Assembly (NCBI GenBank): GCA_963790475.1
Contig: CAWBOS010000010.1
Location: 1,760,001 to 1,824,000, forward strand
Direction of reading: 5' to 3'
DNA: 64,000 nucleotides
DNA from: an uncultured delta proteobacterium
GTDB lineage: Bacteria; Desulfobacterota; RBG-13-43-22
Translations under genes and position numbers: made by a program
Shown here: in pieces, positions 1 through 64,000 of the stretch
Numbering within the stretch: position 1 is the stretch's first letter
Layout of the letters: every line of letters starts with the position of its first letter
The notes under the pieces: model-generated
What the model saw: only the letters and a program-made list of their open reading frames with translations
What the model was told of the DNA's origin: nothing
The model's database searches: none

Positions 1-73
1 CGGTGATCTTTTCCTTCCCCAGCCAGCTACAGCACCCTTTAGAAAAAGGAGAGAGATATTTTTATTATTAACC

Positions 74-442
74 ATGCCAAATCCCATTAAAATTATCATC
101 GGACAGACAAATTTAAACGCCGAACTCTTCGATTCTCCCTGTGCCCGGGCCGTTTTCTCTTGCCTACCCATTGAAACCCGGCCCAATGAGTGGGGCGATG
201 AGTTCTATTTTGGGATTCCGGTCAATATGCCTTTGGATGAATCGGCCAACCGGAAAGTGAAGGCCGGGGATATCGGCTATTGGCCGCCGGGCAAAGCCCT
301 GGCCATATTTTTTGGCCCAACCCCGATGAGCACCGGTCCCGATCCGGTCCCAGCCAGCGAGGTCAATCTGGTGGGTCGGATCATCGATGATCCGACCCTC
401 TTAAGGAAAGAAAAAGGCGCCGCCAAGATCAGATTGGGATGA
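74..442 (+). CDS. Cyclophilin-like fold protein (DUF369/TM1367-like)
   Basis: Motifs WGDEFYF and GDIGYWPPGKALAIFFGPTP. Confidence 0.8.
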   Translation: MPNPIKIIIGQTNLNAELFDSPCARAVFSCLPIETRPNEWGDEFYFGIPVNMPLDESANRKVKAGDIGYWPPGKALAIFFGPTPMSTGPDPVPASEVNLVGRIIDDPTLLRKEKGAAKIRLG

Positions 443-504
443 AGAAGGCACTCCGGGATCAAAATCCTTAAGTATAATAGAGAAAATCTCGGGAAAAATC
501 CCTT

Positions 505-1698
505 TTATGGGGTCTGCTCCTTAAAACTTCCCAAGAATTGAACCTGGCCTTTCCCCGTGATCATACTGAATGATACCGGTACAGTCATATGATTCTTGAT
601 ACCATAGGTTTTTTCACCGCCGGCTCGTACCGGAATTTTATGAAAGCTTTTAAATTCCGCGGTCCGGAGCACTTTCAGGATTTCGTCGGGGTCTAAGCTC
701 TGGGCCTTTTCAATGGCCTGCAATAGAATGTGCGGTCCCATGGAATAGGCCAGATCCGTGACTTGAAAATTCGGACAATCCTTCTTAAAATATTTTATAT
801 TCTCCTCACCTATCGGGCTGTCGTCGTCCGGCGAAACCATGATCCCGATATATCCTTTGGAGGCTTCGACTCCGGCAATAGCTTGCCATTTTTCCAAATC
901 CCCCGGCATGGAGCTGGGATTGGTGATGTACCCCTTGTAGCCCAATTCTCGAGATTGTTTTACAACCATGGCCACGGAACCCGGTGGTAGTTTGCAGTAT
1001 ACGAAATCCGGATTGGTCTTTAGGGTCTTGCTTAAAAAGGGATAGAAATCGGTTGTCCCAGGAGGGACCATGAGGAAATCTTTTATTTCCATACCTCTTT
1101 GCTTGGAATGTTTGATGGTATTTTCCTTAACCTGTTTGCCGTCATTGTCATCCGCCAGTACATATAAGACACTTTTAGATTTGAACTTTTCTCTCATTAA
1201 AGTATATAAAGCTTCACTTCTTTCGTCATTACTGGCGGAAACCCTGAAAAGATAAGGCCATTCCGGTTTGGGAACCCATATCGGCCCTCCGATGACAGCC
1301 AGTTTCTTTTCTTTGGTGGACAAAGGAGCCCACCCGGAAATAGATTCGGCACCGAAAGCCCCCACCAGAAAATCAACCTTATCGTTATAGATCAGCTTTT
1401 CACCGGCAGCCCTTCCACCGGCTACGGTATACTTGTCATCGGCAAAAAACATTTCGATCTTATAATTTTGTCCCTTAACCGTAATCCCTCCCCGGTCATT
1501 AAAGAATCGTTTTAAAGATTCCATGCTGCACTTGACACTCAAACCCCACTGTCCGGCCGGACCGGTCAAGGGAATGGGGGCACCCAATTTAAGAATTTTA
1601 CTTTCCGCCCCGGCTTCTTTGAGTCCTCCCACTACCAAGAGAACTGCCAAGGCAACGCCCCCTGCTACTGTCTTAAACCAGAAAATTTTCTTTCTCAT
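505..1698 (-). CDS. ABC transporter substrate-binding protein, branched-chain amino acid (Leu-binding) family
   Basis: Signal peptide MRKKIFW..., motifs PLTGPAGQWG and DDKY. Start moved to ATG 1698, which has a GGAGG RBS; the longer ORF call overlaps the ACAD gene. Confidence 0.85.
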   Translation of the reverse strand: MRKKIFWFKTVAGGVALAVLLVVGGLKEAGAESKILKLGAPIPLTGPAGQWGLSVKCSMESLKRFFNDRGGITVKGQNYKIEMFFADDKYTVAGGRAAGEKLIYNDKVDFLVGAFGAESISGWAPLSTKEKKLAVIGGPIWVPKPEWPYLFRVSASNDERSEALYTLMREKFKSKSVLYVLADDNDGKQVKENTIKHSKQRGMEIKDFLMVPPGTTDFYPFLSKTLKTNPDFVYCKLPPGSVAMVVKQSRELGYKGYITNPSSMPGDLEKWQAIAGVEASKGYIGIMVSPDDDSPIGEENIKYFKKDCPNFQVTDLAYSMGPHILLQAIEKAQSLDPDEILKVLRTAEFKSFHKIPVRAGGEKTYGIKNHMTVPVSFSMITGKGQVQFLGSFKEQTP

Positions 1699-1711
1699 GG
1701 AAAACCTCCTT

Positions 1712-2869
1712 TTACCGTTGATTGAACCGTCGTCCCAGCATGGCCCCGGCGATGTTGATGCGCTGGATTTGAACCGTCCCCCCGGCCAGGGGCCAGCCGC
1801 GGCTGTCGCGCAGCATTCGTTCAATGGGATACTCTTTGGAATAGCCATAACCTCCGAAAACCTGCAGGGCCATGTCCGTAACCTCCTTGGCCATTTCATT
1901 GGAAAAACATTTGGCCACCGAGGATTCGAATACCGAAGGCAATCCGGTACCGGCATTGGTCGCCGCGCGGTAAATGAGCAATCTGGCCGCTTCAACCCTC
2001 ATAGCCATATCGGCCAGGAGGAATTGGATGGCCTGAAATTCGCAAATGGGTTTACCAAAGGCGTTCCGTTCCTGGGCATATTTCTTGGCCGCCTCCAGGG
2101 CTCCCCAGGCAATCCCCAGGGACATGGTGGCATTCCCGCAGCGTTCCACATCAAAGGCCTGCATCAATTTGGCAAAATCACCCTGAGGAATGACCAGATT
2201 CTCCTTGGGCACCAGGCAGTCTTCAAAGATCAGATCGGAGCTGGGCATTCCCTGAAGCCCCATGAACTCCTCCTGCTTCCCGAAGGAAAGACCGGGAGTA
2301 TTTTTTTCAACAACGATGCCGCCGATACCCTTGGCCCCTTTGATCTCATTGAACCGCACATAGACCATATAAAGATCGGAATGTCCCCCCCCGGAAATAA
2401 ATCGTTTTTGCCCGTTCAAAACATAATGCTCTCCCTTGAGCACGGCTTTGGTGCTCAAATCGGTAAGGGCTGATCCGGCCCCCGGCTCGGTCATAGCCAC
2501 GGACATCAGTTTTTCCCCTTTGCAGGCCGGAGGAATAAAACGTTGTTTCTGTTCTTCCGTTCCGAACTGGTCCACTACCCGAATAGGCCCCACGCTGGTT
2601 TCAAAAACAGGGAAGGCGATGATCGGGCTGACCCGGGCCAGTTCTTCAATGGCCAGGACAGCCTCAAAGGCCGTCTGTCCCCCGCCGCCGAAGCGTTCGG
2701 GCAAACAAATGCCCAAGAGACCCATCTCCGCGTACAGGGGCATTACCTTCAGGTCCAGGAACTCTCCCGATTTTTCCAATGCCGGAACCAGCGGAGCCAG
2801 ACGTTGATCGGCAAAATCATGGACCATCTTTTTGAAAATCCGTTGTTCTTCGTTTAGCTGAAAATCCAT
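1712..2869 (-). CDS. Acyl-CoA dehydrogenase
   Basis: Motifs AMTEPGAGS, LNGQKRFIS, QERNAFGKPI, GGYGY. Confidence 0.95.
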   Translation of the reverse strand: MDFQLNEEQRIFKKMVHDFADQRLAPLVPALEKSGEFLDLKVMPLYAEMGLLGICLPERFGGGGQTAFEAVLAIEELARVSPIIAFPVFETSVGPIRVVDQFGTEEQKQRFIPPACKGEKLMSVAMTEPGAGSALTDLSTKAVLKGEHYVLNGQKRFISGGGHSDLYMVYVRFNEIKGAKGIGGIVVEKNTPGLSFGKQEEFMGLQGMPSSDLIFEDCLVPKENLVIPQGDFAKLMQAFDVERCGNATMSLGIAWGALEAAKKYAQERNAFGKPICEFQAIQFLLADMAMRVEAARLLIYRAATNAGTGLPSVFESSVAKCFSNEMAKEVTDMALQVFGGYGYSKEYPIERMLRDSRGWPLAGGTVQIQRINIAGAMLGRRFNQR

Positions 2870-3094
2870 TTTCCTCCTCCTTTCAAAATCCCAATAGGTC
2901 TTTCTACTGATTCAGATTTTATTACAATTTACTAAAATGGGACATCTTCCTTCTACCTGTTAATAAAATGATAGTAAAGAAGATTAAACCACCAATTTGG
3001 CTGGAGTGAACCCGATAGGCGCTGTCTGCCAAGCGTATTATTCAAAACCAATTATAATGAACTTAGGTAGTTACGTTTAGGTGATTTTATATTT

Positions 3095-3154
3095 TATTGA
3101 ATAAGCTGAAACTTCCTGATATTATCCAGAAAACAGTTCAATAATATGTTAGGC
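3095..3154 (+). other. Candidate integron attI site / array start
   Basis: GTTAGGC core at 3148-3154 in AT-rich DNA that does not fold as attC; nearly complementary to the R'' TCCTAAC of the first attC. Confidence 0.5.
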
Positions 3155-3219
3155 GTCCTGTTGGAGGGAACAAGGAAGTGAATGGGGCATGCGAAAATGA
3201 TTATTATAGGGAGAGCGCT

Positions 3220-3654
3220 ATGAACGAATCGAAAGTAGAGAAAAAGGCGTCGGAGCCGTTAGTCGGCAAGGAGCGGGTTCAGATTCTGCTCCACGAATAC
3301 AACGGCCTCCGCAACGAAATCATCCACCGGACGAACAACTTATTCCAGGTTATCGGCGTCGGGGTGATAGTTCTCGGTTGGCTTACGAATAGTCGTGATT
3401 TTGACTGTAAACTTATCATCTCGCTGCTTGTAGGCTTAGTGACACTTGCCTGTCTTCTCTGGTTAATCCATCGCGATATAGACAAGGCCGCGGAAAGATT
3501 GGCAGAGATTGAGGATTATGTGGACAAGGAAACCGGTGAGTGGTATCTGTTGCGGTGGGAGAGGCTGTGGGGCGGACGAAAGACTGGATACTGGTTACGA
3601 GCGCGTCCTTTGCCAGTTCCTCCTCCCAGACCCAAACCGTCAGATGGTGCATGA
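3220..3654 (+). CDS. Integron cassette protein, two-TM membrane hypothetical
   Basis: EYNGLRNEI motif followed by two hydrophobic helices; lies between the GTTAGGC core and an attC. Confidence 0.7.
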   Translation: MNESKVEKKASEPLVGKERVQILLHEYNGLRNEIIHRTNNLFQVIGVGVIVLGWLTNSRDFDCKLIISLLVGLVTLACLLWLIHRDIDKAAERLAEIEDYVDKETGEWYLLRWERLWGGRKTGYWLRARPLPVPPPRPKPSDGA

Positions 3655-3742
3655 ACTGGGCAAAGCGGCCGGAAGGGCGAAGAGGACGTTGGTGAAATAT
3701 TGAAATTTGATGAGGACAACCTATTGATTTGTAATACGAATT

Positions 3743-3803
3743 TCCTAACCAGCGCGTTCAGCGAATCCGCGCCATGCGCTTCTCGCTGACGCCTATGTTA
3801 GGT
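3743..3803 (+). repeat. attC site
   Basis: R'' TCCTAAC, L'' CGTTCAGC, L' GCTGACG, R' GTTAGGT; 61 bp imperfect palindrome with an extra base in L''. Confidence 0.9.
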
Positions 3804-3821
3804 CCTTGATGGATAGCAACC

Positions 3822-4610
3822 GTGCGTCTTGAGATATCGTGTAGCAAATGCTCGGATCAGATCGCCCCCGGTGAATCACGCACCGTTTATTCGCGCATAT
3901 GCTCGGTGTGCAACGACGGAGTCTACGAAATCGAATGTCCGCAGGGGCATCGCACGATAACGGTCCTTCGCACCCCTAAGCATGAGGTACTTTACACCAT
4001 CGGAGCCAATGCCCTTCTAGACGGATATTTCAGAGACGCCATTGCTTCGTTTGCAGGAGCCTTGGAAAGGTATTACGAATTTGCTCTGAGGGTCATCTCA
4101 CGACAAAAGGAGATCGCGCCTGATGCATTGGAGTCTATTTGGAAAGTGATGTCGAGGCAATCAGAAAGGCAATTCGGTGCGTTCATCGTTGTCTGGTTGC
4201 TGGAAACCGGCAAACCGTATACTTCGCTACCGCAAGCACAGATTGATAAGCAAACCACTCTACGAAATGATGTCGTGCATAAAGGGAAGATCCCTACCCT
4301 TAAAGAATGCGTAAAGTATGGTGAGTACGTTTTGGATGTAGTAGCGCCCATCGAGCAGGTGCTACTTGCTAACTACGCCGCAGCACATAAAGACGAGTGT
4401 TTCGCCCACGCCCGGGACGTTAGCAAGGCCAAGTCTTCGCCAATCACTGTGCTAAGTATATTTTCCGTGTTCAATGCTGCACTGCAGAGCGCCCATAAGC
4501 TGGAACCGGCCCTGGCTAGGCTCCGTAAACTTCGGGAGCGTGATGGCTATCCGATCGTTGGGTCAGAGTATTCGAAGAGCCGGGTTGTTACTCATCTAAT
4601 AAAGTCGTGA
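3822..4610 (+). CDS. Integron cassette protein: Zn-ribbon plus HEPN-like domain
   Basis: CSKC, CSVC and CPQGH at the N-terminus; RNDVVH (RxxxxH) motif; flanked by attC sites. Confidence 0.65.
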   Translation: MRLEISCSKCSDQIAPGESRTVYSRICSVCNDGVYEIECPQGHRTITVLRTPKHEVLYTIGANALLDGYFRDAIASFAGALERYYEFALRVISRQKEIAPDALESIWKVMSRQSERQFGAFIVVWLLETGKPYTSLPQAQIDKQTTLRNDVVHKGKIPTLKECVKYGEYVLDVVAPIEQVLLANYAAAHKDECFAHARDVSKAKSSPITVLSIFSVFNAALQSAHKLEPALARLRKLRERDGYPIVGSEYSKSRVVTHLIKS

Positions 4611-4617
4611 CAACATG

Positions 4618-4678
4618 GCCTAACCCATTACTCCAGGGGACGCTCCTATCGTCGCGCCCCTAAGTTCAGGCGTTGCCT
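4618..4678 (+). repeat. attC site
   Basis: R'' GCCTAAC, 5 bp spacer, L'' ACTCCAGG, L' CCTAAGT, 6 bp spacer, GTT. Confidence 0.88.
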
Positions 4679-4807
4679 CTAACGGGTCCATGTCCCGGTC
4701 GGCGCCGCCGCAGCGACACCAACCAGGCCATTGGACACCGATGTCATTCGTTTGCATGGGCCTTCGGCACCGCAAGCTTCGTGCCAGGGGTCAACGCCGC
4801 ATTGGGC
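4672..4807 (+). repeat. ORF-less attC-like unit, copy 1 (ATT core)
   Basis: Aligns with 6381-6515 and 36998-37106; CACCAAC...TTGGAC...cTTCg...GTCAAC...ATTGGGC. Confidence 0.8.
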
Positions 4808-4827
4808 GTATTACAAAGGAGGTATCT

Positions 4828-5196
4828 ATGGGAGATGCTCAGTTTGAGTTCGTATGGCCAGGGCTACCTGTTGCAATCCCAGGACTAATCATTGTTTTAG
4901 TGTTGCCAGCGTGGCTGATGTGGATTGTCTTTAAGCACATGTCGTTTTCAACTTGGAAGAAGGTGTTTCTGGTACCGGTTTGTTTTATTGGTCCTTTCCT
5001 CGTTACGGCATTATGGCCTTTAGCTCTGAAGGTAAGCGGAATCATCGGGTTCACAGGCCCCGGGGACTACCAACCTCCATATGGTTGGTATGCCCAAGAA
5101 TTGTTTGGCCGTTTCAGCGACTACGTTTGGGCGAGCCTCACAGGCTTGGCAATCTTGGGCTTTCGGGGCCTCGTCAAATCGAAAACCAGGCATTAG
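4828..5196 (+). CDS. Integron cassette membrane hypothetical protein
   Basis: AGGAGG RBS then ATG 4828; about three hydrophobic segments. Confidence 0.65.
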   Translation: MGDAQFEFVWPGLPVAIPGLIIVLVLPAWLMWIVFKHMSFSTWKKVFLVPVCFIGPFLVTALWPLALKVSGIIGFTGPGDYQPPYGWYAQELFGRFSDYVWASLTGLAILGFRGLVKSKTRH

Positions 5197-5225
5197 CCAC
5201 CGGTGGCTGAACTCTATCGTTAGCC
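5180..5225 (+). repeat. Degenerate attC site
   Basis: AAC-CAGGC-ATTAGCCACC/GGTGGCTGAAC-TCTATC-GTTAGCC; right arm canonical, left arm eroded. Confidence 0.6.
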
Positions 5226-5299
5226 CTCAATATGGGTAATGGGAATGCTCTTTAATAATTTAATTGGCACCATATTTGTAGGAGATTAATAATCATGAT

Positions 5300-5356
5300 A
5301 TGCCAAGGACAGCAAGATTGATGCTCCCGGCTCTTTTCGCCATGTAACGGGATCGG
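5300..5356 (+). pseudogene. N-terminal remnant of a REP-associated tyrosine transposase (RAYT/Y1)
   Basis: Reads MPRTARL/(D)APGSFRHVTG with one frameshift, matching the MPRxARLDAPGxxHHV start of this family. Confidence 0.6.
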
Positions 5357-5480
5357 ATTTTCTGCGGAGGGGGGAGAATCAATCGAAAAGTGGAATATTA
5401 TGCTTGCAGGTTATGTTAATAAATTTTAAAAGAGCGTCTCGCCTTGATTCCATTGGGAGACACGAGGCTACACAAGACGT

Positions 5481-6326
5481 ATGGGCGATCATTACATTCC
5501 ACAATACTATCTCAGGGGGTTCTGTCGAGGATTTGGTCGCCGGCTGTGGGTGTACGATAAGAAAGAGAACCGTAAATTCCCGACCCAGGTAAAGAGCATT
5601 GCCAATATATGTGGTCTTTACCCGCAGGATCTCGAGAAATACCTTTCGGAGGACATTGAGAATCCTGCGAACCGGGTGCTTGATAAGATCCATAACCGAA
5701 AGCCTCTAACTTCAGATGATAAAATTATCCTTTCGAACTACATTGCAGTGATGTGGAAAAGGGTTCCAGAAGGCAAGACTCGTTTAAAGGAGCGTGCACC
5801 CAAGATTGCCGAAGATTTGCGTACAGCATTGCACCGACAGTTAGATGAGGCTCTCTTAAAAAGCCCCGAAAAGGAAACCATCGCTCAACGCCGAAAAGCA
5901 GAAATTGATGAGATTCTTGATAGATTCTCCTGTGATCCTCCAGAAGAAATCTGGCACAACGTAATACCTATTGACCGAACGCCTCGAATGGCTCAGAGTA
6001 TTGCCACGATGACATGGCAGTTCATTACATTTGATGAAAAGCCCGTCTTCCTAACAGGAGACAACCCTGTATTCTATTTTCGTTCTCTTGGAATTGGGAA
6101 GATCGAATCTGAGTTGTCTTTTCCTGTTTCTAGCTATGTGACCCTCTGGGCAACCCGAAGGATTGATCTCCCAGAAGGTTATTTCCCCACAAGTATGGCA
6201 ATCGTTAAAGAAATGAACCGCAGAATAGCAAGTATTTCTACGAGGTATGTCTTTCATGCAGAAGAAGAGGATTGGATTCTCCACTTCCTTGCAAAGAAGA
6301 ACTGGAAGCTCAATAGAGTTGTATAA
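5481..6326 (+). CDS. DUF4238 domain protein
   Basis: Motifs HYIPQYYLRGF, FLTGDNPV, FPVS. Confidence 0.8.
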   Translation: MGDHYIPQYYLRGFCRGFGRRLWVYDKKENRKFPTQVKSIANICGLYPQDLEKYLSEDIENPANRVLDKIHNRKPLTSDDKIILSNYIAVMWKRVPEGKTRLKERAPKIAEDLRTALHRQLDEALLKSPEKETIAQRRKAEIDEILDRFSCDPPEEIWHNVIPIDRTPRMAQSIATMTWQFITFDEKPVFLTGDNPVFYFRSLGIGKIESELSFPVSSYVTLWATRRIDLPEGYFPTSMAIVKEMNRRIASISTRYVFHAEEEDWILHFLAKKNWKLNRVV

Positions 6327-6380
6327 GGTACTTCCAAAGGAAAGATAGGTGGCGACAACATCGTCGTTCGCCGATGCGGG

Positions 6381-6515
6381 GTTGTCCTACCGGGTTCATC
6401 CCCCGGTCGGCACCAGAGCATCTGCACCATCCTGGCATTGGATACCAATATCACTTGTTTGCATGGGTTCTTCGGCCAAAAAAGCTTCGTGCTAAGGGTC
6501 AACGCCGTATTAGCC
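6381..6515 (+). repeat. ORF-less attC-like unit, copy 2 (ATT core)
   Basis: Colinear with 4672-4807; begins at the GTT of a short CGACAAC...GTTGTCC palindrome (6353-6387). Confidence 0.78.
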
Positions 6516-6633
6516 GTCTTGATTTACCGAGGAGAGATGCACAGCTCGGGGGAGAAATGTTCTGCCCGGACCATCTTGCTTCCAAGACAGGGCGCTCATC
6601 TTTGCATTCGGTTCAATCATTCGGAGGTATGTA

Positions 6634-6918
6634 ATGCTGTTCATGGTCATTGAACGTTTCAAAGACAACGACATGGTGCCCATCTATCGGCAGGTGCGGG
6701 ATGGATCAAGGCTTCTTCCCGGCGGGTTAAAGTACATCGATAGCTGGGTCGAGCCAAACTTCAGCCGATGCTTTCAGCTCATGGAGTGCGACGACGTTCG
6801 CCTCTTTCAGCAATGGGTGCTCGAATGGCGCGGATTCGGCGTGACCATAGAGATAGTTCCTGTTGTCGGCAGCGCAGATACGCAGGCCGTCGTGGCGCCT
6901 TACCTCGACAAAACGTGA
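6634..6918 (+). CDS. DUF3303 family protein
   Basis: MLFMVIERF...YIDSWVEPNFSRCFQLMECDD...EIVPV; GGAGG RBS. Confidence 0.8.
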   Translation: MLFMVIERFKDNDMVPIYRQVRDGSRLLPGGLKYIDSWVEPNFSRCFQLMECDDVRLFQQWVLEWRGFGVTIEIVPVVGSADTQAVVAPYLDKT

Positions 6919-6991
6919 AACCGGTCGCCGTATTGCTCTCGGCATTGGGTAATGGAAAATCTCTTTAATAATTCAATAGGAATAACCATAT

Positions 6992-8317
6992 ATGAACCCT
7001 ATCTGTATTGTAGACGATGAATCTTTCATCTGTTCCACAGTAGCGAGCATCCTGAAAGACGAGGGGTATCAGGCCATCGTATTTCCTGACGCAGAGAGCT
7101 TCTGGCAGGGGCTCGATACAATGGAGCCCTCTCTCGCCCTGCTGGATATCTGGCTCCCGGGCATAGATGGAATGCAACTCCTGAAAAATCTGCATGGCCG
7201 ATTCCCGGCACTCCCCATTATCATGATGAGCGGACATGCCGGCATCGAGACGGCGGTAGCCGCGATAAAGGCCGGTGCCTACGATTTTCTGGAAAAACCG
7301 CTGCATCTGGAGGTTTTACTCGACAAGGTGAAGTCTGCCCTTAATCATCGATCTTCCGGGGGCGGCGCAACCCTGCCTTCGGATACGAGGCTTGAGATCG
7401 CCAGTGCGGACCTTTTGATGCCTCCCGGCATGGTGGAGGTAGTGAATTCACCCCAACCTCAACGCGCCCTCAGGGGGAATGTTGTCCTTAACGGTATAGG
7501 GCTTATGAGCGGCCGGAACACAGGTATCATCCTGAGTCCCCTGGGAATAGACGAAGGGATCGTCTTTCAAACTCTTGACGGTCAAACCATCCGTGGACAT
7601 ATCACCTCCCTGGGGAATTTTTCCCAAACGGTCTCATCGAAGACCTTCTCTGCCAACTCCACCACCCTGGACAACGGCAGGCAGCGGGTGCGCACGGTTG
7701 AACACCTGATGGCGGCTCTTTCCATGTTCGGCATAACCAACGTGCTCATAAAGGTCGACGACGAAGTACCGAACATTGACGGCTCCGCCAAGGACTTCAG
7801 CGACCTCATAGCACAGGCAGGGATAGAGGAACAGCCAGCCTTCACCAGGGTCGCTGTCATCCGCCAGAAGCTCGGAGTGGGCAGCGAGGAGAGGCAAGAA
7901 AAGCATCTCTATGCGGAGCCCTTTGAAGGGTTTGAAATATCAATGAGGGTTGACTACCCTCCACCCATAGGGGAACAGATTCTCACTTTCAATCCTGAAA
8001 AAGGATCTTTTGCCAATGATATAGCCCCTGCCCGCTCATTCAACACCTTTGAGAATATCGAAATGGCCCAGAAGCTGGGAAAGGTCGGTGGCGGGTATCT
8101 CCATTCCCACATCATCATGTACGACGGCAAGGTCATCAATACGGAACTCCGTTATCCCGACGAATTCGTGCGTCACAAGATATTGGACCTGATCGGAGAC
8201 CTCTACCTCCTCGGTTTCTCCATCAGAGGACGCATTACGGCCAACATGACCTCTCACGGTTACAATCAGGCCCTGGTGGAACGCTTATACCAGGCTATTC
8301 AGAGCAGCTCCAAATGA
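6992..8317 (+). CDS. lpxC: Response-regulator receiver domain fused to UDP-3-O-acyl-GlcNAc deacetylase (REC-LpxC)
   Basis: REC motifs IVDDE, LDIWLP, FLEKP; LpxC motifs TVEHLMAAL, PNIDGSA, IAPARSF, DEFVRHKILDLIGDL. Confidence 0.88.
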   Translation: MNPICIVDDESFICSTVASILKDEGYQAIVFPDAESFWQGLDTMEPSLALLDIWLPGIDGMQLLKNLHGRFPALPIIMMSGHAGIETAVAAIKAGAYDFLEKPLHLEVLLDKVKSALNHRSSGGGATLPSDTRLEIASADLLMPPGMVEVVNSPQPQRALRGNVVLNGIGLMSGRNTGIILSPLGIDEGIVFQTLDGQTIRGHITSLGNFSQTVSSKTFSANSTTLDNGRQRVRTVEHLMAALSMFGITNVLIKVDDEVPNIDGSAKDFSDLIAQAGIEEQPAFTRVAVIRQKLGVGSEERQEKHLYAEPFEGFEISMRVDYPPPIGEQILTFNPEKGSFANDIAPARSFNTFENIEMAQKLGKVGGGYLHSHIIMYDGKVINTELRYPDEFVRHKILDLIGDLYLLGFSIRGRITANMTSHGYNQALVERLYQAIQSSSK

Positions 8318-8370
8318 AGGCGATAAAAGAACTTAATCGGAAATATGCGGCAGGATCTTACAGCTAGGAA

Positions 8371-8560
8371 ATGAATCGGTCCATTGTGCATGTGGCGATA
8401 GTGGTTGAAGACTACGACGAGGCAATCGACTTTTATACCACGAAGCTGGGTTTCGAGCTGATTGAGGACACCTACATCCCGAAACAGAACAAACGTTGGG
8501 TATTGGTTTGAGGACCTGTATGGTAACCTCTGGGATCTGTTGGAGCACAAGGACGGACAC
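8371..8560 (+). pseudogene. VOC/glyoxalase family gene with internal deletion
   Basis: N-terminus HVAIVVEDYDEAIDFYTTKLGFELIED...KRWVLV joined out of frame to C-terminus FEDLYGNLWDLLE. Confidence 0.75.
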
Positions 8561-8715
8561 CGTTTTTCACAAAAGAGATCACAACCGTGCGTGCCGCTAA
8601 TCGACGAACAAGCAGGCTCTACAACGACGGTCCCTGACCAGGCGTGAACGACCGCTTGGGATAAGTTGAAGTCGGCTCAGTTTAGTGCTATTCTATGAAA
8701 AAAGGAGGGAATACT

Positions 8716-8904
8716 ATGTCGATAATCATGGAAAAGGAGGAAGCCCATAGGATCATCGATCGGATGCCGCCAAATGCTACTTGGGATGATTTGATGCGAG
8801 AGATTTATGTCCGAGAGGCAGTTGAGCGCGGGTTGGCTGACAGCAATGCAGGCCGGACCAAGGACGTGAAAGAGGTCCGGGCGAAGTACGGTTTACCGGA
8901 ATGA
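8716..8904 (+). CDS. Putative antitoxin
   Basis: 62 aa, ATWDDLMREIYVREAVERGLAD; ATGA overlap with the RelE/ParE gene. Confidence 0.7.
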   Translation: MSIIMEKEEAHRIIDRMPPNATWDDLMREIYVREAVERGLADSNAGRTKDVKEVRAKYGLPE

Positions 8905-9197
8905 AAGTCCACTGGACTGACACCGCTGAAGGTCATCTTGACGCAATCCATTATTACATTGCTCAGGATTCGCCCGAATACGCCAGGCGCATGGTAGATC
9001 GACTTACCCGAAGATCTCAGCAAATTGCCAAATTCCCTTTCTCAGGCCGAAGAGTTCCCGAAAATGATGTTGACCAGATTCGAGAAGTGATTTAAGGTTC
9101 CTTCCGTATCATTTACAACATAAAGTCAGACCAGATTGATGTACTGGCTGTCATCCATGGAGCCATGGATTTGCTGGGTACATCTGAAAAAGAATAA
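8901..9197 (+). pseudogene. RelE/ParE family toxin with premature stop
   Basis: MKVHWTDTA...FPFSGRRVPE...REVI*GSFRIIYNIKSDQIDVLAVIHG; in-frame TAA at 9093-9095. Confidence 0.85.
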
Positions 9198-9218
9198 ATA
9201 GGAAGGAGAAAAACAACA

Positions 9219-11105
9219 ATGATACACTGGATTCTCTATTGGGTCGTTGCTTTTATCGCTTTGATTTTTATCCTTCGAGGTTTTTGTTTGATTGGCCCCA
9301 ATCAAGTCGGCATCCTTACTAAAAACATGTTTGGCAAAAAAATGCCGGCGGGACAAATAATCGCCCGTCAAGGGGAAATAGGGGTTCGGGCCAGGACTCT
9401 GATGCCCGGGCTCTACTGGAGGTTACCTATCATTTGGACCTTTACCAAAGTTCCGGTGGTGACGGTAGAGGTTGCCAGTATCGGTATCGTCGAATCCATC
9501 GACGGTGAACCACTCCCTAAGGGCCGGGTCTTAGCCGACGAAGTCGAGTGTAATCAATTTCAAGACGCGGAGATGTTCTTAGCCAACCATGGGAGGAAGG
9601 GACCGCAGGTTGGAATTCTACGCCCGGGCACCTACCGGATCAATTCCAAACTGTTCAATATCACCAAAGCCCCCGCGGTAAAAATAGATGAGAATACTAT
9701 TGGTATCGCCGTTGCTAAAGATGGCATTCCCTTACCGACCGGCTATGTCATCGCCCCTAAGGCCCTAAAAGATGACGGGTCCGAAGCAGACCACAAAGCT
9801 TATCAAAACGGACAGCTCTTTATCGATAGCCAAGGATACCGGGGACCGCAGTTGGATACCCTGCAGCCGGGAATATATTTCATCAATCCGAACTTATTTG
9901 ATATCAAAATTGAAGACGTAGCCGAGGTCCTTCCGGGATATGTGGCCGTAATCAGGTCCAACGTGGGTTTGGAGTTGGAGAGAGCACTCGAAGGGCCCGA
10001 GGGAACTACTAAAGAAGGGAGAATGGGTGGTCCGATCCATGAAGATGTTGAGAAGATACTGATAACCGATAAATACACCCGCGGCATTTGGAGAGAGCCG
10101 ATAGCCCCAGGGAAATACAATCTGAATACGATTGCTTTCTCACCCTATCAAGTGCCTACTTCCGCCGTTACCATCGATTGGGCAAGCGAGGGAAGAATCG
10201 GGACGGAAGTAAAGGGAGTTAAACCAACGGAGGCTATGGCTGCTGGGGTCCTGTACAGTTTTGATCCCTTGAAGGTGACTTCTAAAGACGGCTTTCAACT
10301 GGAAGTCAATGTTCGAATGGTGATTCGAATTCAGCCGGGCAACGCGGCCTACATCATAGCCAGATTCGGGTCGGTGGCCAATCTGATCGATCAAATCGTA
10401 CATCCGCTGATCGATTCATCTTTCAGGAATAAAGCCGGCGAGAAAAAAGCGATTGATTTTTTCCAAAGCCGGACGGACCTGCAAACCGAAGCGCTGGTAC
10501 ACGCCAAGGAAAGATTTTCCGAGTACAACGTCGAGGCTCAAAACTTACTCATTGCTTATATCGATATACCTAAGGATTTGTTGGACACTCAAACTAAGAA
10601 GGAGATTGCCAATCAGCAGCAAGCTCAGTATGACCAGGAAGCCATGGCTCAAGAAAAACGCATTGCGGTCATGGAGAAATCGTCCCGGGCGGATAAACAG
10701 AAAGATGTTATTGATGCCAAATTATCCATAGACATCAACAATGACCGGGCTGAGGCCAAAGTTAAGGAAGCGGACGGTAACAGGCGCTCTATGATTCTCC
10801 AAGCTCAAGGGACCAAAGAATCTACCATACTGGTGGCTGATGGCAATTCTTACAAAAGCAAGATCGAGGGCGACGGTGTTGCCGCCGCCTACAATGCCCA
10901 GAAGGAGGCCATTGGTCAGCAGAATGTGGCCATCATCAAACTCATTCAAGAGATAGCGGCTGGTAAGATTCAGATTGTGCCCCAGGTCCTGGTTGGAGGT
11001 GGGGATGCCTCAGCCAGCGGAAACCTTTTCAATGCCTGGATGTCGCAGATGATTTCTCAAAACGTACCGAAAAATGAGGGGAAAGAGATAAAAACGAGCG
11101 GCTGA
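9219..11105 (+). CDS. SPFH/Band 7 flotillin-like protein
   Basis: N-terminal TM, repeated L.PG.Y motifs, SKDGF, coiled-coil tail, IVPQVLV. Confidence 0.85.
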   Translation: MIHWILYWVVAFIALIFILRGFCLIGPNQVGILTKNMFGKKMPAGQIIARQGEIGVRARTLMPGLYWRLPIIWTFTKVPVVTVEVASIGIVESIDGEPLPKGRVLADEVECNQFQDAEMFLANHGRKGPQVGILRPGTYRINSKLFNITKAPAVKIDENTIGIAVAKDGIPLPTGYVIAPKALKDDGSEADHKAYQNGQLFIDSQGYRGPQLDTLQPGIYFINPNLFDIKIEDVAEVLPGYVAVIRSNVGLELERALEGPEGTTKEGRMGGPIHEDVEKILITDKYTRGIWREPIAPGKYNLNTIAFSPYQVPTSAVTIDWASEGRIGTEVKGVKPTEAMAAGVLYSFDPLKVTSKDGFQLEVNVRMVIRIQPGNAAYIIARFGSVANLIDQIVHPLIDSSFRNKAGEKKAIDFFQSRTDLQTEALVHAKERFSEYNVEAQNLLIAYIDIPKDLLDTQTKKEIANQQQAQYDQEAMAQEKRIAVMEKSSRADKQKDVIDAKLSIDINNDRAEAKVKEADGNRRSMILQAQGTKESTILVADGNSYKSKIEGDGVAAAYNAQKEAIGQQNVAIIKLIQEIAAGKIQIVPQVLVGGGDASASGNLFNAWMSQMISQNVPKNEGKEIKTSG

Positions 11106-11182
11106 TCTGAATTGGCTAGGCAAGGCTACTGAAAAAACCGATAGCAAAAATCAACCCAAACTGTAAAAAAAAGATTGGATCG

Positions 11183-11217
11183 ATCAACAACCTCGCAGCA
11201 AGCTACGAGGTTGTTGA
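11183..11217. terminator. Hairpin between convergent genes
   Basis: TCAACAACCTCGCAG...CTACGAGGTTGTTGA. Confidence 0.6.
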
Positions 11218-11277
11218 CTAAAGGAGGATTGCTAAAATACTTAAACCCTCGAATTCCTGGGTCCTCGATTCTTCTTT

Positions 11278-12813
11278 TTAATAACTGGTCGGCCAATTAT
11301 GCATGAGATGTTGTCCGATCCCTTTGGAGAGACGGTTGGTATAGCGCTTCAGCATCTTAATCAAAAAATCCCTGGTCTCGGAAGGATCGATGATGTCCTG
11401 CAACCCAAACCCACCCGCGGCATTCCAGGGTTCGGTGTTCAGTGCCATTTCTTTTGATAGCTTTTCAAATCTTTCCGGGTCGTCTTCCTTCTTGAGATTA
11501 TAGACCACGTTGATGGCCGGTTCCGGATCCATGAAACTGATGTCGGCCGTGGGCCAGGCGACCAAGAGATCCGAATTTCTTCCACCGCCCATATTGAGAA
11601 AGGCCTGCCCGTAGATTTTCCGGACAATGACGGCCAGTTTCGGAACCGTCACCAACTGCAGGGCATTCATCCAGTTCATAATTTTGGCGGTGACTTTTTG
11701 GCGCTCTCCAGCCTTGCCGATTAAAAACCCCGGGGTGTCCATCAGGGTGATAATCGGAAGATTATAAGAATCGCACAAAACCAGAAAGTTGGTGATCTTT
11801 AGACAGCAATCCGCGTCCAGGGCGCCTCCCCCAAAATAGGGATTGTTGGCAATGATTCCGATGGATTGACCGCCGAGCCGTGCAAAACCTGTGGTGCAGG
11901 GCCGGCCGAACAGGGCCTTGACTTCGGTATAATCCTCCCCGTCAACTATGGTCCGTATAATTTTTCTGATGTCGTAAACCCTGTTCCGTTGTTCCGGAAG
12001 ATAATTCAAAATGTTTGGCATGTCTTTGCCGGAATTATTGGGAACCTCCGCCAGAGGAGGCGTCTCGTTCATATTCGTGGGCAGGTAGCCGAGCAATTTT
12101 TTGGTCAGGTCAATGCAGTGCTCGTCCGATTCCCCCACGAAATCGGCCAGCCCGGAGATTTCGGCATGAACTTTCCAGCCCCCTAATTCTTCAGGATCGA
12201 CCTTTTCACCGGTGGAGATTTCTATTACTTTGGGACTGGAAACCGCTGTCACCGCTCCTTTCTGCATAATCAGGATATCAGACATGGCCGCATACCAGGA
12301 CGAACTGCCGTAACAGGGCCCCATGAGAACGGAAATCCAGGGTGAGGTTCGTAGCCGCCGGTACTGGGTAGCGCTCGCCCCCCCCTGGGACATCCGCCCT
12401 GACCCCATGGCATCGGGCATCCGCTGCCCGGAGGATTCCCCGAAAAAGACCAAAGGCAACCCGTTCTGGACCGCGTAGGTTTTGATATATTCCAACTTTC
12501 TCGTGTTGGTGGCCGAACTGGAGGCCCCCAGGATGGTGATATCATTGGCCGCTATGGCCACCGGCCGTCCGTTGACCTCACCGTATCCGATGATCTTGCC
12601 GTCGGTGGGCGTTTTTTCGGCCATTCCCCGGGCCGCCGAATGGCCGAAGAGTCCCAACTCCGAAAAGGTGCCGGGGTCGAAGAAATACTCAATCCGCTCC
12701 CGCACATTGAGCCCTCCTTTTTCTTTTAAGGCCTTGAGCTTCACCTCTCCCCCCATGGTGAGCTGATGTTTTCGCTTCTCATAGAATTGTTTCATCTTCT
12801 CTTCGTGGCTCAT
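11278..12813 (-). CDS. Acyl-CoA carboxylase/decarboxylase carboxyltransferase subunit
   Basis: Motifs LNVRERI, EELGG, DTPGFLIG, AWPTA, IIDP. Confidence 0.9.
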   Translation of the reverse strand: MSHEEKMKQFYEKRKHQLTMGGEVKLKALKEKGGLNVRERIEYFFDPGTFSELGLFGHSAARGMAEKTPTDGKIIGYGEVNGRPVAIAANDITILGASSSATNTRKLEYIKTYAVQNGLPLVFFGESSGQRMPDAMGSGRMSQGGASATQYRRLRTSPWISVLMGPCYGSSSWYAAMSDILIMQKGAVTAVSSPKVIEISTGEKVDPEELGGWKVHAEISGLADFVGESDEHCIDLTKKLLGYLPTNMNETPPLAEVPNNSGKDMPNILNYLPEQRNRVYDIRKIIRTIVDGEDYTEVKALFGRPCTTGFARLGGQSIGIIANNPYFGGGALDADCCLKITNFLVLCDSYNLPIITLMDTPGFLIGKAGERQKVTAKIMNWMNALQLVTVPKLAVIVRKIYGQAFLNMGGGRNSDLLVAWPTADISFMDPEPAINVVYNLKKEDDPERFEKLSKEMALNTEPWNAAGGFGLQDIIDPSETRDFLIKMLKRYTNRLSKGIGQHLMHNWPTSY

Positions 12814-12932
12814 ATACTTCCTCCTATTTTACTTAATGTCCAACGGAAACACCGAATATGAAACTATGGTTTATCATTGGGGGGATTTATAGATATCATT
12901 CAATCCCGACATTCCAAACCTGATCCAGACCC

Positions 12933-14498
12933 TTAAACCTTTCGATCATATCCCTTCCAAAAGGGTTCCTTCAACTCCTTACGGAGGACTTTCCCATTAT
13001 CGTTTTTAGGAAGCTCGGAGATAAAAACGAGGCTTTTAGGTTTTTTGTAGCTGGCCAGATTTTCTTTACAAAACCGGATCAGGGATTCCTCGTCCAGGGT
13101 CGAACCCTCCTTTTTGACCACAAAGGCCTTAACGGATTCGCCCCAGAGCTCATCCGGCACACCGACAACTCCGGCCTCGAGGACCTCCGGATGGGCCAAG
13201 AGAACCTCTTCCACCTCTCGGGGATAAATATTAAATCCACCGCTGATGATCATATCCTTTTTTCGGTCCATGATAAAAATAAAGCCTTCTTCGTCAATCG
13301 TGGCCATGTCCCCGGTGTGAAACCAGCCTCCCCGGAAGGCTTCGGCCGTTTCTTCCGGTAATTTCCAATACTCTTTGAAGACATGGGGGGCCCGGACCTG
13401 AATCTCTCCAATTTCGCCGGGCCGGACGGGGCTACCGTCTTCCTTTATGATTTGGAGAGAAACGCCCAGGGCCGGCCGGCCGGCGGAAGCCAGGCGTCTG
13501 ACTTCTTCTTCGCTTCCCTTTATTTTATGGTCCTCGGGTCCCAGATAAGCCAGGGGCTGGGTGGCTTCGGTCAACCCGTAATTTTGCCGGAAGACAGGCC
13601 CGAAGATTTCAATCGCTTCTTTTAACTTCTCTTTGGGCATCGGAGCGGTGCCGTACCAGATCCTTTTCAGGCTTCTCAAATCATAGGCATGCAGGTTGGG
13701 CACGGCCAGCAGCCGGATCAACATGGTGGGGACCAGGAGGATACTGGTAACGCGTTCTCTTTTAATCGTCCTTAGGATCTCCTCCTCATCAAATCCGGTC
13801 AGGATAATATTGGTGGCGCCCTTGATGTTATAGACCCCATTCATCAGGCCGGCCGCATGGGCCAGGGGACCGACCACCATATTGACATCCGAGGGCAGGA
13901 TCGGTTGATCCAGGTTAATGAGGACGTTGATGATCCGGTTATAAGAGAGTAATGAGGTCGAAACCGCACCCTTGGGTCTCCCGGTCGTTCCTGAGGTATA
14001 TTGGATCCGGTCGATGTGATCGTCTCCCGTTCCGGCCGTCGGTGCCGACTCCGGTTGACCCTCAACCAGTTTTTCATAGGCCAGCATTCCTTGCGGTTCT
14101 CCCCCTTTTGCGCCCATGACGATCACCTTCTTCAGAGTCGGTACAGAAGGCAGGATTGGAGATATGGAATCAATGAACTCCGCGCTCATGATCAGCGCAT
14201 CCGCTTCGGCATTGTTCAAAATATATTCTTGTTCACGGGGGCTGTGCCGGGGATTCAGCGGGATAGTGGTCAAACCGACCCTCCCGATCCCCCCTTGACA
14301 ATCCAGGGTATCGATCCTGTTGCCCAGAAGAATGGCCATTTTCTGTCCCTTGCGCAATCCGATCGAACGAAGACCGTTGGCCACTTTGCCGGACCTGGCA
14401 AACATTTCACCAAAGGTAAGGCGTTTGTCACCATAAATGAAGGCCGGTCGATTGGCATATCGATAATTGGCCCAGGCCCGTAAATTTCCTCTATTCAT
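12933..14498 (-). CDS. AMP-forming acyl-CoA synthetase (long-chain fatty acid CoA ligase family)
   Basis: Motifs YTSGTTGRPKG, YGLTE, WFHTGD, DRKKDMIISGG. Confidence 0.95.
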   Translation of the reverse strand: MNRGNLRAWANYRYANRPAFIYGDKRLTFGEMFARSGKVANGLRSIGLRKGQKMAILLGNRIDTLDCQGGIGRVGLTTIPLNPRHSPREQEYILNNAEADALIMSAEFIDSISPILPSVPTLKKVIVMGAKGGEPQGMLAYEKLVEGQPESAPTAGTGDDHIDRIQYTSGTTGRPKGAVSTSLLSYNRIINVLINLDQPILPSDVNMVVGPLAHAAGLMNGVYNIKGATNIILTGFDEEEILRTIKRERVTSILLVPTMLIRLLAVPNLHAYDLRSLKRIWYGTAPMPKEKLKEAIEIFGPVFRQNYGLTEATQPLAYLGPEDHKIKGSEEEVRRLASAGRPALGVSLQIIKEDGSPVRPGEIGEIQVRAPHVFKEYWKLPEETAEAFRGGWFHTGDMATIDEEGFIFIMDRKKDMIISGGFNIYPREVEEVLLAHPEVLEAGVVGVPDELWGESVKAFVVKKEGSTLDEESLIRFCKENLASYKKPKSLVFISELPKNDNGKVLRKELKEPFWKGYDRKV

Positions 14499-14530
14499 AT
14501 CTGTTTTCCTCTTAGACCAAATGGCCTTTC

Positions 14531-16081
14531 CTATGGACGCATTGTTCGCCTGACAGGCCCCACCTGGTTCCGGGTTACCTCATGGGCCTCCTCTATCCAA
14601 TCGCAAAGCAGGGGCCGCGTATCCCGGGGGTCAATAATATCGACAATACCGAATTTTTCGGCCGTTCGAAAGGGGGAGGTAAACTGCTCGTAGTAGGCCT
14701 CCAATTCCGCCAGACGGGCTGCCGGGTCCTTCGAGGACGCGAGCTCTTTCTTATAGGCCGCCGAGATCCCTCCCTCCAGGGGAATAGATCCCCAATAGGC
14801 CGACGGCCAGGCAAACCTCAGGTTGATCGACCCCTTTCTCCCGTGCATCCCTCCTCCGACACCAAAAGCCCTCCTGACCATTATAGATATCCAGGGAACC
14901 TCACTTTGTTCGATGGCCCCGATCGCTTTCATGACTGCCCGAAGCGTGCCGGCCTTTTCAGCGGCCACACCAGGCATCACTCCGGGCTGATCCACAAAAT
15001 TGATGATCGGAATATGGAAGGTGTCGCACAAATCCACAAATTTTTCCGTTTTTTCGGCCGCGGTACGGGTCATGGCCCCGCCCAGGGAAAGAACATCGTT
15101 GGCCATCACGCCCACCGCGTACCCATTCAGACGGGCCAGACAAGTGATCAGGGACGGCCCGTTATGAGGGCCTATCTCAAATATGGTATCTTTATCCAGC
15201 ACCATTCTCAGGATCTGCCGGGCCTTATAAACCCGGCGTTTATCCGTTGGAACGATAGTCAGGAGCCCTTCTTCCCGCCTTTGCGGATCATCTTTTGAGG
15301 ATTCTCGTGCTGGAACTTCAAAAACATTCTTCGGCATGTAGGAGAGGAACCTGCGGGCCTGGTTAAGGGCTCCCTCCTCGTTCTCCGCAGCATTCATGAC
15401 TGCCCCGCCGTCCCCCGTCTGGACTCTCCAACCCCCGAGATCCTCTTTATCGATCTCCTGAGCAAAGGCGGCTTGCACCACCGGTGGACCCGCGGCGAAG
15501 ACCTGGCTCGTTCCTTTGACCATAACGGAAAAATGAGAAGCACAGACCTTCACCGCACCCAACCCGGCACAGGAACCCAGGGCCACACCGATCACCGGGA
15601 CGGCGCCCATCAACTGCATCACCGGCCAGGTCGGGTACCCCGGGATCTTGGAGGAGCCGGATTTTTCCAGCAACCGAACGCTTCCTCCTGCGGTATCTAC
15701 CAGTCTGACGAGAGGCATTTGCATTTCGTGGGCATAGCGTTCGGCATAGACCCATTTATCCGAGATGGTCGATTCGGATGATCCGCCCCTGATAGTAAAA
15801 TCGTCTGCGGAAACGACCACTTTTCGTCCGTCAATCCGTCCTTTCCCGATAACGGCATTGGTGGGGGTAAAGGACAACAGGTTCCCCTGGTCATCATAAG
15901 CAGCGCTTCCAGCGGTCATCCCCAGTTCGGAAAAGGAACCCTGGTCGAGCAGCAACTCGATCCGCTCCCTGACCGTCAGTTTCCCCAGTTTGTGCTGATA
16001 AGAGACGGACTGGTCTCCCCCAAGCTTGCGAGCCCATTCCTGCCGGCGCTTCAGTTCATCGACCTTTTCTTTCCAGCTCAT
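14531..16081 (-). CDS. Carboxyltransferase subunit
   Basis: Motifs GKLTVRERI, DFTIRGGS, DQPG, IIDPRDTR. Confidence 0.9.
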   Translation of the reverse strand: MSWKEKVDELKRRQEWARKLGGDQSVSYQHKLGKLTVRERIELLLDQGSFSELGMTAGSAAYDDQGNLLSFTPTNAVIGKGRIDGRKVVVSADDFTIRGGSSESTISDKWVYAERYAHEMQMPLVRLVDTAGGSVRLLEKSGSSKIPGYPTWPVMQLMGAVPVIGVALGSCAGLGAVKVCASHFSVMVKGTSQVFAAGPPVVQAAFAQEIDKEDLGGWRVQTGDGGAVMNAAENEEGALNQARRFLSYMPKNVFEVPARESSKDDPQRREEGLLTIVPTDKRRVYKARQILRMVLDKDTIFEIGPHNGPSLITCLARLNGYAVGVMANDVLSLGGAMTRTAAEKTEKFVDLCDTFHIPIINFVDQPGVMPGVAAEKAGTLRAVMKAIGAIEQSEVPWISIMVRRAFGVGGGMHGRKGSINLRFAWPSAYWGSIPLEGGISAAYKKELASSKDPAARLAELEAYYEQFTSPFRTAEKFGIVDIIDPRDTRPLLCDWIEEAHEVTRNQVGPVRRTMRP

Positions 16082-16259
16082 AGTGCTCCTATCCTTTTAA
16101 TTAAATATTTTCTAGATGTATATTCGTCAACTGACTAACAAGGGGATAAAGGCCCCCGACGAAGGTAAAGATTTCAAAAGACTCCTTCTTGATTTGTTTA
16201 AAAGTTTTTTGACGACATTGACATGAACCGTACAAATATTTTGCTTTAATCCTTTGTTG

Positions 16260-16635
16260 CCGAAATGGTTCCGGTGCAGCCAGCTCCAGTCTTTACGACG
16301 TTTTATCTTGGGAACTTTGGGATACCCTTTTTGCCGCCCGATGAGTGCCATGGCGGCGAGTTTATATTCCTCCGTCAGACCGAGCAGTTTTTCCACCGCC
16401 ACCTGGTCTTCACCCCACAGCTCCGAAACAATTTCTGGTTCTGTTGGTACTTGTGCTCGGCAATTTTTTCGATGAGCCCGGGATCATCCGCCAGGATAAA
16501 CTCCCACGGTTGCGAATTCATTGGTGAAGCCGCCATAGAACCAGCCATGATGATCCGTTGCAGTGCTTCCGCTGAAGCAGGTTTAGTAAAACCCGTAATG
16601 GTCCTCCTTCTGGCTATGGCTTCATACAAGTCCAT
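16260..16635 (-). pseudogene. Nitroreductase with internal deletion/frameshift
   Basis: MDLYEAIARRRTI...SPMNSQPWEF joined out of frame to C-terminus VEKLLGL...IG. Confidence 0.7.
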
Positions 16636-16745
16636 AAGTCTTCTCCTTTTTCAATGGGAAAATAATATTAGAAAAATTTAACGGAAACACAAGATGAAAA
16701 GTGAGGGGAAGCGATCTCTTTTCTTCCTGACCGTACCCCCCTACC

Positions 16746-17455
16746 CTATGATCCACTTTTCCAATCCTTTTCCTCCCGCAGGTAAACCGTTCGGTGCGGA
16801 TAGGGGATCTCCAGGTCTTCCGCTTTCAACCGTTCGAAAATCCTTTTTCTCAGTTCATGCTGCACCGGATATTGATCCCCGAATTCCTCCACCTGGCAGA
16901 TCAGGGTAAAATCTAATGAACTGTCCCCGAAGCCCGGAGTAACCCGCACCAAAGGTGCGGGATGGCCCAGTAACCCGGGGATGTTCCCAATGGCTTTTTT
17001 GACTTCATCCACTAAAACCCTTTCCACCTTTTCCGGATCGGCCTGATAACTGACCGAGACGGGGATCGACACGGACATCCTTTTATCCGGCAGAGAAAAG
17101 TTGGTCACAATACTTTCGATTTTTGAAAATAATGGATGAACAACTTCCCCGCCAGATTGGCGCAGGCCAAGGTAATGGAAAGAATCAAGAGGAGGTGGAT
17201 GGTACGGCTTAAATAAAATAAATATTTTCCGGAATAATCCGAAAGATCAATTCCAACATACAATCCGATAGCCAGGCACCAGAAAACGGAGGGGACCTTA
17301 ATGGCCCGAACGATCAGATCCTCAAGGTGAGATTCGCTCTTTACCGCCCAGCGGTGAAAAATTCTAAAGAAGATGGTTCGGCCAACCAAAAGCAATCCGG
17401 CAATGAGGAATGTTGAACCCAACAGAACCAGCAGTTTTTCGAGATGACTTGGCAT
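16746..17455 (-). pseudogene. MscS mechanosensitive channel, middle deleted
   Basis: TM N-terminus (17105-17455) abuts C-terminus TNFS...FGDSSLDF...EIPYP in another frame; core MscS motifs absent. Confidence 0.8.
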
Positions 17456-17654
17456 TCGTTCTCCTGACCAAGGGAAAACTATAAGGCTATCCTGGAAAAA
17501 ATGGTAACATAATTGGATAAGATTGCAACTATCATATTAACTTCAGGCCTTTTCAGTTGAAGAAATCCTGATCCGGTGTTACCCTGAAAACGGAAAGGAA
17601 GAAAATCCCTGACGGGTCTGACCCGGAATTTTGATAGGCCCTGATTTTTATGAT

Positions 17655-18989
17655 ATGGAATCTCTTCGCTCCCTTGCAATAAAAATATTCAAAGCTGCTC
17701 TGGCCGGGACGGATGCTTATCAAGCCGTCTTAGAAAACCTTTCTCTTAAAGGAAAAATTCTTCGGCTCAGAGACGGATCATCTTCTTCCAAAGAATTTGA
17801 TTTAACCCCATTCCAAAAAATTATCTTATTAGGGGCGGGAAAATCCGCGCTCCCGATGGCTGCCGCCGGCGAAGACCTTTTGAAAGACAAATTGTCTGAC
17901 GGCCTGACCATTACCAAATATGGTCATGCCGGCCGGCTGTCGAAGATAGGCCTCGTTGAAGGCGGACATCCTCTGCCGGATCAAGCCGGTTGTCGGGGCA
18001 CCCGGCAAATCGTTTCCTTTCTCCAGGCCGCTCATTCTGACACTTTGATTATTTTTTTGACCTCCGGAGGTTGTTCAGCTTTATTTACCTCCCCACCGGC
18101 GTCCATTTCCTTAAAAGAAAAACAGAGAACAATTCATCTCCTGCTCAATGCCGGAGCACCGATCCAGGAACTGAATACGGTGCGCAAACACCTTTCTTTG
18201 GTCAAGGGGGGCCGTTCAGCCCTGATGGCTTCTCCGGCAACAGTGATCAATCTGGTCTTGTCCGACGTTATAGACGACCCTTTGGACATCATCGGATCCG
18301 GCCCTTTTTTTCCGGACAGTTCTTCTTTTCAAGATGCCATAGATATTCTCGGGAAATATCAGCTGATAAAAAAAGTGCCTGCCTCCGTTACCCATTTTCT
18401 AAAAAGGGGGATCCAGGGATTGATCGCGGATACCCCCAAACCGGGTTCAACCTGTTTTGAGAAAGTGACCCACCGGATCGTTGCCAATAATCAGATGGCC
18501 CTTAAGGCTGCTGTAAAAGAAGCCCGGACTTTGGGATTCAAGCCTTTTATTTTAAGTTCTCAAATCCAGGGGGAAGCCCGGGAACTGGCTAAATTCTATG
18601 GGGCCATCGCCAAAGAGATGATCCAATCCCATGGCCCTTCAAAGAAACCGCTTTGCCTTTTAGCCGGAGGGGAAACCACGGTGACCGTTACCGGGGAAGG
18701 GAAGGGAGGCCGCAACGCCGAACTGGCTTTGGCTATGGCCGTCGAACTTAAAGGGCGAAGATTTCTTTTCCTAAGCGCCGGTACCGACGGTACCGATGGG
18801 CCTACGGATGCGGCCGGAGCCCTGGTTAACGGCCGGACTTACAACCGGGCCGTTCAGAAAGGAATCTCTCCAGAAAAGCATTTGAAAGATAATGATTCCT
18901 ATAATTTTTTTAAAAAGGCCGGGGGACTGTTTATGACCGGTCCAACCGGGACGAATGTCATGGATCTTCATATCCTGTTGTTCGACTAG
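17655..18989 (+). CDS. Glycerate kinase type-2 (MOFRL family)
   Basis: Motifs GAGK, HPLPD, SGG, GGETTV, GTDGTDG, TGPTGTNVMD. Confidence 0.92.
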   Translation: MESLRSLAIKIFKAALAGTDAYQAVLENLSLKGKILRLRDGSSSSKEFDLTPFQKIILLGAGKSALPMAAAGEDLLKDKLSDGLTITKYGHAGRLSKIGLVEGGHPLPDQAGCRGTRQIVSFLQAAHSDTLIIFLTSGGCSALFTSPPASISLKEKQRTIHLLLNAGAPIQELNTVRKHLSLVKGGRSALMASPATVINLVLSDVIDDPLDIIGSGPFFPDSSSFQDAIDILGKYQLIKKVPASVTHFLKRGIQGLIADTPKPGSTCFEKVTHRIVANNQMALKAAVKEARTLGFKPFILSSQIQGEARELAKFYGAIAKEMIQSHGPSKKPLCLLAGGETTVTVTGEGKGGRNAELALAMAVELKGRRFLFLSAGTDGTDGPTDAAGALVNGRTYNRAVQKGISPEKHLKDNDSYNFFKKAGGLFMTGPTGTNVMDLHILLFD

Positions 18990-19070
18990 GCGAAAAGTTG
19001 TCCGAAACCTAGGGAAGATACTCGAAGAATTTGGAGATTAGAAAAAAAATTTTCTGAAAGGGGAACGGGT

Positions 19071-20108
19071 ATGCAACAACAAATTACCGAACCGTGTGAT
19101 CTGCTCGACAATAACGGGTTGTTGACCAACCCCGGGTATGCCACCAGGGCCCTCTGGCGATATGATAGAGAAAAAATCAAAGCCGGTTGGTATCGGATCA
19201 AAGAATGGGATTATTATGCCATTCTTTCCATGGAAGATGGGTTCGGCATAACGTTTACTATGGCCGATTTGGGATATATCGGTTCGGCTGCCGTCTGCTG
19301 GCTTGATCTTAAGGAAAGAACCTGCAAACAACTCGGTGCGATGTCCGGCCTCCCCATGGGGAAAATGGGGTTTCCGGCAACTCCGGACCAGGGAGAGGTA
19401 GCCTTCGCCGATAAAAAGATCAAACTCAAATACATCGTCTCCGGCCCAGAGAGGATTATCCAAATCGACGCCCCGGATTATGTCGATGAAAAAGGGGGTA
19501 AGGGTTTAAAAGGCGAGTTGGTCCTGTATCAAGACCCTGATATGGACAGCATGGTTATCGCCACCTCCTGGAAGGAAAATCGGAGGGCCTTTTATTACAA
19601 CCAAAAAACAAATTGTATGCCGGCCCGGGGACCCATTACCTTGGGTGATCGGAGATACGAATTCAACCCAAAGTCATGTTTCGGGGTACTGGACTGGGGA
19701 CGAGGATACTGGACCTATAAAAACAGGTGGTATTGGGGATCGGCCTCTGGTTTGCTTAATGGTCACCCCTTCGGTTGGAACATCGGTTATGGATTCAGCG
19801 ATCGTTCACCGGCCAGTGAAAATATGTTGTTTTATAAACATAAAGCCCACAAACTGGAAGAGGTGACTTTCCATATCAATACCGGGGATTACCTGGCCCC
19901 CTGGAAGTTTACCAGCAGCGACGGGCGTTTTGAAATGGATTTCAACCCCATCCTCGACCGGCAAACCCATACGGAAATAATGTTTCTAAAGTCGGTTCAA
20001 CACCAGGTCTTCGGAACCTTCACCGGAAAGGTGGTCCTGGATGATGGAACTGAGCTTCAGGTCGATAACTTTCTCGGGTTCGCGGAAGACGTGTTGAACT
20101 GGTGGTAA
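19071..20108 (+). CDS. DUF2804 family protein
   Basis: Motifs RIKEWDYY, LDWGRGYW, HQVFGTFTG. Confidence 0.8.
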   Translation: MQQQITEPCDLLDNNGLLTNPGYATRALWRYDREKIKAGWYRIKEWDYYAILSMEDGFGITFTMADLGYIGSAAVCWLDLKERTCKQLGAMSGLPMGKMGFPATPDQGEVAFADKKIKLKYIVSGPERIIQIDAPDYVDEKGGKGLKGELVLYQDPDMDSMVIATSWKENRRAFYYNQKTNCMPARGPITLGDRRYEFNPKSCFGVLDWGRGYWTYKNRWYWGSASGLLNGHPFGWNIGYGFSDRSPASENMLFYKHKAHKLEEVTFHINTGDYLAPWKFTSSDGRFEMDFNPILDRQTHTEIMFLKSVQHQVFGTFTGKVVLDDGTELQVDNFLGFAEDVLNWW

Positions 20109-20247
20109 TCGTTTATGAGGAAAGGGCCGGATCGACCGCAGGTTTGTCGTCGCCTTTTCTTGGCTTATTTTATTATTTTTGGTTTACATTTGAGCGGGTC
20201 TCATCTATTTTGTTCCCAACGTTTTTAAGGAGTGTTAGAGAATCCAA

Positions 20248-21036
20248 ATGATCGGTATTTTTGATTCAGGGATAGGCGGGTTGACGGTGGTGCGGGAGGT
20301 TCTGGAAAAACTTCCCCAGTACCGCATCGTCTATTTCGGCGATACGGCCCGCTTTCCATATGGGACTAAAAGCCAAAAGACTATTATTGAATACGCCACT
20401 GAAGATACGGAATTCCTGTTATCTCAGGGGGCCAAGATTATTATTGTAGCCTGCAACTCGGCTTCGTCGGTAGCTTTTGAATCCTTAAGGGAGCGATTTA
20501 CCATTCCCGTTTTTGAGGTGATTCGCCCGGCAGTTGAAAAGACCCTTCGGTTGACTCAGAAACAAAGGGTAGGAGTCATTGGAACCAGGGCGACCATCGG
20601 AAGCGGAATTTATGAGCGGTTGCTGAAGAAGGCCCGGGCTGAGATCCAGGTCTTTTCGCAGGCTTGTCCCCTGCTGGTCCCTCTGGTGGAAGAGGGCTGG
20701 CTGAAAAGACCGGAGACCAAGAGGATCGTCCGCAAGTATTTATTTTCCTTAAAAATGAAACAGATTGATACCCTGGTCCTGGGTTGTACCCATTATCCGC
20801 TGCTCAAACCCATTATTCAGGCCAAGATGGGCCGCCGGGTGGCGGTAATTGATTCTTCGCAGGAAGTGGCTCTGCTGCTAAAGGCATACCTGGAAAAGAA
20901 TCCGGAAATTGCCGGAAGTTTAACCCCCGCCGCCGAACAGGACGGGCATCGTTTTTTTGTCTCCGATCTGACCCCGGCTTTTGAAAATATCGCCAGTCAG
21001 TTTTTAGGACGCTCCATCCGGCTGGAACTACCCTAA
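20248..21036 (+). CDS. murI: Glutamate racemase
   Basis: Motifs FDSGIGGLTV, ACNSAS, LGCTHYP. Confidence 0.97.
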   Translation: MIGIFDSGIGGLTVVREVLEKLPQYRIVYFGDTARFPYGTKSQKTIIEYATEDTEFLLSQGAKIIIVACNSASSVAFESLRERFTIPVFEVIRPAVEKTLRLTQKQRVGVIGTRATIGSGIYERLLKKARAEIQVFSQACPLLVPLVEEGWLKRPETKRIVRKYLFSLKMKQIDTLVLGCTHYPLLKPIIQAKMGRRVAVIDSSQEVALLLKAYLEKNPEIAGSLTPAAEQDGHRFFVSDLTPAFENIASQFLGRSIRLELP

Positions 21037-21177
21037 AGAGGGTCAGGAAGGGGATGACGGGAAAAGGAACTGTCATGTAAGCGGCCTGTGTCTATTATTT
21101 TCCCGCTGGGCCCTGTGACCTCCGGGTTGTGTCAGAGAAAAAGATTTCTTCTTCGGAAAAGATACCGGTTCTGTGTT

Positions 21178-21585
21178 TTAAAACTGGATCTCCATGGCCT
21201 TATAGGCGCAAACCGGCAGACAGGCCTCACAGATGATGCATCGTTCCCGATTGAAAGAGACCTTCATTTCTTCCCGGTCCACTGACAGCGCATTGGTAGG
21301 ACAATGAGGGATACAGGCCGTACAATGGGAACAGCGGTCTTTAAGGTGTCTCACCTCCTGGGCCAAAGGTTCAACTTGAATCCCTATCTTTTTTAGATAG
21401 TCCAATCCATTGCTCACCGCTTCACGACTGCCGTTTAATTCAATGACCAGTCGTCCTTCCGCCTTGGGACGGACCGTAGCCTTCAGGATATTGATCTGGC
21501 AATCATAATTCTTGATCAGGTTATAGGTGATCGGTTCTTCTATTAGGGCTGGTGGAAAAGTTAAGATGACCTTTTTCTTGGCCAT
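21178..21585 (-). CDS. NIL domain / 2x[4Fe-4S] ferredoxin (partner of DUF39)
   Basis: INILKA NIL motif plus two CxxCxxCxxxC motifs. Confidence 0.88.
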   Translation of the reverse strand: MAKKKVILTFPPALIEEPITYNLIKNYDCQINILKATVRPKAEGRLVIELNGSREAVSNGLDYLKKIGIQVEPLAQEVRHLKDRCSHCTACIPHCPTNALSVDREEMKVSFNRERCIICEACLPVCAYKAMEIQF

Positions 21586-21608
21586 AACAATCTCCTTAAA
21601 TAAATAAT

Positions 21609-21724
21609 AGGTTTAAGGTCTAAGGTACACGGTATAAGGTTTCACCTAATAAATCGAAATTATATTACATTAATCTCCAACTTCAATTCTTTTCCCTTGA
21701 ACCTCAAACCGTAAACCTTGGACC
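21609..21724. repeat. Inverted heptamer tandem repeats
   Basis: AGGTTTA AGGTCTA AGGTACA CGGTATA AGG, facing CCTTGAA CCTCAAA CCGTAAA CCTTGGA CC. Confidence 0.7.
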
Positions 21725-21732
21725 GTTCTTTT

Positions 21733-22893
21733 TCAAGCTCCCGGCAACGGGGCCACAGGTTCGGTCAACAGGAATTTTCCTTGAAGCAGCCAACTTTTCA
21801 AGGTTTCGGCTACCTCTCTGGCCTTGCTATAGCTGGACATCCCGCCGGTAGGAATTACTTTCCCTTTAAAGGATATCTTTCCCGATTTTAATTCGGCATA
21901 ATTGACTTCGCCCAGGGTCTTTCCCGTCCCTTGTGGATAGTCATGGCTGTAATCGACAATCGGGGCCCAGATATCTTCATCCCGGACAGAGGTAAAGGCC
22001 ACCATTTCTTCATCCAGGATCGGTATTGGGACCCCGATGCTTACCGCCAGGGTGGGGCCATAACCAGTCATGGAAATTCCCCGCAACCATGGAGCGCTCA
22101 TCTGCTTCAGGTCTCCAATAACAGCTAAGGTCCCTGCGCCTGCCCGGGGGACTTTGTTTTTCCCACGCGGGGCCCCTGGATTATGCTGTGTTCCCGGCCA
22201 GCAGACATAGCCGATTCCTCCTCCCAGAAATATTCTGGTCCCCAGGCCTATGGTCCGATACATAGGATCGTTCATTAGAGGAGATAGCTGACCGGCACTA
22301 CAGTAATTGGCATTACCCATTTTCGGGCGCAGGACTCCCATATAGGTATAAATAACCTTGTCCGATAGGTTTAAGGCCACATTATAATTTTGATAGCCGT
22401 TACGGGGATTGAAAAGCACGGCATCGTTGAAATCCTTAAGGGTCAAGGTTACTTCTCTTTTTCTCAAGGGGTAGCAATCGGTCCCATAACCGGTGGCAGT
22501 CAGAACCACTTTTTTCCCGGCCACCAATTCTTCTATGACGTGGGCCCCGCCGTATAAGAACTGTCCAGGATAGACGGCATTCCGGGGGTCGTCATCGGGC
22601 ATGGCTGTGGCCCCGATAAGGATGTCGGCAGCGGCAAAGCCGGTATAAACCGGGACATTATTTAGATAGGCCTTACCGCCTCCCATCTTCATCTTGGGAA
22701 TGGGTTGTTTGACATTGAAATAGGCTCCGGAAGAACACATGGGGCTGAAGGTGCCGGTGGTGACCACGTCTACTTCCTGGGCCACCTTTTTGGCCCCTTT
22801 CTTTTTGGTCAGCCCGATAATCTCCTCAGCGGTCACCACAACCGCCTTCCCTTTTTTAATTTTTTCGTTTATTTCCGCGATAGTTTTACTCAT
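21733..22893 (-). CDS. DUF39 homocysteine biosynthesis enzyme (aspartate-semialdehyde sulfurtransferase type)
   Basis: KTIAEINEKI, VDVVTTGTFSPMCSSG, YGTDCYP, GTQHNP; adjacent NIL-ferredoxin gene. Confidence 0.88.
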   Translation of the reverse strand: MSKTIAEINEKIKKGKAVVVTAEEIIGLTKKKGAKKVAQEVDVVTTGTFSPMCSSGAYFNVKQPIPKMKMGGGKAYLNNVPVYTGFAAADILIGATAMPDDDPRNAVYPGQFLYGGAHVIEELVAGKKVVLTATGYGTDCYPLRKREVTLTLKDFNDAVLFNPRNGYQNYNVALNLSDKVIYTYMGVLRPKMGNANYCSAGQLSPLMNDPMYRTIGLGTRIFLGGGIGYVCWPGTQHNPGAPRGKNKVPRAGAGTLAVIGDLKQMSAPWLRGISMTGYGPTLAVSIGVPIPILDEEMVAFTSVRDEDIWAPIVDYSHDYPQGTGKTLGEVNYAELKSGKISFKGKVIPTGGMSSYSKAREVAETLKSWLLQGKFLLTEPVAPLPGA

Positions 22894-23091
22894 GGTCAAA
22901 TCCCTCGGTGATAATTTATCATCATTATTCTTCGATACACTCGGAAAAATTCATTATTTTTAATAATCCCGCTTTTGATGGATGATGTCAAGAGAAGAAA
23001 TGGCGTTTGTTTCGGTTTAATCAGGCAGGACCCTGGAATGTTTTTATTATCAATTACCATCAAAAGATCAATTTTTATGCGGCTTCGAGGG

Positions 23092-23737
23092 TCAATCTTT
23101 CCAGCCATGTTCACCGATCAGACTGACAAACCGGACTCCCCCCAAATCTTCTTCCCGGAACCCTTCTTTGGTTCTGGTGATTTTTTCTAGCGTTTGGGAA
23201 TAGCGGTCTCCCACCGGGATGATCATTCGGCCGTTTACGGCCAGTTGTTCCAGAAGGGGCGCCGGGATATCCGGAGAAGCTCGCGGTTACGACAATGGCG
23301 TCAAAGGGACTTTCTTCCGGCCAGCCCTGGGTGCCGTCATACACCTTGAGCACCACGTTTAAATATTTCAATTGATCGAGGATCCTCCGGGCGTTTTGAA
23401 ACAGGGAGCGGATCCTTTCAATGGAATAGACCTTCCGAGAAAGTTCGGCCAGGATAGCCGTCTGATATCCCGAACCGGTGCCGATTTCCAGAACTTTCTC
23501 CTGTCCTTTAAGCTCCAGGGCCTGGGTCATCAAGGCCACAATATAGGGCTGGGAAATGGTTTGCTTTTCCCCGATAGGAACAGGATAATCGCTGTAGGCC
23601 TCGCCCCAAAGGGCCTCTTCCATGAACCAATGTCTGGGGACTTTCCGCATAGCCGAAAGGACCCTCAAATCATTGATCCCCCGGGGGATAAGTTGCTCCC
23701 GGACCATTCTTTCCCGGGCTTGGTTTAAGTCCATCAT
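23092..23737 (-). pseudogene. pcm: Protein-L-isoaspartate O-methyltransferase, frameshift near 23280
   Basis: QTISQP and [11 protein letters not shown]; C-terminus [10 protein letters not shown]...[12 protein letters not shown] is in another frame. Confidence 0.85.
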
Positions 23738-24017
23738 GACCGCCTTTTTATCGAAAGCCTTTGTAAACTTTTTCAAAAATCGAGATCATAATCTATATGA
23801 ATACCCCCCTAAAAAGGCCAAGCCCTCGGCTGATCCTCATCAGGATATCAAACTATTGTCAGACAGGGTGCCTGAACTATATTATCTCAAAATTTTTCAC
23901 TAAAAAAAGGATCTTTATGATATATAGGACTTGTGAGATTAAGTGTCAATCAGATTTTAAATCCAGGGGCTATCTGGGCATAACCGCCCGGAATCCGGTC
24001 CAAGAAGGACTTAAAGT

Positions 24018-24245
24018 ATGGCCGAATCATTGAATATAAAAAGGATCGGGAAAAAACTGGGGATAATAATCCTGGCGATGGTTATTTTTCTATTGCTCTC
24101 CATGTGGATCAAAGGGGTAGAAATGAAATTCAGAATTTTCATGGCCCTTTTTGCCGGATTGTCGGCCTGGATGGGAATTGTCTCCCTGGTCATCTGGTTA
24201 TGGAAAGAAAGCAGCCGAAAGGATGCCGAACGAGAAAAAGGATAG
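24018..24245 (+). CDS. Small two-TM hypothetical protein
   Basis: AAGGA RBS and two hydrophobic helices. Confidence 0.5.
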   Translation: MAESLNIKRIGKKLGIIILAMVIFLLLSMWIKGVEMKFRIFMALFAGLSAWMGIVSLVIWLWKESSRKDAEREKG

Positions 24246-24250
24246 GTCCC

Positions 24251-24595
24251 ATGAAGACGGTAAAAAGAAAATTTAGAAATCCCCTGGAAATGAAAGCGCC
24301 GGATGTCCTTCAAACGTTCATCGGCCTTTTCGAGAGTAAAGGATGGTTGAACCAGACGATTCGAATCAGACGCCGTGAAAGAAGATACCGGATTTCCTGC
24401 TCAGAGATGGGATTCATAGCTTACCGGATAAATGATCACTGCGGGGTTTCTCCGGGCATTCCCGGCTGGCCGGTGTGTTTTGTCACCCAGGAACAAATTA
24501 TGGACGACTCGGATATGTCCAGATTTACATCAACCGAACCCAGCGTCCAGGATTGGTTGCGTTTCATCATGGATGACGATTTAGAATTGATTTGA
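24251..24595 (+). CDS. Hypothetical protein
   Basis: ATG 24251 at operon-like spacing before the PfkB kinase. Confidence 0.55.
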   Translation: MKTVKRKFRNPLEMKAPDVLQTFIGLFESKGWLNQTIRIRRRERRYRISCSEMGFIAYRINDHCGVSPGIPGWPVCFVTQEQIMDDSDMSRFTSTEPSVQDWLRFIMDDDLELI

Positions 24596-24608
24596 AAGGT
24601 CAAGTTTT

Positions 24609-25535
24609 ATGAATATCATTGTTTCCGGTTCTTTGGCTTATGACAGGATAATGGATTTTCCAGGTTATTTTGAGGAACACATCCTCCCAGAAAAAATTCA
24701 TGTTTTAAATATCGCTTTTACGGTCAATGGTATGAGAGAGAAATTCGGCGGCACGGCCGGCAATATCGCCTACGCCTTGGCCCTGATGGGGGAACAACCT
24801 GAAATATCCGCTACCATTGGCAATGATTATCATCGATATCTGGCCTGGCTGACCCAAAACGGGCTCTCCACCAAAAATATCAAAATCATAGAAGAAGAAT
24901 TCACCGCCGGTGCCTACATCACCACCGATCAGGCCGACAACCAGATCACCGGGTTCAACCCCGGGGCCATGAAATTTTCTTCCTGCCTGGATTTCGACCG
25001 ACTCAACCCGAAAGAAACCTTGCTCATTATTTCTCCCGGCAACCTGGAGGACATGATAACCTATCCGCGGGCCTGTAAAGCCAAAGGGATCGACTATATA
25101 TTTGATCCCGGACAATCCATACCCATGCTGGGTGCCGAAGACCTCCTCCAGGCCACAGAAGGATGCCGGATTCTAATCTCCAACGATTATGAACTGGAAT
25201 TAATCATGAGCAAAACCGGATTAAACAAAGAGGACCTCCTTAAAAAAGCCTCGGCCATTATTGTCACTCTGGGGGAAGCGGGTTCACGAATTTACACACC
25301 GGAAAATGAAATCACCATTCCTGCCGTCAATCCGAAAAAAGTGGAAGACCCAACGGGCGCCGGCGATTCTTACCGCGGGGGATTGATCAGCGGTCTAGTC
25401 CGGGGTATGAGTATCGAACGGTCCGCCAGGATTGGAAGTGTTTGTTCCTCTTTTGCGGTCGAATGCTATGGAACGCAGGACTACCGATTTAGCCCTGCGG
25501 AATTTGAGGAGAGATTTAAGAACTGCTACGAATGA
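24609..25535 (+). CDS. PfkB family carbohydrate/nucleoside kinase
   Basis: Motifs GSLAYD, GGTAGNIAY, DPTGAGDSYRGG. Confidence 0.92.
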   Translation: MNIIVSGSLAYDRIMDFPGYFEEHILPEKIHVLNIAFTVNGMREKFGGTAGNIAYALALMGEQPEISATIGNDYHRYLAWLTQNGLSTKNIKIIEEEFTAGAYITTDQADNQITGFNPGAMKFSSCLDFDRLNPKETLLIISPGNLEDMITYPRACKAKGIDYIFDPGQSIPMLGAEDLLQATEGCRILISNDYELELIMSKTGLNKEDLLKKASAIIVTLGEAGSRIYTPENEITIPAVNPKKVEDPTGAGDSYRGGLISGLVRGMSIERSARIGSVCSSFAVECYGTQDYRFSPAEFEERFKNCYE

Positions 25536-25544
25536 GTTACTGCA

Positions 25545-25739
25545 TTATAAGGAACTCTTTTTCTTTCCGACCCTTGCCGCTCTACGAAGAGAATTCAGAT
25601 TACCTTTGACCGGACAGGGTATCCCTTTTTCAACGACTTTGCCAAGTATCCCGCAAAACACGCCGTTGGCCGCCAGGCAGGCGGCATGTTGGGCTTTTTT
25701 ATTATCGGCCTTGTCACACATGAATGAACAAAATTTCAT
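25545..25739 (-). CDS. Small Cys-rich hypothetical protein
   Basis: 64 aa with five Cys (CSFMC...C...C...CP). Confidence 0.5.
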   Translation of the reverse strand: MKFCSFMCDKADNKKAQHAACLAANGVFCGILGKVVEKGIPCPVKGNLNSLRRAARVGKKKSSL

Positions 25740-25850
25740 CCTGTTGCCTTAATTTGTTGAGGATCTTAAAATAATCTTGACCTAAGACTTAAGATCTCTC
25801 AGTAGAGGAGACCGGAGGGTCAATAATTTTTTGAGACCCTTGATAAGTAG

Positions 25851-25885
25851 AAAAGGGGTAATCCGCCACAACCGAATTACCCCTT
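25851..25885. terminator. Terminator-like hairpin downstream of the tRNA
   Basis: AAGGGGTAAT...ATTACCCCTT. Confidence 0.6.
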
Positions 25886-25893
25886 AAAATTTC

Positions 25894-25970
25894 TGGTCGG
25901 GACGACTGGATTTGAACCAGCGGCCCCCTGAACCCCATTCAGGTGCGCTACCAGACTGCGCTACGTCCCG
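25894..25970 (-). tRNA. tRNA-Pro (GGG)
   Basis: CGGGACGTAGCGCAGTCTGGTAGCGCACCTGAATGGGGTTCAGG...GGTTCAAATCC...CCCGACCA; 77 nt cloverleaf with encoded CCA. Confidence 0.97.
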
Positions 25971-26136
25971 ACAGGTTGATTTCTACCACTTTCAGTAAAA
26001 CCTGTCAAGTTTTCCATTATTTTTTTCTAATGACATTCATTGAAAGAAAGACCGCACCAAAGGAAATCGATATCTTTCTGTTGCAGGTTGCGGGTTTTCG
26101 GAGGAATGGTATCGTTTTTTACCCCCCCACCCGCTT

Positions 26137-27528
26137 TCAAGCAGCCTTTCCACAATACGGGCAGGCCTTCCAGGAATCCTGAAGCTTTTTTCCGCAACCC
26201 GAACATTTCAAGATCAATGGGTAAGCGCAACTGGGGCAGTTAGCAAAAAAATGTTCTACCGGGTGAAGACAAACCGGGCAGCAGCGGGCGCCAACTTCAT
26301 AAGGGACGACACGCATCATTTCTTCCAGACTGATCATGGAGGCCATGGCTTTCCTGATTCCGCAGGCCAGCAGGGTTTCCATCCCTTCCTCCACGGCCAG
26401 ACGCCGCAATTCCGTCTCCGGGGCCTTCGTCTGGATCGCCTCCCGAAAAGTAGGGGTCACGGTCAGTAATTCAAAAACTCCCTCCCGGCCTTCATACCCC
26501 TGCCCCCGGCAGGCGGTACAGCCCTTTCCGTGGTAAAAAATATTCTCCTTCGGCAAATGTAAATGATACCGCTCCAAAACTGAAAGATCGGGCTGATAAG
26601 GATTCAGGCACTGGGAGCAGTTTTTTCGAATCAACCTTTGCGACAAGATCCCCAACAAACAGGAAGAAAGGACATAAGATTCCAATCCCAGGTTATATAG
26701 ACGGGTGATGGTGGAAACGGCATCATTGGTGTGCAGGGTACTGAGGACCAAATGCCCGGTAAAGGCCGCCCGTAAGGCAATTTGGGCCGTCTCTTCATCC
26801 CGGATTTCTCCGACCAGAATGACATCCGGGTCCTGTCGGAGAATGGAACGCAAGGTATTGGCAAAAGTCAGTCCGACCTTGTCAAAAACCTGAACCTGAT
26901 TTATCCCCTCCAGGGCGTACTCGATGGGATCTTCGACGGTAATGATATTAATACCCTCCCGATGGATGGTTTGAAGTATGGAGTACAGGGTGGTGGTCTT
27001 TCCGCTGCCCGTAGGTCCGACAACCAGGATCAATCCCTGGGGACGTTCAATCATGGCCGAGAGCCGTTCTAACTGGACCCCAGGCAGCCCCAAATGATCC
27101 ACTCCCAGAAAGGGCTGATGGGTGTCCAGAATGCGAACCACGACCTTTTCCCCCCACAGGGTAGGAAGAAAGGACACCCTGAGATCAATGCCCTTCCCCT
27201 GATATCGGATCCTAAAGCTTCCATCCTGAGGGATCCTTTTTTCACTGATATCCAAATTGCAGCTAATCTTATAGCGAGAGGCCAAAGACTCCAGGGCAGA
27301 GCGGGGAAAGATCGGCCCCTTGATTAACCAGCCATCAATCCGGTAGCGTATCTGAACCGTCTTTTCAGTAGGCTCGAAATGGATATCACTGGCTTTCAGG
27401 CGAATGGCCTCCTCCAATATTTCTTTTTGTATCCGCACTGCCGGGGATTGCTCCGATTCCCCGGAAATCTTGTCCAATAGAACTTCTTTTTTAACCAGGC
27501 TGATACTTTGTCGGATATCGGCGGCCAT
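26137..27528 (-). CDS. GspE/PilB family secretion ATPase with C-terminal double zinc ribbon
   Basis: ASDIHFEP, GPTGSGKTTTLY, LRQDPDVILVGEIRD, STLHTND; C-terminal CxxC clusters. Confidence 0.92.
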   Translation of the reverse strand: MAADIRQSISLVKKEVLLDKISGESEQSPAVRIQKEILEEAIRLKASDIHFEPTEKTVQIRYRIDGWLIKGPIFPRSALESLASRYKISCNLDISEKRIPQDGSFRIRYQGKGIDLRVSFLPTLWGEKVVVRILDTHQPFLGVDHLGLPGVQLERLSAMIERPQGLILVVGPTGSGKTTTLYSILQTIHREGINIITVEDPIEYALEGINQVQVFDKVGLTFANTLRSILRQDPDVILVGEIRDEETAQIALRAAFTGHLVLSTLHTNDAVSTITRLYNLGLESYVLSSCLLGILSQRLIRKNCSQCLNPYQPDLSVLERYHLHLPKENIFYHGKGCTACRGQGYEGREGVFELLTVTPTFREAIQTKAPETELRRLAVEEGMETLLACGIRKAMASMISLEEMMRVVPYEVGARCCPVCLHPVEHFFANCPSCAYPLILKCSGCGKKLQDSWKACPYCGKAA

Positions 27529-27582
27529 TTATCATTCTCCTTAGGGTCAGGTCGGAAAGAATTATTTTTTCAAGAATTTAAA

Positions 27583-27598
27583 AGCAAAATTTGTACCA
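27583..27598 (-). promoter_or_regulatory. Sigma54 (-24/-12) promoter
   Basis: TGGTAC-AAATT-TTGCT about 55 bp upstream of the ATPase start. Confidence 0.65.
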
Positions 27599-28410
27599 TC
27601 GGGAAGGACCCATAAATGTTTCTTCTCCAGTTGGCGCAGCCCTGCAGGGGAAAAGTCTTGAGGGCCTTATGGAAGCCTGTTTCGCCGACCGCTGAGGACC
27701 TGTCCTAAAATATTTCTTCACCATGAAATGCGGGGAGAATCCGGAACAAGAGTTTCCGGAAAATGTAAAGTTTGTTTTCGATTAAGGACCCATTCAATAT
27801 CATCCTGCGGATTAAATTTCTGGAGGCGGTCTTGGGTTACAAGATTACTTGTCCGGGAGGGTTCAATCCCAGGACCAGACACTCTCCCTGTGAAGTTTTT
27901 CTCCATTGATTTTTTATTTTTCCCTTGACTCGCTATTAAAAGTATAATAAGTGAAAATTAAAACTTTAGACTTTTGTTCAATTAACTAAAAACGGCTATT
28001 GCCGATTTCCGTTGTTTGGCAAATAAATTGGACCAGGCATTCAAAAATCGAATCAAAAACTTAAATTCCTTTCTATTATCCACTCTATGTAACGATGGAT
28101 TTCCCATCCAAGATCGTAAAAAATCCCCCTGTCGGCCTGCCGGGTGCACAAGGAATCAACTTACTTTAACTACAGAAAAAGGTGAGGTGAAGGGATTTTG
28201 AGCGTTATTCAATCGACTAAAGGGGCACTTAACTTCTTTTCCCCTTATCATTGCATGTCAGTTAATTTTTTCATTGACCACTAGGAATAAAAGTCTTTTC
28301 TTGAAACCGAAATTGACCCTTTGAGTAATATGGTTCCAAACCGGTCATCATTGACGATATTGGAGCGTATCTGGAAATATCTTAACCATATTTTACTAAA
28401 GGAGGGTAAG

Positions 28411-30081
28411 ATGCAAAAGGCAAGAAAGAATTACTTTACAGGTTGGTCCATGTGGCCCATGGTGTTTTCAATCATTCTTTCCCTGGTTCTGGTCTCCACG
28501 GCACCCGCCCAAATGAAAAAGGCTCTGAGGGATAAAGCAAAAAAGGTTGAGAAGACTCAGGAGGCAAAGAAACAAAAAACAACCGTAAAACCTCAATATG
28601 GGGGAATCTACCGGAGCGTCATGCAGGCTGACCCGAGATCCCTCGACGCCCACCAGGAAACTTATGGGGCGACCACTGTCATCACCGGTAATACCAATAG
28701 CACACTGCTAAGGACCAACCCCGAGATGACCGGATGGGAGCTGGATCTGGCCGAAAGCGTGAAGCAGATCGACGACACGACCTATGAATTCAAGATTCAT
28801 AAGGGGGTGCGTTTTCACAACGTCCCCCCGGTCAACGGCCGAGAGTGCACCTCGGCGGATGTCAAATACAGCATCGAACGGGCCATGGGCATGTACGGTC
28901 GGAAATCCGACTTTAAACACTATTATTATTTCGACAAGATCAAATCCATCGAAACGCCGGACAAGTACACGGTTATATTTAAATTAAGCCAGCCCCTCGC
29001 CCCCTTTCTCAAGTACATTGCCACACCCTGGGCGGCCATTGTGGCCAAGGAGGTGGTCGACAAGTACGGGGACTTGAAAACAGTGGCCATCGGCACCGGT
29101 CCTTTCATCCTCAAGGAATTCGTCAAGGGCTCCCACATCACCCTGGTGAAAAACCCTAATTACTTTAAAAAAGGCCTGCCCTATCTGGACGGTATTAATT
29201 TTAAAATCATGCCCGATCCGGCCAGTATATTGTCGGCCTTTATTGCCGGAAGACTGGATGGCTGCGGGCTCTCCTTCTACCAGTTGGATACCGCCAAAAA
29301 AGAAGCCCCGGACGCCCTCATCGATGAATATCCCGGCACCCACATGTGGGTCCTGCGAGTGCAGCCCTGGATCGAAGGGACCAAACCCCTTAAAAAGCCC
29401 CTTGATGACAAGAGGGTCCGCCAGGCCATCTCCATGGCCATTGACAAGCCCAGGTTGTTGAAACTGGCCTGGGGTGGTTTCGGCACTGTCGCCACCGGAC
29501 CCGTTCCCCCGGTTTATGATGATGCCCTTCCTCCTGCCGATCAGGTGAAATACAATCCTGAACAGGCCAAAAAGCTTCTGGCCGAAGCCGGGTATCCCAA
29601 CGGCTTCCCCATCGAGCTTCTGACCTGGAACCTGGAATACATGACCAAGCCGGCCCAGGTCCTGAAAGAAATGCTCAAGGAGGTCGGCATCGATCTCAAA
29701 TTGACCCTATTGGAACAACCCCAATACTTCAACCGCGCCTATCACTTCGATTACGAATTATCTCTTCATATCATGACCGCCGGGGTAGACCCGGAAGAGT
29801 GGATGATCCCCTACTTCGGTCCTCTGAATGAATCCACCTTTTATAAATGGAGCAATCATGAGCTTTGGAAGCTGATCATGGATCAGCAGAAAATTATGGA
29901 TGTGACGAAGCGCAAGGCCCTGCTTAGAGAGATCCAGTTAAAGATCATGGACGACGCCACCCACACCTTTCTCTATACCCAGATGCGATTCACCATCCGG
30001 AGGCCCTATGTTCACAGGACCTTTTACCTCCTTGATTATCAACCCATGATTGCGGAAACCTATTGGATGGAAAAACATTAA
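28411..30081 (+). CDS. Peptide/nickel ABC transporter substrate-binding protein (family 5)
   Basis: DPRSLD, DVKYSIER, GTGPF, DKRVRQAISMAID; GGAGG RBS before ATG 28411. Confidence 0.92.
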   Translation: MQKARKNYFTGWSMWPMVFSIILSLVLVSTAPAQMKKALRDKAKKVEKTQEAKKQKTTVKPQYGGIYRSVMQADPRSLDAHQETYGATTVITGNTNSTLLRTNPEMTGWELDLAESVKQIDDTTYEFKIHKGVRFHNVPPVNGRECTSADVKYSIERAMGMYGRKSDFKHYYYFDKIKSIETPDKYTVIFKLSQPLAPFLKYIATPWAAIVAKEVVDKYGDLKTVAIGTGPFILKEFVKGSHITLVKNPNYFKKGLPYLDGINFKIMPDPASILSAFIAGRLDGCGLSFYQLDTAKKEAPDALIDEYPGTHMWVLRVQPWIEGTKPLKKPLDDKRVRQAISMAIDKPRLLKLAWGGFGTVATGPVPPVYDDALPPADQVKYNPEQAKKLLAEAGYPNGFPIELLTWNLEYMTKPAQVLKEMLKEVGIDLKLTLLEQPQYFNRAYHFDYELSLHIMTAGVDPEEWMIPYFGPLNESTFYKWSNHELWKLIMDQQKIMDVTKRKALLREIQLKIMDDATHTFLYTQMRFTIRRPYVHRTFYLLDYQPMIAETYWMEKH

Positions 30082-30089
30082 TTTAAGAA

Positions 30090-30180
30090 AGGCGATAGGC
30101 TATGGGCAATAGGCTATAAGAAATAAAATCAAAAGTACCATCATCTTAGCCCATAGCCTATCGCCTGGTGCCTATAGCCT
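30090..30180. repeat. Inverted heptamer tandem repeats
   Basis: AGGCGAT AGGCTAT GGGCAAT AGGCTAT, facing AGCCCAT AGCCTAT CGCCTGG TGCCTAT AGCCT. Confidence 0.75.
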
Positions 30181-30206
30181 GTTTTTAATCTAAAAGGAAA
30201 ACATCC

Positions 30207-31154
30207 ATGCTGCGCTGGTATATTCTAAGGAGGGTTTTACTTCTGGTGCCGACCCTCCTGCTGGTTTCGTTTTTTATCTTTAGTATCGTACGACTTCTGC
30301 CCGGAGACGTCGTCACGATTATGATCTCGGAACAGGGCTATGCGAACGATGAAACCGAACTGAGAAAAACCCTGGGGCTGGACAAACCGCTGGTCATCCA
30401 GTATGTCCTGTATATGAAAAATGTATTCAGGGGCGACTTGGGGAAATCCCTCTGGAGCGGGAAACCGGTCACGGAAGAACTCGCCAGGCGTCTGCCCACC
30501 ACCCTTCGTCTGGGTCTTATGGCCCTGTTTTGGACCATCCTGATGGGTGTGCCTATCGGGGTCCTCTCTGCACTCTACCAGGACCGATGGTCCGATTATC
30601 TGCTGCGCAGTGCGGCCATTGGCGGATTATCCATCCCAGGGTTCTGGATCGCCACCCTGATATTGGTCTTCGGTGCCATCTGGTTCCGATGGGTCCCTCC
30701 AATGGATTATGTCCCCTTCATGGAGAACCCCATAAAAAGTCTTTCCCAGCTTGTGGTTCCTTCTTTTATCATGTCCATCGCCCTTTCGGCCGGGATCATG
30801 CGTATGACGCGGACCATGATGCTGGAGGTCATGAAAGAAGATTATATCCGGACCGCCCGGGCCAAAGGACTGGCCGGCTGGGTGGTGGTGGTCCGTCATG
30901 CCCTGAAAAACGCCCTGATACCGGTCTTGAGCATTATGGGCATCCAGATAGCCGTGCTCATCGGGGGCACGGTGATCATGGAACAAATTTTCGTCCTGCC
31001 GGGCGTGGGGAAATACCTCATTGATGCCATCTCCTGGCGGGATTATCCGGCCATCCAGGGAATCAATCTTTTTATCTGCACCTGGATTATAAGCATCAAC
31101 CTCATCGTGGACTTGATGTATGGGTTATTTGACCCCAGAATCCGGTATCGTTAA
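30207..31154 (+). CDS. Peptide ABC permease (DppB/OppB-like)
   Basis: Motifs DYIRTARAKGL, HALKNALIP, DPRIR. Confidence 0.93.
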   Translation: MLRWYILRRVLLLVPTLLLVSFFIFSIVRLLPGDVVTIMISEQGYANDETELRKTLGLDKPLVIQYVLYMKNVFRGDLGKSLWSGKPVTEELARRLPTTLRLGLMALFWTILMGVPIGVLSALYQDRWSDYLLRSAAIGGLSIPGFWIATLILVFGAIWFRWVPPMDYVPFMENPIKSLSQLVVPSFIMSIALSAGIMRMTRTMMLEVMKEDYIRTARAKGLAGWVVVVRHALKNALIPVLSIMGIQIAVLIGGTVIMEQIFVLPGVGKYLIDAISWRDYPAIQGINLFICTWIISINLIVDLMYGLFDPRIRYR

Positions 31155-31266
31155 TAAAAAATCCCGTTTGTCGTTCGGTGAAACACAATTTTACTGTTTC
31201 GTGCCCCCCCCGATCTAAGCGGGCCAAGAGCACTTAATATGATTTATTGCCACAATAGGGGAAATT

Positions 31267-32208
31267 ATGGAATCCAGTTCTCAAGAAAAAATCATCGACC
31301 CCGAATCCGTACGTGTGGAAGAAATCATCGCCCCCCCGAAGAGGCATCACTGGCTTCTGGATTTATTTATCCAGTTGGTGAAGACCAAACCTCTCGGGGC
31401 CTTCGGCGGACTCTTAGTCCTGGGCATGGTCCTGGTGGCCATTTTGGCCCCGGTCATATCCCCTTATAATCCGGACACCATGCATGGAGAAAAAATCGTC
31501 GCCCCGCCCAGCAGTACCTTTTACTTAGGAACCGACGCCCTGGCCAGGGATATGTTTAGCCGAATTGCCTATGGGGCCAGGGTATCCATGACCGTGGGGC
31601 TTGGCGCTGTGGGCTTGAGCACCCTTTTGTCCACGATCATCGGCATTCTGTCCGGTTACTTCGGAGGGCTGTTCGACACGATCATGCAGAGATTTGTGGA
31701 CGCCATCATGTCCTTCCCCTGGCTGGTGATTATGCTCACGGTAATGGCTATATTGGGACCGGGGCAGTTGAACGTCATACTGGCTTTGGCCCTCGCCGGA
31801 TTTGCCGGGGCCTCACGGGTGGTCCGCAGTGCGGTCCTGGCTATCAAAGAAAGTGATTATGTAATGGCGGCCAAATCCGTTGGATGCCGTGATATTACCA
31901 TCCTGATCCGCCATATCTTCCCGAACGTAACCGCGCCCATCATTGTAATGGCCACTCTCGGTCTGGGTAATGCCATCCTGGCCGAGGCCTCTCTCAGTTT
32001 CCTGGGGTTTGGGGTTCCACCCCCGGCGGCCTCCTGGGGAAGGATGCTGAGCGGCGATGGAATGAATTACATGCTAAAGGGCCCCTGGCTGGCCATATTT
32101 CCCGGCCTGGCTATCAGTGCCGGGGTATTCGGCTTCAACATGTTGGGAGATGCCCTTCGGGACCTTTTGGATCCCAAACTGACCGGCGGAATGAGACTCA
32201 GGAGATAA
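31267..32208 (+). CDS. Peptide ABC permease (DppC/OppC-like)
   Basis: Motifs LGTD, YGARVS, EASLSFLG, GDALRDLLDP. Confidence 0.93.
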   Translation: MESSSQEKIIDPESVRVEEIIAPPKRHHWLLDLFIQLVKTKPLGAFGGLLVLGMVLVAILAPVISPYNPDTMHGEKIVAPPSSTFYLGTDALARDMFSRIAYGARVSMTVGLGAVGLSTLLSTIIGILSGYFGGLFDTIMQRFVDAIMSFPWLVIMLTVMAILGPGQLNVILALALAGFAGASRVVRSAVLAIKESDYVMAAKSVGCRDITILIRHIFPNVTAPIIVMATLGLGNAILAEASLSFLGFGVPPPAASWGRMLSGDGMNYMLKGPWLAIFPGLAISAGVFGFNMLGDALRDLLDPKLTGGMRLRR

Positions 32209-33200
32209 TGGAAAATACACCGACCATAAGAAAACCCATTCTGGATGTGGAGGGATTGGATGTCAAATTCTACCTCCGCGATGGTACGCTTAATGCGGTA
32301 CGGGATATTTCTTTCGCCCTCTTTCCCGGGGAATCCCTGGGGGTGGTGGGGGAAAGCGGCTGCGGTAAATCGGTCACTTTCCTTTCGGTGATGCGTTTGA
32401 TCCAGGTTCCTCCCGGAAAAATCCAGGCTACGACCCTTAAATTTGACGGAGCGGACCTCTTAAAACTGTCCGAAAAAGAGATGCAGCGGATCCGGGGAAA
32501 CCGGATCTCCATGGTCTTTCAGGACCCCATGACCTCCTTGAATCCGGTTTTGACTATCGGGAAACAGATGCAGGAGGTCATAAAACTTCATTTGAAATTA
32601 AAGGACGCGGCTCTGGAAGATCGCTGTATAGAGCTCCTGACCAAGGTCGGCATTTCGGAACCGCAAATGAGACTTCGCTCCTATCCGCACCAGCTAAGCG
32701 GGGGATTGAGACAACGGGTCATGATCGCCATAGCCCTTTCCTGTAATCCCACCATCCTGCTGGCCGATGAGCCGACTACGGCTCTGGACGTCACCATTCA
32801 AGATCAGATCCTTCGCCTGATTCGGGCGCTGGCCAGGGACCTGGGGGCGGCCACCGTTCTGATCACCCATAACTTCGGTGCCGTGGCCGGAACGACCGAT
32901 CGCATTATGGTCATGTATGCCGGAAAGATTGTTGAAACGGCAACAACTCCCGAACTCTTCAGGAATCCCCTTCACCCCTACACCAAGGGGCTGCTTAAAT
33001 CCATTCCCCGAGTGGACAAGGAAACCCAGGGAAGGCTTTTTTCCATCGCCGGTGCCCCCCCCGATCTCATGCGTGAACTGGTCAAAGGCTGCGCCTTTGT
33101 CGCCCGATGCCCAATAGGAGACGATTCTTGTTATCGTTATCTCCCTCCTTTTAATGAAATAAAACAGGGACACTACGTTTCTTGCTGGAAGGTTTTCTAA
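32208..33200 (+). CDS. Peptide ABC ATP-binding protein (DppD-like)
   Basis: Motifs [24 protein letters not shown]. Confidence 0.95.
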
Positions 33201-34186
33201 TGCAGACAGGTAATCAAAAATTACTTCAAGTTAAAGAGATGAAGGTCCATTTTCCTATAAACCTTGGTGTCCTCGGCAAGGGCAAAAAACTATTCATCAA
33301 GGCGGTGGACGGGATCAGTTTTGATCTGGAAGCCGGGGAGACCCTCGGGCTCGTGGGAGAAAGCGGCTGCGGAAAATCGACCACCGCCAGGGGCGTGCTT
33401 CAACTTTATCGACCTACCGCCGGACAGGTTTTTTTCCAGGGCAGGGATCTATGCCTGGAGAAAGGGAATGCTTTAAGACGCAAACGCCAGTCCATGCAAA
33501 TGATCTTTCAAGACCCTTATTCTTCCCTCGATCCCCGCATGACCGTAAGGGAGATCATTGGGGAGCCCATGAAAGTCCACGGGGTCCCGGATAGGAAGAA
33601 AGAACGCATGGAAAGGGTACTGGAACTGATGAAGCTGGTGGGTTTAAACCCTACCGATGTGCATCGTTACCCCCACGAATTCAGCGGGGGACAGAGGCAG
33701 CGGATCGGCATCGCCAGGGCCCTGGCCGTCCGTCCGGAATTTATCGTCTGCGACGAACCGGTTTCCGCCTTGGACGTCTCTATTCAGGCCCAGGTCATCA
33801 ATCTGCTGGAAGATCTCAGGGAACAATTCAACCTGACTTATCTTTTTATTTCCCATGACCTATCGGTAGTAAAGCATATCAGTCACCGGGTGGCCGTCAT
33901 GTATCTTGGGGTTATGGTGGAACTGGCGGAAAAGAACGAGCTCTTCTCCCGGCCCTTCCATCCCTATACCCAGGCCTTGTTGTCATCCATACCGGTCCCG
34001 GACCCGGTAGTTGAAAACCAGAGAACCGCTATTGCCTTAGAAGGGGAAATACCCAGCCCCATATTCCCCCCTCCCGGGTGCCGGTTTCACCCCCGGTGCA
34101 AGCGGAGAGAGAAAGTCTGCTCGGAGACGACCCCGGTCTGGAAGGAAGCCGCTTCCGGACACTTTGTCGCCTGCCACATCGTCTGA
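33200..34186 (+). CDS. Peptide ABC ATP-binding protein (DppF-like)
   Basis: Motifs [24 protein letters not shown]. Confidence 0.95.
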
Positions 34187-34317
34187 AAAGAGAGCCTCCC
34201 TCACAGTTGCATACAATTTCGTTCAATGCCAAATTGAACAGGGCATTATATTTATTTGTTTTGTGATTTTGTTTATGTTGGAGGATATCCCTATTGGCCC
34301 CTTCCCTCCGAACGTCA

Positions 34318-34363
34318 AATCCCCCCTGCCCCCCTTTACTAAAGGGGGGTTCGGGGGGATTTA
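34318..34363. repeat. Extragenic palindromic element
   Basis: AAATCCCCCC...CCCCCTTTACTAAAGGGGGG...GGGGGGATTT nested hairpin between convergent genes. Confidence 0.65.
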
Positions 34364-34449
34364 TGCGTATCCCCAAAATATCTTTAACGTCTTTTTATTC
34401 AACGTTTGAGTCCCATTTCTTCCGCCAGCGTTAGAAAAAATACCTCCGG

Positions 34450-35472
34450 CTACTTTTTATGTCGGGCATAAAAATCCAGATAAAATTCCATATTTTTTTT
34501 CAACAGTTCCGGAGTATCCAGGTTGTAAGGGCATTGCTCCTTGCAATTTCCGCATTCCGTGCAATCTTCAATTTTCATCATTTCCGATTTCCAATCGTCT
34601 TCTAAAAATCTCGCGTAAGGAGATCGCATCAGAAGAAGGGAAAGGCGGGCGGCGGTGTTGATGGGGATTTCAGCCGGACAGGGCATACAATAGCCGCATC
34701 CCCGGCAAAAATCTCCTCCCAGTTCCAGGCGGTCTTTTTCGATGGCCTTCAACATTTCTTCATTAAGCCGGGGAGGATTTTTTTCGAGATCGATAAATTG
34801 ATCCAGCTCCGTTTCTCTCTGGATGCCCCAGATGGGTGCCACATTCTCGTACTGATTCAGAAAGGCTACAGCGGCCGGGATGTTGGTAATCAAACCGCCG
34901 CTGAGGGCTTTCATGGCGATAAAACCCAGATCGGATTGTTTACAGGCTTCCACTAATTTTAAATCGTCTTCGGTGGCCAGGAGACTCAAAGGAAATTGGA
35001 TCGTGTCGAAAAAGGAAGACTGTACAGCCTCCATGGCCACCGGGCGCCGGTGATTGGTGATGCCGATAAAACGGAGCAATCCCTTTTCTTTCGCTTTCAG
35101 CAAGCCATCATAAAGCGATTCAGGATCCTCTCTATCCGGCAATTTCTCGGGATTATGAAGCTGATAAATATCGATGTAATCCGTTTTCAATGTTTTCAGA
35201 CTTGTTTCCAGATTTTTTTCCAGGCCCTCTTTTTTACGAGCGTGGGTTTTGGTGGAAATGACGATATTTTTTCGGACGCCGGACAGGGCCTTCCCTATTT
35301 TTTCCTCGCTGTCCGAGTAGGCCCTGGCCGTATCATAATAGTTTATCCCGTTATCATAGGCCTTCCGTAGAATTCGAACTGCTTCATTCATTTCCACCCG
35401 CTGGAGCGGTAAAACACCAAAGGCCGGTTTGCTGACCATGAGACCGGTTCTGCCCAATCTGATTCTTTTCAT
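34450..35472 (-). CDS. Aldo/keto reductase with C-terminal 4Fe-4S dicluster
   Basis: Motifs DTARAY, YIDIYQLH, CRGCGYCMPCP, CTECGNCKEQCP. Confidence 0.92.
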   Translation of the reverse strand: MKRIRLGRTGLMVSKPAFGVLPLQRVEMNEAVRILRKAYDNGINYYDTARAYSDSEEKIGKALSGVRKNIVISTKTHARKKEGLEKNLETSLKTLKTDYIDIYQLHNPEKLPDREDPESLYDGLLKAKEKGLLRFIGITNHRRPVAMEAVQSSFFDTIQFPLSLLATEDDLKLVEACKQSDLGFIAMKALSGGLITNIPAAVAFLNQYENVAPIWGIQRETELDQFIDLEKNPPRLNEEMLKAIEKDRLELGGDFCRGCGYCMPCPAEIPINTAARLSLLLMRSPYARFLEDDWKSEMMKIEDCTECGNCKEQCPYNLDTPELLKKNMEFYLDFYARHKK

Positions 35473-35570
35473 GATGATTTTTCTCCTGATTTAATAATAA
35501 AAACTTTTTTACCGCTGGGACGCAAAAAAAACCTTTTTTTGAGATAGCTTCCTGTTTTCATTTCCCCTCC

Positions 35571-35813
35571 GTGTCTTTGAGTCTCTGCGGGAGAAAACAC
35601 CGGGGGACTATTTGGCTGGAGGCCAGAGATGGTTTGTTCAATCCCGCCTCTCATAGGATTGAACAAAAATGATCCTCTTTGCGTCCTTTGCGCCTTTGCG
35701 GTGAAAATAATTTCTTTTCAAACAGCTAACGGGTTACAATATTTTTATAATTTCCACAAATTTTCCCACAAATCAAAAAACCCACGCTGTGTCCTCTTTG
35801 GCTCTGTGGTGAA
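35571..35813. repeat. Cluster of 9-mer tandem microrepeats
   Basis: CTTTGCGTC CTTTGCGC CTTTGCGGTGAA; CTGTGTCCT CTTTGG CTCTGTGGTGAA; GTGTCTTTGAGTCTCTGCGGGAGA. Confidence 0.55.
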
Positions 35814-35834
35814 CAGGACTCCTCTTGTCCCCCG

Positions 35835-36635
35835 TCATCCGACTTTGCCGCATTGACCGCCGTCTACCGGCAGTACCACTGAGGTAATGAATTTGGCTTC
35901 GTCCGAAACCAGGAAAAGGGCGGCATAAGCGATGTCCCAGCCCGAGCCCATCCCTCCTTTTAAAGGAACCATGCTGTCTCTTTGCTGAATCAGTTGTTCC
36001 TTACTGATTCCTCGGGAAGTTGAAATCCCTTCAATGGCCATGGGGGTTTTCATCAGGCCGGGCATAATGGCATTGACCCGGATCCCGTTCTTGGCATACT
36101 TCATGGCCACGGAATGGGTCAGGGCATTGAGTGCGGCCTTGGAAGTCTTATAAGCCAGCATGGAGGTATTGGCTACCGCCGCCACTGAAGAGATATTCAG
36201 GATGGAGCCGCTGCCCTGTTTTTCCATGACAGGCAGGACATATTTGCAGGTCATAAAGGCACTTTTGACATTGGTATTGTAGATCCGATCCCAGACCTCT
36301 TCTTTTAATTTCACCGGGCCGAAATCCTCCCCCCCGATACCAACATTATTTACCAGAATATCGATTCGCCCAAAAACTTCCACACACTTCTCGGCAATTC
36401 TCCGACAGTCATCGATTTTAGTGACATCGGCGGCAAAGGTCGAAGCCGTTCCGCCTTCCTTTTCGATCATGGCCTTGGTATCCTCAGCGGAATCCAGACG
36501 GCGATCCACCAGTAAGACCTTGGCCCCAGCCCGGGCAAATAGAACAGCCATGGCCCGGCCGTTGCCTATCGTATCCCCCGGTGTTTGACCGGCACCGGTG
36601 ACAATGGCCACTTTTCCCTGTAATCGTTGATCCAT
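35835..36635 (-). CDS. SDR family oxidoreductase
   Basis: Motifs IVTGAG, NNVG, YKTSK, VDGG. Confidence 0.93.
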   Translation of the reverse strand: MDQRLQGKVAIVTGAGQTPGDTIGNGRAMAVLFARAGAKVLLVDRRLDSAEDTKAMIEKEGGTASTFAADVTKIDDCRRIAEKCVEVFGRIDILVNNVGIGGEDFGPVKLKEEVWDRIYNTNVKSAFMTCKYVLPVMEKQGSGSILNISSVAAVANTSMLAYKTSKAALNALTHSVAMKYAKNGIRVNAIMPGLMKTPMAIEGISTSRGISKEQLIQQRDSMVPLKGGMGSGWDIAYAALFLVSDEAKFITSVVLPVDGGQCGKVG

Positions 36636-36997
36636 TTTTCTTCCTTTCCTGGGTAAAGTTTTTTTCGATAAACATACTATTAGTATTAAAAATATTTTTC
36701 AAGATAATCTTCTCTTTTCCATATCCTCACGCCGAGACAATCCTCGGTTTGATCTCAACAGCCGTTTAAAGCCTACCCCCTACCCTCTTTAGCCTCAATC
36801 AATCTAAGCCGCACCTATTTTCTTCGAATCCTCCCCTTGAAAATAAATTGTCAAGCAAATATTTATCTTTTATAATGGGTTACCTTGATTTTGGAAGGTT
36901 TGTCGTCCTATTGAAAGGACAACAACAGCCAATAGCCACTGTTACCTTCCCGAAGGGATACCTTAAGTTGGAGAGTTTTACGGAAACTTCAGAACAA

Positions 36998-37106
36998 CTG
37001 GTTGCCGCCGCCGCAGGCGGCACCAACCAGGCCATTGGACACCGATGTCACTTGCTTGCAGGTCTTCGACCCCAAGCGGCGTGCCACGGGCAACGCCACA
37101 TTAGCC
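36998..37106 (+). repeat. ORF-less attC-like unit, copy 3 (ATT core)
   Basis: CACCAACCAGGCCATTGGACACCGATGTCA is identical to copy 1; ends CAACGCCACATTAGCC. Confidence 0.8.
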
Positions 37107-37121
37107 ATAAAGGATCAGCCT

Positions 37122-37487
37122 ATGCAGTACCTGAAACACATTCTTGAAACTTTAGATATCAAGAACCGGCAAGATTTTCATGACCACATAGCAAAACTCT
37201 CCGCCGCAGTCGCACCACCGGATAGCCCACTCAGCTTGCACACTAGGGCAACTTTGAAGATCTTGGGAAGCGATCGTGAGCCGGGAAGTCTAGTTGTCGG
37301 ACCACCTGTCCTTAAACTTGCGGGTATCATGCAGGGAACATTCCTTGACGCTCAGGAAATCAAAGTCCTTAATACAAAAACAGCACCCATATCACTTTCG
37401 AATATGGGAATTGCCGCCGTTGTACCAGCGTACAAGCTTCATGACCTTCTATATTCCAAGGAATTGAAGCTACAGAGGGGGTTTTAG
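37122..37487 (+). CDS. Cassette hypothetical protein, possibly deleted or chimeric
   Basis: AGGA RBS; lies between attC-like sites; C-terminus NMGIAAVVPA resembles trypsin-like protease tails. Confidence 0.45.
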   Translation: MQYLKHILETLDIKNRQDFHDHIAKLSAAVAPPDSPLSLHTRATLKILGSDREPGSLVVGPPVLKLAGIMQGTFLDAQEIKVLNTKTAPISLSNMGIAAVVPAYKLHDLLYSKELKLQRGF

Positions 37488-37496
37488 GCCATTATC

Positions 37497-37562
37497 GGCC
37501 AACAAGGTGCTGAACCGGATCGTGGCAAAAGGCGGCCACTCCCGCTGAAGCCCATGTTGGCG
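37497..37562 (+). repeat. attC site (somewhat degenerate)
   Basis: GGCCAAC-AAGGT-GCTGAACC...GTGGC/GCCAC...GTTGGCG. Confidence 0.7.
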
Positions 37563-37576
37563 CAAGGAAAGACAGA

Positions 37577-37831
37577 TCAATAGTGGTATCGCAATTGAGC
37601 TATATGAATGGAATCTTCTGACACTTTATAAACGAATCTATGTTCATCTGTGATACGTCGAGACCAATAACCAGAAAGTGCATGTTTGAGCGGCTCCGGT
37701 TTGCCAATACCCTCCAAGGGATTTCTCATGGTCTCTTTAATCATTGTGTTGATGCGGCGAAGGATTTTCCTGTCGGTGCTTTGCCAAAAAAGATAATCTT
37801 CCCAAGCGTGATCAGAAAAAATGACCTTCAC
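37577..37831 (-). CDS. yoeB: Txe/YoeB toxin
   Basis: AWEDYLFWQ, GIGKPEPLKHALSGYWSRRITDEHR, RYHY. Confidence 0.95.
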   Translation of the reverse strand: MKVIFSDHAWEDYLFWQSTDRKILRRINTMIKETMRNPLEGIGKPEPLKHALSGYWSRRITDEHRFVYKVSEDSIHIAQLRYHY

Positions 37832-38079
37832 TCGATCAGCTCCCTTTCAGCGCCTTCGCCTCTTTCAAGCTGGGCAATTGATTCGACCAGCCGTCTGGTA
37901 TTTTTAGGTGATCGCAAAAGGTAGGCAGTTTCTTCAAGGGCCTCATAGTCCTCAAGGGACATAATGATTACAGAATTAGAAGATTTTCGAGTGACGACCA
38001 CCGGGGAATGGTCCCTGCACACTTTTTCCATTGTTTTCGCAAGGTTTTGTCTTGCAGCCGTATAGGTAATTGCGTCCAA
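37828..38079 (-). CDS. yefM: YefM/Phd antitoxin
   Basis: TYTAARQNLA, MSLEDYEALEETAYLLRSPKN; TTG start with GGAGG RBS. Confidence 0.95.
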   Translation of the reverse strand: MDAITYTAARQNLAKTMEKVCRDHSPVVVTRKSSNSVIIMSLEDYEALEETAYLLRSPKNTRRLVESIAQLERGEGAERELIE

Positions 38080-38093
38080 GTGGCACCTCCCAT

Positions 38094-38114
38094 ATTGTAC
38101 GGTTTATTGTACAA
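38094..38114 (-). promoter_or_regulatory. YefM-type operator
   Basis: Two TGTAC(A) cores 12 bp apart just upstream of yefM. Confidence 0.65.
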
Positions 38115-38146
38115 CAATAAGGATGAAAGTCAAGTTTAATTTTAGA

Positions 38147-38194
38147 CCCCCACCAGGCCTTTCACCCGATGAACGGGGGAGGCAAATGTTATTC
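38147..38194 (+). repeat. Highly degenerate attC
   Basis: CAC-CAGGC-CTTTCACC...GGGGGAG-GCAAAT-GTTATTC; spacing is attC-like but AAC is lost. Confidence 0.4.
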
Positions 38195-38208
38195 ACAATA
38201 GGAAGAAA

Positions 38209-38990
38209 ATGAAATTCATTCATGCCATATTTAATTTATTTATCATAGCGGTACTCCCCTTATTCATTAATGGGTATTCTTATGCCGAAGATTCTGACTT
38301 GGCAAAATTGTTTCAATCACGTGGAGTAGAAGGTACAATCATTATCGATTCTTTAGACAGCAAGAAAACCTATGTCTACAATGAGATCCGTTCCGAAGAA
38401 AGATTCTCACCGGCCTTGACCTTTAAAATTTTAAACACCCTTATTGCACTTGAAGAGGGGGCTGTTAAAAATGAGAAGGAAGTAATCAGATGGGATGGAA
38501 AAGATAGAGGACTTGACGCCTGGAACAAAGACCAAACTCTTGAAACTGCTTTTCCTATATCATGTGTATGGTTTTATCAGGAGCTTGCCAGACGAATCGG
38601 TAACGAAAAATATATAACCCATCTAAAAAAAGCTGAATGGGGCAATCAAAAAGCCAGCCTTGAGGTAACTACTTTTTCGCTTAAGGTGATCTAAAGATAT
38701 CCACCAAAGAACAAATAGATCTTCTAAGAAGGTTATATGAAGAGAAAATCCCATACGAAAAATCCTATATTCAATTATTGAAGAAAATTATGATCGTGGA
38801 AGAAAATCCTGAATATACAATCAGAGCTAAGACAGGGACTAATTCCCAGTTAGCCTGGTATGTTGGGTATGTTGAGACAGCAAAAGAGGTCTGGCTTTTT
38901 GCAATGAATATCACAATAAAGAAGAAGGGGGATGAAGCATTCCGAAAAGAAATTACAATGGGAGCTTTGAAATTAAAAGGAATATTATGA
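38209..38990 (+). pseudogene. Class D beta-lactamase (OXA-like), inactivated
   Basis: PALTFK in place of PASTFK; SCVW, WGN, AKTG motifs; frameshift near 38680 continues GDLKISTKEQI. Confidence 0.85.
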
Positions 38991-39074
38991 TGGCTGAAAT
39001 TAGTTCCAACCTGATACTGCTGGCACTTTGGCGGCAGTCGGGTATCGGTGCTCATAGAGGAAACAGGTGTTCCC

Positions 39075-39833
39075 ATGAAAATAAGAAAAAAGATCGCCGA
39101 AGCCCGGACCCCCGATGGAAGCGAAATGGCGCTGTATCAGCATGACCGTGACTTTTTTATAACGGTCAACGGTCAAGATCTTATGCACAGCCGCCAATAC
39201 GAATCGGAGCTGGAACTGGCCCGGCTGGGCTGCAGGCACCTGGCTGGTCACCAGGCGCCCAGCATACTTATCGGCGGCTTAGGGATGGGCTATACTCTGC
39301 GCCAGACGCTCGATATGCTCGGTCCTCACGCCCGAGTGATGGTGGTTGAACTGGTTGGTGCCGTGGTCGAATGGAACCGTGAGTTTCTCGGGGCACTCAA
39401 TGACCAGCCTCTGAGGGACCAACGCGTTGATCTCGTGACGGGCGATATCTTCGGACTTATCTCGCGTTCCAATAGTCAATTCGATGCGATCCTGCTGGAT
39501 GTCGACAACGGTCCCGAGGCGATGACGGATTCAGGCAACTATCGCTTATACGGTCATGAAGGAATTCAAGCTTGTCGCCGCGCACTTGCCAAAAAAGGCT
39601 GCCTGGCGGTGTGGTCGGCGGATCCAAACAAAAAATTCGAGCAGCTATTGGTGCGCTGCGGCTTTCAGGTACGTCGTTTCCGGGTTCCCGCCAGTAAGGG
39701 AAGTAAATCGGCGTCACGTTTCGTCTGGGTCGCTTCGGAGGACAAGACGATCCTTCCTCCGGGTGGTGGCGAGCCCTGCCTGCCGGAAAAGAATATTTCG
39801 AATAAATATCGCCAACGGCCACGAAAGCGATGA
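39075..39833 (+). CDS. Spermidine synthase-like SAM-dependent methyltransferase
   Basis: Motifs LIGGLGMGYTL, FDAILLDVDNGP, LAVWS. Confidence 0.85.
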   Translation: MKIRKKIAEARTPDGSEMALYQHDRDFFITVNGQDLMHSRQYESELELARLGCRHLAGHQAPSILIGGLGMGYTLRQTLDMLGPHARVMVVELVGAVVEWNREFLGALNDQPLRDQRVDLVTGDIFGLISRSNSQFDAILLDVDNGPEAMTDSGNYRLYGHEGIQACRRALAKKGCLAVWSADPNKKFEQLLVRCGFQVRRFRVPASKGSKSASRFVWVASEDKTILPPGGGEPCLPEKNISNKYRQRPRKR

Positions 39834-40081
39834 CTGCAGCGTATTAGGGAACCAGTATATTCTGGCCGTGTAACGCTCTTCGACGTTATTTATTCGAAGG
39901 CTATCACGACAGGGTGTTAACAGATGGGGGGAATTGAAATTTGAAGGCCTGCCAAGCCCTATAAGATCATGAAGTTCGAAAACGTAATCGGCAGGGGGAC
40001 GAAGCAAAATCTGCAATTTTTGAAGGCCTGGTCACAATAAACGAAAAAGATCGAAACAAGGAAAGGGAAGAGGATTTTGGT

Positions 40082-40540
40082 TTGCTGCACATCTTTGTAG
40101 ATGCGGATGCCTGCCCGGTCAAACAGGAGGTATACCGCGTCGCAAGTCGATTTCACCTGGAAGTTACCTTGGTGGCAAATTCCTGGATGCGGGTCCCGGA
40201 TGAACGATGGATCGCACTCGAAGTTGTAAAGGACGGGTTCGACGCAGCCGATGACTGGATTGTCGAACACGTGCAAACTGAAGACATCGTCGTCACTGCC
40301 GACATTCCGCTGGCCGGCCGCTGTATAAAAAAAGGCGCACGGGTCATCGGTCCAACCGGAAAGCCGTTCACGGAAGACAATATCGGCATGGCGGTGGCGA
40401 GCAGAGACCTGATGTCTGCGCTGCGTAGCGCTGGAGAAATAACGGGCGGGCCTCCGCCTCTAACAAAACGTGACCGGGCACGGTTTCTTGAACAGCTCGA
40501 CAACGTGATTCAATCCATCCGTCACCAGCATTCGAAATGA
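40082..40540 (+). CDS. YaiI/YqxD (UPF0178) family protein
   Basis: Motifs IFVDADACPVK, DAADDWI, VTADIPLA. Confidence 0.92.
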   Translation: MLHIFVDADACPVKQEVYRVASRFHLEVTLVANSWMRVPDERWIALEVVKDGFDAADDWIVEHVQTEDIVVTADIPLAGRCIKKGARVIGPTGKPFTEDNIGMAVASRDLMSALRSAGEITGGPPPLTKRDRARFLEQLDNVIQSIRHQHSK

Positions 40541-40730
40541 CAAAACCGAAAATTGACCCCCTCAAGTCTTTCCAAATTTCATAGGATGGACTTTCCTTAG
40601 CGCTTTTTGCGACCGTTTAAAGAATAGTTTTGCATCATCGTCTCCTATTTTCATTTAAAGAAGACTTCTTGCCCCTTATTTTCCATTTTTTTCATCCTTT
40701 TTTTGCTACCACAATCCATTTTTTTTCTTC

Positions 40731-40759
40731 TTGACCCTGACTTTTGCTCATTTTATAAT
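40731..40759 (+). promoter_or_regulatory. Sigma70-like promoter upstream of the Mo-oxidoreductase operon
   Basis: TTGACC-N17-TATAAT. Confidence 0.55.
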
Positions 40760-41013
40760 TTCAGCCTAACAAAACAGCTTTTTATCAAATTCTTTCTCGT
40801 TCTGAGACCTGTTATCGGCAATGGGTTCGTAGTCGGAGTGTTCAGGATATTAGTCCTTGGGTGGGGTATTTTCAGGGAAATACGGCTGAAGACAAAAATG
40901 ATTTGAGAATGCCGGGGGAAATGGCACCCATTTAATTCAAAAGCCGGCAGCGGACTCCATAATCCGAATCCCCTCCGGACCAACCTTAAACCAAAAACTT
41001 TTCAGGGGTCTTC

Positions 41014-41658
41014 ATGGAAAAGAAAAAAAACAGCGCGAACGGTTCAGGTAAGACCAATGGCCTCACCCGGCGCCATTTCCTCACCACTATGGGCACGGGC
41101 GCGGCGGTTGTGGCAGTATCAGGCCAGCTCGTCGCAGAAACCGCCCGGGAGCCCGAAGTTTTAAAAGCCAACGAGACGGTCAAAATAACCCTGTCGATCA
41201 ATGGCCGCCGCCACCATTTGCTGGTCGAACCCCGATGGTCGCTCCTCTACGTACTCAGGGAGAAGCTGGGACTGACCGGCACCAAGGTAGGCTGCGAGAG
41301 GGGTGAATGCGGGGCCTGTACGGTACTCATTGATGATGTGCCCCGCTATGCCTGTCTGACCCTTGCCGTAGAGTCTCAGGGAGTCAAGATCACAACCCTT
41401 GAGGGCCTTATGGCCGGTGACGAGTTGGGTCCCGTCCAGCAGGCCTTTCTTGAGGAGGATGCCTTCCAGTGCGGTTACTGCACGCCGGGACAGATCATGG
41501 CGGCAGAGGGACTGCTCCGGTCCAAGCCGGAACCCTCCCATGAAGAGATTCGGAGGGCGATGAGCGGCAATCTCTGCCGCTGCGGGGCCTACGATCACAT
41601 ATTCAAGGCCGTCGAGCGGGCGGCAGCCTTAAAAAAGGGAAAAGGAGGCCGGTCATGA
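41014..41658 (+). CDS. Xanthine dehydrogenase family 2Fe-2S subunit with Tat-like signal
   Basis: LTRRHFL; GCERGECGACTV; QCGYCTPG; NLCRC. Confidence 0.93.
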   Translation: MEKKKNSANGSGKTNGLTRRHFLTTMGTGAAVVAVSGQLVAETAREPEVLKANETVKITLSINGRRHHLLVEPRWSLLYVLREKLGLTGTKVGCERGECGACTVLIDDVPRYACLTLAVESQGVKITTLEGLMAGDELGPVQQAFLEEDAFQCGYCTPGQIMAAEGLLRSKPEPSHEEIRRAMSGNLCRCGAYDHIFKAVERAAALKKGKGGRS

Positions 41659-43986
41659 ACACCGAAGAAAAAGGTCTTTACTATCAGGCAGACACTCCCG
41701 TTCCCGATACTCCCCTTCCGGGAATTGCCCCTGCGCCGTGGAAAAAGACGAATGTTGTCGGTAAATCCATACCGAGGGTTGACGCTTACGAACGGGTGAG
41801 CGGCCGGGCTGTTTATCCGTCCGACCTTTCCCTTCCCCGAATGCTTTACGGGGCCATACTCCGCTCCCCCTATCCCAATGCCCGGGTGAAAAAGGTAGAT
41901 ACGACAGAGGCGGAGAAAATGAAAGGGGTCCGGGCGGTGATCAGCGCTGCAACCGACGAAGCGAGGGTTCTACTGGCCTTACACCCGAGAAAAGAAGGTC
42001 AGACTCTTTGACCCCCTGTGCCGGTACGAGGGCGAGACGATCGCTGCCGTAGCTGCGGAAAACCCTTACCAGGCCTGGGATGCCGTGAGGGCCATCAAAG
42101 TGGACTACGAAATTCTCCCCTTTGTCGTCGATGAGCGGAAATCGCTCGACTCCAAGGCTCCGGCGGTCCACCCGGAAGGGAACCTGGTAAAGCCGGTCGA
42201 AATATACGAACGGGGAGATATGAACAAGGGGTTTGCCCAGGCAGACGTGGTCCTGGAGCAGACCTATCGGACCGAGTGCGAGATCCATACGCCTATGGAG
42301 GCCCATGGATGTGTGGCCCGCTGGGAGCGGAACCTCCTGACCATCTGGGAATCGACCCAGGGTGTTTATCCGGTGCAGGCCCGGGTCGCCGAGGTCCTCG
42401 GGTTGCCTCTCTCCAAGGTGCGGGTCATAGGCCATTACATGGGAGGAGGGTTCGGCAGTAAGCTCCAGGCCGATAAATATACGATTATCGCCGCCATCCT
42501 GGCCAAAAAGACAGGCAGGCCGGTAAAGCTCTTCCTGACCAGGGAGGAGACCTACCTTGCCGTGGGCAACAGGCCCCCCGCCAATATGAAGCTGAAGGCC
42601 GGCGTGAAGAAAGACGGCACCCTCACGGCCCTGCATTTTACCTGTACCGGCACGGGGGGCGCGTTTCCCGCAGGCGGATCAGGCCTGACAGACTGGCTCG
42701 TCAAGGAGTTGTACCTGTGTCCGAATGTCCGAACCGAGCTCTCGGACGTATACATTAATGCCGGTCCATCGCGGCCGTTTCGGGCGCCCGGCCATCCTCA
42801 AGGGGCCTGGGCCCTGGAACAGATGCTGGATGCCCTGGCCGAGGCTATCGGGATGGACCCGGTGGAGCTGCGTCTCAAAAACATATCGACCTTCAGCCAG
42901 GCGAGGGCTGGGAATCCGGCCTACACGACAACGGGCTTCAAAGAATGTCTCGAAGAAGGGGCCAAAGCTTTCGGCTGGGAAAAGGCGCGAAAAGAAATCG
43001 CAAGACACCCCAAGAACGCGGGGATGCGCCGGGGAGTTGGTATGGCCGGCGGCACCTGGGTTGTGGGCGGAGGCGGTCCTCCCTCAACTATCATTGTGAG
43101 GCTCTTCTCCGACGGCAGCGTCAACCTGAATATGGGGGCGAGCGACATCGGGACCGGTACCAAGACCGTCATGGCCCTTGTTGTTGCGGAAGAGCTGGGG
43201 ATTAGACCTGAAGTCATCCAGATCGAGCATGCCGATACCGGGACCACTCAGTACGCCACAGGGAGCGGAGGCAGCAAGACCGTCCCTACCGAGTCGCCCG
43301 CTGTGCGTTCAGCGGCCATAGAGGTGAAACGGCAGATACTAAAGCTGGCAGCGGAGGAACTGAAGACCGATCAGTCGGCCCTTTCGATGATACAGGGGAT
43401 GGTCGTTGATGGGAAAGACCCCTCAAAAAAGATCAAGATAACCGATATATCAGGGCTTAAGACCCAGGGAGTGATTATCGGCGTCGGTTACCGGGGTCCC
43501 AACCCCCAGAATAAAACAGTCAACCCCTTTTGCGCCCAGTTCTGCGAGGTGGAATGCAATATGAAGACGGGCGAAGTCCGAATTATCCGCTTCCTCAGCG
43601 CCAATGACAGCGGACGGGTCATGGACCGACTCACTTACAACAATCAGGTGGTCGGGGGCATCACCATGGGAGTCGGCCTGGCCATGACCGAGATGAGGGT
43701 CCTCGACGGCGAACAGACCGGTAAGATGGTCAATAGAAACTGGCATGATTACAAGCTGCCTACAGCCCTCGATGTGCCTGGCCGAATCGTCTCCGTCCCC
43801 ATAGACAGGCCCGATAACGAGGCCAACCTGACGGGCAGCAAAGGTTTAGGGGAGCCGGTGACGATCCCCACGGCAGCAGCCATTGCTAACGCCGTGTATC
43901 ATGCTACAGGTCGGAGGATGACGGTAAGCCCCATCAATCCCGTCACGCTCTGCAATGAACTGGCCAAAGGCCGGAAGGAGGGCTGA
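41655..43986 (+). pseudogene. Xanthine dehydrogenase family molybdopterin subunit, frameshift near 41970
   Basis: VGKSIPRVDA in one frame; YWPY...RYEGETIAAVAAE, GGGFGSK, FRAPG and KGLGEP in the next. Could be a sequencing error. Confidence 0.85.
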
Positions 43987-43990
43987 GATC

Positions 43991-44962
43991 ATGATGCCCG
44001 CATTCCAGTATATAAGCGTAAAATCTGTTGATGAAGGGGTCAAACACCTTTCGACAGCGGGTTCGAAAATATTTGCCGGAGGGACAGACCTCCTCGGATG
44101 CATCCGGGAAGGGATCTTTCCCGTGGAAAAAGTGGTGAGCATCAACGGCATCAGGGACCTGAAAGGCATCCGCGACAAAGGCGGGGACTTAAGGATCGGG
44201 GCATTGACCACGATTACGGAAGTGGCGGAAAACCCGTTGATCAAGACACTTTTCCCCGGCCTGGCCCGGGCTGCGGGAGAAGTGGCCAGCCCCCAACTGC
44301 GCAATCAGGGTACTATCGGCGGAAACCTCTGCCAGAAGCCCCGCTGCTGGTACTACCGGGGTGAATTCCATTGCACGAGAAAAGGCGGTGACACCTGTTT
44401 TGCCTATTCGGGGGAGAACCAGTACCATTGCATCTTCGGTGGTGAGGGCTGCTACATCGTCCACCCTTCTGATACGGCCCCGGCCCTGGCAGCCTTTGAG
44501 GCCCAGGTAGTCGTGACCGGTCCGAAACGAGCAAGGATTATCAAGATCGAAGAATTTTTTATGCCTCCGGTTGTTGACCCGAAAACGGAGACCGTTATCG
44601 GGCCGGAAGAGATAGTCACCGAGATTCTGATACCTGCGCCTCAACCCGGTTTGAAAAGCTCGTACAGGAAAGTCCGTGCCCGCCGCTCATGGGATTTTGC
44701 CTTGGCAGGCGTAGCACTGGCCCTGAACTTCGATGGCCCCAGGGTGGCCAAGGCACGGGTATTCCTGAGCGGAGTCGCTCCGATTCCCTGGCGGGCGAAA
44801 GAAGTAGAAGAAGAGATAAAGGGAAAGGAATTAACAGCGGGAACGATCGCCAGGGCCGGAATGGCAGCCGTCAAGAAGGCCGAACCCCTGTCCAAGAACG
44901 GGTACAAAGTTCCCCTACTGCGGGCAGTGATAGAAGAGGAATTGGAGGCAATCAAGAAGTGA
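43991..44962 (+). CDS. Xanthine dehydrogenase family FAD subunit
   Basis: Motifs AGGTDLL, ASPQLRNQGTIGGNLCQKPRCWYYR, HPSD. Confidence 0.93.
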   Translation: MMPAFQYISVKSVDEGVKHLSTAGSKIFAGGTDLLGCIREGIFPVEKVVSINGIRDLKGIRDKGGDLRIGALTTITEVAENPLIKTLFPGLARAAGEVASPQLRNQGTIGGNLCQKPRCWYYRGEFHCTRKGGDTCFAYSGENQYHCIFGGEGCYIVHPSDTAPALAAFEAQVVVTGPKRARIIKIEEFFMPPVVDPKTETVIGPEEIVTEILIPAPQPGLKSSYRKVRARRSWDFALAGVALALNFDGPRVAKARVFLSGVAPIPWRAKEVEEEIKGKELTAGTIARAGMAAVKKAEPLSKNGYKVPLLRAVIEEELEAIKK

Positions 44963-45043
44963 AGGCATGGCTCTCTCTGGCCAGGCGAATCTCCGGGAGG
45001 GGGTACAGGATCAGCTCTTGATAGTACATCAATTTCCGGTCTA

Positions 45044-45337
45044 TTAATCCTTTTCCAGGATCTTCAGCCTCCTTACGATCAGGTCGTCGACCGTCAACGA
45101 ACCGATCCTCATTCTTTTTACCATAAATTTCCCTATCACTAATCGTCCCACCGCCAGAGCGCCGATGGCCAGCGCCCCCATGGACAGCACACCTAAAGCT
45201 ATGGCCCCAATTGCCACCCCACCTATGGATGAGGCACCCATGGTCGAGCTGGCAGTGTGAATATTTAGGTAACGATGCCGTCTATTTTTCTGAACTACTC
45301 TTTCGCTTTGAGATTCAGCATTTTTTCCATTGGACAT
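45044..45337 (-). CDS. Small Gly/Ala-rich membrane hypothetical protein
   Basis: GAIALG pentapeptide-like repeats, then IGSLTVDDLIV. Confidence 0.55.
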   Translation of the reverse strand: MSNGKNAESQSERVVQKNRRHRYLNIHTASSTMGASSIGGVAIGAIALGVLSMGALAIGALAVGRLVIGKFMVKRMRIGSLTVDDLIVRRLKILEKD

Positions 45338-45411
45338 GGGTTTATCTCCGAGACCTGTTTTTCGGTCAAAAAAAGGGGTTACGATTTTGGAGCTCCCTGC
45401 ACCTTCGTCCG

Positions 45412-46587
45412 TCAAAGATCCAGGAAGCCATCAGCGGCCAGACTGGTGGCCAGCATCACCCGGTTGATCTCCAGGTGCCCCCTCCAGCTTTTAGCCGACT
45501 GGTTAGCCGGTTCCAGCCAAAACTGTTCTATGGTTTCGATCAATGGTTCAAAGCCCATCAGGGCCGTCAGTGATGTCCTAAGCGTATCGGCCTTCGGCAC
45601 CAGATCTGTGTTTTCCTCGATCATGGACCGGACCTTATTTACAGCGTGTAAACCAATGGACAATCCCAATTCTCGGAAGGCCAGGCGGTATTCAGCTGGG
45701 AGCTTCCAGGGATCCGTTCGAAGGAACTTCTCCAAACCCAGTCGGGCAGAATCCAATAAGATCTTCAGCAGCTCGGTTAGTCCGAGATAATCCTCGGCCA
45801 TCAATTGTGTCAACCGAAGGGCATCACTCAACAGGCCACCGATACCCAGGGGGTCATCGGTGACCCAACTCTGACCTTCACACATTTCAGCCAGGTCGTC
45901 GATCTCGTTCTTCAGGTCCGCCCCGGTAGATTTTTTGAAAAATCGTTCGGTCGTGGCCTGAAGCTGGCAAAAAGTGATATAGCCGTCGAGGGGATCGTGT
46001 TGTCCCATGGAAGGTACGAGGGGATAGGAAAGGTCAATGCTCATCTTCCAGTACATTCGTTTGCGGCGGCCGAAGTTGGGGAAATAGGTAAACCGGTCAT
46101 GGGCTGTTTTAGCCAGCTCCAAGGCCCACTCATTATAAACGCCCTCTTTCATGACCCGGCTCAGATGGTTGAGAGCGTGCATCCACTTGGTCAAATAATG
46201 AAAGTACTGCCCGTCCCGGTCCCATTCCAGACGATCATCCAGGGGCTCATCAGGAAGCCGTTCGTTCATTTCCTTGCCGATCCTTAAGCCACCTATTGTC
46301 GGATGCCTCTGACCCTCCGGCTCGGATAGGCCGCTGATCCAGCCGGTTCGACGGTCATCTTCCCGGTGCCGGCCGAGAAGGCCATGGACCTGGTCGACGA
46401 GACGCAGAGCCAGGTCGCGGTACCCCTCTTCTCCGGTCTGATGATATAGCTCCAAAAAATTGCACAGGGCAAAAGCATCGGTCCATAGATAACGTCGGGG
46501 AGGCTCCCCGGCGGGCGTCAAACCGGTGGCTTCGGCAAATTGGACCATGATTTCGCGGACCTTGTTGTTGGGATACTCCAGTCTCAT
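45412..46587 (-). CDS. Conserved hypothetical protein (possible alpha/alpha-toroid glycosidase-like)
   Basis: Motifs RRYLWTDAFA, DGQYFHYLTKWMHAL, LAFRELGLSIGL. Confidence 0.75.
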   Translation of the reverse strand: MRLEYPNNKVREIMVQFAEATGLTPAGEPPRRYLWTDAFALCNFLELYHQTGEEGYRDLALRLVDQVHGLLGRHREDDRRTGWISGLSEPEGQRHPTIGGLRIGKEMNERLPDEPLDDRLEWDRDGQYFHYLTKWMHALNHLSRVMKEGVYNEWALELAKTAHDRFTYFPNFGRRKRMYWKMSIDLSYPLVPSMGQHDPLDGYITFCQLQATTERFFKKSTGADLKNEIDDLAEMCEGQSWVTDDPLGIGGLLSDALRLTQLMAEDYLGLTELLKILLDSARLGLEKFLRTDPWKLPAEYRLAFRELGLSIGLHAVNKVRSMIEENTDLVPKADTLRTSLTALMGFEPLIETIEQFWLEPANQSAKSWRGHLEINRVMLATSLAADGFLDL

Positions 46588-47029
46588 CTCTTTTCTCCCC
46601 CTGCGATTCTCTATGATGAGTTCAATTTATCAGATTATGAAACAATTTGCGATCCCCACCAACCCAAACAACAATAAAAACTATTGGTTTACTCCCGGGC
46701 GAATAGGCCCAATCATACTATTTTTCAAAAACATAGAACAATAGAAAATAGAATCCTCCTGAAAAAATATCCGATATTTCATCTAAAAAAGGGAGATAAA
46801 GGCAAGTCGCATAGTGTCAGGTCCTTATAATAGGATTGCAGTTTATATTAAAGAAATGAAATCCGAGGGTCTCGACGATGATAGGCAAAGGTCTGCGACT
46901 GCCGGACCACGGCAAAACGCCGCATCGGATGCGGAAGGGGTCTCTCGGCGGCACCAACAGGCCAAAGAATTGCCGAATTAAGAGAAATCGAAAAAGAAAA
47001 AGAATCGAAAAAAATGGAAATCCTTTTCA

Positions 47030-47479
47030 TCACCTCCGAACAATGAGAACGGGAATTTTCGACTCCTTGTGGATAACCCCGTAAGCGACGCTGCCCAATA
47101 TCGCCGCGGCCAGGGCGCTCCGACCATGGGAACCCATGATAATGAGATCGGCTTTGGACCGCTCGGCCGCTTTCAAAATTTCCTCGACCGGGTGCCCTTC
47201 CACGACGACCGTGTCAGACTTAACCCTATTTTCTCGGCAGATCTTCACAATGATCCCGGCAAAACCTTCGGCCGCCTCTTTAAGATAATCCTCAACCGGC
47301 TCGAGGATATGTCTGGCCGTCTTTCGGGCCGGAACGGTCTGACCGATCATGCCCCCCTTATCGATGACGCTCAAAACGATCACTGAGGCCTTGACCTTCT
47401 TAGCCAGGTCTATTGCATAGTTAGCCGCCTTTTGGGCTGTTTTGGAGCCATCGGTCGGCACCAGAATTTTAGAAATCAT
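47030..47479 (-). CDS. Universal stress protein
   Basis: Motifs ILVPTDGS, DLIIMGSHGR, LGSVA. Confidence 0.95.
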   Translation of the reverse strand: MISKILVPTDGSKTAQKAANYAIDLAKKVKASVIVLSVIDKGGMIGQTVPARKTARHILEPVEDYLKEAAEGFAGIIVKICRENRVKSDTVVVEGHPVEEILKAAERSKADLIIMGSHGRSALAAAILGSVAYGVIHKESKIPVLIVRR

Positions 47480-47605
47480 CTCTTCTCCTTTTAGAAACGT
47501 TGAGGCTAATGACGCCCGTTGAAGGCCTCAGACTGATTAAAGTCCGAGGCCCTCGATATCGTAAAAAAAGGGGGCAAGGATTAGATTACTTGTCTGAAAA
47601 CCGGT

Positions 47606-48184
47606 TTACTTAAGCCGGGTCTCGGACACCCTCCAGTCGATATTCTTGAAAAAGGCCTCGATGTAGTCGGCCCTTTTCAAACCATAATCCAGCATAAAGG
47701 CATGTTCAAAGACGTCCATAATAAGGATCGGTCTGCAACCGGAGGGGTGTCCAACATCGTGTTCATTGATCCAAAAATTGATGAGCCGGCCGTTGGCGGC
47801 ATCCTGATAAAGCACGGTCCAGCCGATTCCACGCATGGCCCCCGTGGCCTTAAAATCCTTTTCCCAGAGCTCATAACTACCGAAGGATTCGGCCAGTTTC
47901 TTCTCCAGCTTGCCGTTGATCTCTATGGGAGCATTTCCGCCCAGGTTTTCAAAATAGAGCTCATGAAGGCGCACGCCGTTGAACTCCCAACCCAGGCGCC
48001 TCTTTAGCTCCCCATACTCAGGGGTACCAGTCTTCCCCTCTTTGAGCATCTGTCCCAGGATTTCCAGCACCTTGTTGGTATTGGTCACATACCCCTGGTA
48101 GAGAGTGAAATGATTTTTTAAAAGATTCTCACTGAATCCGGTCATGCCGATTAACCCGGCGTAGTCCTTAGCCGTGTAAGCCAT
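47606..48184 (-). CDS. Fe/Mn superoxide dismutase family protein
   Basis: Motifs HFTLYQGYV, LHELYF, DVFEHAF. Confidence 0.88.
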   Translation of the reverse strand: MAYTAKDYAGLIGMTGFSENLLKNHFTLYQGYVTNTNKVLEILGQMLKEGKTGTPEYGELKRRLGWEFNGVRLHELYFENLGGNAPIEINGKLEKKLAESFGSYELWEKDFKATGAMRGIGWTVLYQDAANGRLINFWINEHDVGHPSGCRPILIMDVFEHAFMLDYGLKRADYIEAFFKNIDWRVSETRLK

Positions 48185-48253
48185 GATTATTCCCCTTTCC
48201 TGATTATTCTTTTTTGATTGGGATTGTTTTGGTTTTATGGTTTTACTGTCCAT

Positions 48254-48835
48254 CTATTCCGGCCTCATACCTGTCGGGCCCATCATCGGGTGGGATTTAA
48301 TCATCTCGACCAACCGTTTGCGCTGCTCCGCGGTCAGTTTGGATTTGATCTCTTCCAGAGCCCTGATGTGGGCCAGGTGCATGTCGGTTCGGACCATCCC
48401 GATTTGTTTCACCTTGGCTTCAACCGCCTTCATATCCACGGGATCTCGGGCAAGAAGATCCTGGAGTTCGATCCGGGCAATCTGGATATCGGCCATTTTT
48501 CTTATTGTTTCCTTGATAATGGTGCTCTTGATTTCCCGGATTGACTTTTTTTGTTGTTCGTCGAGATTAAGGACCGTGAAAAAAGCGGACAGGTGATGTT
48601 CGACCTCCGCCATCCGATCATGCCTGCCACATTGGCACATCATGCCCTCTTCCATGCCCTGCCCGCTCAGACCGTGGCCCATCATCATCCCCGAGCCCGT
48701 ACCGTGACCCCCCATACCGGAGGAACTCGGCATCCCGGCTGGGGGAACTATGCCGCTTATTTCTCCAAAAGCCAGGGCGGACAAAGTCATGATCGACACC
48801 AATAGTATTAATCCTGTAAATGTTATTTTTTTCAC
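48254..48835 (-). CDS. Spy/CpxP family periplasmic protein
   Basis: Signal peptide, Met/Gly-rich linker, LNLDEQQ and LTAEQ motifs; GTG start with AGGAG RBS. Confidence 0.8.
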   Translation of the reverse strand: MKKITFTGLILLVSIMTLSALAFGEISGIVPPAGMPSSSGMGGHGTGSGMMMGHGLSGQGMEEGMMCQCGRHDRMAEVEHHLSAFFTVLNLDEQQKKSIREIKSTIIKETIRKMADIQIARIELQDLLARDPVDMKAVEAKVKQIGMVRTDMHLAHIRALEEIKSKLTAEQRKRLVEMIKSHPMMGPTGMRPE

Positions 48836-49144
48836 CGCGATACTCCTTTTTTTCTCTGAGTTATTTGAAATAGGAAAGATCCAGGGAACAGCCCTTTCAC
48901 ACTTTTCCGAAAGAATTATAAAAAGTTTTTTCACCTCCTTTGAATTCTTAACTGGGAAAAAAATGACGAAAACATCATCCAATTCGGACTTTATAAAATT
49001 CTTAATATTATTTAATTAAAAAAAGGGGGAAATAGAAATAAGGCAAATTCTGTATTTTTTCATCAGAAATCCTGTAATTTAACAATTTCTGGGTCCATTT
49101 TCTTAACCTTAAGGGATGTCATCAATTCTCTCTATCAAAAGGGA

Positions 49145-49210
49145 CCCTTCTCCCCTTGCCTCCTTCGCTCTTTTCGTCCTTGACCGTGTCTTTTTCTTTC
49201 CTTATACTCT
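49145..49210 (+). repeat. Direct repeat containing a sigma70 promoter, copy 1
   Basis: TTGACC-N17-TATACT; similar to 49951-50017. Confidence 0.7.
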
Positions 49211-49338
49211 TTCCACCTGTCAAAACCTCATTTTTTTTGATTGCTGGAAAAGGACCGGGCTGCCTAAAAGCATGAAATCTGATGCTGGGCGATCCTTGGC
49301 CTCTAATAAATCATCCAGACATCAGAGAGGAGGACCCC

Positions 49339-49947
49339 ATGAAAAACTTTATTCTCTGCATGATGGGACTGACGATAACGCTCGCTATCGCCGGCACTGT
49401 CATGGCGGCAACGAATCTTGAGAAAGCGACCTTTGCCGGCGGCTGTTTCTGGTGTATGGAACACCCTTTCGACGTGATCCCCGGCGTGGTTTCGGTCACC
49501 TCCGGCTATACCGGCGGCCAGAAAAAAAATCCCACCTACGAAGAAGTTTCCGCAGGCGAGACCGGACATGCTGAGTCAGTTCAGGTAGTCTATGACCCGG
49601 CCAAGGTGACTTACGAAAAGCTTCTGAACGTTTTTTGGCACAACATCGACCCGACCTCAAAGGACAGACAGTTTTGCGATTCGGGCCACCAGTATCGAAG
49701 CGCCATCTTCTATTATAATGAGGAACAGCACCGCTTGGCGCTGCAGTCCAAAACGATACTGGAAAAAAACAAGACCTTCAAAGAACCGGTCTTGACTGAG
49801 ATCGTGCCGGCCACCGAATTCTACCCGGCCGAGGAATATCACCAGCACTATTACAAAAAGAACCCGATCCGTTACAAATTCTACCGTACCACCTGCGGTC
49901 GTGACAAGCGACTCAAGGAACTGTGGGGCAGTGAGGCTGGGCATTGA
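49339..49947 (+). CDS. msrA: Peptide methionine sulfoxide reductase A, exported
   Basis: Motifs FAGGCFWC, TGHAE, FYPAEEYHQ; signal peptide. Confidence 0.95.
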   Translation: MKNFILCMMGLTITLAIAGTVMAATNLEKATFAGGCFWCMEHPFDVIPGVVSVTSGYTGGQKKNPTYEEVSAGETGHAESVQVVYDPAKVTYEKLLNVFWHNIDPTSKDRQFCDSGHQYRSAIFYYNEEQHRLALQSKTILEKNKTFKEPVLTEIVPATEFYPAEEYHQHYYKKNPIRYKFYRTTCGRDKRLKELWGSEAGH

Positions 49948-49950
49948 CTA

Positions 49951-50017
49951 CCCTTACCCCTTTGCTCACACGCCCTATTTTTCTCCTTGACCCTGTCTTT
50001 CTCTTTCCTTATACTCT
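49951..50017 (+). repeat. Direct repeat containing a sigma70 promoter, copy 2
   Basis: TTGACC-N17-TATACT. Confidence 0.7.
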
Positions 50018-50150
50018 TACTTAGAGTTTTGGCGAGAGAAAATATTCAATATATCATCGAAGTCTTATTTAGAGGCTTTGGTAGGGCTATAGCTTGGGCC
50101 ATTTAGCTTCGGGCCGGTCTGAGTGATATTCCCTCCACTTAGGGGATGCT

Positions 50151-50819
50151 ATGAGGATGAGAGAACTACAAAAAGGGCTTCTTGTTTTAATGTTGGTTAC
50201 GGGTATGGTGCTCATGGCCGGGGAAGGGGTTTCCTTTGGAGGGGTAAGGACGGCGGTTGTCTCTTTTGAAGTGGAAAAGGGCCAGGGGAATGAGATCATT
50301 CGCTGCCGGTACTGCGGAAATATCATCGGCAGCGGACCTGTTGAAGGGGATCCGTCCGCACTTCTGACCCGTTTGTTGTGGAACCTTCTTTCGGAAAAGG
50401 GTAAAGGATTTGATTTTGTCAATCCGGATCAGGTGGAGGGGTTTTATAATATCCTTCTGGCCAAGAAGATCGAGAAAGACCCTTTGCGGTTGATGAAAAC
50501 CCTGGGCGTTCAAATGAAGGCGGAATATGTGCTCTGGGGCGACGTGTTCCGCTATCAGGAAAGAATAGGGACGGGCTATAGTGTTAAGAAACCGGCTTCG
50601 GTAGCTTTTGATCTCCATTTGATGAGGGTAAAAGATGGCAAATTGATCTGGAAGGCCCAGTGGGACCAGACCCAGAAACCCCTTAGTGATAACATCCTGG
50701 AATTCAATACCTTTATCAAACGTAAAATGCGCTGGGTTACTGCTGAACAACTTTCCCTTCAAGGTTTAGAGGAAATGTTAAAGGATTTCCCGTCTGTCGA
50801 ATCCTTGCCTAACCTATAA
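50151..50819 (+). CDS. Exported conserved hypothetical protein
   Basis: Signal-like N-terminus, CRYC, FRYQERIG...PASVAF...LSDN. Confidence 0.7.
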   Translation: MRMRELQKGLLVLMLVTGMVLMAGEGVSFGGVRTAVVSFEVEKGQGNEIIRCRYCGNIIGSGPVEGDPSALLTRLLWNLLSEKGKGFDFVNPDQVEGFYNILLAKKIEKDPLRLMKTLGVQMKAEYVLWGDVFRYQERIGTGYSVKKPASVAFDLHLMRVKDGKLIWKAQWDQTQKPLSDNILEFNTFIKRKMRWVTAEQLSLQGLEEMLKDFPSVESLPNL

Positions 50820-50860
50820 TCATTATCAAGGCAGTCGACCTTAAAGGCGGTCAGTGTGTC
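50816..50860 (+). pseudogene. hisA: hisA 5' remnant
   Basis: IIIIKAVDLKGGQCV versus the HisA start MIIIPAxDLKGGxCVRL; ATA in place of ATG. Confidence 0.55.
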
Positions 50861-50896
50861 CTATTCCCTGAAGTCCGGGCCGATACAACTTCGAGG

Positions 50897-51610
50897 TCAA
50901 ATCAGCAAGCCCCCTCCATCCACCTGCAGTATACTGCCGGTCATGTAAGTATTTTTCATCAGATAAATAGCAGCTTCGGCCACTTCCTCTGCCGATCCAA
51001 TGCGTTTCAAGGGCGACCTTTTTGCGAAACCATCGATAATGACCTGACGCTGGTCTCCGTACCTATCGAGTAAAGGGGTATCGATAAGGCCGGCTCTAAT
51101 GACATTGACTCTTATGGGGGCCAGTTCAAGGGCCATACCTCTGGCAAAGGCCTCGACAGCCGCAACGGATGCCGACCCAACGGAAGATCCCTTGATGGGG
51201 CGTACAGCCGCATTGCCTGACATATAGGTGATGGATCCGTCTTTGGCCATACTCGGCGCCGCCGATTGGGTTGCGCAGTAAGTTCCCCAAAACCGGGTAT
51301 CGAACGAAGAACGGATCTCTTCCATGTCGGTTTTTAAGAGGAGACCTGTTTTAGGCTCGGCGGCGGTTATAAAAAGGTGATTCAGCGTCCCCACTTCCTC
51401 AAAAAGCTTTTGAAGCGACATTTTATTCGCCATATCCACTTCATAAATCCGGGCCTGTTGGCCCAGTTGCTGATTGGCTTTTTCAAGTTTCTCCTTCGAG
51501 CGGCTGGCGATTACCACTGAAGCGCCTTCTTCAAGGGCGGCTCTGGCCGTCGCCAGACCAATGCCCGAACTGCCGCCGATAATAACGACCTTATGATTTT
51601 GCAGCTTCAC
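50897..51610 (-). CDS. SDR family oxidoreductase
   Basis: Motifs IIGGSSGIG, LELAPIRVN, VDGG. Confidence 0.9.
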   Translation of the reverse strand: MKLQNHKVVIIGGSSGIGLATARAALEEGASVVIASRSKEKLEKANQQLGQQARIYEVDMANKMSLQKLFEEVGTLNHLFITAAEPKTGLLLKTDMEEIRSSFDTRFWGTYCATQSAAPSMAKDGSITYMSGNAAVRPIKGSSVGSASVAAVEAFARGMALELAPIRVNVIRAGLIDTPLLDRYGDQRQVIIDGFAKRSPLKRIGSAEEVAEAAIYLMKNTYMTGSILQVDGGGLLI

Positions 51611-61745: not shown

Positions 61746-62116
61746 TCATGCCCCTCCTTATAAAGATAAATCTTTACGGATCCAAGACCCGACGTCAGGC
61801 AGAATAAAAAAAGGGTAAAAAAGTCAGTCGTCTTTTTTACCCTTTTTTTTCATTGAATTCATGGGGGATACCAAATCATCTTTGATGAGGATAAGTAGCA
61901 TATTGGTTTCGGTATTGTCAAGAATTTTTATAATTTTTTTTCCACTCTTGAGTCCCTCGCAAAAAGTTAAAAACGGCTTTTCGCGAGGCCGGAAATCCTG
62001 ACCTTGGCGGGACTCGCCCGCCACTTGAACAAAATTCGAGTGGCCCCGCTATCAACCCAAGTCGGAATTTAATTGTCCTCGGCTTGGTGAGGGGTTTTTA
62101 AGACTCCATAACCCCG

Positions 62117-63226
62117 TTAAATCTGCGACCAGCCATTCAGAGCAAAGGAGTAAGTAGTCGGCATTGGCGACAAGTAAATATTCGAGATTTGGGAAACTCT
62201 TTCAAACTGCAATCCCCCGGATTGAATAATATCTCCCTGGCAAACAATGTCTCCCAGCAACTTTCCGGAGCCCGTTTTTTTAACGGACTTATTGGACCAT
62301 AACACCCCCGCGATTTGAGAAAAGTCATTCAAAATAATATCCTGGCCGGCGATAAAAGCCACATCCAGGGTATGATCAGAGGCCAGAAGGGTGGAACCGT
62401 TAAGGGTGATCGATCCAGTGGCCACAATGGTTATTCCGGACAGATCGTTTCCTTGAAGGATCAGGTCGCCGTCAATAAAAATCAAAAGATTATTCTGGTC
62501 CCCGGAAAGAAGCAGATTTTGTTTTCCAAAAAGGAGCTGATTACTTGATTGCTGGGCCATGGACCGGTATTCTTGAAATTTTTTTTCGGAGATCGCCGGG
62601 ACTTCCACTGAAGGGAGATAATCCTGGCGCATCGGGTCCAGGGATTGAGTAACGGTAAATTGATTTTGTTTGAGCTGCTCAATAACTGAAGGGTCTAGAT
62701 TATACCCCTGGTTGGCATGCAGATTCCCAAGAATTCCCAACGAGCCGCTTAAATGGAGAACACCGGCAGTGACGATTCCCCTTTTAAAAATCGGAGACAC
62801 ATCCGCAGGCCCTCCGGATCGTGAACAATAAATAGTGGCCCGGATACGGCTTAGGCAATTTTGACCCGTGTCTTTTCCAATCATAATCACTTCAACATAG
62901 GCCGGAAGTTGCTGAGGATCATATCTCAATTCTTGAAGCCAGAATTTGATCCCCGGATGATCTTGTCCACTCAAGGGAAAGTTCATTTCCTGACCTGTTT
63001 TCTTCTGTAAGAAATATTCAAAATTCTGCCGATATCCGGATATCAGGTGCTGAATTCCCGCCTCGGCCGCATATAAAGCCTGCACACTTTGGTTATAGTT
63101 GGTACTGATTTTCAACTCGGTGGTGGAAGTCAGAAAGGCATTGGATCCCAGAATGGTTAATACCAATAAAACCAGCATGACCCCTACCAAAGCAGCTCCC
63201 TTTTGTTGTTTTATGGGGGATAGCAT
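62117..63226 (-). CDS. PilX-like N-terminal domain minor pilin/assembly protein
   Basis: QKGAALVGVMLVLLVL...ALYAAEAGI. Confidence 0.8.
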   Translation of the reverse strand: MLSPIKQQKGAALVGVMLVLLVLTILGSNAFLTSTTELKISTNYNQSVQALYAAEAGIQHLISGYRQNFEYFLQKKTGQEMNFPLSGQDHPGIKFWLQELRYDPQQLPAYVEVIMIGKDTGQNCLSRIRATIYCSRSGGPADVSPIFKRGIVTAGVLHLSGSLGILGNLHANQGYNLDPSVIEQLKQNQFTVTQSLDPMRQDYLPSVEVPAISEKKFQEYRSMAQQSSNQLLFGKQNLLLSGDQNNLLIFIDGDLILQGNDLSGITIVATGSITLNGSTLLASDHTLDVAFIAGQDIILNDFSQIAGVLWSNKSVKKTGSGKLLGDIVCQGDIIQSGGLQFERVSQISNIYLSPMPTTYSFALNGWSQI

Positions 63227-63256
63227 TGTTTCCTCCTGGAATTGGATTTAATCATT

Positions 63257-64000
63257 TCAAAATTGGTTTCGCTTCATCACTTGGGTGCTCATCGTTAAAT
63301 CATTTTCTTTCCCGGTCTGAGGAAGGCCTTTCCGGATTGAGAGCTGAAGCCGGTATAGTTCAGGTCTTATCGAATTCACTTTTAGATCGGTAATGTTATC
63401 GACCAGGGGTTCGTAGCCACAGGCGTTGATCTTTCTTTTAAGAAGAGGGACACCTAACTCGTGGAATCTTCCTCCCGAATCATTTTTATCGTTAAAGACC
63501 GCATAACTGACCAGACTGATTTCCCCGACCTCCGTGCCCTGCGGGTAGGCATTTTTCAGTCCTTGGTTGCCTGGTTGAATAGGATCGGTGTCGATGATCA
63601 GAGTCGACCCCGAAATTCCCTTTACCAGAGCCCTTTCTGCCGGTTTGCCGATATAAATCATATCGGAAAGATTATATTGTCCATTGGTTTCCGAAGCGGT
63701 TAAGGCCAGTTTGATCGAGGTATCTCCGGCCAGGGTTTCTTGAGCCAGGACCGTGGGGTTAGATTCACTGGAAAGAACGATCAATAAAGAAAGGAGATCC
63801 GGGTTATCCCCCCCGGAAGTCACCGTTACCGCCCCTTGGGGGTCCACGATTTGCGGGACCTTGGGAATAAAGGAGTTGGGGACCCAGGCCGAGAGATCAG
63901 CCAAAAAGGAATGATCTCCCAGGGGATATCCTGCGCTCTTGAAATCACGAGCGATTAATTCCAAGGCCATCCTCAATCCTTGTTGTCCCTGTAAGACCCT
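63257..64000 (-). CDS. PilW-like minor pilin, 5' end outside the window
   Basis: QQGLRMALELIARDFKSAGY; upstream of the PilX-like gene. Confidence 0.7.
   Translation of the reverse strand, partial: RVLQGQQGLRMALELIARDFKSAGYPLGDHSFLADLSAWVPNSFIPKVPQIVDPQGAVTVTSGGDNPDLLSLLIVLSSESNPTVLAQETLAGDTSIKLALTASETNGQYNLSDMIYIGKPAERALVKGISGSTLIIDTDPIQPGNQGLKNAYPQGTEVGEISLVSYAVFNDKNDSGGRFHELGVPLLKRKINACGYEPLVDNITDLKVNSIRPELYRLQLSIRKGLPQTGKENDLTMSTQVMKRNQF

Follow-up and report, generated by a model that had tools for sequence, protein, structure and literature searches.

An ATT-ended repeat family in one lineage of Desulfobacterota as probable gene-less integron cassettes

Introduction

In integron cassettes, the half-sites of attC follow a consensus consisting of an RYYYAAC-type arm, a spacer of 5-6 nt and an xTTRRRY-type arm. 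Where a cassette starts, the bases beyond the crossover must be complemented by its inner repeat. The central regions of attC sites are variable. In sedentary chromosomal integrons, attC sites are homogeneous and species-specific.

Regarding the crossover itself, attC and attI are reported to have no conserved sequence in common other than GTT (Frumerie et al., 2010, PMC2811028). According to the same text, changing the G/C pair in one partner lowers IntI1 recombination 10^3-10^4 fold, since the base that is exchanged has to find its complement in the partner, and the identical change in both partners restores recombination (PMC2811028). Genomic off-target insertion sites keep the G, with the consensus GWT, and clusters of attC sites or single attC sites without integron integrases are designated CALIN and SALIN (bioRxiv 10.1101/2022.09.11.507474). 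Gene-less cassettes have been described in oral metagenomes (PMC6557892) and in Vibrionaceae superintegrons (bioRxiv 10.1101/2023.11.21.568050).

Here, we analyze a stretch of 64,000 nt (hereafter the window) from the genome of an uncultured delta proteobacterium, in which an initial annotation had proposed three copies of a gene-less, attC-like unit ending in ATT instead of GTT. We followed this unit across the host genome (G000), its relatives and public collections. Positions are those of the window, and a caret marks a crossover point (A^TT, G^TT).

Results

A repeat family larger than the window

The three copies proposed in two loci of the window are real and homologous far beyond chance (nhmmer E 1e-35 to 1e-49), and the family to which they belong is far larger. 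With a profile built from these three copies, 12 copies are found in G000 (E<=4.4e-9), distributed over eight loci on four contigs, with four pairs spaced 0.8-2.4 kb. With R1, a sequence-only covariance model of the ATT element, about 150 matches in total were obtained in 20 of the 21 genomes of one GTDB order of sulfate-reducer-like bacteria, G000 included; as this order consists of a single family, the family tally is identical (of the 20 genomes besides G000, 19 are positive and have 1 to 16 matches apiece). Outside the family, R1 found the element in none of 20 other families of the phylum, each represented by one genome, and the plasmid and phage collections yielded zero copies. Across 69 sequence sources, R1 gave 81 matches, 65 of them distinct. 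Finally, when 185,579 species genomes were scanned for exact 18-mers, 42 loci came up: 34 contain a genuine copy and bear submitter labels of delta-proteobacterial or Thermodesulfobacteriota type, bar one 'Pseudomonadota' and one 'Gammaproteobacteria' MAG, and the remaining eight, in other phyla, are chance matches without the element.

The largest set comprises 118 distinct copies, 106 of which have a readable 3' end, and an earlier one comprised 64; as the copies are related to one another, all counts given below overstate the number of independent events. Membership of a known Rfam family, which would have spoken against the initial proposal, was not found: at the gathering threshold, Rfam 15 recognizes only one tRNA in the window and, at a relaxed threshold, the best matches are at chance level (E 2.2-7.3), Rfam itself holding no attC family. 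The initial annotation had overlooked the scale of the family, as well as a longer full-length form with AAT-ATT pairing and the promoter modules, both described below.

Cassette arrays of the window

In both loci, the copies lie among attC sites and genes (Table 1), which supports the cassette setting initially proposed, for which copies away from attC arrays would have been the contrary result. The attC of cassette 1 folds on the bottom strand into one hairpin closed by both repeats (-18 kcal/mol, z -4.6), its inner repeat matching the cassette start TTAGGC at 6 of 7 bases. The site that ends cassette 2 folds weakly (z -0.97). Behind copy 3, the canonical attC of the 121-aa cassette again forms one closed hairpin on the bottom strand (z -3.25), and its inner repeat GGCCAAC matches the cassette start TTAGCC at 6 of 7 bases. 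Between copies 1 and 2, array 1 contains the 122-aa gene, a remnant hairpin and a DUF4238 gene. Next to the other G000 copies are found genes for a nitroreductase, ParD-like and Phd/YefM antitoxins, a DUF3786 protein and family-less proteins. Such cargo is typical of chromosomal cassettes.

Table 1. Features of the two cassette loci of the window.
Feature	Position	Strand	Remarks
Promoter module type 1	3049..3150	+	conserved block ends G3148^TT; then cassette 1, start TTAGGCG
Promoter module 1 site	-35 3097-3102; -10 3120-3125	+	sigma-70-like; 17-nt spacer; TG-extended -10
Cassette 1 ORF	3178-3654		array 1
Canonical attC, cassette 1	3743..3803	+	inner TCCTAAC 3743-3749; outer GTTAGGT 3797-3803
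Cassette 2 HEPN-like ORF	3822-4610		Pfam match
Weak or degenerate attC, cassette 2	4618..4678	+	inner GCCTAAC 4618-4624; outer GTT 4672-4674 = left boundary of copy 1
Copy 1, form S2 + core	4672..4807	+	cassette proper 4673-4801; crossover bases G4672^T4673 (left), A4801^T4802 (right); R1 103.9 bits
122-aa ORF, cassette starting TTGGGCG right after copy 1	4828..5196	+	no Pfam family
Copy 2, full-length, degenerate S1	6349..6515	+	S1 6349-6380, arm paired with 3' tail; S2 + core 6381-6509; A6509^TT, then TTAGCCG; R1 80 bits
DUF3303 ORF, first gene after copy 2	6634..6918	+	Pfam
Promoter module type 2	36839..37003	+	block ends G37001^TT
Promoter module 2 site	-35 36848-36853; -10 36871-36876	+	11/12 consensus bases
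Copy 3, core only, directly behind promoter module 2	37001..37106	+	A37100^TT, then TTAGCCA; R1 84 bits
121-aa ORF, cassette after copy 3 (start TTAGCC)	37122..37487	+	no Pfam family
Canonical attC of the 121-aa cassette	37497..37562	+	inner GGCCAAC 37497-37503; outer GTTGGCG 37556-37562
YoeB toxin + Phd/YefM antitoxin pair, next array unit	37577..38079	-	reversed

Most of what had initially been described for the window stands, with corrections of detail. The coordinates of copies 1 and 2 are right, but copy 3 had been placed 3 nt too early, at 36998 instead of about 37001. A gene does follow each copy, as had been proposed together with a ribosome-binding site: GGAGG precedes the ATG at 4828 after copy 1 and an ATG lies at 37122 after copy 3, but the first real gene after copy 2 starts only 120 nt on. 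Copies 1 and 2 had both been said to start at the GTT of a preceding attC or attC remnant; this holds for copy 1, its neighbor being the weakly folding site, but upstream of copy 2 lies a degenerate copy of another module of the ATT family and not a foreign attC.

Anatomy of the unit

In every copy, the core measures 104-111 nt. Core lengths differ from copy to copy by single bases and include every residue modulo three; no frame is therefore kept and the ATT element is non-coding, in agreement with the initial description of an ORF-less unit. A coding frame from the ATG of S2, in phase with the next gene in copy 1, was considered and rejected, lengths varying by 1-2 nt at several places. A repeat at 5233-5267 and 6946-6980 was likewise rejected as the far end of a larger mobile unit, as it occurs only twice in the genome.

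Read on the gene strand, the core opens with a 5' hairpin (GGCGCCGCC, a loop, GGCGGCACC), followed by the left half-site (CACCAAC, 6 nt, ATTGGAC). Next come two conserved hairpins, a small one (GACA, 4 nt, TGTC) and a longer one capped by a CTTCG-type apex, and then the right half-site (GGGTCAAC, 5 nt (GCCGC), ATTRRRY). The left arm carries one extra base. The L boxes, TTG-G-AC and GTCAA, form five pairs, each Watson-Crick in 51-55 of 57-60 cells, and leave one G out, so that they possess the unpaired extra base of attC sites; in full-length copies the extra base, a T, is on the opposite, 3' arm. The motifs from which the family had initially been recognized (CACCAAC, or CACCATC in copy 2, the TTGGAY and G(T)CAA boxes, the CTTCG apex and the ATTRGSC ends) are all seen in the alignments. 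Cargo is almost nil, with about 3 nt between the cassette start and the inner repeat.

The full-length form, about a quarter of the copies, has an added 5' arm, (CGCC)AAT GCGGC GTTG. This S1 arm (AATGCGGCGTTG) complements the tail at the 3' end (CAACGCCGCATT), and AAT thereby pairs with ATT. In 16 full-length copies, the resulting outer stem of 12 bp is Watson-Crick at 174 of 192 positions, with 8 G.T pairs, and in four of the 16 a change of GCGGC to GTGGC is accompanied by the compensating change of GCCGC to GCCAC. As S2 is moreover complementary to the left half-site, though imperfectly, the predicted fold of a full-length copy is a three-way junction.

Regarding their 5' context, 26 of the 118 copies have S1 and S2, 21 have S2 only and, by strict match, at least six have the core directly behind a promoter module. 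Another 56 have other upstream sequence, including diverged promoter leaders and canonical attC sites; five are 5'-truncated and four have too little flank to be classified. The central region is conserved at about 80-90% across four genera, far more than an attC site needs, which leaves room for another or an added function.

ATT as the rule and the pair at the cleavage site

An A at the 3' end is the rule of the family. The triplet is ATT in 88 of the 106 readable copies and GTT in only five, as initially proposed from the three copies of the window, where a majority of GTT ends would have been the contrary result. Among the 13 other ends, three are an ATT displaced by a 1-nt insertion, ATC occurs three times, and AAT, ATA, GCT, TTT, ATG, AGT and TGG occur once each; in 12 of the 118 copies the 3' end is unreadable. 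Of 96 cores, 84 have AAC as their inner triplet, and the counterpart of this triplet on the S1 arm is AAT in 24 of 26. The attC combination of an outer GTT with an inner AAC is hence not that of the element, the outer triplet being ATT in most copies.

At the cleavage site of core copies, a top-strand C faces A in 48 of 55 cases, which corresponds to a G.T wobble on the bottom strand and bears out the initial idea of a bottom-strand AAT held by such a wobble. In full-length copies the pair at this site is a compensated A-T. Three positions further out, C faces A on the top strand in 30 of 53 cases and, in the other helices, C.A mismatches on the gene strand outnumber G.T about 2:1. This excess of C.A on the gene strand is the opposite of what would be expected for a structure acting at the level of the transcript; counts of strand and mismatch are suggestive here and not independent, because the copies are related.

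Boundaries of the unit and evidence for a crossover at A^TT

Neighboring content changes where A meets TT. Similarity among copies ends immediately past ATT, the four bases that follow keep to a loose cassette-start pattern (GGGC, AGCC, AGGC and the like), and the gene content right after ATT differs in nearly every copy. In 43 copies with ATT or GTT ends, we searched downstream for the exact 7-mer predicted for an inner repeat, that is, the four bases after TT plus AAC. It was found in 11 of the 43, against 3.3 expected when the bases of other copies are tried on the same sequence, and several of these 11 7-mers lie inside a clear canonical GTT attC, which is itself then followed by another copy of the element. 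With one mismatch allowed, the test is uninformative (33 of 43 against 26.7 expected). The pair TTAGCC and GGCCAAC, from which crossover at A^TT had initially been proposed, is the instance found in the window.

A second line of evidence comes from a congener (G004) in which the locus of copy 3 is conserved. The two genomes align over the upstream gene, promoter module 2 and the element and diverge right after ATT; the toxin-antitoxin pair is met again only beyond about 9 kb of other sequence. At the locus of copies 1 and 2, the flanking acyl-CoA dehydrogenase gene is the only one common to both host and relatives, which precludes an empty-site comparison. Since the content at the junction turns over from copy to copy and between congeners, the locked, non-excisable spacer initially listed among the possibilities fits poorly.

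The promoter modules provide a third line of evidence. Promoter module 2, which also occurs in relatives, has two further copies in G000 without the element, in which conservation stops exactly at GTT. Promoter module 1 has eight copies in G000 (13 distinct copies in the genome plus loci); six of the eight end at GTT or TTT followed by TTRRRY-like bases, and two do not. As promoter modules end at GTT without the element, the element is a separable unit, joined on the left at G^TT and on the right at A^TT. Regarding the left edge, most of the full-length copies listed begin with GTTGG(C/T)GC directly after unrelated sequence. The left boundary is less clean than the right one: the 30 complete cores that lack S2 are preceded by GTT in 10 cases, by ATT in five and by another triplet in 15, a scatter due in part to poor alignment of the 5' hairpin.

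Taken together, the 7-mer test, the orthologous locus in the congener, the compensated AAT-ATT stem and the element-free promoter modules point to a real crossover at A^TT. As in attC sites, the element is found where one cassette meets the next, the crossover falling behind base one of the outer triplet, and it would possess what defines a gene-less cassette: two crossover points, a recombination site of its own and no gene. The public runs listed for the stretch include none of RNA; three DNA sequencing runs of a single study, which cover parts of it, gave short contigs only, in which no excised circle, empty joint or bridging contig was seen, a result that weighs neither way.

These boundaries also bear on the possibility of a miniature transposable element, or of a double-stranded target for another, Xer-like tyrosine recombinase. 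The family is indeed intergenic and multi-copy, with a unit length of about 110-190 bp, inverted repeats of 12-16 bp occur near the ends of full-length copies, and each half-site consists of inverted arms around a 5-6 bp spacer. Moreover, G000 contains 25 segment matches to tyrosine recombinases, including tandem sets, one of which lies 2 kb from a truncated copy. However, on the left side the inverted repeats fall short of the very end, the copies listed show no target-site duplication, the insertion points coincide with the G^TT of attC sites and promoter modules, the strand asymmetry reported below favors a single-stranded substrate, and plasmids and phages of the collections are devoid of copies. 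We consider this origin highly improbable.

Folding and strand

When folded with DNA parameters, 27 of 30 copies are more stable as bottom strand than as top strand. One full-length copy reaches -68.9 kcal/mol on the bottom strand (z -9.1) against -54.1 kcal/mol on the top strand (z -4.7). In the window, the z of the bottom strand is -0.9 for copy 1 and -0.2 for copy 2, both no better than shuffles, and -3.4 for copy 3, whose 5' hairpin forms separately. Contrary to the initial statement that each copy folds like attC, the window copies do not give a single attC-like hairpin at minimum free energy, nor do core-only copies in general, and only the longer full-length form closes into one structure. 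With cargo nearly absent, the cassette start adjoins the inner repeat and pairs with it in the 5' hairpin, and the outer ATT is left without a partner.

Two pairing schemes were compared on the alignments. The attC-like, long-range scheme is 85.9% paired, against 25-40% when the partners are slid, with 13 pairs changed on both sides against 6.8 in shuffles; the local-hairpin scheme is 86.6% paired, with nine such pairs. Both beat all 500 shuffles on the covariation score and, as variation is scarce, neither is proven. RNAalifold gave no usable consensus for either strand of a first alignment of 12 copies.

The local hairpins are what would be expected if the element were a structured RNA leader, that is, a 5' untranslated region transcribed from the promoter modules and acting on the stability, processing or translation of the next gene, its attC likeness being secondary. 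The element is always co-oriented with the next gene, the start codon lies 18-90 nt past its end in six of the nine other G000 copies and, besides the copies directly behind a sigma-70-like module, four more in the 64-copy set have a module upstream of the full-length form. Conservation of the center beyond the needs of an attC site is also what a leader would show. Against this reading, Rfam gave no match at either threshold, the mismatches on the transcribed strand are C.A and not G.U, the more stable strand is nearly always the non-transcribed one, the boundaries of the element coincide with integron crossover points, and many copies are located mid-array behind a canonical attC, without a promoter module. 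It is thus quite unlikely that an RNA leader accounts for the family.

Integron integrases in the family

The integron integrase that the initial annotation had proposed to locate in the host was not found in G000: the best TIGR02249 match scores 105 bits against a cut-off of 265 and consists of two pieces that skip the family-specific insertion. An integrase of altered specificity, as initially suggested for the ATT ends, may act on the element. A complete intI is present in six of the 21 genomes of the family, and fragments in three more. No copy of the ATT element is carried by any intI-bearing contig of the relatives, many of these assemblies being fragmented. Around the intI loci examined (one in the relative G009 and 10 others), promoter module 1 is near the G009 integrase and near none of the 10 others, and the ATT element is near none of them. 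A strict regular expression found no canonical attC on either side of the G009 integrase, which says little, and a loose scan for attC-type motifs upstream of copy 1 gave 145 matches, mostly due to chance.

The scarcity of integrases, lacking from most host genomes, is in line with a dead relic, in which a founder attC would have been inactivated by a G-to-A change and then spread passively, by duplication of whole segments, in genomes that had lost their integrase. The severe loss of IntI1 recombination caused by a change in one partner only (PMC2811028) agrees with such an inactivation, as does the decay of several copies, notably those without a readable 3' end. However, the flanks differ on both sides of nearly every copy, so that duplication of whole segments does not explain the spread; two congeners have different content after ATT at orthologous loci; the bases just behind ATT still conform to a cassette start and agree with the next inner repeat; and the AAT-ATT pair of full-length copies is a compensated change, not a lone lesion. 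A dead relic is, in our view, very unlikely.

Discussion

We propose, with a probability of roughly 0.7, that the ATT element is a lineage-specific, gene-less integron cassette consisting of little more than its own attC-type recombination site, in which the crossover base is altered. It would still be, or would recently have been, active in recombination. The cassette would begin with TT after the G of a preceding site, either a canonical attC or the G^TT of a promoter module, and would end in A where a canonical attC has G, the next cassette starting with TTRRRY. An integron integrase provided in trans would cleave the folded bottom strand between AA and T. Core copies, which keep AAC, would have a G.T wobble at the cleavage pair in their own fold; a C coming from a canonical GTT partner would still pair perfectly in such a copy, and the T of the element would meet the G of the GTT partner as a wobble. 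The element may thus be able to exchange with ordinary sites as well as with its own kind, and the retention of AAC could explain why ATT units are found at so many different GTT junctions. By analogy with the IntI1 results for changes in one or in both partners, ATT elements should exchange well among themselves.

Compared with attC sites, the element has the same two imperfect inverted half-sites with an extra base on one arm, the same boundary position, co-oriented with the genes and with the crossover between bases one and two of the outer triplet. Its bottom strand is the more stable one in most of the copies compared, window copies 1 and 2 folding no better than shuffles. It differs from them by its outer ATT, its conserved center and the lack of a single closed hairpin in core-only copies, and its host has no integrase. 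The closest experimental counterparts are the engineered G-to-N cleavage-site mutants of attC and attI1 (Frumerie et al., 2010, PMC2811028). There, the double complementary change found naturally in the AAT/ATT of full-length copies had to be built in order to keep the fold paired, and the results predict that such a site would recombine well only with a partner having the same first base (PMC2811028). Here, in contrast, the family is natural, and the AAC plus ATT wobble of most copies is not among the combinations described in the part of that study considered here (PMC2811028).

Like the gene-less cassettes already described, the element is cassette-sized, contains its own recombination site and no gene, and resides inside arrays (PMC6557892; bioRxiv 10.1101/2023.11.21.568050). 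Many of these known cassettes are reported to have promoters, whereas promoters are here in separate modules; a consensus scan found no sigma-70-like site inside 4672-4807, 6381-6515 or 37001-37106. Short arrays, an intI-less genome and a homogeneous repeat confined to one lineage also recall CALIN, SALIN and the attC sites of sedentary integrons. The difference is that the gene cassettes do not have the homogeneous repeat as their attC but carry heterogeneous GTT sites of their own, and the ATT repeat heads the array or stands between them. Precedents exist for cassettes without a gene, for attC clusters without an integrase and for homogeneous attC repeats specific to one lineage. Regarding a natural ATT-ended family, no description was found in a narrow literature search in which ATT was not queried directly, and the supplementary tables of surveys may list such sites.

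A more ambitious reading, which we regard as tentative and rather unlikely when all its parts are taken jointly, is that the ATT family constitutes a natural second compatibility class of integron sites, with A/T in place of G/C at the position that matches partners. ATT elements would then exchange freely with each other, while the core form, by means of its G.T wobble, would exchange with GTT sites in one favored direction only. Pairs of elements would bracket multi-gene blocks moving as super-cassettes, and an element behind a promoter module would serve as a private docking site and substitute for attI. Genomes of this lineage would scatter many small, integrase-less platforms around the chromosome.

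The G of GTT has been treated as the fixed point of integron recombination. The ATT family has replaced this base, has kept or compensated its pairing and still marks the point of cassette turnover, which suggests that natural integron sites can change the base thought to fix their recombination partners. The many small platforms without an integrase, each consisting of a promoter and a putative docking site, are also an unusual arrangement. Finally, if true, such a family would offer a ready-made orthogonal site for synthetic cassette shuffling and, if the proposed reading holds, the specificity of integrons would evolve in nature along the path shown in the laboratory.

Sequences flanking the ATT element

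In five copies of the ATT element (L124, L139, L150, L034 and L022), the gene-less attC-like repeat ending in A|TT, the triplet preceding the common core is ATT and not GTT, which is the trace that recombination between two ATT sites would be expected to leave. Regarding recombinases, the genome holding the window contains repeated sets of two or three neighbouring tyrosine-recombinase genes, and one set is located 2 kb from a truncated copy of the element.

At locus L019, a lone S1 module (one of the additional 5' modules of the longer forms) stands behind a canonical attC, ~1130-1230 nt downstream of the element copy, and is followed by unrelated sequence; S1 is thus able to exist as a separate piece. 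The layout of S1 is matched by a small hairpin located right at the stop codon of a 122-aa gene of the window, in which a cassette-start-like TTAGCC pairs with GGCTGAA and is followed by a 6-nt spacer and GTTAGCC. This hairpin may be an attC remnant.

Copies 1 and 2 of the element are each followed by a gene with a 35-nt direct repeat directly behind it. A search of the genome gave no further copies of this repeat, which may represent the trace of a local duplication. Among other features of the window, one ORF encodes a response-regulator receiver domain fused to a complete LpxC deacetylase domain, and a tRNA gene is the sole Rfam match.

Promoter modules

Two promoter modules were identified in the window, both of which also occur in relatives. 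Some copies of module 2, the longer one, are joined to the ATT element and others lack it; the final ~22 nt of this module are similar to the end of module 1. Module 1 (~105 nt) is present in eight copies in the genome. In six of these the conserved block stops at GTT or TTT, and a start of the TTRRRY type comes next, with an RBS and a gene behind it. By its appearance, module 1 looks like an integrase-less, attI-like platform combining a promoter and a docking site.

Coordinates of the features in the window and on contigs C10, C12, C13 and C15 of the same genome
Feature	Location	Strand	Details
Promoter module 1	window 3049-3150	+	-35 box, 17-nt spacer, TG-extended TATTAT, conserved leader
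Module 1, other copies	C10:48778; C12:1291571; C15:61663; C10:1550442; C10:2004373; C13:116465; C13:53903
Hairpin	window 5190-5232
Direct repeat	window 5233-5267; 6946-6980		86% identity
Receiver-LpxC ORF	window 6992-8317
tRNA gene	window 25897-25970	-
Promoter module 2	window 36839-37003	+	TTGTCA, 17 nt, TATAAT, ~125-nt leader; ends in GTT
Module 2, other copies	C12:1523894-1524059; C10:142170-142336 (reverse strand)
Tyrosine-recombinase gene sets	C10:824457-826020; C13:39964-41528; C13:166296-167859
Truncated ATT element	C10:827885-827976
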